Source: a virus. Taken from it: DNA of 64,000 nt. This document shows positions 1 through 64,000 of the stretch, one piece after another. The translations under genes were made by a program, and so were the position numbers. Under the pieces are notes generated by a model. The model had not been told where the DNA came from. It saw nothing but the letters and a program-made list of their open reading frames with translations, and made no database searches. The stretch lies in the IMG/VR virus record IMGVR_UViG_3300027668_002455, positions 1-64,000 of that record; one strand, written 5' to 3'. The first letter of the stretch is position 1; each line of letters starts with the position of its first letter.

Positions 1-90
1 GTACGTGTACGTATGATATTGTACGTATACGTATTGTACGTGTACGTATGACATTGTACGTATACGTATTGTACGCGTACGTATGATATA
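1..90. repeat. Tandem array of GTACG(T/C)(G/A)TACGTA units (alternating 20 and 15 bp; 35 bp period), truncated by window start
   Basis: Units at 1-20, 21-35, 36-55, 56-70 and 71-90, read directly. Confidence 0.95.
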
Positions 91-103
91 TCATTATTTC
101 GCG

Positions 104-184
104 CTTATTTATTTCTTATTTGTTTCTTATTTACTTCTTATTTGTTTCTTTCTTATTTCGTTATCGGGCGTTTCTTTCTTATTT
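104..184 (+). repeat. CTTATTT direct-repeat cluster
   Basis: Copies start at 104, 115, 126, 137 (11 bp period), 152 and 178. Confidence 0.85.
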
Positions 185-208
185 GCAAGTCTGGCGTTTC
201 TTTCTTGC

Positions 209-255
209 ACAAAAAAATCCCCGCCCCCCAAAATCAGAAATAGGGGACGAGGATT
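209..255 (-). terminator. Probable intrinsic terminator
   Basis: Imperfect GC stem next to a plus-strand A run (U tract on minus), just after the stop of ORF 277-555. Confidence 0.55.
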
Positions 256-276
256 CCTGTCGTATGGAACAGCCGC

Positions 277-555
277 TTACGCGGGAGTCATAAGTCGTGG
301 GAGTGGGAGTGTGGGTAACGAGGGCAACGTGGGCCGTTGCGAGTCCTCTCTCAATTCCTTTGACTCCGTAAGGTAGTCACTTACCTGTATCGCCGAGGCG
401 AGCAAAAGGTGTGACGACTTCACGGGCTTTAGGTTGGAGTATTTGTGTCCCACCGTGAACACTCTAGCGGAGTTTAGTTTCCCCACCACACGCTCAACAC
501 GTTCATTGTTGATGTTCCAGTACAACGAGCCATTTTTTATTTTTTCTGTTTTCAT
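277..555 (-). CDS. Hypothetical protein
   Basis: 92 aa ORF with promoter TTGCAT-17-TATACT (594-566) directly upstream. Confidence 0.75.
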   Translation of the reverse strand: MKTEKIKNGSLYWNINNERVERVVGKLNSARVFTVGHKYSNLKPVKSSHLLLASAIQVSDYLTESKELREDSQRPTLPSLPTLPLPRLMTPA

Positions 556-583
556 AACTTCATTAAGTATAGTCTATATTGAT

Positions 584-1006
584 TTAGGATGCAAGCACAT
601 AATTTTTCTTGAGCTTACTTTTTGTTGGCATCGGTACGTCCGCTAACACTGTGGACGTAGACCTTGGAGAGAAGCAGTTGGCGTATGGTTGGTGATTAAC
701 CAACGAACCTAGGCCATCCCGCAGGATGTCATATGCTTTTCCCCATTGATGATTGTTAAAAAGATAGAACTCTGAACTTCCACCAGAATGCAAGAGAGTA
801 GCCAGTTTCTCTTTAAGAGCTTCCTCTCTACTCCTTGCATCTTGTAGGGTTAAACCGTCTACAAAGAAGATGTCTTCGACATCCATTGGAGACATAATTC
901 CGTGAACCCGTTCTACACTCTTGTGTGAGTGTCCGACCTTCACCCCGAACGCTGGCAGGGATATATCCCTGCAAGCGTAAAGGGCGGCATATACAGCGTA
1001 ATCCAT
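584..1006 (-). CDS. Hypothetical protein, possibly GIY-YIG/T5orf172-like
   Basis: YAVY...VKVGHS....ER pattern; weak similarity only. Confidence 0.5.
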   Translation of the reverse strand: MDYAVYAALYACRDISLPAFGVKVGHSHKSVERVHGIMSPMDVEDIFFVDGLTLQDARSREEALKEKLATLLHSGGSSEFYLFNNHQWGKAYDILRDGLGSLVNHQPYANCFSPRSTSTVLADVPMPTKSKLKKNYVLAS

Positions 1007-1009
1007 ATA

Positions 1010-1945
1010 TTAGCCTTTAATTTTGGTGGTGTTACCTACACGGCGAACCTTACGCCCGTCGATGTAGCGTTGCATACAGAACAAGACTCGTTGAGCTTGG
1101 CTGATATAAGTTTCATCACCACGGCCTTTTTCACCAAGGATGATGTTGCGAGCTTTTGATGTCGGGCAACTTTTGGGTTGACCGCCTCCAATCGCCTCGT
1201 TCGCGAAGAGCAAAGCTTTAGAGGGACTAACGGAGTGCATCATAGCCAAGGGAAACATAAATGCCATCCGCTTGAACGGTTGACCCTTTTGCCCCGTAGG
1301 AACAATCCCAGCCGCCCACTGGATGCTTTTCTTCTTGGACTCGAAGAACTTTTCCATTTCCTCGTCAGTGGGATTTAGTTGACGTAAGCCCCCAGAACTT
1401 ACGTTCTTGTGACTTTTTAATGTCTCGCTCCACGCTTGCCAACGGATACCAACCTGTTGCGCTTTCGCCCATCCTGTCGGAGTAAGACCCCATTTTTGAA
1501 ACAGACTCAAACCCAACACCTCACGCATAGTACGCGATTTACCACGGTCAAGCTTGGCCATAGACTTAACATCCGCTCCTGATTCAACAATCATTTTTAC
1601 ATTCTTGTTTTGTTTGGAGATAGCATAGATACGATGCTGACCGTCTAACAGTTTTCCGTTCGTGCCAAATTTAAGCGCGGTAGGATAGAAGTTGCCATCT
1701 TCAATATCAAGAATTAGGCGTTGAGTCTTTTTACAATTTACTCGCAAGTTACGATTTGTAAATGCAGGGGCTTTTCCTGCGGGGGTAGAGTTCCGCTCTT
1801 CAAGAATCTTTGCAGCAAACTTGGGAGTGATAACCATAAATTTTACGTCTGGATTCTGATTGTCCAGAGTCGCATCATCTAGGTATGGGGTTTTTTGGGC
1901 TGCCGATTTGCCCTTTCTGATTCGGCGTATAGTTACTGTCTCCAT
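1010..1945 (-). CDS. ParB/Srx-like N-terminal domain protein
   Basis: GKLLDGQHRIYAI motif and NRNL upstream; promoter TTGCAG-17-TATTCT at 2035-2007. Confidence 0.7.
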   Translation of the reverse strand: METVTIRRIRKGKSAAQKTPYLDDATLDNQNPDVKFMVITPKFAAKILEERNSTPAGKAPAFTNRNLRVNCKKTQRLILDIEDGNFYPTALKFGTNGKLLDGQHRIYAISKQNKNVKMIVESGADVKSMAKLDRGKSRTMREVLGLSLFQKWGLTPTGWAKAQQVGIRWQAWSETLKSHKNVSSGGLRQLNPTDEEMEKFFESKKKSIQWAAGIVPTGQKGQPFKRMAFMFPLAMMHSVSPSKALLFANEAIGGGQPKSCPTSKARNIILGEKGRGDETYISQAQRVLFCMQRYIDGRKVRRVGNTTKIKG

Positions 1946-2069
1946 ATCAATCTTTTTTCTTTCTGTTTTAGGTTAAGCGCGAGTTTCTATGTCGCGCACT
2001 TCAATTAGAATAACAAACTTTGAGATTAACTGCAAGTAAAAAAGAAAATAAAACGCATCAATCTTCCCC

Positions 2070-2157
2070 TTGACAAACAAGCCTCGCGGGTGGGCCCCGC
2101 CGGATAGTACGTGTACGTACTATTCGTTGATGCCGCCGACAAGCCAAGTATTGTCAG
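2070..2157. repeat. Palindromic dispersed element, copy 1
   Basis: TTGACA at 2070, GC arm, core GATAGTACGTGTACGTACTAT at 2103-2123, TGTCAG ending 2157. Confidence 0.9.
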
Positions 2158-2186
2158 GTTCTTTATCTTTATCAGATTCTTTCATA

Positions 2187-2390
2187 CTAAAAAGTTCTAT
2201 GTATTAAGTCTTTCGGCGTAGTAGTCGGTGGTCGCCAACCTCCATCACAATTACAATACTTCGGGCAGTCATCTTCTTTGCTGCCTTGTTTGCACATCGT
2301 CTCGTGGCACGTTGGACATAGGTGCAACCGTCTCATCTGCGGATGCTTGACGCAAAACTCTTTTGTTAGTGGGCCGTATTTAGTTGTCAT
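2187..2390 (-). CDS. Small Cys-rich hypothetical protein
   Basis: CPTC and CNC motifs; in line with neighbouring minus-strand ORFs. Confidence 0.6.
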   Translation of the reverse strand: MTTKYGPLTKEFCVKHPQMRRLHLCPTCHETMCKQGSKEDDCPKYCNCDGGWRPPTTTPKDLIHRTF

Positions 2391-2580
2391 TTTATTAAGG
2401 TCTCACCGCGCCCGCCTTGCCCGATTTTGTCTTTCCGCCCCCCAAGTATTTAGCTTGGTCTGAAGGTTTTCCGTGGAGGCCATTTGCTCCGAGTCGGCTG
2501 CGTTGATTCTTCGTCGGTGAAGTGCGACAGGAGAGTTTAGGTTTCTTTGCTAGTGGTTTCATAATTTTATTCTTTTGTTG

Positions 2581-2954
2581 TTAAAATCCGAATCGACTGC
2601 CAAACTCTTTTACTTCCACTACCCAACGCGCGCCTTCTTTAGTTGGCTCGGCAAGTTCTTTCACCTCTGTTACTCTGCCACTCCATTGATTTTGTTGATA
2701 GGCGGCCCAAGTTTGTGCGGCGTGTTTATATCTGAAGTAGTTCATATCACCCTGTTTTGCCACTCTCTTTCCATTTCTCTATAGGTTTGAATCTCTTTCA
2801 CCATAGTCAAAGATTTGTTAATCATATCTTCGTCCAAACCAAGGCAAAGAGAAGGGTGATGCGCTCGCCCACTTTTTAATTTTCCCCACTCAATGCAGTT
2901 TGTTACATCTTGCAAGGTGCTGTGTATGTATTCCAGTTTTTCGTGTTCAGTCAT
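2581..2954 (-). other. Two overlapping small hypothetical CDS (2742-2954, 2581-2763)
   Basis: ORF track; tight packing on the coding strand. Confidence 0.6.
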
Positions 2955-3097
2955 TTTATCTAAATAAGATTGCTACAATCACACCCACCAAGACACCCAC
3001 CGAAAAGATAGTGGCGTAAAAAGTCTCTGGGGCGTAAATTTCGACAAGGGTTGCCTCATCCGCTTTACCTTCTTTATCACAATCAATTTTGAAATAT

Positions 3098-3331
3098 CTA
3101 TTCATAATTTTGTTTGTGGTATGATGGCAATTTAGCCTCTACAATGTTCAGGGTCGCAACTGTGTTGCCATTGCCGTCTTGCGCGGTGGTGAAGTCGCCA
3201 ACGTCTGCCGCCATAATGCGGTCAGCATTATCCAATAGTCTTTCAAGGACGTTCCGCATCTCAAACAATCGTTCGGCATCGTTACTGCCAAATGCCGAGT
3301 TGCCCAATTCAATTTCAATTATCGCTTTCAT
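3098..3331 (-). CDS. Hypothetical protein (start MKAIIEIELG)
   Basis: A-rich leader before ATG 3331 is more plausible than the 3379 start. Confidence 0.65.
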   Translation of the reverse strand: MKAIIEIELGNSAFGSNDAERLFEMRNVLERLLDNADRIMAADVGDFTTAQDGNGNTVATLNIVEAKLPSYHKQNYE

Positions 3332-3496
3332 AGTTTTTTTTGGTTTGTAATTTACAAGTCCGTGCCAGAAGTCACTCATACTGCGTTATAGTAGAGGGTG
3401 ACTGTCAACACGGCGTATGCCGCTATTCCCCACAGTATAAGCCACAGGAGTGTAGTGATGAATGTATCTAGTATGTCTTTCATAGTTTTAATTATC

Positions 3497-3751
3497 TCAC
3501 AGATTAGAAATCAGGTCAAGTTCTTTTTCAACGCCTTCGGGAGTAAGGAACCCCTTAACGTCATCGTTCCAGCCGAGTGGGTCGCACATCCTGCCGAGGG
3601 CATCGAATACACCAATCTCATAAAGGCCTTTTTCGCCTCCGTAGGATAATTGATTTTGTACTACGCTTACCTCGTAGCCACTCTCAAACTTGACTACCGC
3701 CTGTATATCGCCCACAGCGTGGGTTTCAAATTTTAATTCTTTGAATGTCAT
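3497..3751 (-). CDS. Conserved phage-type hypothetical protein
   Basis: F..GY.VSVV....YGGEKGLYEIGV...V.G.L pattern recalled from small phage proteins. Confidence 0.7.
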   Translation of the reverse strand: MTFKELKFETHAVGDIQAVVKFESGYEVSVVQNQLSYGGEKGLYEIGVFDALGRMCDPLGWNDDVKGFLTPEGVEKELDLISNL

Positions 3752-4194
3752 AATATTGCCCTAACTTCTTTACCCATCTCGCCACAACCGAATACGACAA
3801 GTTTAGCTTTATGAACTGGCTCGCCTGTATCCGTCCGAATGAATGTTTCATTCTTATATGGATTGTAGGTGATACCCACCGAATCCAAAATCCAAGTACA
3901 GGCTGGGCCGATGTTCTCCCAGCGTTGTTCTTCTTCATTCCAGCCTTCTCGACCTTGAATGTAAGCGTGAACATTCTTACGCTTCTCATCACGCACTCTC
4001 TCCTTACCCTTCTCACTCACACGCAAGGTGCAATCCCAAAGGGCAAAGTGACAAAGGTGCTTCTTAACTAGACCGTCATTACCACGTACGCTATACACGG
4101 GTTGGTCGCCAACTGCTTTGGGGTCAATCCCCTTGCCGACTTGCTTGCTCAACTTTTTGTTGAGGTTCCGATATGCTTGGATGTAGCCTTTCAT
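3748..4194 (-). CDS. Conserved phage-type hypothetical protein
   Basis: YRNLN, RV..EKRKNVHAYI.G and YNPY motifs; start overlaps the upstream stop. Confidence 0.7.
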   Translation of the reverse strand: MKGYIQAYRNLNKKLSKQVGKGIDPKAVGDQPVYSVRGNDGLVKKHLCHFALWDCTLRVSEKGKERVRDEKRKNVHAYIQGREGWNEEEQRWENIGPACTWILDSVGITYNPYKNETFIRTDTGEPVHKAKLVVFGCGEMGKEVRAIL

Positions 4195-4397
4195 TATTCC
4201 TCCTCCGTTCCAAAGATTCCGTCTTGGCAGGGCTGGCATAAAACCGAGATGCCGTACTCCCTGCGGGAGACTTCGTTGCGGAACTCAAGATTGAATTCAC
4301 CGCACTTAACACATTGACCGCTCGATTTTGCCACGGCGGGGTAACGACCATAAATGTTAAAGGCCATATTCTCTTTGAAGCTTTGTAGTTCGTTCAT
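4194..4397 (-). CDS. Small zinc-finger protein
   Basis: CVKC...CQPCQD; promoter TTGCAA-17-TACTAT at 4434-4406. Confidence 0.7.
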   Translation of the reverse strand: MNELQSFKENMAFNIYGRYPAVAKSSGQCVKCGEFNLEFRNEVSRREYGISVLCQPCQDGIFGTEEE

Positions 4398-4489
4398 CTG
4401 CCTTAATAGTAAACGATTTTAAGATTCATTGCAAGCCTTTAAATGCAACAATCTTAAAAAAGATATACACTCTCGCCGATACTTTTCCC

Positions 4490-4544
4490 TTGACACACCG
4501 GCCTCGCGGGTGGGCCCCGCCCGATAGTACGTGTACGTACTATC
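4490..4544. repeat. Palindromic dispersed element, copy 2 (left arm and core)
   Basis: TTGACA at 4490; GCCTCGCGGGTGGGCCCCGCC identical to copy 1; core 4523-4544. Confidence 0.9.
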
Positions 4545-4546
4545 TT

Positions 4547-4580
4547 AAAAAACAAAAGGGGCCCCGAAGGGCCCCCTTGC
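4547..4580 (-). terminator. Intrinsic terminator
   Basis: GGGGCCC-CGAA-GGGCCCC hairpin (UUCG loop on minus) plus U tract. Confidence 0.85.
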
Positions 4581-4616
4581 TTTATTATGATAGAACAAAC
4601 AACGGAACAGAAATAG

Positions 4617-4890
4617 TGGGAGAGAGGATTTCTGCATTACCTCCAAAGCCAGTGATCAATACAGTTCATGTTACCAGCTTGCCCAACCCACAAGGTTCAT
4701 ACGATTGTACTCTACCGCTGTGGACTAGCACCTTTCCCCTTGAGATACAAGGATATTCAGTCACTCCCTTTGTCCAGCCGCGTATGCATCGGGACCGGAC
4801 AAAATTGTTCTACTGGTGCTTCCTCGCCCCTAACAGGACGCGTATCCCGTTTGCTGCGTTAGGCTTGCCAAGGCTGTGTTTCGCCTCCCA
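4617..4890 (-). ncRNA. Structured ncRNA with tRNA-like ends; 3' part resembles the manA RNA motif
   Basis: 5' TGGGAGG pairs with 3' TCTCCCA next to a GAGG...CCTC hairpin; several internal stems; GGGAGTGACTGAATA segment; no minus-strand ORF in the track. Confidence 0.6.
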
Positions 4891-4899
4891 GTAAATTGT

Positions 4900-5066
4900 T
4901 GCTGGTGCAGGGGATCGAACCCTACCCGTCCCTATCGTGTCACCGTCTAGTTTCAATGCATCTCCACTAGGGGCTTTCAGCCACGGGCGTTACTACGGTA
5001 CTTGACAAAGAGGGCGTTAACCGTATGTCAGAGGTTATAACCGTAATACTTCCAAACCTCACCAAC
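4900..5066 (-). ncRNA. tRNA-like 167 nt RNA
   Basis: 7 bp acceptor stem GTTGGTG/CACCAGC and T arm TAGGG-TTCGATC-CCCTG; interior far too long for a tRNA. Confidence 0.7.
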
Positions 5067-5076
5067 ATAAATTGTT

Positions 5077-5355
5077 TCAAAGATCAGTAGGGTTGCCCCT
5101 GTCACTCTTTATATAATAAGGCAAATTGACATCTATGTCAACATTTTTTTTAATGTTTTTTAAGTGAGCCTCTAGGGCTACGGTAAAGGCTTGCACCTTT
5201 TCGTCTGGAGCGGTGCGGATTCTGCCCATCATCTTACTCCAGTTAAGATAGTCATCCGCATCTTCTTCTACGTCTGCCACTAAAACCATTCGTTGATCAA
5301 GCGGGTGACTTGCCCACACCTTACCATTCTTTGAGTCAATTACTGCTCTGAACAT
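5077..5355 (-). CDS. Hypothetical protein
   Basis: Promoter TTGACA-17-TATGAT (5390-5362) ends 6 nt before the ATG. Confidence 0.7.
   Translation of the reverse strand: MFRAVIDSKNGKVWASHPLDQRMVLVADVEEDADDYLNWSKMMGRIRTAPDEKVQAFTVALEAHLKNIKKNVDIDVNLPYYIKSDRGNPTDL
5113..5141 (-). promoter_or_regulatory. Sigma70-type promoter for the ncRNA unit
   Basis: TTGACA-17-TATTAT. Confidence 0.7.
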
Positions 5356-5400
5356 TCTCCAATCATAAGGGATATTGAGTCGCGTGTCAACAACAAAATT

Positions 5401-5453
5401 TAGTACGTGTACGTACTATCTGCGGGGGTGGGCCCGCCGCGCCGAAAAGTCAA
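5401..5453. repeat. Palindromic dispersed element, copy 3 (core and right arm)
   Basis: TAGTACGTGTACGTACTATC at 5401-5420, GGGTGGGCCCGCC, AGTCAA ending 5453. Confidence 0.9.
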
Positions 5454-5598
5454 ACACAAACTTTTATGATTGTAAAAAACAAACCCACCATGGCCGCTAA
5501 GCCATGATGGATTGTCTAATATTTTTTACCTTCTGTTAGTGTCGAACTCGTTATAGAATAGGAAAAATAATATAGTTCCTATGATTAATATTGCTCCT

Positions 5599-6330
5599 TC
5601 AATGGGTCAGCACCTCCTTTCGTTTTTTGTTTATCACTTTCAACGCTTCACCGGCTGCACTACCTTTGGGCTGTGTGCCGTGAATCAGAAGCGCGAAATC
5701 TTTTTTGCCAAACGCGGCGTGGGTGTCGTCGTGGTCGATTTCCAAACCGAGGTCGGCGGCTTCTTGCTCGGAGTAAACCACGACAGCTTCTTTCCATCCA
5801 AGGTGGTCTATCATATCATCATACTTGCCACCACGGGAAGCAGTCAACACGAGGTTATCAGGTTTTGGAATCCCCGCAAGCACGGGAAGGCTTTTGCTGT
5901 AAGAGTAAAAAATCTTGTCGGGATTGCGCTCGGCAACCAAGCACCACGCCAAAAAGTAATTGCGATTGAAATAGTCACCACCAACGTGGACGCGCATTAC
6001 GTCAAACTTTTTTGGAAGTGATTCGCAAATGAGATCCGCGCACGCCTCCACGCTGTTAAGCAACGCACTCTTGAGAAGGCTGAGGTTGTGCCAAACCATT
6101 TTACGCAGGGAAGGATAAACCGCCTCGGCACTAGCGGCAAAGCAACGAAATTCTGTTTCGTCTCCGTCTGTGATTTTCCCCGTGTCTGGATCGGCCCACG
6201 CAAGGCAGTCTTTTGCTCCGGGGCAAGTGTGTCCAGCGGGAAGGGTGAAGGTCTTGAGAAGCAGCCCAAGCTGGGCCACCATCTCTTTGAGTTTTTTGTT
6301 CGGATTTCCGAATCGTAATAAGTCTTTCAT
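5599..6330 (-). CDS. GP88-like phage protein
   Basis: GN.KL, FTLPAGHTCPGA..C, CFA, RVHVGGDYF and FYSYSK motifs; promoter TTGACT-17-TACAAT (6368-6340) supports the start at 6330. Confidence 0.75.
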   Translation of the reverse strand: MKDLLRFGNPNKKLKEMVAQLGLLLKTFTLPAGHTCPGAKDCLAWADPDTGKITDGDETEFRCFAASAEAVYPSLRKMVWHNLSLLKSALLNSVEACADLICESLPKKFDVMRVHVGGDYFNRNYFLAWCLVAERNPDKIFYSYSKSLPVLAGIPKPDNLVLTASRGGKYDDMIDHLGWKEAVVVYSEQEAADLGLEIDHDDTHAAFGKKDFALLIHGTQPKGSAAGEALKVINKKRKEVLTH

Positions 6331-6364
6331 ATGCGGTCTATTGTATAGGATGTGAGGTTTAGAG

Positions 6365-6782
6365 TCAAGCATCAACATCAGATAAATTCTCTGCTTTGCC
6401 GTGGTTGTTGTCGTATCCAAAAAATTCAAGGTTGGCACGTTGGGCCTTGTAGCCTGTCGTGGATTCCAACTCTTCCAGCGCGGCAGCGGCAAACTTTCGA
6501 GCGGCAGGGAGTGCGCCGCCTTTGATGCCCTTGAAGGTTTCGCCGTGGTTGTCTATTAGATAGAACAGGCGGGAGAGTTCCACACCGCGCAAATACTTTT
6601 CGGGCGTGGTAAAGAAACGAACGGCACTCTTGGAAATCCAATCCACTTGCTCACTGTCTGGCTCAAGAGAGGCAATAGAATAATGCCAAAACCAATAATA
6701 CTTTTCAGCGGTTTCTTCGCGAGAGTCGCTCTCGATGTAAATGATAATCTTACTGCCCCAAGGTTGTTTTCTAATAGTCATA
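6365..6782 (-). CDS. Hypothetical protein (start MTIRKQPW)
   Basis: ATG overlaps the 3' end of the upstream 46 aa ORF. Confidence 0.6.
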
Positions 6783-6911
6783 ATGCTTTGTGTGTTTTCT
6801 TCTACGTTGAAAAGAGCCTTTGCCCTTTTGTGGTTTCTCAATACGGCAAGCGGAACCCATCAACCCTTGTGGGTTGACTCTGGCTCTTGTACTGTCTTTC
6901 TTGCCTTTCAC
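6771..6911 (-). CDS. ArfA-like (alternative ribosome rescue factor motif) small protein, 46 aa
   Basis: Manual translation MKGKKDSTRARVNPQGLMGSACRIEKPQKGKGSFQRRRKHTKHYDY (GTG start); promoter TTGCAA-17-GATAAT at 6947-6919. Confidence 0.6.
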   Translation of the reverse strand: MKGKKDSTRARVNPQGLMGSACRIEKPQKGKGSFQRRRKHTKHYDY

Positions 6912-6975
6912 TGTTAAAATTATCTCATAAATCGGGTTGCATTGCAAGCCCTAAAGAATGTAAAAAGTAAGAAAG

Positions 6976-6996
6976 TTATTCACAGGTTGTGGATAA
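6976..6996. promoter_or_regulatory. Inverted pair of DnaA-box consensus sites
   Basis: TTATTCACA-GGT-TGTGGATAA in intergenic DNA. Confidence 0.55.
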
Positions 6997-7003
6997 GTTT
7001 TGC

Positions 7004-7091
7004 TTGACAAGCAGGGCCGCGGGGCCCACCCAGCATGATAGTACGTGTACGTACTATCTCAGGGGGAGGGCCCGCCGCTATAAAAATACAA
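7004..7091. repeat. Palindromic dispersed element, copy 4
   Basis: TTGACA at 7004, core 7037-7058, GC arms on both sides. Confidence 0.9.
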
Positions 7092-7126
7092 GTATTAAAT
7101 ACTTATATATAAATACAAGAGAGGGC

Positions 7127-7155
7127 AAAAAAAAGCCCCCGCTTTCGCGGGGGTT
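7127..7155 (-). terminator. Intrinsic terminator
   Basis: CCCCCGC-TTTC-GCGGGGG hairpin plus an 8 nt A run. Confidence 0.85.
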
Positions 7156-7185
7156 GAGTATCGCACACCGGTGTTTTACAGCGAC

Positions 7186-8079
7186 CTATTCAGTCACAAC
7201 GATTTGAGAATCATTGACAACGGGCTTGACCAGCGAGGTCAGGCGTTTTGGGTTCCGAAGCGCGGCCTCGAAGTTCCGCAGCACTTGCGTTCCAATCCGG
7301 TTGGAATACTCGAAACGGGTTTCCTCGACCTCATCAGTGAGATGTTGCGTCACCGAGTTGTACAGGTTGTACAGATTCGGGTCGGTGTTGTTAGTCCGAA
7401 GCAAATCCTCGCGGTTGCTCCAGATACCAGCCACGCGCTCGCGCACCTTTTCGCTCATCACCTTCTTCTTGGTGAGATTGGTGAGGATGTTCAAACCCTT
7501 CTCATCATCCAGCTTGGTTGCGGCGAGTTGCCCGTAAACATTCCCCGACTCTTTCAGAAACGCCAGCGCGTTGTCAAGGGCCGAGTCGGTGATAAGGTTG
7601 TCCAAGTTGAGCTTGGTCGAGTGCTTGCTCACCATATCAATGTCCTTTTCCATTGTCTGCATCCCGTTGAGACACACAAGGCGCATAAGCCCCAACGCGA
7701 AGGAAACGCGCAGAGTACGGTCAAAGGAGTTTTGGACGGTCAAACGATAGTTCATTATATCGCCAACCATCGGCACGGTAGTGCGGAATTGATCACCCTG
7801 CAAATCGTACACAGCACGGAGCTTTGCACCATCATTGGTGGCATACACGTTGCGCTCATACTTAATGCCCCGCGAATCAAAAGCAGATTCTGCTTTAGTC
7901 AGGAGGTCGGCGTTTTGCACAATGCCATACCGCTCTGTACTGTATCCAAGTTCCTCGCCCGTATCGGTTCGCACGTTGGAGAAAATTTTAGACTGTTTCC
8001 CGTTCGGGCGTTTCAGTCGCTCTTGAACGACCTCATAATCCCAGTTGCTGTTTTTAGTTTGTTTTGCTTCAATCGGCAT
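7186..8079 (-). CDS. DUF932/DUF945 family protein
   Basis: VRTDT...LG....Y.IVQN, NSFD, RLVCLNG, H+ and LYNLYN..T..LT motifs; likely start MPIEAK. Confidence 0.8.
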   Translation of the reverse strand: MPIEAKQTKNSNWDYEVVQERLKRPNGKQSKIFSNVRTDTGEELGYSTERYGIVQNADLLTKAESAFDSRGIKYERNVYATNDGAKLRAVYDLQGDQFRTTVPMVGDIMNYRLTVQNSFDRTLRVSFALGLMRLVCLNGMQTMEKDIDMVSKHSTKLNLDNLITDSALDNALAFLKESGNVYGQLAATKLDDEKGLNILTNLTKKKVMSEKVRERVAGIWSNREDLLRTNNTDPNLYNLYNSVTQHLTDEVEETRFEYSNRIGTQVLRNFEAALRNPKRLTSLVKPVVNDSQIVVTE

Positions 8080-8340
8080 AATGTATTTTTTCTTTCTTTG
8101 GTTAGTGGTTTCTCTTACTGCCCTAATTATCTCATACGTTGAGAATGAATGCAACAGTTAATTGCATCTAATACGCATTTTTTAATTGCCCTATATAATA
8201 GCGATTAATTAGCCACTCATTCGTGAGCGACAAACGCGTTTGCCAATCATAAAACGCAAAAAGTGATTGACAAGTTTCTTGTAAAGGGGTGTTTTCTCCG
8301 GTGCGAAATTCGCCCGAAACACGAAACTCAAAAGTTTTTC

Positions 8341-8430
8341 TTGACAAGCAGGCCGCGCGGGGGGACCCCGTTGGATAGTACGTGTACGTACTATCTCAGA
8401 GGGTGGGCCCCGCCTCGGGCGATTTGTCAA
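8341..8430. repeat. Palindromic dispersed element, copy 5 (most complete)
   Basis: TTGACA at 8341, core 8374-8395, GGGTGGGCCCCGCC, TGTCAA at 8425-8430. Confidence 0.9.
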
Positions 8431-8525
8431 GCCTTTTTTTCAGAAAGTTTTCCCCAAGATGATAACAATGATACTCTTTATTTGGCGATAAGAGAATTAC
8501 AATTATAATTAATTATTTGAACAGA

Positions 8526-8600
8526 CATCATTCTTATTTGCATCATTCTTATTTACATTGATATCATTCTTATTTGTATAGTTCTTATTTGTCTTATTTG
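8526..8600 (+). repeat. Second (ATCAT)TCTTATTT direct-repeat cluster
   Basis: CTTATTT starts at 8533, 8548, 8569, 8584 and 8593 in AT-rich non-coding DNA. Confidence 0.85.
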
Positions 8601-8818
8601 ATAGAATTGGGAGAATTGGGGAAATGAAGATAACTATATTGTAATAAATAAGTTTCGCGTACCACCTTATATTATAATACGGAATAAGCTTCCTAACTTA
8701 ATGAGGTCAACTTACTTACTATATAATACACTTGTATTTAAAAATATCTAAAAAAATGGGCCACCGAGGGAGAAAGACAAATAACTCCTCGATGACCCAT
8801 TCGTTGGGTAGCCTACCT

Positions 8819-9781
8819 TTAACTTGTTAGCTTCTCGACTTTAGCAAGAGTTTCCTGACCGAGTGCAGTAATGCCGCGCCCCGCCGTGGTGATTTCCATA
8901 AGGCTCATCTTCTGAAGGTACATCTCGAAATCCTTCTGGACACAAGACTTGGTGAGTCCCGTCTTGGCGGCGAGGAAGGTGAGCGAGCAATCCTTCTTCT
9001 CCGTTAGGTGACGCAGAATTTGAATCTCAATTTCATTAAGACCCAATGGCATAATGGATAGCGCATTCTTGAACTCCTCCCAGTGTTTTTTGGTGAAGGT
9101 GTTTTTCCTCTTGGATGCCAAGAATGTACCAATCTTGGTCGCCATCTTCGCGGCCCCACGGGCGTTGCCACGCACAACGGTTGCCATCTCATCAAGCACA
9201 CCGTCAGCAAATGACTTACCCTCGCAATGGAGGGCGATGATTCTTGCCAACTGTGAGTAACTATAATCAGCAAGGTCGATGCGCTCTGTCCTGTCCATCA
9301 GTGCGTGGAAAACCTGTTGTGCCTCGGTAGTGGCAAACATAAAACTCTGACGACTGAAATCAAAGTCTAAAGTATATTCATCATAACTAAATGATGTACG
9401 ATTATCTTTGTTGGGGTTGAGGATAGTAAGCAACGCCATTGTCACATCCTTCGGGAACTCCGATGCTTCATCAAAAAGAATAGTATATTCTTCGTCACGC
9501 TTGGGCAAAAGAATTTGATTAACTAATTGCTTTACGTTTTTAATGGTAGAGCAGTTAACCTCATAATACTTCTTGTGCTTACCAAAGCGGTCAGACTCTC
9601 CCGATGCCATCATCTTCTTGGCGACTTCACGCGCCAGAGTGGTTTTACCCTGTCCCTTCCCAGCAATCCACATAAGGTGAGGCATCACGCCCGTAGCCTT
9701 ATGTCCATTGAGGAAGAAACTGGCTTTCTTTTTAGCGGCAGCTTGGCCGATAACAGTCTCGAATGTATCTTTGTCTTTCAT
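8819..9781 (-). CDS. ruvB: RuvB-like AAA+ ATPase
   Basis: FETVIGQ, Walker A GKGQGKTTLA, Walker B ILFDEA, ATT, L.DR, RGNAR, and a C-terminal winged helix with E.YL....GR. Confidence 0.8.
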   Translation of the reverse strand: MKDKDTFETVIGQAAAKKKASFFLNGHKATGVMPHLMWIAGKGQGKTTLAREVAKKMMASGESDRFGKHKKYYEVNCSTIKNVKQLVNQILLPKRDEEYTILFDEASEFPKDVTMALLTILNPNKDNRTSFSYDEYTLDFDFSRQSFMFATTEAQQVFHALMDRTERIDLADYSYSQLARIIALHCEGKSFADGVLDEMATVVRGNARGAAKMATKIGTFLASKRKNTFTKKHWEEFKNALSIMPLGLNEIEIQILRHLTEKKDCSLTFLAAKTGLTKSCVQKDFEMYLQKMSLMEITTAGRGITALGQETLAKVEKLTS

Positions 9782-9818
9782 CTTCTGTAAGTATATCTTA
9801 TGTTAATTTAAATGTCAA

Positions 9819-10085
9819 CTACCAATTTAACTCAACCTCTTCTTGTTTTACTTCTTTATCACTATCTAAATCAACCTCATTAGATTCAATGATATTAGTA
9901 TATGTTTCTATATGTTTGTTATTAGCTTCGGCTAGGATGGGACTACCCTCAAGGTTCAGTTGCTCGGCGTACTTACGGGATACCATAACAGTAGCACCCT
10001 CTTTAAGCACACGGTTCAACTCACCGAGAGTAACTCCGAGGAAGGAGCATCCCGCCGCACCAGCTTTGCGTCCGCGTTTAGCCAT
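9819..10085 (-). CDS. Hypothetical protein
   Basis: 88 aa ORF with KRGRK N-terminus. Confidence 0.7.
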   Translation of the reverse strand: MAKRGRKAGAAGCSFLGVTLGELNRVLKEGATVMVSRKYAEQLNLEGSPILAEANNKHIETYTNIIESNEVDLDSDKEVKQEEVELNW

Positions 10086-10236
10086 TGTGCTTCACCTCCA
10101 CGTCTACATCAAACGGAGTCATCTCCTCAACATAAGAGTTGGCGTGGGAGTATGCTATCTCCTCCGCTTGCTCCTTGTCGGGTGCTTCAATCTCGAACTC
10201 ATAATCTTCAACCTTCAATCTTACGGTGTACGTCAT
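10078..10236 (-). CDS. Small acidic hypothetical protein (start MTYTVRL)
   Basis: Promoter TTGACT-17-TATTAT (10271-10243) 6 nt upstream. Confidence 0.6.
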   Translation of the reverse strand: MTYTVRLKVEDYEFEIEAPDKEQAEEIAYSHANSYVEEMTPFDVDVEVKHNG

Positions 10237-10445
10237 ACCCCAATAATAAAATAGATTAAAATATAAGTCAAGCATTTTTTTAAAAAAATAAACCCCCCAT
10301 AATTATTACAATCATAGAGGGTATATAAAAGTAAGAAACAAGGTGTTCAAGAATGGCAATTGACAAGCCCGTGCGCAGTTCTCTTACGCCACTAGTCCTA
10401 TATTTCTTAATCTAATGTTAGCATTTATTAAACCAAATGTCAAAT

Positions 10446-10676
10446 TTATAATGACTCATCATTTGCATTTTCATACGCCCACTTCTCTGCGAGCCTAGCT
10501 ACTTCGTGAGCCATATCTTGTGCTGTGCGCCCGTCGTGGTCATTGATAATCTCTTTTTGCATACACTCTGGTTTCTTGTCAAACAGTGTGCGCCAAGCCT
10601 TCTCATAAAGTCGGGCCATCTCAAGCTGTTCTTCATTTATTCTTGGTTTCTTTTTAACTTTCTTTTTAGCTGTCAT
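10446..10676 (-). CDS. Hypothetical protein
   Basis: 76 aa ORF with an upstream sigma70-like promoter. Confidence 0.65.
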   Translation of the reverse strand: MTAKKKVKKKPRINEEQLEMARLYEKAWRTLFDKKPECMQKEIINDHDGRTAQDMAHEVARLAEKWAYENANDESL

Positions 10677-11502
10677 AGTATATATATTAGTTTAGTTTAG
10701 ATTAAAATCAAAGTCAATCATTTATATTTAAATTAATTTAAATTTGGGGCGCAAGTTAATCACAATCAAAAGATGTTAATGATAATCATAATCTTCCAAA
10801 CGTAATCCTTCGACGCATTATTTGGCTAAATAGCATTAGTCTATATTTACTAAAATATCATTAGTATTTCGGAAAATATCATTAGTAATTTGACCTCGGC
10901 CCCGCCATATTAAAATGAATTAAAATATATATATTAAAATGAATTTAAATATTCGCGGCACACGACCTTTAATCAAATTTATCTAAATCTCTCCACGCAA
11001 GCCACATAGTCACGCATATAAGCACACCCACGGGCGCACAGCACATCATAAAAGTTATTACATCCATACATAGTTATTTACACTATATATTTGTGTTGTT
11101 TTTATTTGTTTTTTATGTCTGAACCAGTTCCTTACCTTCATATATGATTGGGGGAATAGAGTATAGGGATAAGAATAAGAATATTTTTATTATTTTAAAT
11201 ATAAATTTCTTATACTACCCAAGAATAAAATCTAATTTAAATATAAGCTATATCCTTCCCTATATTTACCTCTATATCATTCATAATTCAAAACATAAAA
11301 AATGCCCCTAAAAAGGGGCATATTTCGTTAGTTTTCGTTAGTTTTTAGGGGCCGTCTGCTTCTCTATATTCGTGAATAAAGAGTAGAAAGCCGATAAAAA
11401 GGATGACTCCTGCTGATTCCATATAAGGTATTCTCTTTCATATATTTCAAGGACTGTTGTTATATATATTTAACCCATTCTAGCACATATCAAGACACTT
11501 CG

Positions 11503-11952
11503 CTACACCTTTCTGTTTTTGTGTTCTTTTTTCATATCTGCAATTTGATTATCATTCATCACCCATTGCTTAACAAAAGTGTCTACTCCGTTTTTCCCCA
11601 AAGTTAACTCCCCAACCATACTGTGTGAGTCATTAAATCCGTGATACCAAATTTGATAGTCAACCATCTGGTCGCTTGGATACTTCTCAAAATACTTTTT
11701 GTTATGGTCGTGGATGTTGTCGCAAGAGTTTTGAACATCGTGGAAGTGTCTCCCAGATAGGTCACAGTCGTCCACAATCGCGTTCTGAAGCATCTGTTCA
11801 TCATCCCAGTAGGTTGCTGTCACATAGTAGTATTCGATGTAAAAGCGAGCAGTTTCCTCCTCCTCCTTTTTCGGCTCCTTGTATTTACAGGTGACAGTCC
11901 AAGTGGCGGCAGCGGCAATCGGCGCGGCAGTTAAAAAAGTTCTACGATTCAT
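11503..11952 (-). CDS. Hypothetical protein with twin-arginine (Tat)-like signal
   Basis: MNRRTFLTAAPIAAAA N-terminus. Confidence 0.7.
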   Translation of the reverse strand: MNRRTFLTAAPIAAAATWTVTCKYKEPKKEEEETARFYIEYYYVTATYWDDEQMLQNAIVDDCDLSGRHFHDVQNSCDNIHDHNKKYFEKYPSDQMVDYQIWYHGFNDSHSMVGELTLGKNGVDTFVKQWVMNDNQIADMKKEHKNRKV

Positions 11953-12521
11953 AGTTTTTTAATTAATTAAAATTTATGCACCACAAAAGTCCTCTCCCCA
12001 CTCTTTAGGGTCGGGGTTTTTCTTGGCACTGGTGGGGAACTCATCGCACTCAAAGGGCAAGAAGTGGTAGTCGAATGGCTCCGCTTCTTCCGTGGAACAA
12101 CACCCTGCATATCCAATCAAGATTAATAAAATAATTAGTCTCATTTTATGCAAAGGGCATTTCCTCATTATAGTTCTCCACAAGCTCAAAGTCTACTTTA
12201 AAAGTATCCTCTACATAAGCACTGTTTGTGGGTAGTGAGTATTCGGGGCCAGAAGCCTTCTGGATTGCATCTTCAAGAGAGTCTGCCTCGACCTCTAGGA
12301 TGCCGTACATCTGCCAAGTGGCAGGGATTTTATATGTTTTCATAGTTTTCTAGTTTTAAATTTACGCTGGTTGAAGTAATTTCGGAGTAAATGTGCCATA
12401 GTCTACCCTCTCCGGTTTATCTGATGTCTCGCCGTCCATTATGTAAGACAACGAACAGACACTACTTCTTATGTTGATGCCAGCGTCCACCACTCGATAA
12501 GGTGAGTAGCATTTTGGCGTA

Positions 12522-13214
12522 TTAAAATGTATATTTGAACTCATCTAAATCTTCTTCCCACATCTTATGTACCATACTTTTTGTCTCCTCGCAATAGAAA
12601 TCTTTATAGGGGGCGTGTGGCGTTTGGTTTTCGTGCGGCAGCACGGGGTTAACTGCGTCTGGTATATGTGTCCCTTGTGCGAGGCGCGTAGCGCGAATCA
12701 CAGACGGGTGACTCACCTTTGTGAGCGGGATGTTGAAATCTGTTAAAAATGTTTTAAATTCTTCATTAATGTTTTCAAATCTTAAAACCCTATCCACTCC
12801 AATTTTATCATCCAGCATAAGGTAAGACTTTTGGGTGAAGGCGTGAAGAAAATCGGCATCATCTTTAGCCTCAAGCATAGCTCTACAAAAAGAACCAAAA
12901 GAATAATCTCCAATTAAATAAGCCGCAAACATCCACTCATTCTTCCGCGCAAAGCTATACATTGAAACTAAACGGTCATAAGGATTCCTTACGACTGCCA
13001 AGGAGGGAACATTAAGAATTTCCTCGCCAAGCTCTCTGATTGCCTCTGTGAGTAAACAGTGGGAGGGACAAAAGCAACCTTTGTATCTGGCTTTCTCCCT
13101 TTGAGAAAATTTAAATAGCTTTTCATCTCTAATGGTATTTGCGGTTCCTAGTGACTCGTAAACAGAGGTACTTGCGTTTTTTGGTATCCTCACGAATGTG
13201 GCGAGAGTGTTCAT
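12522..13214 (-). CDS. Sulfotransferase family 2-like protein
   Basis: FVRIPKNASTS, VRNPYDRLVSMY, RFENI and D...F.Y.F motifs. Confidence 0.8.
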   Translation of the reverse strand: MNTLATFVRIPKNASTSVYESLGTANTIRDEKLFKFSQREKARYKGCFCPSHCLLTEAIRELGEEILNVPSLAVVRNPYDRLVSMYSFARKNEWMFAAYLIGDYSFGSFCRAMLEAKDDADFLHAFTQKSYLMLDDKIGVDRVLRFENINEEFKTFLTDFNIPLTKVSHPSVIRATRLAQGTHIPDAVNPVLPHENQTPHAPYKDFYCEETKSMVHKMWEEDLDEFKYTF

Positions 13215-14356
13215 TAATAGTCTATGCCAGCTTGTTGTTGGTCTGGGTATTCACTACTGCCATCTTTTAATTCTGGTCGCTCACGTTCAATCATCTCCCG
13301 AATATCTAGGCATCGGTCAAAGCATTGGTCAAGCGTGTATTCTCGACTCTTAAAATCGGGGCATCTATCGTAGACTGCCATTAGTAATTCGTAGTTTCTC
13401 ACTTTTTAGCCTTTGTTTTCGGGGCGTCTCTTACTTTTTCGCGCCATTCGTGTTTTGGGCAATACTTCCATTTCCCTTTTACTAACTCTACTGCCTCTTT
13501 GTCGGAGACTTTTTGGATTTGTTTTCCCTTTTTAATACATTTCATTATATTTGCTTCCCTAAAGGTTTTGGTCAAGAGTGTTCTCTGCTTCGTAATCTGT
13601 TACTATATTTATGTCGTAGCCCCAATTTTCGAGGGTAAGTTCTAACCCGCCGTCCTCTGCAAAACCATCACTCTTGGTACGCTTAACCCAGTTACGCACG
13701 AACTCTTGTTCGTTTTCATAGTTATGGATAAAGTTAGGATACTTGTCTGCAAGGGCTTGCGGTTCGACTCTGATGGTTACTTTGAATGTTTTAGTTTTCA
13801 TTCTTTACCTCCAAGGCTTCGTTGATGATGTTGTGAATCTCATCCTGTAAGTCGAATGGATACCACTCGCTTTCAAGTTGGTCTGTCTTATCCCACGCGA
13901 GCTTTTCGATTAGGTGTTCCATAACTCTGATTGTGATGTCTCTTGTCTCATCGTTTGATGAGCCATTGTGCTTATCAACATTGCGAAACAATTCTTCTAT
14001 GCGGTAGTTCACATAATCATCTTCTGAATGATGCTCAAGCAGATTCACTATCTGACAGGCTTCTTTTAGTAATGCGTTTGTTTTCATAATTATTCTTCCA
14101 CTCCAATTAGTTCTTCTACTTCTCTGCCGTTCCATTTGTATTCGTCTTGGAACTCCTTCATCAACTTCTTACTGCTGAAGTTCACTTGCGCGTAATGAAT
14201 CGTTCCAGCGGTTCCATACAATGTATCAATGTCTTTGATTGCAACCATCGCGCCCCTACCATCGCGACACTTCAGGATGATGTGTGATGCGCCCTGCGGC
14301 GGGCGCGGCACTTTAATGCCGTTAATAATCTTATATGATTTTTTCTTAAAAGCCAT
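13214..14356 (-). other. Run of small hypothetical CDS (14090-14356, 13791-14087, 13559-13801, 13214-13402 and shorter)
   Basis: ORF track; abutting starts and stops. Confidence 0.6.
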
Positions 14357-14465
14357 AAAACAAAAAAAATTAAAAAATAAAAAAATATACCACTAAAGGT
14401 AAAGGGGGAAGTGCCAGTAACAACTCATCAACTAAAAGTCATTACCAGCACAACCCCCCTTGGCT

Positions 14466-15317
14466 CTAGTTATTCCCCAAGTTGTCGAGCATATCCCTTT
14501 TGGCTTGCTCGTACCCTTCGTTCCAACTAGAACTAGACTCGGACTCATCGGAATCTTCACCCCAATCACCCTCATCGTATTCTCCGTAGATACCATCATC
14601 TAACGGACGTTCAATGGATTCGTGAAGTGCTACTACCTTATACTTTGAAGTTCTTAACTTCTGGCAGTCAGAACAAAGCGGAACACTAACCACATCACTT
14701 GGGTCAATCTCCACTCGCATCAAGTGTCCTCCATTGTGCGCGTACCCCTTGGCGTATTCATAAGACCCAGCGTGAAAACCAGCGGAGCAACCCATATTAG
14801 AATCATCACACACACCATTGCGCGTCATTTCCAAAACCGCCCCAACGGAGTTATCAAACTTCCCAGTGTAATGGTCGGTGAAATCCTGCTTCACGCCTTT
14901 GTAAGCAATGAAGTTGCCGTCAGGTGTAATGGGCATATTCTTATGCTCCAAGAACGTGTAAAGCTCATTCACGGCGCGGCGGGATGGATTTGCCATCAAC
15001 TTACCGAGGAAGCGTACAAGTGGCTTAAAGGGTAAACCTTGCTGCATAAACGTAAGAATCTTATCCACCAGAAGGTTGTGGATAACCTCACCTTGGTAGA
15101 ACACCGCACCATCAGTGACGGTAATTTCTGCCTCTTGGTCGGCGTAATCTTCCACCGCCTTGGAAACATCAAACAGACCCTCAAGACGGTCATATTCTTC
15201 CTTGTTCAAGGCATCCACGGCTTGAGTCCAAGCTGGATGGTCGGATTGCATTGTCATTGCTTTGCCGTTTATCACAACGGCTAAACTGTTTTCGGTTAAG
15301 ATGTATGGTATCTTCAT
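14466..15317 (-). CDS. rIIB: rIIB-like protein
   Basis: FL..L..NPS....ELY.FL, ITPDG.FIAYK, V..D....CS.GFH.G...YA, V.IDP.DVVSVP and K.R...Y motifs; promoter at 15355-15327 supports the 15317 start. Confidence 0.85.
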   Translation of the reverse strand: MKIPYILTENSLAVVINGKAMTMQSDHPAWTQAVDALNKEEYDRLEGLFDVSKAVEDYADQEAEITVTDGAVFYQGEVIHNLLVDKILTFMQQGLPFKPLVRFLGKLMANPSRRAVNELYTFLEHKNMPITPDGNFIAYKGVKQDFTDHYTGKFDNSVGAVLEMTRNGVCDDSNMGCSAGFHAGSYEYAKGYAHNGGHLMRVEIDPSDVVSVPLCSDCQKLRTSKYKVVALHESIERPLDDGIYGEYDEGDWGEDSDESESSSSWNEGYEQAKRDMLDNLGNN

Positions 15318-15360
15318 AGTCCTTATAGTATAATAGGGTTTAAAAAGTAAGTCAACACTT

Positions 15361-15687
15361 TTATTCAGTTTCAAGTGCCTTTTTCACTCTGGTCACTACA
15401 TTGTGAACATCAAGCCAATTCAACTCTTCGCACAAGTCGCCATTTGAACACATCGTATCTCCCCAAGCTCCAGCTAGAGTAACCCTGCAAACCGATGCCC
15501 ATCTGGGGTTCCCCTTAATATGAATAACAACGTGAGGCTTCTGCTGTCTTACGTTTTGTATTCTTACAGTAGCCATTCCCGTTGGAAAATTTTCTGTTGT
15601 GGTGTGTTTGATTATATCTTCGCTATCAATCTTACCATCATCGGCAAGTGCTTTGGCGCGACTATTTGATTCCCATTTGATTTTCAT
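15361..15687 (-). CDS. Hypothetical protein
   Basis: 108 aa ORF. Confidence 0.65.
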   Translation of the reverse strand: MKIKWESNSRAKALADDGKIDSEDIIKHTTTENFPTGMATVRIQNVRQQKPHVVIHIKGNPRWASVCRVTLAGAWGDTMCSNGDLCEELNWLDVHNVVTRVKKALETE

Positions 15688-15701
15688 AATTATACTTTCG
15701 T

Positions 15702-16196
15702 TTAGAGGTTATAGAATTTATGGTTTTTTATCACTTTAATTGGCTTAATAGATACTTTGACAGGCTTGCCACTTCTTATGACTATTTTAAAGCTCCAAGA
15801 TGGATTCGTTGTTAATGTGCAGTAATGATTTGCACTACCTGTATGTTTCTGAACAAACTTATACCCCCTGCACAAGTAACGCGCTAATTCTCTAGCGTAT
15901 GGAGCCATATTAGACTCCCATAAGTCCCAGAGTTCTCTTTCTTTTTTAATCTTACCCTTGCCAGCGTTCCAAACACTGAACTGCCAAGGTTGGTGACACA
16001 CTTGGGCTACTGTCAGTTTTCGCTGCTCTGACCTTAATTGAATCACACACGCAACTGCATACATTCCCCTTTTGCCTTCACCTCGCGCTTCTCCAAGAAT
16101 CGTGAGGGCAACAATCCTTTCTTCGGGAGTCAATACTTCATCCGCTGCGGCGGTGCAAGTAGCCAAAATTAAAAGTGTATAAATAGTAGTTCTCAT
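15702..16196 (-). CDS. SleB-like cell wall hydrolase with signal peptide
   Basis: TI.GEARGEG..GM.AVA.VI..R, QFS.WN, ANHY and I.NHKFY motifs. Confidence 0.85.
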   Translation of the reverse strand: MRTTIYTLLILATCTAAADEVLTPEERIVALTILGEARGEGKRGMYAVACVIQLRSEQRKLTVAQVCHQPWQFSVWNAGKGKIKKERELWDLWESNMAPYARELARYLCRGYKFVQKHTGSANHYCTLTTNPSWSFKIVIRSGKPVKVSIKPIKVIKNHKFYNL

Positions 16197-16989
16197 TTTA
16201 AAATTAATTTAATTATTCTTGGAGTCAGAGTCCTTTTCTTCTTCCTTCTCTCTGGCTTCCTTCTCTTTAGATTCCTTCTCTTTAGCTTCTCTTGTCGGCC
16301 AATGGTTTACCGCTTCGTGCTTCTCGCACATCTCCTCCCACCAATCTGCCTTACTGCCCTTAACGGGATTGCCACTTTTCAAAGGCGGCACATAATTGGA
16401 GGAATTGTTACTGGCGCGTTGGCCCCTGTTATTACTATTGGACATAACAAAATTATCTCATAGTTTAAAAAGTAAGTCAACCCCTAAATATCCCATTCAT
16501 TTAACCCACACTCCAATGCCCATTCAATCGAGTATGTTTCCGGTGCGGATTTATGAAACTTTTCATAATTCCTCATAGCAACCCACATTACCTCTGCTTC
16601 AAGGTGACGCTCTCTGGCACGTTCAAGTGCGGCCTCTACGGCTCTTACCTCTTGTGATGCTGGCATTTTACTTTACCTCCGTTACTGTGCCGTCAGGCCC
16701 GATTTCCAATCCACGATGCCGCTCTAATTCTCTAACATCAGCGACCCAATCTTTCGGGCTTCTGTTTCTGTTGTGTTGGTCTACAAGCTCTTGCTCGTCT
16801 CGCCCCTGCCACTCTTGCTCAATAAACCTTACAACATCATCTTGAATATCAGCGACATAACCGTTACTCACCATCCTGTAAACTTCGTCTAGTATTTGTT
16901 TGTCAGTCATATTTTTTAATTAATTTAATTATTATTCCAATCTTACTCTGCCGCCCATCCCACAAAGGTATAGTAGCTCTTCTTGTTTT

Positions 16990-18171
16990 TTATTCGTAGT
17001 CTCTAATTGCAATCACATACGGAAACCTTGGCACTCCATCGGGCGTAAGGTTGAAGTATTTAACTGTCGCTTCTTTACCTATTAAGCTGTCTGCTTTTTC
17101 TAGCAGTTCTGTTAGGTATTCAAATGTGCCTTTGACGTTTGACTTAAAACCTCTGCCATCCTTGTTCTTAAATTTGAAATGCTTAATCGTTCCCTCCCGA
17201 TTACCATCACCCTCTTCGTACCCAAGAATAGTATATTCTTCGTCAACGAACTCTTTACGTTTAAGTAGCTTTGGTGAACGCTTGTTCTCGTAAGGCCCGT
17301 CAATCCTAACCATTTGCCCCTCATACCCCGCTTCTACATAATCTTCGTAGCAACGGTCTAATTGCTCTCTACCGTGGATTTCGGTAGTCGCTACAATAAC
17401 AAGAGGATGTTTTTCTAATCCTAAATTATCAAATTGAGCATCCAATATGGAAGTCCTATCTGAAAATAAATCCTTCTCTGAATAGACCCCATTACTCGAC
17501 GGTCTTGTATTGTGCTTACCTATTACTGGAGCATCATAAATGTGATATTGAATCATCTTCTTACTCTCTGCCAAATGTTCTTCGGTGAGATTCTGCTTAC
17601 GGACAAGGTGAATGATTTTGTTGAAATCATCTTTATACTTATGATTATATAATTCACCGTCAAGAGTAGCATTAGGATACTCCTCAAAGAGAGGCTTTAG
17701 TGCTTCGTGAATATGAGGCACGGCAGTAATCTTCTTGCCAGAACGAGTAAACAATCCCTCACGCATAGCAATACAACGTATGCCATCTAGCTTGGGTTGA
17801 GAGAAAATCGCTGGTGCTGTTGCGCTGCCGTTTAGAAAATTCATAACTGTGGCGTTACGGTTCTTGTTCTTGAAATCCTGTGCCAGCATAGGCTCATAGA
17901 ATCTTTTCTTGCTAATGTTCTCCACATTCAAGTGATAGCCACTTTCAAGTTTTTTGTCGTGCTTCGCTACCGCTTCCTTGATTGCCTGTTCTTCTCCAGT
18001 TGTTGCGTTTGCGCGACCAACATTTTTTGGCTTACAGGTTGTCCACTTGTTTTGAATCTTTTTCCCATCCTGTTGACCAGAGATGGTGCGGTATTTGTCG
18101 CCATCTACAACGATTTGCCAAGTTTGGACTTTTCCAACTGTGGTCTTTTTATATAACGTAGGTAATTTCAT
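16990..18171 (-). CDS. ATP-dependent DNA ligase
   Basis: PMLA, QPKLDGIR, LDGELY, YEG.MVR, LLKRK and G.PRFP motifs. Confidence 0.92.
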   Translation of the reverse strand: MKLPTLYKKTTVGKVQTWQIVVDGDKYRTISGQQDGKKIQNKWTTCKPKNVGRANATTGEEQAIKEAVAKHDKKLESGYHLNVENISKKRFYEPMLAQDFKNKNRNATVMNFLNGSATAPAIFSQPKLDGIRCIAMREGLFTRSGKKITAVPHIHEALKPLFEEYPNATLDGELYNHKYKDDFNKIIHLVRKQNLTEEHLAESKKMIQYHIYDAPVIGKHNTRPSSNGVYSEKDLFSDRTSILDAQFDNLGLEKHPLVIVATTEIHGREQLDRCYEDYVEAGYEGQMVRIDGPYENKRSPKLLKRKEFVDEEYTILGYEEGDGNREGTIKHFKFKNKDGRGFKSNVKGTFEYLTELLEKADSLIGKEATVKYFNLTPDGVPRFPYVIAIRDYE

Positions 18172-18207
18172 TATCTAATTCTCTCATACTTTAAAAAGTA
18201 TGTCAAG

Positions 18208-19710
18208 TTATCTTTCTATCTTTTTAAAGTGTTTGTCTATAATTTCGCTTATCTCCTCCATACGTTCAGAACGGTTTCTCCAGTGCCAATCCCGATAACC
18301 ATTGTCGTTGAGGTATTCCTCAATGGATTCTTTAATGTCTGCTTTAACGTCTAGTATTTTGTATCCCATAATTTAATCCTCCGTAATCAACCCGCGCGGT
18401 GTGCTTGTATCGTTGTAGTCTAGGTACGCTTCAACGATTTGAATGGCTTCTACAATTTCTTCCTCTTGGTCATAATCGTCAGCGTGTTTATTCGCTAGTT
18501 TTAATATCAACTCAAATGCTTTTCTGTTAGTCATAATTTAATCTTTCACTTTCTTGATTACCATTGTGCCGTGAGAATCTTTTTGATTACTCAAGAACTC
18601 TTCCGCTTCGGATTCTGAATCGACGGTGATTAAGTGGTGAGTCCCGCTGGCGAGGTGAACCTCATACTTGTGACTCTGGCAACCTGTGCCGATAATAATT
18701 AATGATAAGTATAATAGTTTTTTCATAATTTAATCCTTAATTAGTTCTTGAAGATTGTCGTTCTTAAATTGTAAATTGTTAAACAAGAGACGACTCAACG
18801 TGTTGGCAAATCTAGCCGTCTCCGTTTCTGTCTTGTCGTCAAAAAAGGCGTGTGTCACTTCGTGTATAACGGTGTTGAAAATAATTTGATTTGATTCGCT
18901 TGGGCTTACTTCAATATCTGCTTTACCGTTGTGGGGGTAATAGCAAAACCCAGCGCATTGACCGTGCTTACGCGCATCGGGCTTCTTAAACTTGATGGAG
19001 TATTTAATGCCGTCTTGATTTTTGAATTTTAGTTTCATTTAATCTCTGATACATCGTTATATTTAAACTCAAATTGTTCGTGGGGCTTCACCGCAAGGAT
19101 TGTGCCGTCCATTGAGCGGGTTCGCGCTTCGTAGCCTTTAAGAACGGCTTGCTCGTTTGCAAATCGACCTCTTGTGAGTTCCCAACGCTCAACGCCATCG
19201 TGAGCATACCTAATTTTCATCCAATACTGTTTCATTTTATTCTCCGTAAATTTCTTTGTATCTTTCTTCGATGTCTGCGTCAGCTATTTGGTTGAATCCC
19301 AAAAGGCCATTCATAAGCATCTCGCGGATGGCATCGTCATCGACGTGTTCAAATTCAGATTCCATTAGTCGCTCTCTTTTTTCGTCAGTAGTCATAATTT
19401 AATCTTCCGCTGCTATTGAGTTGGGGTCATTAAGCTCCACCAAGTAAAATTCTTTGACCCAGCGATTAACATCGCTAAAGTAATCAAAAATGTATTCGTG
19501 GTTGTAGTCGGCTTTATCATAAACGTACCACATCTGGTCTTCTTTATCGTGATAGATTTCTAGGTTTGTTTTCATAATTTAATCCTCCAATACATCGTTG
19601 TAATAATCTTCCATTTGGGCAAGAGCTTCAATTTCTTCCCTGCTGATACCATCAGTGTTATGCTCTCTTGCCATTCCTAATACAATATCTAATGCTTCTT
19701 TGTTAGTCAT
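18208..19710 (-). other. Array of eight micro-genes (43-102 aa), mostly joined by a conserved GATTAAATTATG junction
   Basis: ORFs 19579-19710, 19399-19575, 19237-19395, 19035-19235, 18730-19038, 18538-18726, 18373-18534, 18208-18369 (several translated manually). Confidence 0.75.
18730..19038 (-). CDS. HExxH metallopeptidase-like small protein
   Basis: NTVIHEVTHA...E motif. Confidence 0.6.
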   Translation of the reverse strand: MKLKFKNQDGIKYSIKFKKPDARKHGQCAGFCYYPHNGKADIEVSPSESNQIIFNTVIHEVTHAFFDDKTETETARFANTLSRLLFNNLQFKNDNLQELIKD

Positions 19711-19713
19711 AAT

Positions 19714-20463
19714 TTAATCCTCCAATACATAGCTCCAATATCTGCTGTCGCTTTGGTTTTGTTTTCTATCCCACAAGATTGCACGGGCGATGGTGGATGG
19801 CACATTCCACATAGAACACATATCTAGCCAGTAATTTTCAATTTCCTTGTATCGACGAGCATCCTTGCTTTGGTCAAGTCCGTAGGCTTGAAACAGGTGA
19901 GTGTCCATACACGTTACCTTCGCGTGATTAGGGTAAATCATTTCCAGCGAGAAAGAAACTTTAGCAACTCCAAGTCCAAGAATACCCTTCACTAACTTAT
20001 CCCTAAACTCTTGCCAATCCTCGCCCTCTTGGTATTTGTACCATTCGGGATTGTTCCAGAACTTTTTAGAAAACTCCGAGAGGTAGCGAGTCCGGTTCTT
20101 GTGCAAGCCCACTCTGCTTTCTACAAGTATCCTTTCCAGTTCATCATCTCGATTCATCCACTTCGTCCACTCCTTAACAGCCTCATAGCCTTTGACGTTT
20201 GCTTCCCAAGTGGTATGCACTGACATAAAGGCAAACAACCAACGCTGGAATACTTCCGTATCATTTTTTGGGACAACAGACTCCCAGTAAGTTTTGTATT
20301 TTTCAATTTCATCACCGTCGAAAGAGGTGAATAGTTCATTTACTGATTCGTAGTCCACCGTCCGTGGAATTTTTGTGGCCCGCTCATTCTCATCCCACAG
20401 GTTATACTGTACGGGTTCCTCTAACGCTTCTCTCTTTTCTCCTAAAAAATCTAATTGCTTCAT
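19714..20463 (-). CDS. HhH-type DNA glycosylase/lyase (Ogg-like)
   Basis: LV....GLG.AK.SF.L helix-hairpin-helix followed by C.DTH and RYKEIE. Confidence 0.7.
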   Translation of the reverse strand: MKQLDFLGEKREALEEPVQYNLWDENERATKIPRTVDYESVNELFTSFDGDEIEKYKTYWESVVPKNDTEVFQRWLFAFMSVHTTWEANVKGYEAVKEWTKWMNRDDELERILVESRVGLHKNRTRYLSEFSKKFWNNPEWYKYQEGEDWQEFRDKLVKGILGLGVAKVSFSLEMIYPNHAKVTCMDTHLFQAYGLDQSKDARRYKEIENYWLDMCSMWNVPSTIARAILWDRKQNQSDSRYWSYVLED

Positions 20464-20558
20464 AATCTTTTTTAATTAATTTAAATTTACTGACTGATTA
20501 AAAGGGGCGACTCGCAGAACATTAAAAAGCGAGCCGCCCCCCATCGGGCGACAGTCCA

Positions 20559-22832
20559 TTAAACGCCCGACGAATTGCACACATCTACTATATTAATGTA
20601 GTTGGTAATGTGTGGTAATGCTTCTTTGCTATCCCAGTTCCACTGTCCGAACCGGAGATGTTGGAGCATACTGTAACGCTCATTCACCCCTTGGCTTAAC
20701 TCTGCAATGTTATGCTCTGGCTTAATGTCAAGTTTGACGGATACGTTCAACTCGGATACAAGAGCCTGAATCCCATCAAGTTTTTTACCAAGCTCATCGT
20801 GCCTCATATATTTGATGTGTGTGAATATGTCTTTAGCATCTCCCTCCACTAAACTGGCTATGAAACTTTTGTTATCGTAAAGTTTTTCACAAACCCAGTT
20901 AAAATCCTGCTCCACGGAAAGAGCGGCAGTACGGTTCGCATATTTCTGTGAAAGTTTCTTTTCCTCGATTACTTCAGCAGTCTTGGTTTTTGCCCAATCC
21001 CAAAGGGTTGTCCACTTTTTACTCTTGCGAACTTTTTCGAGTGCTTTAGAATTTATTTTAAAGCCGTATAGCGTTGGGAGGTCAATGTCAAGATTATTTT
21101 TGAGGTCAGCCCTTAACTGGTTCAAGCGTCTTGGCTCATTCTCTCCATCATATCTTCCGGTATCAACGCCGCCCTTGATGAAGAACCTATCAAGCTCAAC
21201 ATAAACGCCACTATCATTTTTAAGGTCAACAGTAGATGTATCCCAAACAGAGGATTTTGCATCGCCCCAGCCACTATTTTCTAACTTTTTGACGTTAAGC
21301 GTAAATTCCTTTGTCGAGTGTTTGGAGGATTTAGTGCTTCCAGCACCGCCTCCCGCCCTGCTAGGCGCATACCCAAAGTCTGCAAGCGGCATCTTCGGTA
21401 ACTCCGAAAGTTTTTGTATCTCACAGTCTAACCCCTTTTCTTTAAGTAGGTTGCGAGCTTTCGTGTTATTCTTAAATTGAGCAGTCGGACGCTTATCCTT
21501 AAAGTCAATTAAATATACTTTCTTGCCTTGATTCACTATAAGGTCAAGAACCCTACCCATACACCCACGGCGATGCCCAAGGTCGTTCTCAATTACCACT
21601 GTGTCCATCGTGCATCGAATCCAGTTATCGGTTTCTGCGCGAAACTTACTTGCCCGATAACCCTTTTTAAAACAGTGGAGTTCAATCAAATCGCCCTGTT
21701 GGCTGCTTTGTAATCCACCGCTATGACAATCAATATCACTTCCACTGAGAGTTTTCTCTCTCCCGCTTTTGGGTTTCCAAGTTAGACTATCTTTAAGGAC
21801 ATTACGCAAAGAATACAGATTGCTTTCTGTATCAAAAACTGTACCCCACAACTGTTTTGCTGCAAAAAGAGTTTCACAATCTTTAAACTGCCCTTTGATT
21901 GTATCTGTGAGTTCTTTTTTGACTAACTCCAATTTCTTGTAGATATTCTTACGGGTATAATCAGTGTATTGAAGATTCTCGCGGGAAGCAGAAATCTCCA
22001 CATCACCAATGGACATATCCAAAACAAGGTTTGCCGTTAACATTTCATAAAGACCATCATCATCTTTAAACTCAAGGTTTCCTTTATCAATGGGGTAGCC
22101 GATGTTCCCCATAACAACCATAGCATCACCTTTGTAGTATCGGCTACCATCGGGATTGTTTACCCATCGCCAACCATTCCCTTTGAAAAGTGTGGCGTTG
22201 TCTTTATATTCAAATTTAGCATTAGAAACATTAGGACGTACCTTAAACCACTGGAATAAGGCTTGAGCCTTCTCGCTAAACTCATCAATGTCGCCCAGCT
22301 TAACTGGAACTACAATTTCAATGCCATTTTTTTGTTTAGTTTCTTGAGTACCAATCTTGCTAATCTGACCAAGCTGAGAGGGGTCAATGTAAGCATTATA
22401 GATGTGTTTTGTACCATCAATGTAAGAGTTAATTACAAAGTTATCACCGTAAGCAAAGGCAGATTTTGAACCAATACCGAGCATACCAATTTGGTCGTTG
22501 CTGTTTCTTTTGGTAGACTCACCATAGAAGGCATAAACTTCTTGAATCTCTTTGTCATTAAGTGCGGGGCCAAAATCACGAACCTTAAACTCCAGTTTGA
22601 GGCGTGTGGGCATTGTCACTTCGATGGGTTTGTCAGGAACCCCCACTTCCGTATGTGCATCTACCGCATTGCAAGAATACTCACGCACAACTGCAAGAAC
22701 CTTGTCAGAGTAGAGTTGGTCGCGGAGGATTCCGAGGATGTGGTGCAAGCCAGAAGCCTTGATGCCGAATTTAACGCTGGTAGAGATGCCGTTTGATTTA
22801 ACGGATTGTTTTGATTTTACTTGTGGTTTCAT
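20559..22832 (-). CDS. rIIA: rIIA-like protein (GHKL ATPase N-terminus)
   Basis: LYSDK.LAVVREY.CNA.DAH, VRDFG, Y..YGESTK..SND.IG.LGIGSKS.FAY and SRE.L.Y motifs. Confidence 0.9.
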   Translation of the reverse strand: MKPQVKSKQSVKSNGISTSVKFGIKASGLHHILGILRDQLYSDKVLAVVREYSCNAVDAHTEVGVPDKPIEVTMPTRLKLEFKVRDFGPALNDKEIQEVYAFYGESTKRNSNDQIGMLGIGSKSAFAYGDNFVINSYIDGTKHIYNAYIDPSQLGQISKIGTQETKQKNGIEIVVPVKLGDIDEFSEKAQALFQWFKVRPNVSNAKFEYKDNATLFKGNGWRWVNNPDGSRYYKGDAMVVMGNIGYPIDKGNLEFKDDDGLYEMLTANLVLDMSIGDVEISASRENLQYTDYTRKNIYKKLELVKKELTDTIKGQFKDCETLFAAKQLWGTVFDTESNLYSLRNVLKDSLTWKPKSGREKTLSGSDIDCHSGGLQSSQQGDLIELHCFKKGYRASKFRAETDNWIRCTMDTVVIENDLGHRRGCMGRVLDLIVNQGKKVYLIDFKDKRPTAQFKNNTKARNLLKEKGLDCEIQKLSELPKMPLADFGYAPSRAGGGAGSTKSSKHSTKEFTLNVKKLENSGWGDAKSSVWDTSTVDLKNDSGVYVELDRFFIKGGVDTGRYDGENEPRRLNQLRADLKNNLDIDLPTLYGFKINSKALEKVRKSKKWTTLWDWAKTKTAEVIEEKKLSQKYANRTAALSVEQDFNWVCEKLYDNKSFIASLVEGDAKDIFTHIKYMRHDELGKKLDGIQALVSELNVSVKLDIKPEHNIAELSQGVNERYSMLQHLRFGQWNWDSKEALPHITNYINIVDVCNSSGV

Positions 22833-22939
22833 AATGGACTGTAATGTTTAACTGAGTCCTCATAGTAATGGGTATTAAGATTGAAGTCAATACTTTTTTA
22901 AGTTTTTTTTCACCACTTTTAAATGAATTAAAATATGGT

Positions 22940-23027
22940 TGGTAGGGAAGGCGGGATTTGAACCCGCAAGCCTTGTCCCAGCGGCAGATTTTAAGTCTGC
23001 TGTGTATGCCAATTCCACCACTTCCCC
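22940..23027 (-). tRNA. tRNA-Leu(UAA)
   Basis: Acceptor GGGGAAG/CTTCCCT, anticodon arm GCAGA-CTTAAAA-TCTGC, long variable arm, GGTTCAAATCC, encoded CCA. Confidence 0.95.
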
Positions 23028-23141
23028 GTTTATTTGTCGCGACTAAAGAGGCACTTAATCCCGCACCACATAAAAATAAAAATACTACTTACAAAATAAA
23101 AAAGCGTAAGAGCCGCCACATAAATAAAGTCTGTTATTTTC

Positions 23142-23522
23142 TTAATCATTTATATGGTTTGATTCTCTTTCTTTGTGGTGAAGAATTTGGTGACAGTTAG
23201 CGCAAAGACTTTGGCATTTTTCCATTTCTTTTTTAATGGCTTCCATACTGTAACCCCTGTTTACCGCATTTCCTATTTCAAATAGCTTCTCTTCCCCTTC
23301 CCTGTGATGATGTTGTAAGGCTCTCCAATCATCAAAGCCACATAGCTCACACTTTTTATTAAATTTAATTTCGTTTAATTGTTTTCTGGAGGTGTGTCTC
23401 CTTTTCTTTTTCGTCTCGCTATAACACGGGTTACATTTCAGCCGAAAATACGTTTTTCCATTGTGGACACGGTGTGCCGCAAATTGATTGCCTCTCTCTT
23501 TATTGCAGTATTTACAAATCAT
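23142..23522 (-). CDS. HNH-like zinc-binding endonuclease
   Basis: CELCG....ALQHHH...E..KC..LCANCH motif. Confidence 0.7.
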   Translation of the reverse strand: MICKYCNKERGNQFAAHRVHNGKTYFRLKCNPCYSETKKKRRHTSRKQLNEIKFNKKCELCGFDDWRALQHHHREGEEKLFEIGNAVNRGYSMEAIKKEMEKCQSLCANCHQILHHKERESNHIND

Positions 23523-24103
23523 TCTAAAAATGGACTACCCTTTTTTTAAGCACGATGCCTTCTTGTATTCGCCATCTTCAAAATAGGTTAGGTCTTTTAC
23601 CCAATCGGCAGTATTCTCCCATCCCCCATTTATTTCGAGTGTCACCTCAATCATCTCCTTTGCTTCCGCTCGGCGATCAAGGCACTCTTGGCAGTAGGCA
23701 TAGGAGATACCTCCGAGTTGAGAGGAACACACCCCTTTTGATTCATTTTTATTACATACTTCACACATAACAGTCCCAAATTTGGTCGTCCTCACACTTC
23801 CATCCAAAAAACTCTTTTATTTCATCAAAGTCGAGAGGTGGAAACTTCGGTTCTCCTTTCGTTTTATTTTTAATAACATCTTCAAAAATATCTCCAGATA
23901 CCTCAAAATCTATTGTGGATGCCAAAAGCATAACGCTATTTCCCACTTCATACTCGGTCATCCCAACGGTAGCCGCTAGAATACCCCCTTTATATTTGAG
24001 ATAAACATATCCCCCCAGCGGGGTAGTGCATCGCCACTCGCTCACACTAAATCTGTAAACAGTGGCAAGTTTTTTGTTCTTTACTTTCGCAAAGTGCTTT
24101 TTA

Positions 24104-24973
24104 TCAATAACTTTTAACATAATCTGGTCTATTTTTTTTCATAGAGCGTTTAAGTTTCGCTAGGGACTCATTAACTCTTTGACGAATACGCTCTCGCGTC
24201 AGCCCCACTATCTCGCCTACTGCCTCAAGAGTCATTGGCCCTCCACCTTCTAACCCGAAACGTAATGAAACAATTTGACTGTCCTTTTCTTTGAGTTTAT
24301 TTAAATGCTTTTTTATTTCTAACGCTTCATCATTTATTTCGCAATCAACATCGGGGGGAACTTGGGTGGGGTCAGCAAAAACGTGTTCAAGTTTTCGCTC
24401 ATTACTTCCACCCTCTCCTCCACTCTCATTTAGGCCCCTCTGGATAGAAAGAGCAGAGTAGCTGTACCCATAAATGTTATCAATTAGCGCATTAGAAACT
24501 TTAAACTTCTTCTGAATCTCATCCCTTGAAGGTTTCTTTCCACATTCCTCTTCCGTTTTTTCCATATAGGCTTTTATTAGCCTCGTTTTGATTTGAAGAC
24601 CCGCTGGGTGACGCACTATCCGTGAGTCATTGGATAATGCCCGACGAATACCGTGTTTAATCCAGTAAGCGGCATAGGTAGCGAATTTTACCCCCCTGCC
24701 TATGTCAAATCGTTCAACAGCAGAAATTAATCCGATATTTCCCTCGCTTACTAAATCCTCAAAATCTAAAATACCAGAATAAGGATACTCTCTTGCGAGT
24801 TTCATAACCAAGCGCAAATTATGTTCTATGAACTTGTGCCTTGCTTCGTTAACAACTTTTTTATTTTTGCTTTTTAGTTTCTTGCCCCACTTTAGTTCTT
24901 CCTCTTTAGAGAAAACGGGGGGTAGTTCACTCTCAATGTAGAGAGTCGTGAATACAAAGGGTTGTTGGCTCAT
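24104..24973 (-). CDS. RNA polymerase sigma-70 family factor (RpoD/RpoS-like)
   Basis: NLRLV, DLVSEGNIGL..AVERFD..RG.KFATYA.YWI and TLE.VG...GLTRERIRQ motifs. Confidence 0.95.
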   Translation of the reverse strand: MSQQPFVFTTLYIESELPPVFSKEEELKWGKKLKSKNKKVVNEARHKFIEHNLRLVMKLAREYPYSGILDFEDLVSEGNIGLISAVERFDIGRGVKFATYAAYWIKHGIRRALSNDSRIVRHPAGLQIKTRLIKAYMEKTEEECGKKPSRDEIQKKFKVSNALIDNIYGYSYSALSIQRGLNESGGEGGSNERKLEHVFADPTQVPPDVDCEINDEALEIKKHLNKLKEKDSQIVSLRFGLEGGGPMTLEAVGEIVGLTRERIRQRVNESLAKLKRSMKKNRPDYVKSY

Positions 24974-25598
24974 TTATTTTTAATATCGTTTTTATGAAAG
25001 GCTTTAACTTGGCTTTCCAAGTTATCAAAGAAAGATGTTAAGCTGGGGTAGTCGCCATTATCTAGTAGTCCTTGTAATCCAGAACGGTTAAATTTAATTG
25101 TATATTTGTATGGGGTTTTTCGACCTTCCTCGTACATCTTGTATTTGGAAGTCATAGTGTCGGCTTCGGTAGATATATCAATCATAGGGAGCCTACCATC
25201 TGTCGTACCTGTTTTTTGAAGTCACGAATCTTTTTGGCTTGCTGCTCCAGCCCGTACTTCGTGTATTTTTGAGCTTTCCTCTCAAGCTCCCCTTGGAGTT
25301 CGCTCGACAAGGCTTTGTCAAGATACTCTTTATATTGGCTTTTTTTACTGTTTTTCATATTATACAGATTTCTTGCTCTCTGTAAGCTCACCATACATCA
25401 CTTTAAAAAGTATGTCAACCCTTTAATATAAAAAAGTACGAGTAAAGGTATTGTCAGCTTCTATCACCCAAACAGTCTCACCCTCTCTGCATTTATTTGT
25501 GGGTTTCATTTCCACATCGCCTTTGTCATTAAAAATAGCCACTACTGTTAAGGTATGCTGGAGGTACTCAAGTTTAGTGGTGCGACGACTGTTGTTTT

Positions 25599-26435
25599 TC
25601 ACTTCCACCACTCCTTTACTACATTGCAAATAACAAATTTTAAATTCTTCCACTCTTTTAGTCTACGGAGGGTATAGGGCAACCAATCTTCACCAAAGGG
25701 TATATAGACTCTAACATTGTAATCATCTTGTTTCATTTTCCTTTGAAGGTCACGCCTTATGCCATAAAGAAACTCATAATCAAATCTATTTGGCTCTGGG
25801 AGCATATCAACTATGTCCTCTATTATTTGCTCATCGTGTGTTCCAATCGCGGGACAGTGGCCTTTCTGGTTTAGGTCTGCTGCATATTGGAAAAACACCT
25901 CCTCAATGTCCCTCTTGTCTTGAAGAGCTATCTTGGGAATTTCGGTATAGGCTCCCTTTACCAACCTCACGGATATTTTTTTATCAATTAAAATTTTTAA
26001 GTCTTGAGGAGTGCGGTGAAGGTTGGCTTGTAATGCTACCCCTACGTTTCCGTGCCTTTTATTTAGAGAGATGGCTATATTTCGAGTCAACTCGGTCACA
26101 CGGGAGTCCTCCATATCTAAACGAATTGTATGTCCGCACACCTTGGCACAGATTGCTATTTGGTTAAGGTGCTTATTACAAATAACAGGCGTAAGTAGAA
26201 GCCCTAGTTGGGAGGGTTTAATTGAAATATCTATTTTTTTGTGTCGAAAATACTTAATTATTTGGATGTATTGGTCTTTAGCTTTTTCACAATCTTCTTC
26301 CGTCTTGCTTAACTCTCCAAGGTAATCTATGGAAACCTCATACCCCTCTTCCATTAGTTTATTTATTTGGGGCTTGGCAGATTCAAAGTCGTGTCCCGCT
26401 ATAAATCGCTTTGCTAATGGGTATAATAGATTCAT
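25599..26435 (-). CDS. Monofunctional proline dehydrogenase
   Basis: RFIAG, DYLGE, SIKPSQLG, LDMED, RLVKGAY, THD, LYGIR and VYIPFG..W.PY..RRL.E motifs. Confidence 0.92.
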   Translation of the reverse strand: MNLLYPLAKRFIAGHDFESAKPQINKLMEEGYEVSIDYLGELSKTEEDCEKAKDQYIQIIKYFRHKKIDISIKPSQLGLLLTPVICNKHLNQIAICAKVCGHTIRLDMEDSRVTELTRNIAISLNKRHGNVGVALQANLHRTPQDLKILIDKKISVRLVKGAYTEIPKIALQDKRDIEEVFFQYAADLNQKGHCPAIGTHDEQIIEDIVDMLPEPNRFDYEFLYGIRRDLQRKMKQDDYNVRVYIPFGEDWLPYTLRRLKEWKNLKFVICNVVKEWWK

Positions 26436-27325
26436 ACTGGATTAGCCTGTCTTTTTTCATAAAGTTTTATTAGCTCACGCTTCCCTTCCTCTCCGTAGTA
26501 GTGAACAAAATCACTACCGTGAGTATGAAGTCCTGAATCGGAGCTATTTGCAAGGTGAAGGGCAGCTAAATTCCAATTCGGCAAAAGTTTATTTATTTTT
26601 ATATTCTGCTCGCGGAAGAAGACGGATAGCCAATTTTGTTCATTAAATTCAGTCTCATTATCTGAACTAAAATTTTCGTGCAGATTGTATTTTTGGTAAT
26701 ACTCGCCCCACTCTCCTAACTGGGGAACTTTTTGATAAAAATCTATTATGGATTTTTTATCCGCATAGACAGCCCCTCCATTGTAAAGGGGAACATCACT
26801 ATCAACTTTGAAGTTATTTTTAAGCCAGTATTTGTGAGCGTGGATTTGTTTTTCATCACCGCTTACGGACATATAGATTCCTCTGTCTTTTGTGCAGTCA
26901 AAAATATTTTTAGCATCTTTTTTAATTAAAATATCCAAATCCAGATAAAGCATCTGGTCGTAATCACTATTCACAAAATGATGAAGCATATAAAACTTCA
27001 ACATATTGCACGCTTGATAGCCTGTAAGACTAGGGGGCAAACAAAGACTTGGGATAAATTCTTCATTTATTTGGTGAAAATCAGCCCCAACTTTTTTCGC
27101 ATAATGATGAAAGTTTTCAAGGGGGAGCTTCTCCCACGGGCCAACTGTATTGGATATAGCATATCTGAACATCGGGCGTTTAGGTAGAATACCTAGCGAA
27201 CCTTGCTCCTTGAACCTTTTTACGTCAGCTTTAATTACATCAATGTTTTCCAATGAAAGCCCTCCCCCGCATTTTAGGTGATACGGAAGAGGATTAGCAT
27301 TGATGGTATAAATGATTTTCTTCAC
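26432..27325 (-). CDS. GT-A glycosyltransferase
   Basis: YAKKVGADF, LYLDLDILI, YNGG, EQ.WL and FVHY motifs. Confidence 0.7.
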   Translation of the reverse strand: MKKIIYTINANPLPYHLKCGGGLSLENIDVIKADVKRFKEQGSLGILPKRPMFRYAISNTVGPWEKLPLENFHHYAKKVGADFHQINEEFIPSLCLPPSLTGYQACNMLKFYMLHHFVNSDYDQMLYLDLDILIKKDAKNIFDCTKDRGIYMSVSGDEKQIHAHKYWLKNNFKVDSDVPLYNGGAVYADKKSIIDFYQKVPQLGEWGEYYQKYNLHENFSSDNETEFNEQNWLSVFFREQNIKINKLLPNWNLAALHLANSSDSGLHTHGSDFVHYYGEEGKRELIKLYEKRQANPV

Positions 27326-27367
27326 TTTATTATTATTATTTGGCTCTTTTTCATTCCTTTTTGTTTA

Positions 27368-28108
27368 TTAAAAGGAATAATTAAAGTTATCAATATCAAT
27401 TAAGAAGTGCTTGGAGATTACTTCCCTAGACCAGTTTGAATAATAATCCCTATAATTGTCTTTATTTCTAAAAGCTGCGCTTGAGTTCTTTCTCCAGTCA
27501 GTAAATACTTCCGAGTCTTTAAAGTTAAACCTCCCAGATAAGTCGATAACTGCTTCGTTAATATTTTCTTGTTTATAACACTTATCTACTGAAAGACTCC
27601 CGTTTAAACTTAATCTCTTGGTATAGGTTTCATAGTATCCCAAATGAAAATCCCGTATCTTTCCGAGAACAAAGCAGTAGTTAACAAACCCATCAAAATT
27701 ATCTTCTAAATAAAATTCGTGGAATGGAGTTATTTGGGGCAATAGCTCACGTTCTTTTCCAGACGATGTTATATAGTCGTGTTTCCACCCGCCCAAGAAG
27801 TTATACATAGAAACAACCCTATCCCAAGGATTTCTTATGATTGAAAATTTAAAATAAGACTTTGGGTCTAATTTATTTTTATTTATTATATGTTCCAAGG
27901 AGAACTCTCCAAGAGTATCGTGTTCTTTGTCGTAGGTATTTAAATCTGTTTCATAATCTTGATAGATTTTTGATAAAAGGAAGTGCTTCAAGAAGGTTCC
28001 AGCACACTTGGGAAGGTGAACATATATAAATTTGTTAGCCTTACAGTGCATTACTGTTACTCTGGCTTGTTCTGGAAATCGGACGGTCTTAATTCGTGAA
28101 ACTGCCAC
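27368..28108 (-). CDS. Sulfotransferase family 2-like protein (true start probably near 28051)
   Basis: FIYVHLPKCAGT, FSIIRNPWDRVVSMY and DIDNFNYSF motifs. Confidence 0.8.
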   Translation of the reverse strand: MAVSRIKTVRFPEQARVTVMHCKANKFIYVHLPKCAGTFLKHFLLSKIYQDYETDLNTYDKEHDTLGEFSLEHIINKNKLDPKSYFKFSIIRNPWDRVVSMYNFLGGWKHDYITSSGKERELLPQITPFHEFYLEDNFDGFVNYCFVLGKIRDFHLGYYETYTKRLSLNGSLSVDKCYKQENINEAVIDLSGRFNFKDSEVFTDWRKNSSAAFRNKDNYRDYYSNWSREVISKHFLIDIDNFNYSF

Positions 28109-28641
28109 TCTTGTTCTTGGGATTCACTTCCCTCTCCTTTTTTATTATTTGGCCCTTTTCCATTCCCCTTTTTTCCCTTTTTTCCTTCCCCTTCTCCCTT
28201 CATGAGTTTTCCTGCAACTGGTTGCCCTCCTCGGAGTCGGGGCATCACCCGCTTTTCTAGTTGTTCGTGCAATTCTCTGCTATAAGTTAATCCATACAAT
28301 CGTGGTTCCACTTTATCTTTCTTATATCCAAAGAATTTAATAAATTTATTTGGCTCTTTTTCATTAGTAGCCTCTAGTAAAACATAAATCTTTCCCTTAA
28401 ATTTTGTAAATTTATTTGGCTCTTTGATGATAACCCAGTGAATGAGAACCTTGTCTGGAACATCGCCTTCGTGTGCTGCCCAACCTAAAAAGGTAGATAT
28501 AGATGACCAAAAAATAATAGTAAAGACGCAAAAAGAAGAGATGCAAGCAGTCTTGAGATACCACTTTAAAGTTGATTCAGTTAGCGTCCAGAAGGTTAAG
28601 CCTCCAAACACTAATAATAGAATGGGTAATGCTATATTCAT
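28057..28641 (-). CDS. Membrane protein with two TM helices
   Basis: Hydrophobic N-terminus, EPRLY.L.Y..ELHEQL, Gly/Lys-rich tail. Confidence 0.7.
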   Translation of the reverse strand: MNIALPILLLVFGGLTFWTLTESTLKWYLKTACISSFCVFTIIFWSSISTFLGWAAHEGDVPDKVLIHWVIIKEPNKFTKFKGKIYVLLEATNEKEPNKFIKFFGYKKDKVEPRLYGLTYSRELHEQLEKRVMPRLRGGQPVAGKLMKGEGEGKKGKKGNGKGPNNKKGEGSESQEQEWQFHELRPSDFQNKPE

Positions 28642-29667
28642 TTTGTTAATTTATTTGGGTCTGCTTGTGGGGGGTTTTCAAGTAATAGCTCAGGCGTAAT
28701 ATCGTTGATGTCTTTCACTTCCATACTCTTGCAAGTACCTTTATGTAAACACGCATCATCATATATAGCTTTTTCGATTTCTTCATCAGTCGCATCGTTT
28801 GATATATCTATTACTCCCTTTATTGGCAGTATCACGTTATAGCATAGTGTATTTATCTTCATTTGTTTACCTCTGGGGACTTGATTTTCATTAAAAATAT
28901 CTGGGTTCTTTTCCTTATACTCTTCTCTCCATTTTAACCATTCTTCATAGCTCATTTCATCTTCCACGCTATATACCAAACACCCGCAGCAATTATATAA
29001 AAGGGTATTTGCAGTAATAAAAGATATTCAATCATAATTAATAGTGACCTCCCTGACCTCCTTCGGGCGGTAGTTTATCTAAGCTCTTTAGCGTTTTTAA
29101 ATCGTACCCGTCTTCTTTATCTAAACCCTTTTGAAGAAGCTCTAATATGTAATTTCCAATGCCCTTTTGACTAACCCGTTTGCGGCTCTTTGCTTTTTTG
29201 TATGACTCGTCAAACGCTTTATTTGTGTCAAAGGTCATGGTACAACTGCCATCTGGTCGATCCTCCATGCCGTGGATATAGATTTTAGGAAAGTCACTAG
29301 ACATGACTTCTTCAAGAGTTACGTCATCATCATTTAATTTGATTCCGTTTTTATTTTTCATCATGTAGTTTTCTAGTTTCGAGTTTAGCCTTGTCCATTT
29401 TGACTTCATCCTCGATGTCATCGAGTTTGTCGGAGAACCAATCTTCAAATTCAACAGTCGAGGCGTCTATTACCTCATGTTTTTCAATGTCTTTCATTAT
29501 CATTTCTAATTGAGACTTAACATCTTCCTCTGTTTCTCCAAGGATGGTAATTGGGTCTTCGGTGTAACCGCTGATGCCACCATTATCATTATAGAATACT
29601 TCATGGACGCTATACCATACGGCGTCGTCTTTCTTGTGTTTAACTATTCTATTATTCCACATAACTA

Positions 29668-30405
29668 TTATTTCCCTTTAAAATCCACTTTTACATAATC
29701 ATCTCTTTTATCAAGTGATATTGTTCTTTTATGAGCAAAGGTTACATTGTAGCCACCTTTACTTATCCAGTCTTTAGTAAAGGTCAAGCCATTGTTATTT
29801 CTTTCAACCTCTGTTTTCTGTAAATAAAAGTCATTTTTTTGTAAATTCTCAACCGCATCTCTGAACTCTCTTTTTCCCATCCCCCCGTTCACGCCCCCAG
29901 CGTGAATATACTCAAATGTAATATTATTTATTACTAAATTACTAAAATCAGTTTTAGAGACGATCTCACAGTCACAGCCTTCTGCATCTATAAAAAGATG
30001 TTCGATTTCTATGTCCGGCTGCACATATTTAAGCATAAAGGTGTTTAGTGTGAAGCACGGAACTCTAACTTTTTTTATTTCTTCTTTTTTATGTCCAAGA
30101 ACCTCCGGAAAACTATATACTTGCCCATCGTCTTTTGAAAGGCTTGATCTAACTGAAGAATGATATGAACGTCCTGTTTCGTAATTACTATCAAAAAACA
30201 TATCAACGTCACCATCGTAATAGGTTATCGCTATAGAAAAAATCTCTTTATTTTTTAGATTTTTATATTGCTCTTCAATAAGTGGTTTTGAGTATGTGTT
30301 TGGCTCGACAAAGTAGACATTATAATTATCAAATCCATTTTTTTGCAAATATGAAAAAACTTCATCATCACCATCCGCAGTCCCTATTTGGATTATTGTT
30401 TTCAA
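29668..30405 (-). CDS. FkbM-like methyltransferase
   Basis: IQIGTADG.D, VEPN, IDAEG.D and FEY.H motifs. Confidence 0.75.
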   Translation of the reverse strand: MKTIIQIGTADGDDEVFSYLQKNGFDNYNVYFVEPNTYSKPLIEEQYKNLKNKEIFSIAITYYDGDVDMFFDSNYETGRSYHSSVRSSLSKDDGQVYSFPEVLGHKKEEIKKVRVPCFTLNTFMLKYVQPDIEIEHLFIDAEGCDCEIVSKTDFSNLVINNITFEYIHAGGVNGGMGKREFRDAVENLQKNDFYLQKTEVERNNNGLTFTKDWISKGGYNVTFAHKRTISLDKRDDYVKVDFKGK

Positions 30406-31162
30406 ATCACTTCTTATTCTCCATCTCTTGCTCTGCTTCTTGCTCTGCCTTCTTAACCTCTTGGGCTTGCAAGAAATTCCTCATTGCTCGCATCATTTCA
30501 GACTTCTTTGCTTCGAGGACTTGAAGGCGACGGAGGTTACCTTTTTTTCTCCATTGTCGGGCGCTTTGGCCCCTTTTGTAATGTTTTGATACTGGCATTT
30601 TATATTTCCTCTCTTTCTTTTTCTCTTTTTCTTCTCATATAATCCCTTTTCTGTTTTCTTCTTCTTTCTGGATCTCTCTTGTCGTAAGCCGCCCTCGCAC
30701 TTTTGAGGGCCGCTTTTCCCTTCTTGGTTTTAAAATACTTTTTGTGCTTCTCTGGCATTTATTTAGCCTTTTTTCGTTTGTTTTTATTTGGCATTTATTT
30801 GTTTGATTTTGTTAAAGCCCCATTCGTAAGCGTCTTCTGGGGATAGGAAACTATTGCACTCTTCTGTAATCCAAGATATTTTGCCCTTTTTGTAAATGGA
30901 TACCACCCAGCATTCGTTTCCAGCACGAGCCAACGGAGAGCAGGAAATCCAGTATTTACCCTTTAAGTCAAAAAGCTCTTTCATGGTATATCGTCCACTA
31001 TACACTAATTTTTCGTTTCGATCCTAAACCCGATTTTTTCGGTTTTTAATATTATTTGGCCCTTTTTCTTTCCTTTTTCTTCTTCTTCTTCTCTGCTGGT
31101 GTTAGCTTGGAGGGTTTCTTTACTTCTTTTTTTCTTTTCTCTTTGTTAGCCATAATTATTCC

Positions 31163-32062
31163 TCAGTAGCACTTCTTCTGAAAATGAATAGGAAAATTTG
31201 GTATCCCCTTATAAAGGCAAAACTCATTGAACCTACTAAAGTTCTTAAATAAAAAATTAGTTTCTTGCAAGAGATAAAAATCAATTAACGCCTCCTTGGC
31301 TATATTTATTTTGCCATACTCTTCCTCTTTTTTTAGGTCTGCATCGGTGGACTTTTCCCCTTTTTCGTGACCAGTACCACAGCCCGCAGGGGCAAAATAT
31401 CTATCTGTGACTATAGACTGGGGGTACTCTTTTTGGAATAGATCAACAAACTGTTTAGAGTCAGAGGCAACAAAAAACTTATAATTTTCATATGCCTTGA
31501 GAAATGACCATGAAGATTCAAAAAGAACATAGTCAATTCTTTCCTTAAAAATATCAAAGATACTCCCGATAGGACTCCTTTCTCCATGAAACCTATCGGA
31601 GTCACCTTTTTTCTTGGGCGGAAGGACTTCTCCATTAGAGCAGCGAGCGTGAACACCGATCACATAATTCCCTGCAAAATGAGAGTCAGTAAAAGAATCT
31701 AACGAAGAAAGGATAGACTCATGGGGGATAATCCTTTTAAAGTTTCTATAAAACCCCTTTAGGTCTTCATCTGACTTTGAGGCGTCTCTAATTTTTAGAA
31801 TCTTAGGGGCCTTAGAAGCATGCTTCTCCGCATCTTTTTTATTAGCATCAATCTCTTCTTCGTCAGTGATAACCTTGATATCCGTATCTATCCCTGAAAA
31901 GTATTCATTAAATGAGTTTTTACGATCTTTGCTTAGCCAAGCACCACGAAAGTCGATCAGAATATCTTTCTTGTTTTCTTCACAGTATAAAAGCGCACAG
32001 GTTAGGTGCCATAAGGTGTCTCCCCATCCGGTATCGCGAGTATAATGATAATAATTACTCAT
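31163..32062 (-). CDS. NodZ/GT23-like fucosyltransferase
   Basis: TGWGD.L, VIGVH.R..N, FVASDS, ALID.YLL and S.F motifs. Confidence 0.7.
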   Translation of the reverse strand: MSNYYHYTRDTGWGDTLWHLTCALLYCEENKKDILIDFRGAWLSKDRKNSFNEYFSGIDTDIKVITDEEEIDANKKDAEKHASKAPKILKIRDASKSDEDLKGFYRNFKRIIPHESILSSLDSFTDSHFAGNYVIGVHARCSNGEVLPPKKKGDSDRFHGERSPIGSIFDIFKERIDYVLFESSWSFLKAYENYKFFVASDSKQFVDLFQKEYPQSIVTDRYFAPAGCGTGHEKGEKSTDADLKKEEEYGKINIAKEALIDFYLLQETNFLFKNFSRFNEFCLYKGIPNFPIHFQKKCY

Positions 32063-32283
32063 TTATTCCTCAGTTTCCATTCTTTTTCTGACTATTTTTT
32101 CTGCATTTATTTGCCATGCGGAAAATTCTTCTTCGCTCATTGCCTCAAATTCTTCTTCTGTCAGGGCTTCACCTTCATAGAGCATCATTTCAACCTCAAA
32201 GTCTGTAGGATATCTATGTGTATGTCGTTGATCGGGGGATATTTCACCCATCAAAACAACTCTGCGTTCATCTGGTTCATTGT

Positions 32284-32787
32284 TCATAATTTTAATAAGC
32301 CCTTTAATTGCTCCCAAGTATCTTCTAGTTCGTGGTCTGTATTAATCATATACTTAGGATTACCAATTTCAAAATCTTCTACATGATACTGTCTCCTTAG
32401 TTCTCTCTTACTATTTAAAAAAATTTCAATTATTTGGTCTTGGTTGTTATTTTTTAGTTCTTTTCGTAAGCTATCGTAAGGGTTTACTAGGCACACTATT
32501 ACATCTGTTCCTTCTTTTACAGGGCGACCCTGAATACTGTTCCCTCCGTCTGTTTTACAGTAAATCGCAAACCACTCGTTTTGTGCTGATTTTTTATTTA
32601 GATAGGTGGCCACAGCATTTGCGTTCCTAATGTTTTCCTCGCGGCCCTCTTTTCCATAATTCTTATTGGTAAACATTTCCCTGAACTCATCTCCGTCAAT
32701 AATAAATGGAGTGTTCAAGTGTTCTGCCAGCAATTTACCCAAGGTGGTTTTGCCTGACGCTGGTTGTCCGTATAATACATAAATCAC
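32284..32787 (-). CDS. cysC: Adenylyl-sulfate (APS) kinase-like
   Basis: G.PASGKTT, IDGDEFR, Y..EGR.ENI and V.PY...R motifs. Confidence 0.75.
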   Translation of the reverse strand: MIYVLYGQPASGKTTLGKLLAEHLNTPFIIDGDEFREMFTNKNYGKEGREENIRNANAVATYLNKKSAQNEWFAIYCKTDGGNSIQGRPVKEGTDVIVCLVNPYDSLRKELKNNNQDQIIEIFLNSKRELRRQYHVEDFEIGNPKYMINTDHELEDTWEQLKGLLKL

Positions 32788-33112
32788 AGCTTATTGATCT
32801 CCGAACTCGCTTTCTTGGTGGACCGTTGTTCTGGGTCGTATCGTTTTTTCCAACTCCCTGCACCTTTTCTTGCACGTCTCCCACTGCTTCTGTCCGTGCC
32901 TACTTCTGTATTCCTCCCACCCATCCAAAAAAGACTGTGCTGACAATGGGGGTAACGTCCCCGTCACAAAAATCTTCCAACAGAGCCTTACCCTAGTCCA
33001 AAGACTCATTTTATTTTCATCAAATAAATTCATTTTAGACCTATGAATTTAGACAATCCAATACCAACCAAAAGAGTTATCACTATTGATGCTACAAACC
33101 CTATAAATGCAA

Positions 33113-33586
33113 TCATCGTTCTGGGTTTGCTGATTGCATACCTACCGCTCCAGATGGTATTCCACTGCCGCCTGTTGTGCCTCCGCCTGTTGTGCCTCCG
33201 CCGGTTGTGCCTCCGCCGGTTGTGCCTCCGCCGGTTGTGCCTCCGCCGGTTGTACCTCCGTTATTATTAGTCTGGATAAAACCGTGTCTACCCAACCTGA
33301 GATTAAGCCTGTATTCTCTATACGTTGTAATTTGTTGCCGTTGTTGGGGCATCAAGCGCAAATTAAGCCTAACCGATGTACCCCCCACTTGTACTTGGCT
33401 TCCTTGTGAGTATCCATTATTAATGGTGGTAGCTGTTAGCGTCGCCACGGAGCCTCCTTGTTGCTGCCCGCCTTGTTGCTGCCCGCCTGAATTTTGGATT
33501 TGATTCGACCCGTTGAAGGGGATCGTCTGAGCCATCGCGTTACCGACTAGGGCAAGGGTTGCAAGACTGATTATAAAGTTCTTCAT
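33113..33586 (-). CDS. Secreted low-complexity protein
   Basis: Signal peptide ending AMA-Q; GGQQQ repeats and six GGTTG repeats. Confidence 0.7.
   Translation of the reverse strand: MKNFIISLATLALVGNAMAQTIPFNGSNQIQNSGGQQQGGQQQGGSVATLTATTINNGYSQGSQVQVGGTSVRLNLRLMPQQRQQITTYREYRLNLRLGRHGFIQTNNNGGTTGGGTTGGGTTGGGTTGGGTTGGGTTGGSGIPSGAVGMQSANPER
33168..33257. repeat. 6 x 15 bp coding tandem repeat (GGTTG)
   Basis: CCGCC(T/G)GTTGT(G/A)CCT units. Confidence 0.9.
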
Positions 33587-34195
33587 TTATTCTCCTAGTG
33601 GACTTACCAGTCGTGCTGGCAATTCATTAATCTCTATTACGTTGCCGTTCTTGTCAGTTTTAAAGCGAAAAGCAGTTTTTTCTTCCCCTGTCGTACTAAA
33701 GACCCTTTCTTTGATAACTATTTCTTTAAATGGTTTTATTTTAATTAGTTTAATTATACCCTTTGTAGGAGTATCATCCCTTTTTGAGTAAACATGGATA
33801 GTAACAATGTTTTCTCCCTCTAATACTCCGCGAAATGAAACAATCTCCTCGTTGAAAGCGACGACTGATCCTTCTTGTCCTTCTTGTAGACTGTTATTTC
33901 GACGTTTGCCCAAGGCATCGTGGTCTAGACTGATCAAACTACCTTGACCTCCCTCCCTATTGTTGAAGCTTACAACATGACCGGAAGCGGATTGAACATA
34001 GATATCTAAATCGTCTTCGCTGTTACCGTCCCATGTTAATACCACTTCGTAGAGAACATTTGGGGGTCGTGCCTTAGTTTTTTTCTCTTCTGTTTTGAGC
34101 AAAAACAGGATAGCAACCAACATCAATAGACAACAAAAAAGTACATCAATGAATGGCCTAAACGAAAAGAATTTTTTATGCCCTCTGTTAATCAT
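33587..34195 (-). CDS. ExbD/TolR-like membrane anchor plus beta-rich extracytoplasmic domain
   Basis: PFIDVLF TM helix with the conserved Asp; LTW....DDLDIYV motif. Confidence 0.65.
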   Translation of the reverse strand: MINRGHKKFFSFRPFIDVLFCCLLMLVAILFLLKTEEKKTKARPPNVLYEVVLTWDGNSEDDLDIYVQSASGHVVSFNNREGGQGSLISLDHDALGKRRNNSLQEGQEGSVVAFNEEIVSFRGVLEGENIVTIHVYSKRDDTPTKGIIKLIKIKPFKEIVIKERVFSTTGEEKTAFRFKTDKNGNVIEINELPARLVSPLGE

Positions 34196-34288
34196 TCTTC
34201 ATATTTTTCTATTTCCCAGTAGAGCGATACTACAACAGCTATACACCAAAGCATTAATGACTCGGTGTAATCACTGACCTTTTTCATT

Positions 34289-34759
34289 TTATTCCTCTAA
34301 TTTAAATCTTAGAATCATTAACTGCACCTGTAGCGGAAGACTAAAGATGATGCCGCAAATGGTAGTGTAAAAAGCCGTGTTTAGTCCTGTTTTTAGTCCT
34401 GACACTATGTCGGTAATCTCGCTCCCCTCATTTAGTGAAGTGGCAGTTGCCACGCAAAGGCCAAAAACTGTTCCCAGTAAACCAAGGGTGAAAAAATGCT
34501 CTGCCGCAAACCAGCCGACTTCAGCCCTCTTTGATAAATGTCTTCGGGCCTCTTTTTCTTTCCCCTTCTTCATTTTATCAGACAAAAAGCATAGCCTTCC
34601 GACAGTAGCGGAGACGGCCACATACAGTACCATAATAACAATGGTTAGGTGGCTAACGTCACTCTTAACCATTAATGAAATTGCACCCTTTGTTTCTGCA
34701 AAGAACACTCCGGTTAAAAAAACTGCGTTAACTAAAAACCATTTTATAAAAGTTGTCAT
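34289..34759 (-). CDS. MotA/TolQ/ExbB proton channel family protein
   Basis: LGLLGTVFG and GL.TAFYTT..G TM motifs. Confidence 0.8.
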   Translation of the reverse strand: MTTFIKWFLVNAVFLTGVFFAETKGAISLMVKSDVSHLTIVIMVLYVAVSATVGRLCFLSDKMKKGKEKEARRHLSKRAEVGWFAAEHFFTLGLLGTVFGLCVATATSLNEGSEITDIVSGLKTGLNTAFYTTICGIIFSLPLQVQLMILRFKLEE

Positions 34760-36146
34760 AATAAATTATTTCTTTTTCCACTTGTCTATATGTCCCCTTG
34801 TTTTTCTATCACACCATGCTCTCAAGACAAGGGCACCGATAAGGTTGGCAACTACAATTATAATCGCTATTTTCATTTAATCACCTCATAAGTCGGGGGG
34901 CGGCAAAAAACCCTCATATCCATCAGCTGGATCATCTCCCCCCTCATCCTCTTCGTCTTCGTCACTATTATCTCCATGAAGAAAAGAAAAGTCAAAATAT
35001 TTTAAGGGATCTTCTAAGTCACCGGAGGGAAAAGTCACCTCAAAATCTTCTTCTTCGTCAAGAATCATTAAATTAATATCATTATTACCGCTAATTCTTG
35101 ATAGATAATCCATGAGGCAGCCATGACAGGCTGTTATTTCCACACTAATATCATCATCTTCAGAGGCCGCTTCTTCGGGGACATAAAAAAAACAAAGCTT
35201 TTTGGCAAAAAAAAGGACTTTGTAGTCAGCAGCACAGTAAGTTATGTTACACAGATCACATGAGATATCTTCTGGTTTTATTTCAAGAAACGCAGGTCTG
35301 ATAAGCTGAACTAAAAACATTATTCATTGGGCGATCCGTAGCTAAAAACCTTTATTTCATAAATAGATTCATTTTGAGTAACTTCTATGTACTTTTTGGC
35401 CTTTTCCTCAGAGGTAAAGATACCTTTTATTTCGCCCCCATCTTTCCATAGGACTAAGAACAGGTCACTGTGAAGGGTGCTTATCTCTCTAGATTTCTCG
35501 ATGCGAGGCTTCGCTTTTATGCCTGTGCCTCTGGGCGTCGTACTAGAGCTAACTGGAAAGATTGTAAATGCCACTAAGAGGGTGACAAAAAATCCCAAGA
35601 CGAAAAGTACAGGAGTGACCTTGAGTAGCTTCACTTTAGATTATTTGGTTTCAAACCTTTCAACTTTATTTAAGAAGTTGCGAGTAAATTTTCTTTTGTC
35701 CACTGTCTTTAGGGAGACTCTGTTCTGTCGCTTGGTTGAAGAGGCACAAACTTTTTCAATTTCAACTGAGCCATTTGAGTTTTCGACGATTGTTACTTGA
35801 TATTTTTTAGTCATATAAATATATACAGTATCGACGCTAAGGCGTCAAGGGGTTTTTATCAATCTAGCAATATCATGACGGCCCGCATTTATAAGAATAA
35901 ATTGAGTCATGCAAATGTTGCCGTCACAAGTTACGAAGTGATCTAGGGTTAAGTCTCTGATTTCTGTGGAGTCCATATCCCGAGCGGCTTCGTCATCTGG
36001 GGAGATTACAAACTTATCATGTCTACCGTTTAAAAAGTTCTCGATAGCCATAGTCATAGCCTCAATACACATATCACTCTTTTTCTCGAAGACTTTTCCC
36101 TCCACCTCTACGATGGTTGTCCAGTTTCCGCATCCGACTTCAAGTT

Positions 36147-36350
36147 TTATTGCCATAATCTGTTTTCCCGAGCCTCGATCTTAGCTGTCAAGAGTGCTCG
36201 TTTCTTTTGTTTATACTTTTTGGTGCTTGGCTTTTCATAGAAGCGACGATCCCTCATCTCTCTTATCGTGCCTTCTCGCATCATTTTCTTTTTAAGTTTT
36301 TGAAGAGCTTTATCTACGCTCCCACCCTTTCCTACATAAACTTCACTCAT
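36147..36350 (-). CDS. rpsU: Ribosomal protein bS21
   Basis: VDKAL.KLKKK..REG..RE.R.RRFYEKPS. Confidence 0.92.
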   Translation of the reverse strand: MSEVYVGKGGSVDKALQKLKKKMMREGTIREMRDRRFYEKPSTKKYKQKKRALLTAKIEARENRLWQ

Positions 36351-36535
36351 ATTATTTATATTGTTTTACAAACCCTTCAGCTTCTGCATAAGTCATACAC
36401 TGACATACTTGCTGCAATAGGTCCTGTGCTTCTTTTTTTGTAAGGTAAACCGTTTTTTCTTTATCTTTACCAAAGATAATCCCAGTTTCTGTTTGTTCTT
36501 CGTGTTTTTTGTCGTGACCTATGACCACTCTTAGT

Positions 36536-36877
36536 TTAATTTTGTTTTTCATTATGTAATTTTCTACGGCGAATACCAAAATGACTTCTCATATCTACAA
36601 CTTGGCGAGGGGTTTTATTTGGTAAGAACCTTTCGCTCATCTCTTTGTGGGTGTAATTTGACCCGTGCTCAAGCAGTAATGCTCTTTCATTCTCACTCCA
36701 GACAGGTTCTTTTTTGAGTCCCATGTCCATTTTTTTCTGATTAACCTGAATGGGGGTAAAGTTTGGGAAAAACTTTTGAGACAGTTCTCTCTGGTTGTAC
36801 TGAGAGTAGTTGTCCTTTAGTGTTTTCTCTTGTTTTTTTGACCAAATTCTTTCAAAGGGTTTTTTTTGTGTTGTCAT
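36536..36877 (-). CDS. Tandem Myb/HTH-like repeat protein
   Basis: Two WS..E...L....FPN.TP repeats. Confidence 0.55.
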   Translation of the reverse strand: MTTQKKPFERIWSKKQEKTLKDNYSQYNQRELSQKFFPNFTPIQVNQKKMDMGLKKEPVWSENERALLLEHGSNYTHKEMSERFLPNKTPRQVVDMRSHFGIRRRKLHNEKQN

Positions 36878-36878
36878 A

Positions 36879-37139
36879 TCAATTATTTTCTACTCTTTTA
36901 AGTTTAAACTTTTTCATTAATTCACTAACGCGTAAAATCTCAATGCCTACTTGGGTGTTTACTTCGTCGGTGTCTATTGTCACCATCCCTCCGTCATCAT
37001 CATTGTACACCATGACCGCTCCCACAGTCCCTTGCGGCGGCGCTACATAAATATACATAGAGTCAGAGCTTTCATCGTAGGTAATGCGATTTTCAAAGTC
37101 ATACTCAAGGTACTTGTCGTGGTGGGGTTTACTTTTCAT
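36879..37139 (-). CDS. DUF2283-like protein
   Basis: ITYD..SD.MYIY...ID......VGIEIL. Confidence 0.6.
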   Translation of the reverse strand: MKSKPHHDKYLEYDFENRITYDESSDSMYIYVAPPQGTVGAVMVYNDDDGGMVTIDTDEVNTQVGIEILRVSELMKKFKLKRVENN

Positions 37140-37375
37140 TAAGGTTAATCTTTTTATTAAATTTATTATAAATAAAGTCTCTAGCTCTTAAAACTTTATA
37201 GTATCTATTGTTATTTGTAATAGTGTGAAAAGCACACATTTTTTTATCATCGTCTATGTGGCAGCCACTTTTGAAAAAAGATGAAATTTTTTCTGCTTTT
37301 GGCAAATCCTTTTTATAAACGGCAAACAAAAAGTCTGTATAGTTCGAGCTTATTGATTTATTTTCCATTATTTAA

Positions 37376-38032
37376 CTACTTTTTTAAAGTGAAAACCAAT
37401 AAGTCCATCCATGCAGAGAATGACTCATCGACGGGTTGAATAGACCTCCCGTTATGCCAGAGGTAGCTATCATCAATTATCAACATTGTCCCTGCATCAA
37501 GCGTGGCCTGTAAAAAGGGCGTTTCGGTTTTGTGTGTAGACAGGAGGGCCTCTCCCCCAATGATATTATTACGATCAACCCCTATCATGGCAACTCGGTC
37601 ATACCCGTCTTGATGCCACCCTTCGGGAGATAGTTGTGTTGCTCCCCCTTTACAGTTTACCCTTATTTGATGAATGTCAAATTCATATTTAACTGATTTG
37701 TCTAGGGGCGCAAGAAAAATTCCAATCATCTCTTTCATTACTGAAGAAGATAAAACAGAAGGGTCTATGTTAATAAATTTCCTAGATTTTCCTCCTTGGT
37801 GTTTGTTGTACTTTTCACTCTGCGAAAATTCTGAAATATCTAATGGGGTTATTTGAAGGTCATCAAGGGAGGGGAGCCAGTGTGACTCCCAAAAAGCTTC
37901 AACCTTGGAGTATTTTCTTAAACGATATCCGCCGTCGGCATGGTTCGTCGCGGGTAAATCATTAAATGATTTTTTTATTTCACTCAGCAGGTCTGGATCA
38001 ATTTTTGTTATTTGTAGTATCGTGTTTGTCAT
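37376..38032 (-). CDS. 2OG-Fe(II) dioxygenase, amino-acid hydroxylase type
   Basis: YRLR.YS, F.Q...YN, HQIRV, PEG.HQDG, NI.GG and LWH motifs. Confidence 0.8.
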   Translation of the reverse strand: MTNTILQITKIDPDLLSEIKKSFNDLPATNHADGGYRLRKYSKVEAFWESHWLPSLDDLQITPLDISEFSQSEKYNKHQGGKSRKFINIDPSVLSSSVMKEMIGIFLAPLDKSVKYEFDIHQIRVNCKGGATQLSPEGWHQDGYDRVAMIGVDRNNIIGGEALLSTHKTETPFLQATLDAGTMLIIDDSYLWHNGRSIQPVDESFSAWMDLLVFTLKK

Positions 38033-39189
38033 ACATTCTTTCCAAAGACTTCGTTTGATTGCTGATTCACTCTAATAAAAGTAGCACACTTTGGCATATC
38101 TTTCAATCTTTTTGCTCCTATATAAGTACAGGTTGAACGGATGCCGCCAAGTATATTTTCTATCGTGTTTTTAATAAGTCCACGGTGCTTTATCCTTGTC
38201 GTCTTTCCTTCCGAGGATCGGTAGCTGGCAACCCCGCCGTGATACTTGTTCATAGCTGTGTCAGAGCTCATTCCATAAAATGTTTTATATTTCTCCCCAT
38301 CCACTATTTCTTCTTGTCCAGCAGATTCCGTATGTCCAGCCAGCATACCACCAAGCATAACAAAATCAGCACCAGCAGCAAAGGCTTTGGAAACGTCTCC
38401 AGCACATGTGCAGCCACCATCAGCCATAATATGCCCACCGACGCCATGAGCAGCGTCAGCACATTCGATGACGGCTGAAAGTTGTGGATAACCCACGCCA
38501 GTCTGAATCCTAGTAGTACAAACAGAACCACCTCCAACACCGACTTTGACAATATCTGCTCCACTTAATAATATCTCCTCTGTCATTTCGCCAGTGACAA
38601 CATTCCCCGCAATGATAATAAGCGCGGGGTGTTCGTCTCTGACTCGTTTAATAAAGTCGCAAAACCTTGATGTATAGCCATTAGCTGCATCAATACATAC
38701 GAACCTAGTGTGATAAAAGTTCCATGTAATATTATTAAGATAATCTATATCATCTGCCTTATTTGGGTCATACTTAATACCAATGGAGGGCGAGATATGG
38801 TCGTAAATTCTGCTCTGCCAATCATCTGCGCCTCGTTCGTACGACCAGTTCTTTGAGTTAGCTTTCCTGCTTTCTGGTGTCTTATAAACTCCGTAGCCGT
38901 CCAGTTTATGTAGCCATTTTTTTGCATCGGAGTGCTTACTAATACAAGTCAGCATATGGTATTGAGCAAGAGCCTTCGCTGTTTCAAACGTGCCAACCGT
39001 ATCCATATTTGCCGCGACGATGGGGATACCCTTCCAGCCATAAGCCTTAGGGTCTGAGCCTTCGCCGCCAGCGTTTTTGAAAGTAAACTCGCGCATTAAA
39101 TCAACATCATTACGAGATGTCAATTCTGAACGCTTGGGACGTAGAAGAACATCCTTGTAGTCTAGCTTTATTTCTGACTCAATTCGCAT
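38029..39189 (-). CDS. guaC: GMP reductase
   Basis: KLDYKDVL.RPKRS, ANMDTVGTF, KVG.G.GSVCTTR, DGGC and FYGMSS..AM motifs; start MRIE. Confidence 0.95.
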   Translation of the reverse strand: MRIESEIKLDYKDVLLRPKRSELTSRNDVDLMREFTFKNAGGEGSDPKAYGWKGIPIVAANMDTVGTFETAKALAQYHMLTCISKHSDAKKWLHKLDGYGVYKTPESRKANSKNWSYERGADDWQSRIYDHISPSIGIKYDPNKADDIDYLNNITWNFYHTRFVCIDAANGYTSRFCDFIKRVRDEHPALIIIAGNVVTGEMTEEILLSGADIVKVGVGGGSVCTTRIQTGVGYPQLSAVIECADAAHGVGGHIMADGGCTCAGDVSKAFAAGADFVMLGGMLAGHTESAGQEEIVDGEKYKTFYGMSSDTAMNKYHGGVASYRSSEGKTTRIKHRGLIKNTIENILGGIRSTCTYIGAKRLKDMPKCATFIRVNQQSNEVFGKNV

Positions 39190-39463
39190 ATTTTTCGTGC
39201 ATCCCTGCGTGTATTTCGGCATGACAATTTCTGCATACCAAGATAGTGTTGTCTGCTTCTTTCTTTAAATTTTTAAGACTTAAATCTCTTCTTGATGATA
39301 TAGTGAAGTTTTTTTTATTAACGTGGTGAAAATCTAGTGCCCAGTTACATGCTGCGTAACCACAGATACAGCACTTTCCCCCTTTGTATTCTACAAGAGC
39401 AGCTTTTTTCTCTCTTTGTCGAGCAACTGTACCTTGGGATTTTATTCTGGATTCGATTGACAT
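39179..39463 (-). CDS. HNH-like endonuclease
   Basis: YKGGKC..CGY....ALDFHH...VC.NCHAEIH. Confidence 0.75.
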   Translation of the reverse strand: MSIESRIKSQGTVARQREKKAALVEYKGGKCCICGYAACNWALDFHHVNKKNFTISSRRDLSLKNLKKEADNTILVCRNCHAEIHAGMHEKYAN

Positions 39464-39495
39464 GAGTTTTGTCTAAAATAGTAGTGTTATTATCT

Positions 39496-39756
39496 CTAGT
39501 TGTCAAGCCAGCTTAGATACCCATAGATATTCATGACTGTAATAATTAATGACATTACCATTGTAGAGTATGCTTTCTTGTGGTAGGAGTATAATCCCAC
39601 ACCCAAGTTCCCAGCTATCCACACCAGCCACGAAGATAGAAGGTGGTTAGCATTTAAATAATAGCCAAAAACCACAAGAAATGCCCCAAGCCACCCTATT
39701 AGTTCAAAGGCGTTGACTTTCGTAGCTCTCTCTGAAGAGATTTTTTTCAAGTTCAT
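39496..39756 (-). CDS. Small membrane protein with three TM helices (PnuC-like half)
   Basis: W...N and NIYGY..W in a hydrophobic sequence. Confidence 0.55.
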   Translation of the reverse strand: MNLKKISSERATKVNAFELIGWLGAFLVVFGYYLNANHLLSSWLVWIAGNLGVGLYSYHKKAYSTMVMSLIITVMNIYGYLSWLDN

Positions 39757-40279
39757 AACAGGATTTTAAGATGTCTTCTTCTATGCCTAATTTAATTCTT
39801 ATATAATAGGGGGTGGAAGTGAGATGATGTCTGAAATCAACCTTAGATAGATCACTTGGGCATTTAGAGCCAGCCATAACAGCATTATAAAAAACGAGTC
39901 TTTCGTCTTCACCAAACTTGTAGCCTTCTGGGTAAAGATACTTGGCGCAAAACATAAATAAGTTTCGCCTCCACCGAGCCATCCTCTTAGTGCTTCCCAT
40001 GGTGTAGCCAATTACAAATGCCTCATCTTTTACGCCCAAGCCTCGACCCAGTGTCGCGTGAATACAGTCGTGAGTAAATAAATCAACCGCGCCCCCAAAA
40101 AGTGTCGCCGTTTTGTAACTTGGGTTTTCAACCAACTTTATGATAAGTGGAACATCGCTTTGATTGAGCGAGAAGGGGGACATTTCCTCAAGGATAGAAT
40201 CTAGAGTATAATTTGACCCTTCACGCACAGAGGGGGCTTCCCAAAGCTCTGCTGGTTCTATTTCTTTATAGGCCTTCAA
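39704..40279 (-). CDS. Coq4-like HDxxH metal-binding protein
   Basis: HDCIH..LG......E motif. Confidence 0.5.
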   Translation of the reverse strand: MKAYKEIEPAELWEAPSVREGSNYTLDSILEEMSPFSLNQSDVPLIIKLVENPSYKTATLFGGAVDLFTHDCIHATLGRGLGVKDEAFVIGYTMGSTKRMARWRRNLFMFCAKYLYPEGYKFGEDERLVFYNAVMAGSKCPSDLSKVDFRHHLTSTPYYIRIKLGIEEDILKSCYELEKNLFRESYESQRL

Positions 40280-40604
40280 TTATACATTTAATGGTTTTTA
40301 AGTGGAGCATCTTTTCATACTCCTCCTCTGATTCATATCTCTGTGCATTGAAACAGGACTCTCTGATTGATTTCTCGACAACCTCTAGCAGTTTGTCTTT
40401 GTGCTCTCGTAGTACCTGTAGCTTTTCAAGATCAGTCATAAGTGTCGCTGTACTCGTTAAGGTGTCGGTAGATTTTTACCACCTTCTCTCGGTAGGAGTC
40501 CACTTTAAGAATCTTATAATGTTTATTTTTAACACCACGATTCCACGCCTCCTCGTTTTTAAGGATACGGTCTACAGTCTTATCGAATTTGCTTTGTTGC
40601 TTCA

Positions 40605-41168
40605 TTATCTCAGTTCCTTTTTAATAAGTCTCCACCTATCACTGTCTATTTCTTTTTCTCCAGAGTCAATCATCTTCAACATATCCACGACTTCTTCTAT
40701 CGTGTCGTAAATATAGTGGTGTGGTAGCATCCCCATCATCCATAGTGGTGTTTTGCTTTTCCCTCCCTCCATACTTATGAAGATAGGTTTTTTCATTCTC
40801 ACCGCTGTAACAATTTCTTCTGCGCTTCCCCAACTTGCCACCTCTGGTACTAAGTGGGCTACGATAAAGTCGCTTCTGTCAACAAGGTTTAAATCGTAAC
40901 TACGTATTCTTTTCATCCTCTCTGCAACGTCACTGTAAAACCCAAGCTCCATGTCTCGCTGTACTTTTTCGCGAGTCTCTTCGCCCTCATCTACATCTTT
41001 TACGAAGGGTTTTTTATATGGGTTGAAGATAGTTGTGCCAAGAGGTAGTAGTTCTTCTTCGACATAATCACGCCAGTCTCTCCCCTCGGCATACTGCATA
41101 TGCCCTACGAGATAGGTACGCGTTTTCCATAGTAGATTATCTTTGTTGTTTTGATTTTGCACGGGCAA
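40605..41168 (-). CDS. Nucleoside 2-deoxyribosyltransferase-like protein
   Basis: YLVG.M, WR, FNP, DL..VDRSD.IV and S.G...E...A....KP motifs. Confidence 0.8.
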   Translation of the reverse strand: MPVQNQNNKDNLLWKTRTYLVGHMQYAEGRDWRDYVEEELLPLGTTIFNPYKKPFVKDVDEGEETREKVQRDMELGFYSDVAERMKRIRSYDLNLVDRSDFIVAHLVPEVASWGSAEEIVTAVRMKKPIFISMEGGKSKTPLWMMGMLPHHYIYDTIEEVVDMLKMIDSGEKEIDSDRWRLIKKELR

Positions 41169-41339
41169 TGACTCTTTTTTTTACTTTATTTAAAACGATC
41201 CTAGACCAGATGGTATACCTTTTAGAGCCTTGAACTGAGTCGCCTGTCGTAGACACCTCTTTTTCAATTTCACCAAGGATATTAAGTACCTCATCTAACC
41301 CAAAGTAAATCATTTTATTATATTAGTCAAGTAAAATCG

Positions 41340-42461
41340 TCATACAGAAATTTCTAGTTTTTCTAGATTCTTACTGAAATCTTCATATGGGATGTCGCTG
41401 TAGGATAGGTTCTTCGGGTATTGCGTATAGTGATCTCGATCCTGATCTTTATCACCATCAAAAATACCTTCAGCCATGAGGGAGGCTACTGAAGAAATTG
41501 GAAAAGCCGTGGCTCTTTGCATAGCTGTAAACCCTGTGGTGTTACCGTGCGGAATCAAGATTTCTTTATCATATTTAATATCCCCTCCTTTAACAGTGAT
41601 CTTCATAAAGACCACATCTCCGAAGGGTTGAGGGGGACATCCCTTTTCAAAAATAGCGCCAAGGGTTTTATCATCTACCTTGGCGTGTCTAATTAAGAAT
41701 CTAACTGCCTCACAGTGGCCTTTGTATCTTAATGTCTTGTAGGAGCAGTCCTTGACTCCTCGTCTCTTCATGGTTTCAATCGTGTGGGACGCTCCCCCAC
41801 TCGTAAAAAAGGCTTCCATGTCTTCGTTTATAAGATCAAAGTGGACTTCCTCTAACCCCTCCATGCCTCGCTCCTCATGGATTTCACCGTTCAGAAGTAC
41901 CTTACAGTCATCCTTGTACTCATTTACAAGGCCATCGGTAGACCATGAGCAAATATAATTGAAGGGCGGGTTTGCATCGAAGCAAGCTGGGAGTCCTCCT
42001 ACCATCATTTTAACTGAATCCACCTCACAATGGAGTTGAGAGTACCCATGCTCTGCCATAATGTTAACCCAGCCGGGTGCAAGCCCCAAGTCTGTCATAA
42101 TGGGTTTGGTTGCTCGCTCTTGGGCATAATCATTTATAGATTGGGACACGTCTACGCGACCACCAAGATCGCAGTAGCGAATATGGTTATCAATGCAAAA
42201 TTCAGCCAAGGTTTGGTTTTGGTGATACGGGAGGCTGCTGATTACAACATCAACGGCTTCAAACTGGGTGAGTAACTCTTTGTAGTCGCGCTCATCGCAA
42301 TTATAGAAGGTTCCCTCCTCTTCTTGCTTAATGTGGTGTCTAAAATTATTGGCCGCATCACTGCTAGAGTCAATGCCAACAACATAATACCCAAGTTTAG
42401 ACATGGCGTACGATATGGCTGTACCCATCCTACCGATTCCAAAAACAGCTACCTTTTTCAT
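41340..42461 (-). CDS. Saccharopine dehydrogenase / lysine 6-dehydrogenase family oxidoreductase
   Basis: G.GRMG Rossmann motif, LPY, YCDLGG, GLAPG, VGGLP, WS.DGL.NEY, KTLRY.GH and AMQRAT. Confidence 0.88.
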   Translation of the reverse strand: MKKVAVFGIGRMGTAISYAMSKLGYYVVGIDSSSDAANNFRHHIKQEEEGTFYNCDERDYKELLTQFEAVDVVISSLPYHQNQTLAEFCIDNHIRYCDLGGRVDVSQSINDYAQERATKPIMTDLGLAPGWVNIMAEHGYSQLHCEVDSVKMMVGGLPACFDANPPFNYICSWSTDGLVNEYKDDCKVLLNGEIHEERGMEGLEEVHFDLINEDMEAFFTSGGASHTIETMKRRGVKDCSYKTLRYKGHCEAVRFLIRHAKVDDKTLGAIFEKGCPPQPFGDVVFMKITVKGGDIKYDKEILIPHGNTTGFTAMQRATAFPISSVASLMAEGIFDGDKDQDRDHYTQYPKNLSYSDIPYEDFSKNLEKLEISV

Positions 42462-42466
42462 ATTTT

Positions 42467-43303
42467 TTATTGCTCCCTTTCTCTTTCTCTTTCTCTTTCT
42501 TTTCTCTCCGCTGCACCACACGCAGCCATGAAGTTAAAAGTTTTACCCATAGAGTCTAGCAACCACGTTTGCTCCTCTGGATTATTTTCATAATAATTAC
42601 TCCTGATAATCTCTTGTCCAACTTTTTCTTTAAAGAAGATTAGGTCTTCTTTTTCTTTCATAAAGGACTCTAAAGTGAGCCGTGTTTGTGTCTGTGGGGT
42701 AAAGTAAAATTCCTTTTCAGAAACATTGGTATAATGAGCAATCATGAGGAGGCACTTTTTGCCCTCTACTGTTGTGATCTTTGTTTTTCCCCGCTCAAGG
42801 AAAAAGGATTCCTCGCATACGTGATCTTCGTTTCTGAATTTGTGTCGATTTAGGTAAGATTTTTTAAACCCAAGGATATGAGTTGGGTTTCTTAACTTCA
42901 CGTGGGCAATTGTTTTGTCGTGCTTTAAGTCATATACATACAGGTCATCCAAACATGCTACTTCATATTTTTTAGGTGTTAAGCTTTTTACTATGTGACT
43001 TACACATGTCGCTGGATAAAAATCATCATCATCCATTTGGACAATTATTTCCCCTTTCGCAAGGGAGCAGAGCTTGTTTCTTTTTTTTCCAATAGACAAT
43101 GGGGTTTTGCTTTTTGAATGATGGTATTTAATTCGCTTGTCTGTAGGTAAATGTCCCTTCATGGAGGGTCCTCCGTCCTCGTAGACCAGAAGCTCCATTC
43201 TATTTTGTGGATAAGTTTGTCTATAGAAATTTCTAAGAACATTTTCTGTAAAAAATGCCCTGTCTCGAGTCGGAACAATTATAGATACAAGTGGTTTTTT
43301 CAT
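42467..43303 (-). CDS. Glycosyltransferase family 2
   Basis: VSIIVPT.DR, IG.KRN and MDDDDFY motifs. Confidence 0.85.
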   Translation of the reverse strand: MKKPLVSIIVPTRDRAFFTENVLRNFYRQTYPQNRMELLVYEDGGPSMKGHLPTDKRIKYHHSKSKTPLSIGKKRNKLCSLAKGEIIVQMDDDDFYPATCVSHIVKSLTPKKYEVACLDDLYVYDLKHDKTIAHVKLRNPTHILGFKKSYLNRHKFRNEDHVCEESFFLERGKTKITTVEGKKCLLMIAHYTNVSEKEFYFTPQTQTRLTLESFMKEKEDLIFFKEKVGQEIIRSNYYENNPEEQTWLLDSMGKTFNFMAACGAAERKEREREREREQ

Positions 43304-43656
43304 TACTCCTTCCATTCTACCTGAATTAGGTTCTCTCCAAAGAACTCTCCCGTATACCTCACCGCATCCATTGGATCAAACTTTTTGCAAGTGTAAATAT
43401 CAATGGAAAAGAAGGGCGGTTTTCTGTCGTCCCATCCATAAATGTGCATTCCGCTTTCTTTCCAGTGCATATACGCGCACCACCCGTAGTGGGAATCATA
43501 GTTGCAGACGGGGGATGTCACCGCTGTCATGTTTAAGACCTTGGTTACCTCCTCACAGTAGCGAGTCATGTCTTCGGGTTTGAAGGCATTGTGAAGCGTC
43601 CCTTCGATTATAATTCGCTGTCGGCAAATGTCTGGTGCTAAATCTTTCCAACTCAT
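43303..43656 (-). CDS. S-adenosylmethionine decarboxylase-like (pyruvoyl) protein
   Basis: ES cleavage site, HIY.W and SIDIYTCK.FD; ESG in place of the canonical ESH. Confidence 0.65.
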   Translation of the reverse strand: MSWKDLAPDICRQRIIIEGTLHNAFKPEDMTRYCEEVTKVLNMTAVTSPVCNYDSHYGWCAYMHWKESGMHIYGWDDRKPPFFSIDIYTCKKFDPMDAVRYTGEFFGENLIQVEWKE

Positions 43657-44066
43657 AACTCTTCTATCCTTTTTGATTTGTCATCTATCACTAAATCACA
43701 AGCTGGCTTAATATATTTTCCTTTAGAGCCGGTAGATAGGTCATGAAATTTACAACCCCACGATTCCAGCTGTCTCCAAGTGAATTCATAATAACATTTA
43801 CCAAGTGATATAGATTTCTGAGAGCCGCCTCGGGCGGTCCAATAAATAACGTACCATCCTTCATCATATAATTTATTTATTTTATTTATATTTTCCTGAC
43901 TAGGCTCAGCAAGGTCGTACCGTCTTTTGTCAGGGTAAAAGCAAATGGTTTCATCAACATCCACTAACACAACCTTTCTGTCGTCAGAGGAAAACTTTTT
44001 GGATTCATGAAAGTTCATGTCTTCTGCAAGTTGATTGTACATCTGCGCTTCTGGGTGCTCGCTCAT
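43653..44066 (-). CDS. Capless HAD phosphatase
   Basis: DVDETI, WTARG and KP..D.VIDDK motifs. Confidence 0.8.
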   Translation of the reverse strand: MSEHPEAQMYNQLAEDMNFHESKKFSSDDRKVVLVDVDETICFYPDKRRYDLAEPSQENINKINKLYDEGWYVIYWTARGGSQKSISLGKCYYEFTWRQLESWGCKFHDLSTGSKGKYIKPACDLVIDDKSKRIEEL

Positions 44067-44830
44067 TTTCCCCTTGCCTTCTTAGGGGTCTTTCTTTTAG
44101 GCTCTGTCCTTTTGGGTGCTTTTGACCTTTTCTCGGGTAATATTGCACGAATTTCGTCTACGAGTTGCATTTCTAGCCCCTCATCCGCACTGATCCACCA
44201 GTCTTTTCTGTCCCAGTTTCTTTTTATCTTTTGTTTAGTTAATCTAGATCGAGCCGTGAAGATATCAAGGATCCGGCCCTCAATGCGCTTAACAAACTCA
44301 ACTTCGTCTTCCACTTCATAAGTTTTACCGAAGGCCCCAAAAGCTGCTCGGTGGATCATGATCCATGCTTGTCCTCCAACCCATCGGGTGTCGCCGGCTT
44401 GGAGCAAGATTCCTGCCATAGAGGCAGCCATGCCAAGTGTTCCGGTGGTTATGTGGTGGCCTTTATTTCTTAGGTCTTGAAGGAAATCAAATAATTCAAA
44501 TCCATCAATGATGCTTCCTCCGGGGCTTGAAAAAATAATTTCAATATTACACTCAGGAGTAATCCTAGACCACTCTGTTAACCTCCTTATACACCCGCTA
44601 ACTGTAGACTTGTTTACCTCGCCACCAAATCGATAAAGATGATTGCGCTCATCGGATGCCGCTGCTCGCCTGTGTTTCCTCTCTTCGTCGCCGGCTTCAA
44701 GCATCGCTAGCGTCGCTTCTGATTCAGCCTTAGCGGCTTCAGCTAGTGTCTTGCGAGTTTCTGCTTCCGTCTTTGCGATTTCTGCGGCAACTTCCTTTGA
44801 GCTTCTGAGGTCTGAATTTTCTTTTTTCAT
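44063..44830 (-). CDS. ClpP-like protease
   Basis: SPGGS, AASMA, MIH and D.W.SA.E....LVD catalytic motifs; N-terminal coiled coil. Confidence 0.85.
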   Translation of the reverse strand: MKKENSDLRSSKEVAAEIAKTEAETRKTLAEAAKAESEATLAMLEAGDEERKHRRAAASDERNHLYRFGGEVNKSTVSGCIRRLTEWSRITPECNIEIIFSSPGGSIIDGFELFDFLQDLRNKGHHITTGTLGMAASMAGILLQAGDTRWVGGQAWIMIHRAAFGAFGKTYEVEDEVEFVKRIEGRILDIFTARSRLTKQKIKRNWDRKDWWISADEGLEMQLVDEIRAILPEKRSKAPKRTEPKRKTPKKARGK

Positions 44831-44843
44831 AATTAGTTTTTAT

Positions 44844-46379
44844 TTATTTCATTCCCTGTGGAAAGGTTAATGTGTCTGCATGGTTTACTGTCCAGCTTAT
44901 TTCGTGAGTAACTGCTCGGACGGTTCTTGCTGCGCTTGGAAAACCGTTGCCAGATTTTTTAACACCCCCAAAAGCCATGTGTGACTCAGCGGCTATTGAC
45001 CCCCCGTTCCAGTAAATCATTCCAGCATCACACTCATCTCGGAGGACCCTCGCCTTCCTGAAGTCATTGGTAAGGACACCAACGGCGAGGCCATACTCGG
45101 TATCGTTGTATATCCTGATCGCATCTTCTAGCGTGTCGAACGGGATGATTCCAACGTGTGGACCAAACACCTCGTTACGTAGATAGGAAGCTTCGGGCCC
45201 TCGCCATTCACTCTGATAAATCATGGGAGTACTGAAGTAGGTCCCATTCTCGCCAGTATAAACAGGGGGGAGTAGAACTGTTGCCTCGGGGTCATTAAAT
45301 ACCATCGAGTTGTAAAGTCGAACCTTGCTGAACCCCTGCTGGTTGATTAGTGGCCCATAATAAACCTCCTCGTTTGGGGTAACTTCCTCCCAACATATAG
45401 CGGCTGGGGTGCCACATGTGCCGATGTTCTTTTTAAAGGGATTACCTGTTTTTAGTTCTGAAGCCTTCTCTGTAAATTTTTTACAAAATTCATCGTAGAC
45501 TGTCCTTTGTACAATCATGCGACCAGAGGAAACACATCTTTGTCCAGATAGTTTAAAAGCACTGGCAACTGCGGCCTCAACAGCTAAATCCATCTCTACG
45601 TCATCAAATATAATACAGGCAGATTTACTACCTAATTCACAAGAGGTAGTCTTGTTCCAAGATTTAGCAGCCACTGTACGAATGTGTTGTCCGACATCGG
45701 CAGAACCAGTAAAGCAAATATGGTCGATATCAGCATGAACCAACCCGTCACCAGTATCGCCACCACCGTGCACCAAATTAACGACTCCATGTGGAAGGCC
45801 AGCTTCCTCATAGATTTCCACAGCCATTTGAGTTGACATCGGAGCGTCTTCACTTGGTTTTATTACAATCGTGTTTCCTTCTACTATGGCTGGTGCGGCG
45901 TTCCAGAACATTCCAATCGCTAAAGGAAAATTAAAAGGCGTTACAATAGCTATTACACCCTTTGGCTTCCTAAGCATGTAACAATCTTTATCTTCAATTT
46001 CGGAAGCAATAGCTTCGCCATGAGAGTAACGCCCAGAACCAAAAGCAAATTGAGCCATGTGTAGAGCTTCATTTACTTCCGCTATTGATTCGTTATAATT
46101 CTTTCCTGTTTCAAGAGATATAGTTTTTGCTAACTCTTCTTTTCTTCGCTCAATTATTTGAGCAACCTTATTCATGTAATCAGATCGTACAAATCTGCTT
46201 ACCTTTCTCCATTTTAAAAATGTCTCCCGCGCGACATCCACGGCCCTGTTGACATCGACATCTTCGGTTTGGGGAAACAGACCCAGAATTTCACCTGTGG
46301 CGGGGTTGATGTTGGTATAGGTTTCCCTTGTGGTTTCCCATTCTCCGTTAATATAGTTTTTACCTTTAAACATTGTCAT
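44844..46379 (-). CDS. NAD-dependent aldehyde dehydrogenase
   Basis: PFNFP, KPSE, FTGS, ELG.K, GQRC, EVFGP and FGG.K.SG motifs. Confidence 0.95.
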   Translation of the reverse strand: MTMFKGKNYINGEWETTRETYTNINPATGEILGLFPQTEDVDVNRAVDVARETFLKWRKVSRFVRSDYMNKVAQIIERRKEELAKTISLETGKNYNESIAEVNEALHMAQFAFGSGRYSHGEAIASEIEDKDCYMLRKPKGVIAIVTPFNFPLAIGMFWNAAPAIVEGNTIVIKPSEDAPMSTQMAVEIYEEAGLPHGVVNLVHGGGDTGDGLVHADIDHICFTGSADVGQHIRTVAAKSWNKTTSCELGSKSACIIFDDVEMDLAVEAAVASAFKLSGQRCVSSGRMIVQRTVYDEFCKKFTEKASELKTGNPFKKNIGTCGTPAAICWEEVTPNEEVYYGPLINQQGFSKVRLYNSMVFNDPEATVLLPPVYTGENGTYFSTPMIYQSEWRGPEASYLRNEVFGPHVGIIPFDTLEDAIRIYNDTEYGLAVGVLTNDFRKARVLRDECDAGMIYWNGGSIAAESHMAFGGVKKSGNGFPSAARTVRAVTHEISWTVNHADTLTFPQGMK

Positions 46380-46382
46380 CCC

Positions 46383-46925
46383 TTACTCTTTTGTGCTTTC
46401 CATTAAGGCTTTTACGTTCTCCTTGCAAAATCCGTCTCCTTCTCTATCGATTAGCTCATAAATCACCCCTGTCAATTCGGATGGCTTCGTGAAAACCTGA
46501 ACAAGTCCGGGGCAACTCATGGGTTTCTCTGAGTAGAACTCAGCATACCCTTCTTGCTTCCATTTTTCCATAGTTTCTTCAACATCTTCTACTTCGTAAG
46601 CCATGTGATGTATGCCGCCAACACCACCTCTTTCGTCCACCCAGTCTCCAACTATGGAGCCTTCAGGCCCGTCGCTGATAAAGATTTCGGGGGGAGCATG
46701 GTATTCTAATTGATTTTCTCTCTCCGTGAGGTGATAGGGCAGTGTCCAAAGCTTGGGACTTTCTGCGCGATTTTCAGGAGGAGTAAGAGCTATGCAATCT
46801 GCCTTACTGCCGTCCTCAAATTCAATCTGGAACTCTGTGCCCACGTCATACCCAAGGGTATCGTGAAGAAAATCAACCGTTTTAAGACGATCTTTTACCC
46901 TGTAAGCTATGTGGTCGAGTCTCAT
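46383..46925 (-). CDS. VOC-fold protein resembling the HPPD catalytic domain
   Basis: DH, GIHH.A, L.QVFT, YELI.R...GF...N..AL..S (His-His-Glu triad). Confidence 0.75.
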   Translation of the reverse strand: MRLDHIAYRVKDRLKTVDFLHDTLGYDVGTEFQIEFEDGSKADCIALTPPENRAESPKLWTLPYHLTERENQLEYHAPPEIFISDGPEGSIVGDWVDERGGVGGIHHMAYEVEDVEETMEKWKQEGYAEFYSEKPMSCPGLVQVFTKPSELTGVIYELIDREGDGFCKENVKALMESTKE

Positions 46926-46939
46926 GATATATAATTGTA

Positions 46940-47662
46940 TTAATTCAAATATTTTTTTTCTAATAATTCTATAGTTTGTTCATCAGATGTGACATTATGG
47001 TATGTTCCTTGTCCTTCTATAAGAATATCATTAGCAATCGAGTAATCGTTTCCCCCCTCGTGGCATTTGTCTCCAAAAAATACCATTTTACTTTTTAAAG
47101 TCTTCCTTATCCACTTACTAGCCTGCGACTTATCTTGTCCCTTTGGGTAGATGTCAATACTTATTTGACCACCAATACATGCATCTAAATCAGGCCAATC
47201 AAGCTTTATCGTTAGGGCTAGTTGTTCTCTGTCTTTATTCTTTTTGTCCCATTCATAATAAATTTCTCTTAACTCAGGCACCGCTTCCCTGCCTATAATA
47301 GAAAAGTTAACCATCCCTGTTCTCTTTTCTCTGAAGTTTTTTCCTTTGGGGGTAAAGTGGGAGCTTTTCTGAAGCTGTGACAGGTAGCTTAAGAAGTCAG
47401 GATTCGGTGTCCAATCATTCTTGTATATCAATTCATCGTTCATCCATAGTTCGTTTCCAGAAGAACAGAAAATTCCCTCCACCTCACTGAGAATGTTGTG
47501 GGGTAGTTGTCTTTCAATTTTTTCTTTATCGCTCCCCGCTACAATGTAAACATTTTTACCTTCCATCCATCGGAGAAAGCGTCTCGTTGTCTCTGTTCTC
47601 ATGGCCTTCATTGGCGGCGTCAGGGTTCCGTCTACATCAAAAAGATAGGCTATGTTGTCCAT
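46940..47662 (-). CDS. HAD-IIB phosphomannomutase (eukaryotic PMM type)
   Basis: DVDGTLT, GSD, R.GMVN.S..GR, GGQISID..P.G.DK and FFGD....GGNDY motifs. Confidence 0.9.
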   Translation of the reverse strand: MDNIAYLFDVDGTLTPPMKAMRTETTRRFLRWMEGKNVYIVAGSDKEKIERQLPHNILSEVEGIFCSSGNELWMNDELIYKNDWTPNPDFLSYLSQLQKSSHFTPKGKNFREKRTGMVNFSIIGREAVPELREIYYEWDKKNKDREQLALTIKLDWPDLDACIGGQISIDIYPKGQDKSQASKWIRKTLKSKMVFFGDKCHEGGNDYSIANDILIEGQGTYHNVTSDEQTIELLEKKYLN

Positions 47663-48519
47663 AATTTATTTTTAAGTTCAGTTAGTTTTGTTTTATCTTT
47701 GGTTGAAAGCTCAGGGCATTTAGAATTTAATATACATTTAATCTCTGCTGGGCTGGCTAGGTTGGTGGATATATTTCCAAAGTGATGTATGTAAGAGTTC
47801 ATGTAAATACCCCATTTAGGGCGCGAGATCAAATCTCTAATTTGATTTATCCACATACCATCTTCGGCACCAGCTAGTGATACGTTTGGGTCCCACTTGG
47901 GTAAACGGTGTGCTATTTTTTTATTAATTAAAAAGGCATTTATATTTACTCTCCCGCGAGTGAGTTCGTTTTCTTCCTCTCCGAGCTCCCCGTGATCATC
48001 CCTCTCTCCGTAAAAAACGGAGGAACCGTAGTGACTGACGTGGTTTTTTATGAAGGCTTCCTTGTCGGTGCCGTAAGCTGTGTCCATGTATGCGTCGAGC
48101 GTTTCTGCGGTGGAGTCTCTCTTGCATTGCTCTTGTGAAACATCAGTGTTCCGCTTTATGTAATCAAGGAGAATCGGGTTCGCAGAGGGACAAAGGGTTG
48201 AGGCAATATGGTAGCCCTCTTTATTTTTAATAAGGGGGTCTATCCAGTGGGGGAAAACGTAGTGGTCATTAGCCATGACGAAAACGTCTTGATTGCATTC
48301 CCGTGCAATCTCAATAGCAAAGTTTTCGGCCCTTGCCACTCCGTAGTTATGCTCTAGGTTGAGGAGATGGATGTCTTCGTCGGTGTGTTTAAAGGGACTA
48401 TCTGAGGAGTTTTCCCATACGACGACATTAAGGTCCTCGCGGGGTGTGTGTTTGAATAGTGAATCTAAAAGATACCCTGTGTATACGGGTCGGTTCCAGC
48501 TTATGATTAACTGTATCAC
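47650..48519 (-). CDS. GT2-like glycosyltransferase (probable GTG start)
   Basis: WNR, V.ENSS, NYGV.RA.N, ED and IHHFG motifs. Confidence 0.65.
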   Translation of the reverse strand: MIQLIISWNRPVYTGYLLDSLFKHTPREDLNVVVWENSSDSPFKHTDEDIHLLNLEHNYGVARAENFAIEIARECNQDVFVMANDHYVFPHWIDPLIKNKEGYHIASTLCPSANPILLDYIKRNTDVSQEQCKRDSTAETLDAYMDTAYGTDKEAFIKNHVSHYGSSVFYGERDDHGELGEEENELTRGRVNINAFLINKKIAHRLPKWDPNVSLAGAEDGMWINQIRDLISRPKWGIYMNSYIHHFGNISTNLASPAEIKCILNSKCPELSTKDKTKLTELKNKLWTT

Positions 48520-48520
48520 C

Positions 48521-48874
48521 TTAGTCTCTCCAAACTCTATAACTATCCGCATCCCGATGAAATGTGCTGCTTTCGATAATGTCACAGTCAGTAGTAGCTT
48601 CAACTTGGTGTGGGACAAGCCTATCTATTACATAACAATCTCCCTCGTGTAAATCTAAAGAGACTTCCGCTGTTGTTTCTGTATCTATAATTTTAAGTCT
48701 ACAGCTTCCTTTTAAGATATAAAAGGTTTCGTGTTTATCAGAATGAAAATGCATACTAAACCTATGGCCGCCTTTAACGTGAAGAATCTTTCCACAATAA
48801 TTGTTTTCCTCCTCGTTGGCTAACCAGAGCTCGTACCCCCACTGTTTTATTACTTTTTTTGGTTTAGATTTCAT
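48521..48874 (-). CDS. Cupin (sugar isomerase-like)
   Basis: K.WG.E, YCGKIL, SMHFH..K.ETFY, PH and ESST motifs. Confidence 0.8.
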   Translation of the reverse strand: MKSKPKKVIKQWGYELWLANEEENNYCGKILHVKGGHRFSMHFHSDKHETFYILKGSCRLKIIDTETTAEVSLDLHEGDCYVIDRLVPHQVEATTDCDIIESSTFHRDADSYRVWRD

Positions 48875-48875
48875 T

Positions 48876-49664
48876 TTAATTCATATAAAAGTCCCACTTC
48901 GCATCATACTCTGAGAAGTTTTCATTGTATTTAAAGTATTTTATATCAAATATATGTTTTTTTCTAAGAAGAGATTTTGCTTCCTCGTCTTTGTCTAGGT
49001 AATCTAGGTGATGTTTGCGGTTCCCAAGCTCTCTGGAGACATTAGAGAACTCTATCGGGATATTGGGTAAGAGTAGTCTACCACATAAGTAGGAGAAGTC
49101 ACTCTTTATTTTTTCGCATCGACCAATGAAATTGAAACTAGTTCTGAGGTTGGAGATTGAATCGGGCCTACCGAAGACATCAGCGGGAACAGCTTGCAGG
49201 TTTCTGCTTTCAGTAGCAAAGTCAATCAGCGTGTGCGGCCAAATCTCATCAGACTTGATGTATTCGGGGTATGACATCTGTTTTATTTTTTCTTGTCTGT
49301 GGAAAAAGTCTTTTGGTGCAGGGTCCCACGCCTTGGTGTTTTTCCACCAAAAATAATTGGAAAGATGAATCTCCCACGGGTTGCGCACAAAGGTGAACTT
49401 GAAATACTCATCCCATATTTTATCTCCCACATATCCCTTAACACAGGCAGCTGTCGAGTGTTTCCACGGAAACTCGCCCTGTTCTCTTTGATATTTTTTA
49501 ATGTTTTTTAATCTATTCTTTTCAGAAAGAGCTTCTCCGCTGCGAGTGCACCCGTATACCTCATCATCGTCCCCTAAATACGGCAGGAGGGAATGAGTTA
49601 TAGAAGTCCCCGCGCACCTGTGAGGGTGGATAAAAATAAATTTACGTGTGTGTGAGATAATCAT
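48876..49664 (-). CDS. Sulfotransferase family 2-like protein
   Basis: IISH..KFIFIH....GTS, FTFVRNPW and DI.YF.Y motifs. Confidence 0.8.
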   Translation of the reverse strand: MIISHTRKFIFIHPHRCAGTSITHSLLPYLGDDDEVYGCTRSGEALSEKNRLKNIKKYQREQGEFPWKHSTAACVKGYVGDKIWDEYFKFTFVRNPWEIHLSNYFWWKNTKAWDPAPKDFFHRQEKIKQMSYPEYIKSDEIWPHTLIDFATESRNLQAVPADVFGRPDSISNLRTSFNFIGRCEKIKSDFSYLCGRLLLPNIPIEFSNVSRELGNRKHHLDYLDKDEEAKSLLRKKHIFDIKYFKYNENFSEYDAKWDFYMN

Positions 49665-50806
49665 TATATTTTCTTAACTGCACAGATTTTCTCTTTTAGT
49701 ATAATCTCTAGGTGCTTTTCATAGCAAGCTAAAAAAGAGTCAATGGCGAATTGAGGCCTTTCGCTTGGGGTTTTATGCGGAGAACATAGGTAGTCATCAA
49801 AAATTAAAACGCCCCCTTTCTTTAGGAGGGGATAAGCATTAACTGCGTCCTCTAAAACTTGGTCACCATAGTGATCACCGTCGATATATATAATATCATA
49901 ACAATTTATCTCTTGATTTTTTCTGAAAAAGTCAGTACTTAAACTTTTAATTTTTTTTATTCTACCACCGTATTCTTTTGCGTTCTCGTCGAACCTGCCT
50001 TCATAGTCTTTATGGAGCTCACCGCCCAATACATACTCAGTGTTAAATGGGTCAACGCACTCTATGGTGGAATTGGGTATCATTTCTAGAAACCAACATG
50101 CTGAATAACCCTCAAAGCTTCCTATCTCTAGGATACGAGGGGAATCTGAAATTCTTAAAAGAAGTGGTTTTATTGTATAAAATAAATGTTTTTTAAACCA
50201 TACCTGTGTGAAGTTTTTCTTGGCATTTATTAGATCATTTTCTAGAGGGTGACTCTCCTGCCATGTCTTTTTTCGATATTCAAAAGTAGCTTCTTGGTCA
50301 TCAAGATATTGAATGAGATTTTTCTTGTCGATGGAATACCCTTTCTTTAGAAATTTTCGTAGACGTTTAACATTAGTGATAATCCATCTATCTGATTGTT
50401 GGGTCCTCACCAGTTTTTTTTCTTTTATGTGATCGAAAAAATCCACATGATGAAGGAACTCAAGATTGGTGTCAAGGGCGGCTGCGCATACAGTATAGTC
50501 AAAAAACTCCAACGTAGATTGCGGATTGTTTTCGATAACCATTAGACCATAAAGCTCATCATCGTTTCTGCCGAGGCTGCAGTTGTTGGGGTGCTTTCTT
50601 AGTATCCTAAATCCTTTGCTAATAAGAAAATTCTGAGCCTTTAATTGATCATCGGTTGTTTTAAAGAAGAGGTCTATATCATTGCGTTTTTCGTCAAGAA
50701 AGAAGTCTCTTATCGCTCCACCAGCTATCCAACAATATATATCTAAATCGCGAAACTGGCTAAGATACTCATCAAAGTAGGTTTTTAATTCTTCAACACT
50801 CTTCAT
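49664..50806 (-). CDS. Fusion: nucleotidyltransferase head domain plus class I SAM methyltransferase
   Basis: IAGGAIRD...DIDLFF and FD.T in the N-half; LEIGSFEG.S, IYIDGDH and GG..IFDDY in the C-half. Confidence 0.8.
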   Translation of the reverse strand: MKSVEELKTYFDEYLSQFRDLDIYCWIAGGAIRDFFLDEKRNDIDLFFKTTDDQLKAQNFLISKGFRILRKHPNNCSLGRNDDELYGLMVIENNPQSTLEFFDYTVCAAALDTNLEFLHHVDFFDHIKEKKLVRTQQSDRWIITNVKRLRKFLKKGYSIDKKNLIQYLDDQEATFEYRKKTWQESHPLENDLINAKKNFTQVWFKKHLFYTIKPLLLRISDSPRILEIGSFEGYSACWFLEMIPNSTIECVDPFNTEYVLGGELHKDYEGRFDENAKEYGGRIKKIKSLSTDFFRKNQEINCYDIIYIDGDHYGDQVLEDAVNAYPLLKKGGVLIFDDYLCSPHKTPSERPQFAIDSFLACYEKHLEIILKEKICAVKKI

Positions 50807-51414
50807 AATATTTTATTCATGAAAGAGCGCATCTGCCAGTGCGGTCTTACTTCTTTATCATCTTGAACTTGAATTGCCATCATGGGATTAATTAGATACA
50901 TTTTAAAATCATTTAGAAAATAAAAAACATCTATCTGTCCCTTTGAGTGTCCCCTGAAGGTCGAGTCATCACCTTTAAAGGCTAGTATTTTGTCAAATGC
51001 GTTCCCATTAATAGCGTAAGCGTGGGTGAACCATAGTTTTACAGAGCATAAATTTTCTTCTATATCTTCGAGTTTTTCTTCTATTTTTCCCCCTAGATAA
51101 AAAAGCTCCCAATCATGTTTTTTAAGGTTTTCTAATGAATCTAATAAGTGCTTCATGTCCCTGCTAAGCATACAAAAGTCATCTTCAAATATAAATATAT
51201 TTTTTACTCCTTCGCCTTTTGCTTTTCTAACGCACAATTGGTGAGATAGGAAGCAGCCAGTAATGTTCTTGCCATTTTTGACTCCCTGAATGCGTTCCGT
51301 CCTGTCGTAAATACCTAGTAGCTTTAATTGCTTAACAGCCATTTTCCAGCGGAAGCTGTTCTCATCCATGCTTATGCAGTAGATTCTATCAAAAAAATCA
51401 AATGGATTGTTCAT
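50803..51414 (-). CDS. Glycosyltransferase family 25-like
   Basis: IYCIS, GC.LSH, IFEDD, LFYLG and THAY motifs. Confidence 0.8.
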   Translation of the reverse strand: MNNPFDFFDRIYCISMDENSFRWKMAVKQLKLLGIYDRTERIQGVKNGKNITGCFLSHQLCVRKAKGEGVKNIFIFEDDFCMLSRDMKHLLDSLENLKKHDWELFYLGGKIEEKLEDIEENLCSVKLWFTHAYAINGNAFDKILAFKGDDSTFRGHSKGQIDVFYFLNDFKMYLINPMMAIQVQDDKEVRPHWQMRSFMNKIL

Positions 51415-52145
51415 ACCTTGTAGTCTATTTTTATGAAATCTTTATGTATAAAATAAGCTTCATGAAGAGTTCTATTATATGGATTATCAACCCTAATATA
51501 TCCATTGTCTTTTATTAGATTTGTAAGTATCCTGTAGGTGTTTCCGCCCATCTCAATAGACATGGCTTTAAATTTGTAGCGATCAAAGGGAAATGCTTTT
51601 AAAATCTCAAGCTCTGATCTTTCGACATCTAGAGCAAAGTAGTCGATTACAGTAGGGGCTTTGCACTCATCTAGGACCTTGGCAAGAGTGGTTGTTTTTA
51701 TGGGGAAAGACTCGTGTGCATCGGTCTCTTGGTTAGCGTATCTTCGGAGCTTACCAAAGTTTTTCTTTATACCACTGCACCCTTTATATTTTTCGTATTC
51801 AACGAATTCTGTTTCCCCTTCAACTGAGTCGAGGCACACGTTGATGCACATGTCTCGTGGGCGATTTTCTACACACTGTTCATAAAGTGCGGGGATGGGT
51901 TCAATTAGAACCCCACTCCATTCGTAATCTCTCTCTAGTAAGTAGGTACAACCATATGCTCCGTTGTTCGCCCCACATTCTACATAAAATCCACCCGTCG
52001 CACCCTTGAACACCTCTTCTATGATCCAGATATCATTGTGAGTTGGAACATTTTTAGAAAACTCAGAAACTCCGTCAATCCACAGTGGTGGCTTAAGGTT
52101 CTCTGGTGGGATATCCCAATCCCTTCTTTTGCTCATATAATTCAC
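51411..52145 (-). CDS. FkbM family methyltransferase
   Basis: FYVE.GA.NG, W.GVLIEP and IDY..LDVE..E..IL motifs. Confidence 0.85.
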   Translation of the reverse strand: MNYMSKRRDWDIPPENLKPPLWIDGVSEFSKNVPTHNDIWIIEEVFKGATGGFYVECGANNGAYGCTYLLERDYEWSGVLIEPIPALYEQCVENRPRDMCINVCLDSVEGETEFVEYEKYKGCSGIKKNFGKLRRYANQETDAHESFPIKTTTLAKVLDECKAPTVIDYFALDVERSELEILKAFPFDRYKFKAMSIEMGGNTYRILTNLIKDNGYIRVDNPYNRTLHEAYFIHKDFIKIDYKV

Positions 52146-53218
52146 AGAGATTTATATATTTCACTACTTGTAAATGCCTCTCTAAAGAACTCTCCGGACA
52201 GCTTCTCTCTCATCGGACACTCCTTAAGATACCGGTGTGTCTTAAGGATTAAATCCATATCAAAAGATTTCTGGACAGCCTCCTCTGGGTGAGTGAAGTA
52301 GAAGGGGTACTCTTTGCCTAAATATTCAATAACAGGGGGGATGGGTGGTGCTAGTATGGGTGTTGCTCTGGCGATAGCCTCAATGACAGAGTTGCTGGCA
52401 CTGCAAGTGTAAACATCCATAAATACAATGTTTTCCGAAAACATATCATCATACTCTTCATCGGTGAGTTGATAGAGCTCTTCAACATGAGACGTAGACT
52501 CGTGCGAAAAATAATCAAAGGCTAGTCTCGCTTGTTGGTCGTACTTTAGTTCATGTTTTCTTAAGTTCTCCACAAAGCGATGGGGAGGGCTGTTCTCCTC
52601 GTAAGGAAGCACTTTGGTCTTTGTATAAATTTGATTATCAATAGGAAGTGAGTAGATGGAATTTACTTTTCTAAGCCAGTACCCCACATTGAGAAGTCTT
52701 TTTCTGGGATTTCGCAAAAAGTTATCAAAATCAAATTGCTTTTCTGGAATCTCACTTGGGTGGTAAAGCGTCTCTATTGGGACGTCTAGGTTGGCTCGAC
52801 AAAATTCAGCGTGATGTTCTGAGAGGGTGAAGATACCTTTGCACTCTTTAATGCTTTCCTTGAACTCGGGGCTGTTGATCATTACCTCAGGCATACCCTT
52901 GACCCCGAACCACCAAGGATAACTTTGTGGGTTATGAAAGAATCCAATCCAAGGATTTGTGAAGGGGATTATTTTCTTTTCTATGCACTCCTGATTTCTC
53001 CATGAGAACTCATTCTCTAGAAACCCGTAGAATTCAATGCCTTCAGAATTATGGAGCGGGGCAAGTGACATCATGGCATAATTCCAGCCACTCCTGTGGG
53101 TTGTAAAGGTCGGTTGCTCTGTTAGCTTTATTTTGCCATTAGGGTTTTCTTCTAGGACAGTGGTTGACTCTTGGCCCCACTCATTAACCGTCCTTCTTTT
53201 GGTTTTAATGTTTTCCAT
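52142..53218 (-). CDS. GT-B glycosyltransferase-like protein
   Basis: HRSGW, W.GF.HNP, G.WLR and A.N.VIE.IAR.TP....EYLG..YP motifs. Confidence 0.6.
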   Translation of the reverse strand: MENIKTKRRTVNEWGQESTTVLEENPNGKIKLTEQPTFTTHRSGWNYAMMSLAPLHNSEGIEFYGFLENEFSWRNQECIEKKIIPFTNPWIGFFHNPQSYPWWFGVKGMPEVMINSPEFKESIKECKGIFTLSEHHAEFCRANLDVPIETLYHPSEIPEKQFDFDNFLRNPRKRLLNVGYWLRKVNSIYSLPIDNQIYTKTKVLPYEENSPPHRFVENLRKHELKYDQQARLAFDYFSHESTSHVEELYQLTDEEYDDMFSENIVFMDVYTCSASNSVIEAIARATPILAPPIPPVIEYLGKEYPFYFTHPEEAVQKSFDMDLILKTHRYLKECPMREKLSGEFFREAFTSSEIYKSL

Positions 53219-54044
53219 ATTCTAATGACCTTACATCATACAAATCAACAGTGACGTGCTCTTGTGAACCCTTCTCCTGTACTGTGAGAGTGTCCTCATT
53301 AATAACATCTACCACTACGGCTTCAAAGGTCGGCCTCTGGGTTTGTGTGACTAGGACTCTTTGTCCTATCATCTTTTTATTATATTTTATTTTCTCTTTA
53401 GAATTCATTAAGTACCTCTCCGTTAAATGAAACTATAACTTTCTCTACTTCGCTAACCTGTTTTATCTTTAGCTGCTCATCCTCGTCAAAAGAGGTTGCT
53501 ATTAAACAGTACCCCCTCACTGCTTGATCTTTCCGTTGAGCTCTGTTGCACGGGCAACCGGAAGGAAGCCCGTGGACAAGGGAGACAAAGGCTCGCCTTA
53601 CATGGTCAGGCTCTTTACCGAGACTGTTAATAACAGATATCATCTCTGCCAGATTGGAAACATAAAGAGTATTATCTTCTTTCATGTCTTTGAGATTCTG
53701 TTAAGAGTAAAATAGGACATGAGACTCAATAAGTAAAGGGGACAAATATAAATCAGACCTATTACTAGGGATATAAACAGGCAGTACCATGCGGCTAGGC
53801 ATAGCGGGCAGGTTACTAATTTTATTATGAAATTGCTTTTCGTGCAAGCCAGAAAAGAAATATAAGTAGCATCTATATCAACATTCAGGACATAATCCTC
53901 ATATTCCTTAATAAGGAGAACACCGTCTAGCTTCAGGAGCTTTCCGTATTCTACCACCACATTAGTGTTAAACCACACAATTAACACTGAGGTAATAAAG
54001 GAACTAAAAAGCAACAATATCTCTATATCTAATAACTTAAACAA
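53205..54044 (-). other. Three small hypothetical CDS (53682-54044 membrane with CPLC; 53398-53685; 53205-53408)
   Basis: ORF track; overlapping starts and stops. Confidence 0.6.
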
Positions 54045-54119
54045 CTTATCAATTATATAAGGTTAACAACTAATTTAACAAAATTTTGTTTTAAGTGTCA
54101 TAACTTTTCTCGGAACATG

Positions 54120-54446
54120 AAAGACACAGTACCCCCCCAATAAAGGAGGATACTGTATTCAAGTGTGTGTCTTTAAACTTTTCTTCGGCCCCTTTAAATT
54201 TTTAATGCAGAGAGGATTTGAAACTCTGCGACACGAATACTGACGATTAAAAATCGTAACGGTCTACCATTTAGATGATGGCGGGAGGGAATGTGCGTAA
54301 AAACTCCACTTACAACCGTCTACCACAACACGCTGGGCATTGCCATAGTAGTTAACTATGATTCCTTGTTCCTGTGTATTTGCAAACAGGAGGCTATCCC
54401 TTGATTTGGAAGTAAGCCAACTCCCACCCTACTGTATTCAGTCATC
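54120..54446 (-). ncRNA. Candidate structured ncRNA
   Basis: ~450 bp gap without a listed ORF; many stems; shares two motifs with the RNA at 4617-4890. Confidence 0.5.
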
Positions 54447-54754
54447 TTAGGAAAACTCCACTGATTTCTCTCAGCGAGATTAAAAAGGATTCTACCTTTT
54501 TTCTACTTAAGTATTATCTCTTAACCATTTTGCTGTCAACTCTTCTTTTACTGTAATTGTATCTCCCCCAAGCATCACTAGGTTAGTCCCAGTGCCCGTC
54601 ATCACGTGGTGGTAGAGAACGTTTTCACAATTTACCACGACTAAGTTGTCACTTATATCGGTAAGCTCCAGCATCAAGATGGGCTGGCTTGTTGAATATA
54701 CATCAGACATAATATTTATATATTAATTTTTTCTTTGGGTTTGTCAAAAATTTA

Positions 54755-55249
54755 TTAAACGCCGGTACTACCAAACCCACCGGTTCCCCTCACTGACTCG
54801 GCAAGATCAGGCACCTCCCCCCATTCGGCGTCATGGTATTTTTCGATTATTAACTGAGCAACCCTAGACCCGTGCGAGAATTCAATGGTACTACGAGAAC
54901 CAAAGTGGGATTCATAAGAATTAACTGTGTTTCTTTTGTGCTCGGGAACAAATAATTCTTCTGGTAAATTTAAATTGATTAAAACTACGCTGATTTCCCC
55001 CCGATAACCCGAGTCTATCACCCCACCAAGGACGTCTAAACCAAACCTTACTGCGAGCCCACTGCGGGGGGCTATTCTTCCATAGTACCCGTGAGGTATC
55101 TCGACAGCGATACCTGTCGGAACCTGAACCCTCGCCATGGGGGGAATAACTATACGTGATAAACACGACAAATCATAACCAGCATCCCCGTAGCCGCCCC
55201 GAACTGGGGCTCGGGCGTCGGGGTTAAGTTTTTGAAAATTAATTTTCAT
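54755..55249 (-). CDS. dut: dUTPase (trimeric)
   Basis: AGYDL, PRSGLA, GVIDSGYRGEI, RVAQL and RGTGGFGSTG motifs. Confidence 0.95.
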   Translation of the reverse strand: MKINFQKLNPDARAPVRGGYGDAGYDLSCLSRIVIPPMARVQVPTGIAVEIPHGYYGRIAPRSGLAVRFGLDVLGGVIDSGYRGEISVVLINLNLPEELFVPEHKRNTVNSYESHFGSRSTIEFSHGSRVAQLIIEKYHDAEWGEVPDLAESVRGTGGFGSTGV

Positions 55250-56120
55250 CCGTAACGGCCCTCCCCTTATCATTTTCCCAATCTTTTTCGGGCCTATCAA
55301 TAATTTCATTTCTATAAACAGCACCACGGATAATATGGCTTTCCTTGCCGCCTGTTTTCTCTATAAGCTTTAACAGGGAATTAATATCCTTAGGAAAACA
55401 CGTACCCCCATAGCCCTTTTTACCGTCTGGTCCCGGAACTTGTGTGTGACTTGGGCCGATCCTATCGTCCATCCCCATTAACTGCGCCACCGCGTTGTAA
55501 TTGATGTGCATAGATTGGCACCAATCATAAATTTCATTACAAAAAGAAACCTTTGTTGCCAAAAAAGAATTTCTGACAAGCTTCGCGGCTTCTGCCTCGC
55601 GCGTAGATGCCCATACTAAATTTGCTCCTTGTATTTTTTTATTTCTCTTTGCCGTAACAAAGATTTTACGTAGTATGACTTTGAGAAGTTCGACATCCTC
55701 ACCCGGTTTGGGACTGTCTAATCCGATAATCCAATCTTTATTATTCCTAAAATCATCCTCCCAAAGACTTTCAGTTAAAAACTCTGGCATGAAAGCTACC
55801 CCGAGTCGCTCGCAAGTTCCGACTGGAACAGTGGAGCGAACAACTATGCCCGTAACCCCGATATCTTTGAGGTCCCCGACGACGCTTTCTACGATTCGAG
55901 TGTCACAGGCACCATCTTTCAGTGCTGGTGTCGGGACGCAAACAAAAACCACATCACACATCACGAGGTCTTTCATTTGTAAATCAGATGGAACGCGCTT
56001 GTTCTCATCAATATCATAAACTAAAATGAGATTGTCGTCTAAATCAGCCGCATCATCGCGACAACCCAAAAGCTTCGTGGCTTTTCCTACATATCCATGT
56101 CCTACAATTCCGATGTTCAT
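55239..56120 (-). CDS. UDP-glucose/GDP-mannose dehydrogenase family protein
   Basis: GHGYVG, CVPTP, STVP.G, PEFL, K...NSFLATKVSF.NE and GG.CFPKD motifs. Confidence 0.9.
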   Translation of the reverse strand: MNIGIVGHGYVGKATKLLGCRDDAADLDDNLILVYDIDENKRVPSDLQMKDLVMCDVVFVCVPTPALKDGACDTRIVESVVGDLKDIGVTGIVVRSTVPVGTCERLGVAFMPEFLTESLWEDDFRNNKDWIIGLDSPKPGEDVELLKVILRKIFVTAKRNKKIQGANLVWASTREAEAAKLVRNSFLATKVSFCNEIYDWCQSMHINYNAVAQLMGMDDRIGPSHTQVPGPDGKKGYGGTCFPKDINSLLKLIEKTGGKESHIIRGAVYRNEIIDRPEKDWENDKGRAVTDEN

Positions 56121-56536
56121 AATATTTTTAATATACTCTTTAAGTTTATACCTAAATCTTTGCAAATTTCCAAAGAAGAATAATCATTTTGATAAACTTC
56201 CTCAAAAACTATGTTTTGAATACCATAGGCAGCTATAGAGCGCAAGCACTCATTGCAAGGGAGATGGGTAGAGGCTAGTAAATAACCTTCGTTTGGGCGA
56301 ACATACCTCAATGCATTTATCTCTGCATGAATTACCCGTTTTCGCCTTTCATCCCTGTCAGTCCAGTCAATTTCTATACCCTGTGGTGCACCATTGTATC
56401 CTAATCCCACCACGCTCTTGTCTCGCCGCAAGACACAAGCCCCAACCCTAAGGTATGGATCTTCACTTCTCCGAGCGGCCACCTTTGCTAAGTCTAGGGC
56501 ATAAGCTTCCCAAGATAATCTTTTCTTTTTTTTCAT
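56117..56536 (-). CDS. dCMP deaminase
   Basis: RS.DP...VGA, GYNG, HAE.NAL and PC..C motifs. Confidence 0.9.
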   Translation of the reverse strand: MKKKKRLSWEAYALDLAKVAARRSEDPYLRVGACVLRRDKSVVGLGYNGAPQGIEIDWTDRDERRKRVIHAEINALRYVRPNEGYLLASTHLPCNECLRSIAAYGIQNIVFEEVYQNDYSSLEICKDLGINLKSILKIL

Positions 56537-56540
56537 TTTA

Positions 56541-56576
56541 TAAAAAAAAAGGCGACGGCCCTAAAGCTGTCGCCTT
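56541..56576 (-). terminator. Intrinsic terminator
   Basis: AAGGCGACGGC...GCTGTCGCCTT hairpin with an adjacent A run. Confidence 0.75.
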
Positions 56577-56597
56577 AATTAAGTGGGCTAATAGATA

Positions 56598-56879
56598 TTA
56601 TTTTTTGTCAAAGTCGGGGTCAGGAGACCCAGCGGCAGTGAGATTAGCAGTGGGGCAATAAACAATAGTGGGGCGACCCATTACCTTGCGCCTAACGCCG
56701 ACACGTCGAAGCTGGCCCCTTTCAACCGCTTTATTTACCTTCAGCTGTACGGATACAGCAGAAAGCTTACCGTCAAGAGTTTGATAAACATCATTTACGG
56801 TAAAATTGCTAGCTGGCCATGCTACATCATAGGACGGGCGGCCACGTTTAGGTTTGTTAGTTACTGTTGGATTTTCCAT
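56598..56879 (-). CDS. Putative winged-helix DNA-binding protein
   Basis: KRGRP, FTV.D, G.L..V and GRP..VY motifs. Confidence 0.6.
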   Translation of the reverse strand: MENPTVTNKPKRGRPSYDVAWPASNFTVNDVYQTLDGKLSAVSVQLKVNKAVERGQLRRVGVRRKVMGRPTIVYCPTANLTAAGSPDPDFDKK

Positions 56880-56887
56880 AGTAAAGA

Positions 56888-56953
56888 AGTATAGGTTATT
56901 TGTTTTTATAAGTCAATCTTTTTTTTGCTTTTTCCATATAAAAGGTTCATATT
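56888..56953. promoter_or_regulatory. Back-to-back divergent promoters at the strand switch
   Basis: Minus: TTGACT-17-TATACT (56916-56888). Plus: TTGCTT-17-CATATT (56925-56953). Confidence 0.7.
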
Positions 56954-56958
56954 AAAAT

Positions 56959-57378
56959 ATGACTATTTTAGATGCCTCTAGTAAACTTTTTGATTGGTTT
57001 TCACTAAGTGATAAATTTAACTTTGAAGAAGATATCCACAAGATTATACCTAAAGCAAAGAAGGAAGAAAAAGCCGCCCTCAAGTGTGCTCTTACAGAAT
57101 TTGAAGGCTTGGACATTGTAAAACGTACCGAAATTAACTCAGAAGAATACTGGGTTTTAAAGAAGGGCTTTCAGACCTTTGAGCAGGATGTTACTCTTTC
57201 TCCAAAAACGTCCATGTTGATATGCCAGTTAACCAATGCATTCTGTAAGGTTTTGGGGGTGGAAGATGAAGAGTGTGACCCCAAAGACATCAAAGAGATA
57301 GATATTAATAATTTAATTTTAATATGCTACCACTTCATTAACGAGACCGACGACACAACAGACCCATCCCAGAATTAA
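56959..57378 (+). CDS. Hypothetical protein
   Basis: 139 aa ORF, first gene of the plus-strand operon. Confidence 0.75.
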   Translation: MTILDASSKLFDWFSLSDKFNFEEDIHKIIPKAKKEEKAALKCALTEFEGLDIVKRTEINSEEYWVLKKGFQTFEQDVTLSPKTSMLICQLTNAFCKVLGVEDEECDPKDIKEIDINNLILICYHFINETDDTTDPSQN

Positions 57379-57380
57379 CA

Positions 57381-58040
57381 ATGAAAAGCCCTCTCTATAT
57401 TGGTTTAGGTGGCGTCGCGGGTAGTGGCAAGGATACTTTTTATTCTTATCTTAAAAAAGAATTAAATAAAAAAGAAATAAAAATTAAAAGATACTCTTTT
57501 GGTGATGAGTTAAAAAAAGAGGTAAATGAATGGACGACGACCCACTACGGCATAAGCTCACTCAAATGTACTCGGGAAGAAAAAGAGGTAATACGCCCCC
57601 TTTTAGTCACACACGGGAGTGTTAAGAGAAATAAAACCGAAGGACAATACTGGATTGAAAAAGTCAGCCAAGCAATTGACAGGGATGAAGAAAACCCTGA
57701 TGTTATTTGCATTACCGATGTACGTTATAATCATTATGATAATGACGAGGCTAGTTGGCTTAAAAATCTGGGAGGTATCTTAGTTTATGTTGGACGCATG
57801 GTAAAAAACCCAGAATCTTCTGGATGCCCATCCGTTGATGGGGTGATGTCCGAACTTAAACCAAAAAACACAGAAGAAATGACACATAACCCCAAGGTAA
57901 GAGGGGCAGCGGACTACACGTCTCTGATCAGAGACGTTAAAAAATCCCAAATTCCTGAGGTTTTTCAGGGAGAAATAAAAAAGTTAATGAAATGGATTAA
58001 AGAAGAAAGGGGTCCAGAATGGACGAGTCTACTGACCTAG
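57381..58040 (+). CDS. Deoxynucleoside monophosphate kinase
   Basis: IGL.G.AGSGKDT, F.D.LK, R.LL...G...R, W and ITDVRY...NE motifs. Confidence 0.85.
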   Translation: MKSPLYIGLGGVAGSGKDTFYSYLKKELNKKEIKIKRYSFGDELKKEVNEWTTTHYGISSLKCTREEKEVIRPLLVTHGSVKRNKTEGQYWIEKVSQAIDRDEENPDVICITDVRYNHYDNDEASWLKNLGGILVYVGRMVKNPESSGCPSVDGVMSELKPKNTEEMTHNPKVRGAADYTSLIRDVKKSQIPEVFQGEIKKLMKWIKEERGPEWTSLLT

Positions 58041-58612
58041 AATTAGCAAATAATGTAAAATCTAGATGTTGTGATAGAAGCTTAAAGGAGCTTATTCAAC
58101 GACACTCTGCTCTGTGTATTGATATTTATAAAAAATACACCCCAGCCCTATGCGCTTCAGGGGTTCCATACAGAGATATCTATGATGATAAAGACTACTT
58201 AGTTTACAAGTCAGCACTGACCTATAACCCCAACAAAAAAGCTAAATTTTCTACGTGGCTTGGTAATCAAGTCCGGTACCACTGCTTAAACACTATCAAT
58301 AAAAAAAATAAACTCGTGAGAATTGAAAGCAATGAAGAGCTTGATTATTTTGCAATGCAAGCTGAGATCTTAGAGGAAAAAAACTTTGACATAGAGATTG
58401 AATATGTTTTCTTAATCCTATCTAAACTAAAAGATCCTAGAATAAAGAAGGTATTTACGCTAAGATACTTTGGGTCTGACAAAAAGAGAATGCCGTGGGC
58501 ACAGATAGGGAAGGACATGGGGGTAAGTACCCAAACCGCCATAAACCTACACCGACGAGGCATTAAGATACTTAATAAGAAAATGAAATCAAATGACCCC
58601 GATATTATATGA
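58019..58612 (+). CDS. Short sigma-70 family factor (regions 2 and 4)
   Basis: Y.P....KFSTWL in region 2; C-terminal HTH IG..MGVS. Confidence 0.75.
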   Translation: MDESTDLELANNVKSRCCDRSLKELIQRHSALCIDIYKKYTPALCASGVPYRDIYDDKDYLVYKSALTYNPNKKAKFSTWLGNQVRYHCLNTINKKNKLVRIESNEELDYFAMQAEILEEKNFDIEIEYVFLILSKLKDPRIKKVFTLRYFGSDKKRMPWAQIGKDMGVSTQTAINLHRRGIKILNKKMKSNDPDII

Positions 58613-59760
58613 GTTCCAAGGAAAATCCTAGCATACGAAGAGTATTAACAGGGGCAGATGGCAAAAGAGAGGTAGAAAAAACCTTAAATCAAGAGAAAAA
58701 TCTTGAAGGAAAATTCTGTAGCCGCCCTTTTGATTTTCTTGAGGCCCAAGACTTGGGCGATGGCAGGGTATTTGTTTGTTGTCCTACATGGCTAAATGTC
58801 CCTGTTGGAAAACTTTCCCACCAGTCAGTACAAGAAGCATTTAATTCAGAAACCAATCAAGAGATAAGAAAAAGTATTTTTGATGGGAGCTTTAAGTATT
58901 GTAATCATAAGTTGTGTCCCATGATCCAAAATGAATCCCTCCCATTGGCCAGTGAGGTAACTGATCCGCACCTTAAAGCTATTATAGAAAAGAAACAAAT
59001 TACAAACCTTACCCCCACAGAATACAATCTATGCTATGATCAATCCTGTAATCTGTCGTGTCCAAGCTGTCGCGCTACCAAGATATATATCACAGAGGGC
59101 CCTGCATACGAGCGCAAAAATATAATCCAACAAAAAATCATTAATGAAGTTTTTGGCGAGGCCCACACAAGGTATTGTAAAGTAAACATTACAGGGTCTG
59201 GTGACCCCTTTGGTTCAAAAATCTTCCGAGAATTACTTTTTAGTATCGACGGATCAAAATATCCCAATGTCCACATTTCCCTACAAACAAATGGGGTCAT
59301 GTTTACAGAAAAGTATTGGGAAAAAATGAAAAAAATACAAAAAAATATAAAATGCGTAATTGTATCACTGGACGCATCTACAGAGTCTACTTACAACGTA
59401 GTGCGACGTGGAGGCAATTGGAGCGCCCTTTTAAACAATTTAGAATTCATTTCCAGCCTAAAAGAACAAGGGACAATCCCCTACCTTAGGTTGGACTTTG
59501 TAGTTCAGCGAGAAAACTACAAAGAGATGGCTGGTTTTGTAAAAATAGCCAAGAAATTTAAAGCCACCAAATGTTATTTTTCCCTAGTAAGCGACTGGGG
59601 AACATGGCCCGTTGAGGAGTATAAAAAAAATGCAATCTGGAAAAAAGATCATCCTGAGTTTAGTGAATTTACAAAGGAAATGAGCAACCCGATATTCGAT
59701 GAGCCAATTGTGGACTTAGGAAACCTAACAGAGTACCGGAGGCAGGCATGCTATGAATAA
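58609..59760 (+). CDS. Radical SAM protein with N-terminal SPASM/twitch-like domain
   Basis: CNLSCPSC, G.GDPF and TNG motifs; N-terminal C..PF...CC. Confidence 0.85.
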   Translation: MSSKENPSIRRVLTGADGKREVEKTLNQEKNLEGKFCSRPFDFLEAQDLGDGRVFVCCPTWLNVPVGKLSHQSVQEAFNSETNQEIRKSIFDGSFKYCNHKLCPMIQNESLPLASEVTDPHLKAIIEKKQITNLTPTEYNLCYDQSCNLSCPSCRATKIYITEGPAYERKNIIQQKIINEVFGEAHTRYCKVNITGSGDPFGSKIFRELLFSIDGSKYPNVHISLQTNGVMFTEKYWEKMKKIQKNIKCVIVSLDASTESTYNVVRRGGNWSALLNNLEFISSLKEQGTIPYLRLDFVVQRENYKEMAGFVKIAKKFKATKCYFSLVSDWGTWPVEEYKKNAIWKKDHPEFSEFTKEMSNPIFDEPIVDLGNLTEYRRQACYE

Positions 59761-60589
59761 TATAAATACTTTTTTTGATAAAATTTTTGTCATGAGCCCG
59801 GCCCACAACACAGAGCGCAGGGAATACATAAACAGGCACTTTTATGAAAGGGGAATTACGAATTGGGAATTCCATGACGCCATAGATTACAAGATTCTTA
59901 CCCCCGAAGCTAGAACTTTTCTAGTAAAATCAGAGCTCCTAAGCGACGAGGGACGACCTTGGCTTCCCCTGAATGATACTCAGGTGGTAGCATGTTTGTC
60001 TTTTATGAAAATGCTACTTAAAACTAAGTACTGTAAGTATAATAAAATATTGCATGTAGAAGATGATATTTATTTTTATGATGATTACGAAACCCTATTT
60101 GACACAGCTGTGTCTAATTTACCGGACGACTGGGACGCAGTTCATTTCTACAGTCATGTTCCTGTAGGTTCTCAGAAATTTAACGACAGCTATAGAGAAA
60201 AAATAAACAGTGAGATTTACAAGGGGTTTTCTGAAGGTAGCGGGGCAGCTTGCATCGGCTATAATAAACGGGCAATAGATTTAATGTTTACTAGGGTATT
60301 CCCGATTGATAGTGGCATTGACGGGATAGCAAATACGGTTAGTGGAAATTGGTATGAGGGGCATGAAGACTATATAGCCTATATTTGCAAAAATTTTATA
60401 TGCAGGACCAATTCTAATTTACCCAACAGTCATTCTGGTGCCACAAAAAACAAAAAGGACACACGAAAAGCACAAGATGAACACCTCGTCCCCCCGCACA
60501 TGACTACCGATGAAGAAAAAGAAGCCCTTCGACTAGAATCCCGAGACCACTCTTGGAAAAAAGACTACCCGAAAAGGCCAGTGGAATGA
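59753..60589 (+). CDS. Glycosyltransferase family 25-like
   Basis: ERR, AC.LS, EDD and LP.DWD motifs. Confidence 0.75.
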   Translation: MNNINTFFDKIFVMSPAHNTERREYINRHFYERGITNWEFHDAIDYKILTPEARTFLVKSELLSDEGRPWLPLNDTQVVACLSFMKMLLKTKYCKYNKILHVEDDIYFYDDYETLFDTAVSNLPDDWDAVHFYSHVPVGSQKFNDSYREKINSEIYKGFSEGSGAACIGYNKRAIDLMFTRVFPIDSGIDGIANTVSGNWYEGHEDYIAYICKNFICRTNSNLPNSHSGATKNKKDTRKAQDEHLVPPHMTTDEEKEALRLESRDHSWKKDYPKRPVE

Positions 60590-61584
60590 TTCTTATAAGA
60601 AGGCCATCCACATCCGAAGGGAATGTCGGAGACTTGGCATTGCAAAAAGTTATTCGAGAAGAATTAAGCAACGCAAATATAGATTATGACATGCCAGATA
60701 CGAATAAAATATGTGATAAAAATATAAATGATTATAAATATCTTGTTTATTTTGGGTGTGACTGCATTGCATATTGGAGCATAAGCAAAGACATAATTGA
60801 AAAATTTCTTTTAGCTAAAAAAGATGTTTACATTATCAACATGAGTTATGGTAATAATGTCGGAAATAATTTTATTGATACAATAGTTGGCCACAAAAAT
60901 CTGCATTTATTCATACGTGACCAATGCTCCCTAGACCTTCTGAGGGCAAAGTTTAGTTTTTATAATCCACCAATACTGGTTGCTGACTTAGCTCATCTAT
61001 GTAAGGAAAATGAGGAAAGCAAAGATGAGGAGCTAGAAAGATGGATGGAGTTATCAAATAAAAAAATAGTGGGAATAAATATCCACAAAGACTTCGGGAG
61101 ATATAATGGACAGGTATTTGATAGCATTAAAAATTTTATTTTATGCAAAAAACACGAATATAGATTTTTATTAATACCACATGACCGACGAAAACAAGAG
61201 AAGGAATTACTAAAAGAACTGGTAAAAAAAATGAGCGGCGTGGACACTTACTTAAGTCACCATATGGACCCGGAATATGAAAAGAAGATAACCAAACAAC
61301 TTTATTTTGCAATTACCGGGAGAATGCATTTGTCAATCTTAACCATTCCCAATGGGGTTCCATGCATAGTTATAGAGTATAAGGGGACTAAGTCCTTGGG
61401 GACACTAAGTCATTGGGGGATATCTGATTTGGCTATAGACCCCAAGAACATTGACAGGTTGCCTGAAATAATTAAAAAGCTAGAGTCTAATTATGGGGAT
61501 TATGTTAGGACCATAAATCAAAACCACAAAAAGGTCATGTCTCTATCAAAGAAACAGCTAACTAAAATTATAAATATCTATTGA
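60586..61584 (+). CDS. Polysaccharide pyruvyl transferase family protein
   Basis: N.GD.A, RD..S, DLA and RMH..I....GVP motifs. Confidence 0.8.
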   Translation: MILIRRPSTSEGNVGDLALQKVIREELSNANIDYDMPDTNKICDKNINDYKYLVYFGCDCIAYWSISKDIIEKFLLAKKDVYIINMSYGNNVGNNFIDTIVGHKNLHLFIRDQCSLDLLRAKFSFYNPPILVADLAHLCKENEESKDEELERWMELSNKKIVGINIHKDFGRYNGQVFDSIKNFILCKKHEYRFLLIPHDRRKQEKELLKELVKKMSGVDTYLSHHMDPEYEKKITKQLYFAITGRMHLSILTIPNGVPCIVIEYKGTKSLGTLSHWGISDLAIDPKNIDRLPEIIKKLESNYGDYVRTINQNHKKVMSLSKKQLTKIINIY

Positions 61585-62444
61585 AAATTTACATACACAA
61601 CAGTAAGGGATTTCACTACGAAGTGATAGAGTCGGTTATTTGTAAGTATGACCAGATAGTAGGTGTCCATAAGAGCGAGGAGGACGAGGTGGTTTTAGGG
61701 CTACAGGGGCCCAAGAATAGCAAGGATTTTTCTGAATATATTATAAATAAATATCCTCATATAAAATTTTTAGGTTATACCACCGACCACAGTTTTTTTC
61801 CTTTCTGTAATGATGCAGATTATTATATTGAGTGCAGTATGTACGGCTGTTCCTTTTTAGAAGAATATGCGGATGAAAATAAATATTTTTATATAAACCA
61901 CGCAGTTAATAAAAGGCTTAAAGATTCTAAAAATGTTTTTTACTTAACCCCTCTGGGCGGAGAGCGTTATATTTACGCTGATATTTTGCCTTGGTCTGAC
62001 TCCATGAAGATGAGTGATACCCCAACCTACATAATCCAAGGGGCGTACACCCGACGAAACTGGGGGTTAATAAAGCAGGTTTTAGATTGTGAGGAATTAA
62101 AAAACTTACCATTCAAAATAAAAGTGGTAGGACACGGAGTAGGGGCCCTGCCATTTACTGACAGAAGGTTGATTATTAAGAGCGGGCTTCCCTTTAGGGA
62201 GTATCACAAACAATTTCTAGACTGTTATTGCATAATGCCCCTAATTACAAAGAAAGAAAAACCTGAGTATTACACAAATAAGTTAACATCTTCAATTAGT
62301 TATGCCCGCGCTTATAATTTAAAAACGCTGCTGGATGAAGATCTACAAAATATATATAATTTAAAAAACGCTGAAGTCTATGATCATCCCGATCATTTCG
62401 TGGAAGCTTTTCATAAAACATTGAAAGATTTTAATAATGATTAA
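61581..62444 (+). CDS. Hypothetical protein, possible glycosyltransferase
   Basis: FHYE, QG...RRN and Y..KL.SS motifs; glycan gene context. Confidence 0.55.
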   Translation: MKIYIHNSKGFHYEVIESVICKYDQIVGVHKSEEDEVVLGLQGPKNSKDFSEYIINKYPHIKFLGYTTDHSFFPFCNDADYYIECSMYGCSFLEEYADENKYFYINHAVNKRLKDSKNVFYLTPLGGERYIYADILPWSDSMKMSDTPTYIIQGAYTRRNWGLIKQVLDCEELKNLPFKIKVVGHGVGALPFTDRRLIIKSGLPFREYHKQFLDCYCIMPLITKKEKPEYYTNKLTSSISYARAYNLKTLLDEDLQNIYNLKNAEVYDHPDHFVEAFHKTLKDFNND

Positions 62445-63351
62445 CTTTAGTTATATAGCAGATAAAATTAGGACCGCAGAGTTTATCTCCGATCCTTTTC
62501 CTCATCTTGAAATTAATGATTTTTTATCTGATGAGCATTTGGATATTTTATTAACTGATAAGCAGGTTCATTTTCATCGAGAACTTATAGATGATGATGA
62601 TTTGTACCGTGCACTACTAGACAACAAATACAAAATTCAAAAATTTCCGGGATGTATGTCTAATTGGGAGATGTATAAAAAGATGATATTAAATAAGGAT
62701 AAGTTTGAGGGCTGGCAGAAACACTGTGTCTTACCATCGTATAATGTTTTGGAGTCGGCTGGGATTACATTTAGATTAACACATCGGAGCGTTAGAAATC
62801 CTGCTGTGAGAAGCTTGGTCAGATACATGAATGAAGCTGAATTTCATAATGTCTTGAAAAATAAATTTGAGGTTACTAAAGAAACAAAAGTTATATCTGC
62901 TATACAAAAGAATTTAACTGGTTATGAGATAACGCCACACCCAGATATTAGACAAAAATGTTTAACCTACCTACTGAACATCAACAGGGACGATAGCATC
63001 GAGAATGAAGATGTTCATACGCATTTATTGAAATTTAAAGACGCCTACAAGAATGTTGAGAGATACTGGGATGAGACCGACTATCAACGAGGGTGGGTCC
63101 CTTGGGATTATTGCAATACTGTTAAGAAAATAGCCAAGAATAATACCGCGATTATTTTTGCTCCAGCTTCAAGCCCTCCCACATTGCACGCAGTAAAATT
63201 GGATTATGATCATAAAAAGTTTCAGAGGACTCAGATATATGGTAATTTAAATTACACCGCTCCCCCTAAATACCCTAATCCGCCTATAGATTGGGCGGAT
63301 CGCCTGAGGGGAGGACAATTAAACTTGGGGGGTTTAGGACTACAGAAATGA
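62437..63351 (+). CDS. 2OG-Fe(II) oxygenase
   Basis: PFPH..I.DF, HPD...K, HAV and R motifs. Confidence 0.75.
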   Translation: MINFSYIADKIRTAEFISDPFPHLEINDFLSDEHLDILLTDKQVHFHRELIDDDDLYRALLDNKYKIQKFPGCMSNWEMYKKMILNKDKFEGWQKHCVLPSYNVLESAGITFRLTHRSVRNPAVRSLVRYMNEAEFHNVLKNKFEVTKETKVISAIQKNLTGYEITPHPDIRQKCLTYLLNINRDDSIENEDVHTHLLKFKDAYKNVERYWDETDYQRGWVPWDYCNTVKKIAKNNTAIIFAPASSPPTLHAVKLDYDHKKFQRTQIYGNLNYTAPPKYPNPPIDWADRLRGGQLNLGGLGLQK

Positions 63352-64000
63352 AGATCGCTGTTTGTATATTTGGTCAGCCTAGGTTTTATAAAGAATCTGG
63401 GGAATCTTTTCGAAAAGAATATTTCGATCTTCCCGGTCATGAAGTTGATATTTTTATGCATTGCTGGGATGAAATCGGATATACCCCCAAAGACGACATA
63501 AATAATTCTAACAAAAAACATAATTCCGAAAAATTGAAAGATGAGCTCTTTAATTTATACCAGCCAAAGGGGATGTTAGTTGAATCTCCCGAAGGAAGCT
63601 TTAGCGAGACGGCAAGGTCTCTCGCAAAAACTATCTTTACGGTAAGGGATAGTAAATTGTATGAGGATAAGGATTGGAGAAAGTGCCTAGGGAAGAAACG
63701 CGTTAAGACATTCTCATCAGGCGACGATGCTAAAACGTCCATTAGGATAGCTAATGAAAAGATATTGTATTATGAGATGGGTCAATTTTACAGCCTTGAC
63801 CAAGCCATGAATCTAAAAGCTTGGTATGAAAAAGAAAATAATTTTAAATATGATTTAGTAATCAGAGTAAGGACTGATGCCTTTTTTCGCCCCGTGGAAA
63901 TTTATCCTAGCGAAGAAGAGTACTACTTGGAAAAGGAGAACTATTATACAAAGCTACACAAAAATTGTGAGGGTAAGGGGGTCATGTGTCACGGGCTCCA
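63348..64000 (+). CDS. Partial ORF, probable glycosyltransferase-like
   Basis: Manual read MKIAVCIFGQPR...DIFMHCW...YDLVIRVRTD; runs off the window. Confidence 0.65.
   Translation, partial: MKIAVCIFGQPRFYKESGESFRKEYFDLPGHEVDIFMHCWDEIGYTPKDDINNSNKKHNSEKLKDELFNLYQPKGMLVESPEGSFSETARSLAKTIFTVRDSKLYEDKDWRKCLGKKRVKTFSSGDDAKTSIRIANEKILYYEMGQFYSLDQAMNLKAWYEKENNFKYDLVIRVRTDAFFRPVEIYPSEEEYYLEKENYYTKLHKNCEGKGVMCHGL

Follow-up and report, generated by a model that had tools for sequence, protein, structure and literature searches.

In plasmid RK2 and in the temperate mycobacteriophage L5, a short site recurs about 10–30 times in intergenic regions at variable distances from promoters, and one protein exerts global control through it. 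The RK2 sites are the operators of KorB, a homologue of ParB, and the L5 sites, known as stoperators, are asymmetric 13-mers. The BIME/RIP elements of enterobacteria (REP - IHF site - REP) are chromosomal, are spread by the RAYT transposase and are not known to have a role at cassette boundaries. Among phages, PeSL (promoter-early stem-loop) cassettes have been described in T4-type phages (Arbiol et al. 2010, PMC2839356; PMC4122927). The injection stop (iss) region of phage T5 contains DnaA boxes, repeats and palindromes (Davison, bioRxiv 10.1101/866236).

Here we analysed a repeated palindromic element in a 64-kb stretch of phage DNA, referred to below as the window. The element is intergenic, is conserved in related marine phages and is a place where flanking genes are reassorted. 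It had been put forward as the best candidate for an undescribed system, which is too strong, as its layout is a variant of the promoter/stem-loop cassette boundaries of T4-type phages.

Copies of the element and their surroundings

The 22-bp palindromic core, GATAGTACGTGTACGTACTATC, was found five times in the window, starting at 2103 (one mismatch), 4523, 5399 (two mismatches), 7037 and 8374. No further match with up to three mismatches was found in the 64 kb; chance predicts none, and 100 shuffled versions of the window gave none. The relaxed pattern TACG-N4-CGTA is likewise restricted to these five sites and an array at positions 1–90. Near-identical metagenome contigs that span window position 1 add five copies on the left, at -845, -2425, -4156 and -5421 and a tenth that merges into the array. 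The ten copies fall within ∼15.5 kb bounded by PhoH and the RuvB-like gene, and every one is intergenic in a region with a coding fraction of 0.71 (P ~4e-6), whereas the remaining 55 kb of the window hold no core. The original prediction of five intergenic ∼90-bp elements with a 22-bp inverted-repeat core was therefore borne out; its statement that copies are missing beyond 8.4 kb is correct to the right, but five more were present to the left of position 1.

A TTGACA box at 2070, 4490, 7004 and 8341 starts exactly 33 bp left of the core, and this distance is constant to within 1 bp in nine of the ten copies of this genome. The expected mirror-image hexamers were also present, ending at 2157 (TGTCAG), 5453 (AGTCAA) and 8430 (TGTCAA). 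The arms beside the core have a G+C content of 75–86%, compared with ∼41% genome-wide, and four of the five window copies fold into hairpins better than shuffled sequences (z -2.9 to -5.0). A search of Rfam with the elements gave no match; a manA RNA and a tRNA elsewhere were the sole matches.

The individual copies, all given on the plus strand, differ in how much of this layout they retain. Copy 1 (2070–2157) consists of TTGACA, a G+C arm, the core at 2103–2124 with T as its last base, a degenerate right arm and TGTCAG. Copy 2 (4490–4544) has TTGACA, a G+C arm and the core at 4523–4544, and its right arm is supplanted by a minus-strand terminator (4555–4578) that closes the manA-RNA unit. 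Copy 3 (5362–5453) has the core at 5399–5420, the first two bases of which differ, followed by a right G+C arm and AGTCAA; its left arm is supplanted by a near-consensus minus-strand promoter (5390–5362, TTGACA-17-TATGAT) serving a 92-aa gene at 5077–5355. Copy 4 (6976–7095) begins with two head-to-head DnaA-like boxes at 6976 and 6988 and continues with TTGACA at 7004, an inverted G+C arm, the core at 7037–7058 and a right G+C arm, after which comes the A+T-rich palindrome AAGTATTAAATACTT. Copy 5 (8341–8430), with TTGACA, an arm, the core at 8374–8395, a second arm, TGTCAA and then T7, has the highest symmetry of all copies and folds as a single long hairpin (z = -5.0).

The array at 1–90 (plus strand) is the right half of the tenth element, the left arm of which lies just before window position 1. 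It is made up of five 13-bp units, GTACG(T/C)NTACGTA, which correspond to the inner part of the core and are spaced by 20/15/20/15 bp. Adjoining it are a DnaA-like box and an iteron-like cluster of CTTATTT (104–206, plus strand) with 11-bp phasing; a second CTTATTT cluster lies beside copy 5 at 8525–8600. Overall, 25 of 31 DnaA-like boxes are found within 120 bp of cores.

Most units between copies have their own predicted promoters. For the unit downstream of copy 4 this is a minus-strand sigma-70 promoter at 6919–6947 (TTGCAA-17-GATAAT, with TG), and the promoter scan gave similar ones at 8273–8246 and 4443–4416. The distance from element to predicted promoter varies from 19 to ∼110 bp in the window and from 41 to 106 bp in the related phage G002, and only at copy 3 does a promoter directly abut the element. 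An intrinsic terminator of the DUF932 unit (7136–7153, minus strand) lies just upstream of copy 4 in the direction of transcription, and similar ones were seen at 5513–5482 and 4578–4555. As had been noted before, the TTGACA boxes have no -10 box at 17 bp: the scan found no partner at 16–18 bp for the four left boxes or for the mirror TGTCAA at 8425–8430, so these boxes are not sigma-70 promoters. Nor does the element have the features of an intrinsic terminator, a class that calls for a G+C hairpin directly followed by a T-tract on the transcribed strand. Most copies are without a T-tract, and in copy 5 the tract is found on the non-coding strand; the terminator scan placed separate terminators beside copies 2, 3 and 4, and among the elements themselves it scored only the copy 3 core, weakly. 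Sigma-54 promoters, the T4 MotA box, LexA, Fur or CRP boxes and protelomerase targets were set aside for mismatches in motif or spacing, on visual comparison with their consensus sequences.

Conservation and gene reassortment in related phages

The element is common to a clade of uncultured marine phages. A 67-kb related record has nine cores within its first 11 kb, the type represented by G002 and C0108 has 16, and the cores of G001 and G002 are clustered in the same way as in the window genome. Megablast of the first 12 kb of the window against GenBank phages gave no match, and in the literature the core string was found in unrelated primers only. Scanning the related phages for the motif, as the original prediction had suggested, gave 50 non-identical copies in which TACG and CGTA are invariant and variation is confined to the central 4 nt, while the orthologous proteins neighboring the cores are merely 41–76% identical across phages. 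Thus, the core is constant between relatives and its surroundings differ.

Accessory parts of the element, namely the G+C arms, the TTGACA/TGTCAA boxes and the DnaA-like boxes, differ between lineages. The fixed 33-bp geometry that had been proposed is a property of this genome, but the spacing from TTGACA to the core is 28–29 bp in G001 (measured to the core flank) and 39 bp in G002; across lineages the -35-to-core distance is 26–29, 39 or 5 bp. The box is missing from many of the G001 and C0108 copies, and relative L002 has TTGACC 18 bp from TACTAC with no arm between. The G-run/C-run hairpin arms are present in this genome, strong in G001 and absent in C0108, and in one relative the arms are plain G-tracts, so that the GC-rich arms of the original prediction form convincing hairpins in some lineages only. 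Its common orientation of all copies is defined solely by the central GT, and at the same locus this reads AC in other strains. In five pairs, four of them in G002 and one in C0108, the two cores are spaced by exactly 44 bp, and in relative L007 three tandem DnaA-like boxes precede a core array.

Flanks were mapped in 42 extra contigs, and the same flank was found joined through the core to different partners. On the RuvB side, the flank continues through the core into DUF932, gp82 or novel DNA, and on the manA side into gp82, the 138-aa gene or DUF932. In one case 1.7 kb between two copies is missing, and a single core has the left flank of copy -4156 on one side and the right flank of copy -2425 on the other. 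G001 has an additional 257-aa unit between two cores where the window has a single core, and strains that are 99.9% identical part ways at copy -4156. Together, the reassorted flanks, the 1.7-kb deletion and the divergence of near-identical strains at a copy point to a cassette junction of the PeSL type, in agreement with the cassette-shuffling function that had been considered. Swapping and deletion of gene content at the element, which it had been suggested to look for, were seen, with breakpoints resolved to within 0–200 bp of the core.

A putative operator and alternative readings of the element

The central 18 bp of the core also occur in bacteria. Seven of nine exact matches, from several phyla, lie within 1.3 kb of a marR-family gene, compared with 0 of 13 for a reversed control palindrome, and an eighth match belongs to a truncated version of the same MBL-MarR operon. 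Judged from sequence, the most probable role of the core is thus that of an operator recognized by a dimeric regulator of the winged-helix MarR type, which would fit the earlier suggestion of a multi-site protein-binding element. The MarR proteins beside the identical bacterial operator are merely 20–26% identical to one another, which links the core to a type of operator and not to one orthologue. That a protein binds the core, of what kind it would be and how it would affect transcription we infer, whereas the existence of the element, its conservation, its position and the reassortment at it are observed directly.

Searches for MarR homologues by HMM, Pfam family and profile were negative in the 64-kb window, 572 kb of related phage loci and five related records, and covered all but ∼112 kb of this genome; the 138-, 140- and 92-aa proteins also showed no match to MarR when profiles were compared. 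An 88-aa conserved protein has an AbrB-like motif and a low-confidence structure prediction (pLDDT 58). Pseudomonadales were considered as the host order through an aldehyde dehydrogenase, a lead that yielded only a probably mis-binned phage contig in a MAG. The exact operator was not found in 401 Pseudomonadales genomes, which gave one match with one mismatch versus eight for the reversed control.

We consider it fairly probable, though far from certain, that the element is a boundary module of early transcription units, with the core as a putative MarR-type operator and the repeats as crossover points for homologous recombination. In this clade of uncultured marine phages the module lies between units, behind the terminator of one and 19 to ∼110 bp ahead of the predicted sigma-70-type promoter of the following one. 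A dimeric sequence-specific protein would bind the invariant 22-bp center; the winged-helix MarR type is the likeliest, the gene for it could be in the host or in another part of the phage genome, and a single such protein could read all ten or more boundaries together. This protein may insulate or repress the early units, and the variable distance between core and promoter is too large for simple steric repression. As the same 20–90 bp recur at every boundary, the element would also offer a crossover point at which whole units are inserted, deleted and re-ordered. It is possible, though unlikely, that a MarR-type sensor of the host, responding to stress or a metabolite, has at least ten high-affinity operators in the phage, which tie all early units to the physiological state of the host or sponge the repressor, while also serving as recombination joints through which the set of early genes stays fluid.

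A purely structural element, acting as a DNA or RNA hairpin without a dedicated protein (attenuator, insulator, RNase III-type processing site or protection of mRNA ends), seems rather unlikely to us. The folding of four of the five window copies would fit such a role, and the polyG/polyC stems agree with the stem-loop description of PeSLs, for which the same was proposed. Copy -845 is probably transcribed, because it is located in a 123-bp gap without a recognizable promoter; in copies 5, 0 and -2425 a T-run comes after the outer box, and the change from GT to AC at a fixed locus is the outcome expected from hairpin template switching. However, the stem sequence is constant, with zero compensatory pairs in the 50 copies, and the C0108 arms are not hairpins. 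Tandem direct arrays (15/20 bp) and 44-bp pairs need no hairpin, terminator-like scores are confined to one weak case, and in bacteria this 18-mer serves as a DNA operator. Alternatively, the sites could function in replication initiation, partition or DNA entry. The tandem array, the DnaA-like boxes and the CTTATTT iterons would then make up an origin or centromere, with the dispersed cores as extra loading sites for the same protein, by analogy with parS/ParB, KorB or the T5 iss region. The genome-entry or replication signal considered in the original prediction is hinted at by the tandem array and the DnaA-like boxes only. Such a function would account for the DnaA-like boxes around the cores, for the box and phased iterons adjoining the array and for the box-array arrangement of L007; the T5 iss region also pairs DnaA boxes with palindromes. 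A 311-aa protein encoded beside copy 1 further gave a ParB_N lead (ParB_N on 20% of one look-alike cluster in the atlas), but it has no Pfam match, and the sites lie at every unit boundary instead of one locus. G001, covered over the whole cassette region and carrying nine cores, lacks the ParB_N-like gene, which was not found in the three partial related records G005-G007 either. On this pattern of co-occurrence we rejected the 311-aa protein as the binder, and it speaks against the parS-like site of the original prediction. We judge the origin, partition or entry reading to be distinctly unlikely.

An unusual promoter or RNA-polymerase docking site, with TTGACA as the -35 and its partner in the core (GATAGT/TACTAT) reached by hairpin extrusion or a phage factor, could explain the near-constant distance of TTGACA in this genome, the -10-like hexamer in each core half and the arrangement in L002. 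The docking site that had been suggested is nevertheless very unlikely, given the missing -10 at 16–18 bp, the lineage-dependent spacing and the many copies without the box; moreover, the conserved left box is oriented away from the genes, and ordinary predicted promoters lie downstream of the element. That cassettes are bounded by a ∼90-bp imperfect palindrome, and that one deletion lies between two copies, would also be expected of a site-specific recombination site (integron attC- or lox-like) cut by a dedicated recombinase. Yet none of the 42 genes called from PhoH to the RuvB-like gene (locus L014) belongs to an integrase or recombinase family, homology breakpoints are spread over 0–200 bp, the asymmetric central dinucleotide flips freely, and, in contrast to the cassettes of integrons, most units come with a predicted promoter of their own. 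This makes such a site highly improbable.

Comparison with known systems

Small early genes make up much of the host-takeover and anti-defense repertoire of phages, and the turnover of this repertoire is poorly understood beyond T4-type phages. What is new here is a palindrome, invariant and operator-like, by which the boundaries can readily be spotted in metagenomes and which could serve as bait for the regulator. If the binder were indeed a host MarR-type sensor, a lytic-type phage would wire its whole early program to a host regulator.

The core has the size and dyad symmetry typical of MarR autoregulatory operators, and its central 18 bp are identical to a palindrome that, in at least seven bacterial lineages, immediately precedes a marR gene or an MBL-marR operon. 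In contrast to those operators, it is present in at least ten copies per phage plus arrays, upstream of promoters and not overlapping them; the phage DNA searched yielded no MarR gene, and binding here is putative. With KorB operators and stoperators the element shares the repetition of one short conserved site in intergenic regions at variable promoter distances, but KorB is a ParB homologue, and here the ParB_N-like gene does not travel with the sites. The T5 iss region likewise has DnaA boxes, repeats and palindromes early in a large phage genome, but there they form a single untranslated block in a terminal repeat, whereas here the motifs lie at every cassette boundary. BIME/RIP elements resemble the present element as intergenic mosaics of ∼100 bp in which two palindromic G+C-rich arms flank a central protein-binding site, putative in our case.

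PeSL cassettes share with this locus the repeated intergenic motifs in a hyperplastic early region rich in small orphan genes, a polyG/polyC stem-loop beside sigma-70-type early promoters, and insertions, deletions and replacements bounded by the motif. In PeSLs this stem-loop, often polyG followed by polyC, terminates transcription. They lack the invariant 22-bp palindrome, and their strong sigma-70 promoter is within the motif, whereas here it is outside, at a distance of 19 to ∼110 bp; in PeSLs the -35-like box comes after the G+C arm, and here before it. The clade studied here is a different, environmentally widespread marine one, in which the same principle of repeated regulatory joints with reassortment of units is met.

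The palindromic element and its surroundings

The 22-bp core GATAGTACGT-GT-ACGTACTATC was found at 2103, 4523, 5399, 7037 and 8374 (copies 1–5) with 0–2 mismatches. No further copy was found elsewhere in the 64 kb at ≤3 mismatches, and shuffled sequences gave 0 matches. In four of the window copies a TTGACA box starts exactly 33 bp left of the core, and in three copies a mirror hexamer on the right side ends 33–35 bp from it. The arms between the core and the boxes are 75–86% G+C as compared to ~41% for the genome, and single-strand folding was better than that of shuffles for four of the five window copies. A promoter scan found no −10 partner at any of the TTGACA boxes. As the core, the box spacing with its mirror hexamers, the G+C arms and the absent −10 were all found again, the original prediction described the element accurately.

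The genes of the early region lie on the minus strand. Along transcription, the stop of the upstream gene is usually followed by an A+T-rich palindrome and a −35-like hexamer, often with an intrinsic terminator ahead of the palindrome (copies 2, 3 and 4). The core comes next, with a G+C arm on either side, and then TTGTCAAG, a short run of A/T and, in many cases, a DnaA-like box. A predicted sigma-70-type promoter follows 19 to ~110 bp further on, and then the next gene. In copy 3 one arm is replaced by a promoter, and in copy 2 the other arm is replaced by a terminator.

A manA RNA is found at 4613–4797 on the minus strand (Rfam RF01745, 60.5 bits, E 6e-13), in a gene-free unit with a near-consensus promoter at 5141–5113 and a terminator at 4578–4555. 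In C0108, a contig of a related phage, the manA RNA forms a leader immediately upstream of the gp82 homologue, and the two are not separated by an element. The gene-free stretch from the promoter to the manA RNA (4800–5075, minus strand) carries the tRNA T-arm-like GGTTCGATCCC on the minus strand at ~4911–4927, where ARAGORN called no tRNA. Elsewhere in the window, a metabolic gene run unusual for a phage (38029–46379 and 58609–59760) includes genes for an aldehyde dehydrogenase, a member of the IMPDH/GMP-reductase family, a saccharopine dehydrogenase-like protein and a radical SAM/SPASM protein. A sulfotransferase gene lies at 12522–13214.

Copies across position 1 and in related phages

Near-identical metagenome contigs crossing window position 1 were retrieved by look-up of the 311-aa protein adjoining copy 1. 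These contigs carry four more complete copies at −845, −2425, −4156 and −5421, where negative positions lie before the start of the window. The first 90 bases of the window form a tandem array of five 13-bp units carrying the inner palindrome of the core. On the crossing contigs a DnaA-like box, GCTTGACA, a G+C arm and GATA come before the array, and we therefore regard this as a tenth element whose right half has opened into the array. All ten copies lie within 15.5 kb, from the PhoH gene to the RuvB-like AAA+ gene, and none falls inside a gene, although coding sequence makes up 71% of the region.

The record starts exactly at the first unit of the array, after GATA, and eight CTTATTT repeats with 11-bp phasing follow the array (window 1–206). 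A second CTTATTT cluster is located at 8525–8600, 100 bp right of copy 5. The array, the CTTATTT clusters and the DnaA-like box just before position 1 look origin-like, and the start of the record at the array may not be arbitrary.

The exact 18-mer, i.e., the central 18 bp of the core, was present in 13 stretches of viral contigs, which form one clade since they have PhoH, RuvB-like, DUF932 and other genes in common with the window. The cores cluster in the corresponding region: one 67-kb record has nine within its first 11 kb, and the phage type represented by the related record G002 and contig C0108 has sixteen. TACG and CGTA are invariant in 50 non-identical copies and only the central four bases vary, while orthologous neighbouring proteins are 41–76% identical. 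TTGACA and the core flank are separated by 26–27 bp in this genome, by 28–29 bp in the related record G001 and by 39 bp in G002. The arms of G001 form long G-run/C-run hairpins, whereas those of C0108 consist of plain G-tracts. Five pairs of cores, with a spacing of exactly 44 bp in every pair, surround a G+C palindrome in G002 and C0108, and direct tandem arrays are seen in more distant members. There is a strong enrichment of DnaA-like boxes close to the core, with 25 of 31 located within 120 bp of it, and almost all of these boxes read TTATTCACA. We conclude that the element is real, conserved and selected.

Operator-like character of the core

The core combines an invariant sequence with a free centre and occurs alone, as phased pairs and as direct arrays, a pattern that fits selection by a dimeric DNA-binding protein. 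This pattern would not be expected had the core been selected as a hairpin. A protein site was also suggested by a scan for the 18-mer in one genome per species from 185,579 prokaryote species, which gave nine exact matches. Seven of these lie ≤1.3 kb from a marR-family gene, mostly directly upstream of marR or an MBL-marR operon, in Myxococcota, Fusobacteriota, Planctomycetota, Actinomycetota, Chloroflexota and Campylobacterota, and the eighth is a truncated copy of the MBL-marR operon. The palindrome read backwards, used as a control, had 13 matches, mostly inside genes, and none of the 13 had a marR gene nearby. Because 7/9 exact matches adjoin marR genes against 0/13 in the control, the core appears to be, letter for letter, a MarR-type operator, a reading supported by this unexpected exact match to bacterial marR operators.

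The bacterial MarR proteins beside the 18-mer are only 20–26% identical to one another. Searches of the window, of 572 kb from related phage loci and of five related records revealed no MarR homologue, and the operator was not found in 401 genomes of the sole candidate host order. In a Cetobacterium, a Fusobacteriaceae MAG and Sulfurospirillum arcachonense (L030, L035 and L037) the 18-bp palindrome lies upstream of a subclass B3 metallo-beta-lactamase-like gene, with a marR gene next in Cetobacterium and S. arcachonense. The palindrome, the B3 metallo-beta-lactamase-like gene and marR constitute an uncharacterised MarR regulon across phyla.

Two phage proteins were considered in connection with the core. 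The 311-aa protein (1010–1945, minus strand) is basic (pI 10.2) and belongs to one of the mobile units; it has no Pfam match, and among the atlas clusters nearest to it is one in which 20% of the members carry ParB_N. This ParB_N-like protein was rejected as core binder because G001 has nine cores but lacks its gene. An 88-aa protein (9819–10085, minus strand) adjoins the RuvB-like gene and is 63–79% conserved in the closer relatives sampled there and 35% in locus L001. Its N-terminal RGRK stretch and VMVSRKYAEQLNL motif are reminiscent of AbrB/MazE-type DNA binders, and its AF2 model is of low confidence (pLDDT 58).

Cassette shuffling and comparison with known systems

When G001, G002 and C0108 were compared, conserved genes were seen in differing units and orders with cores at the joints. 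Copy 4 stands alone in the window, but at the corresponding place G001 has a 257-aa gene with a core on each side, and beyond these two cores the flanks match on both sides. Over 14.7 kb two strains share 99.9% identity; they part at copy −4156, where they have differing element versions and differing downstream genes. A 22-mer metagenome scan yielded 42 more contigs, and mapping of 700 bp on each side showed many collinear and some reassorted flanks. The RuvB-side flank was joined to DUF932, gp82 or novel DNA, the manA-side flank to gp82, the 138-aa gene or DUF932, and the 138-aa-side flank to four different partners. At one core, the sequence on the left is the left flank of copy −4156 and the sequence on the right is the right flank of copy −2425; 1.7 kb is deleted. 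Breakpoints were resolved to 0–200 bp from the core. The cassette shuffling proposed in the original prediction is well supported by the reassorted flanks, this deletion and the near-identical strains diverging at a copy.

The copies had also been described as having the same orientation. Although the window copies have the central GT, several strains (L069, L072, L095, L084) have it inverted to AC at the same loci, which are otherwise collinear, and the orientation is therefore not a functional constraint. A single event best explains this two-base change, with template switching within the palindrome and exchange with an inverted copy as the two options.

Promoter, terminator and integron-array identities were tried for the element and did not fit, and the proposed parS-like site did not hold up as part of a parS/ParB set. 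A looser parallel is the T5 injection stop region with its mixture of DnaA-box and palindrome. Among described systems, the PeSL of T4-type phages comes closest; its promoter and polyG/polyC stem-loop motifs lie in hyperplastic regions, and modules are exchanged there by recombination. Location, stem type and recombination pattern are common to both systems, whereas the element described here differs in that it has an invariant operator-like palindrome, its promoter lies beyond the fixed element, and it is carried by another phage clade.
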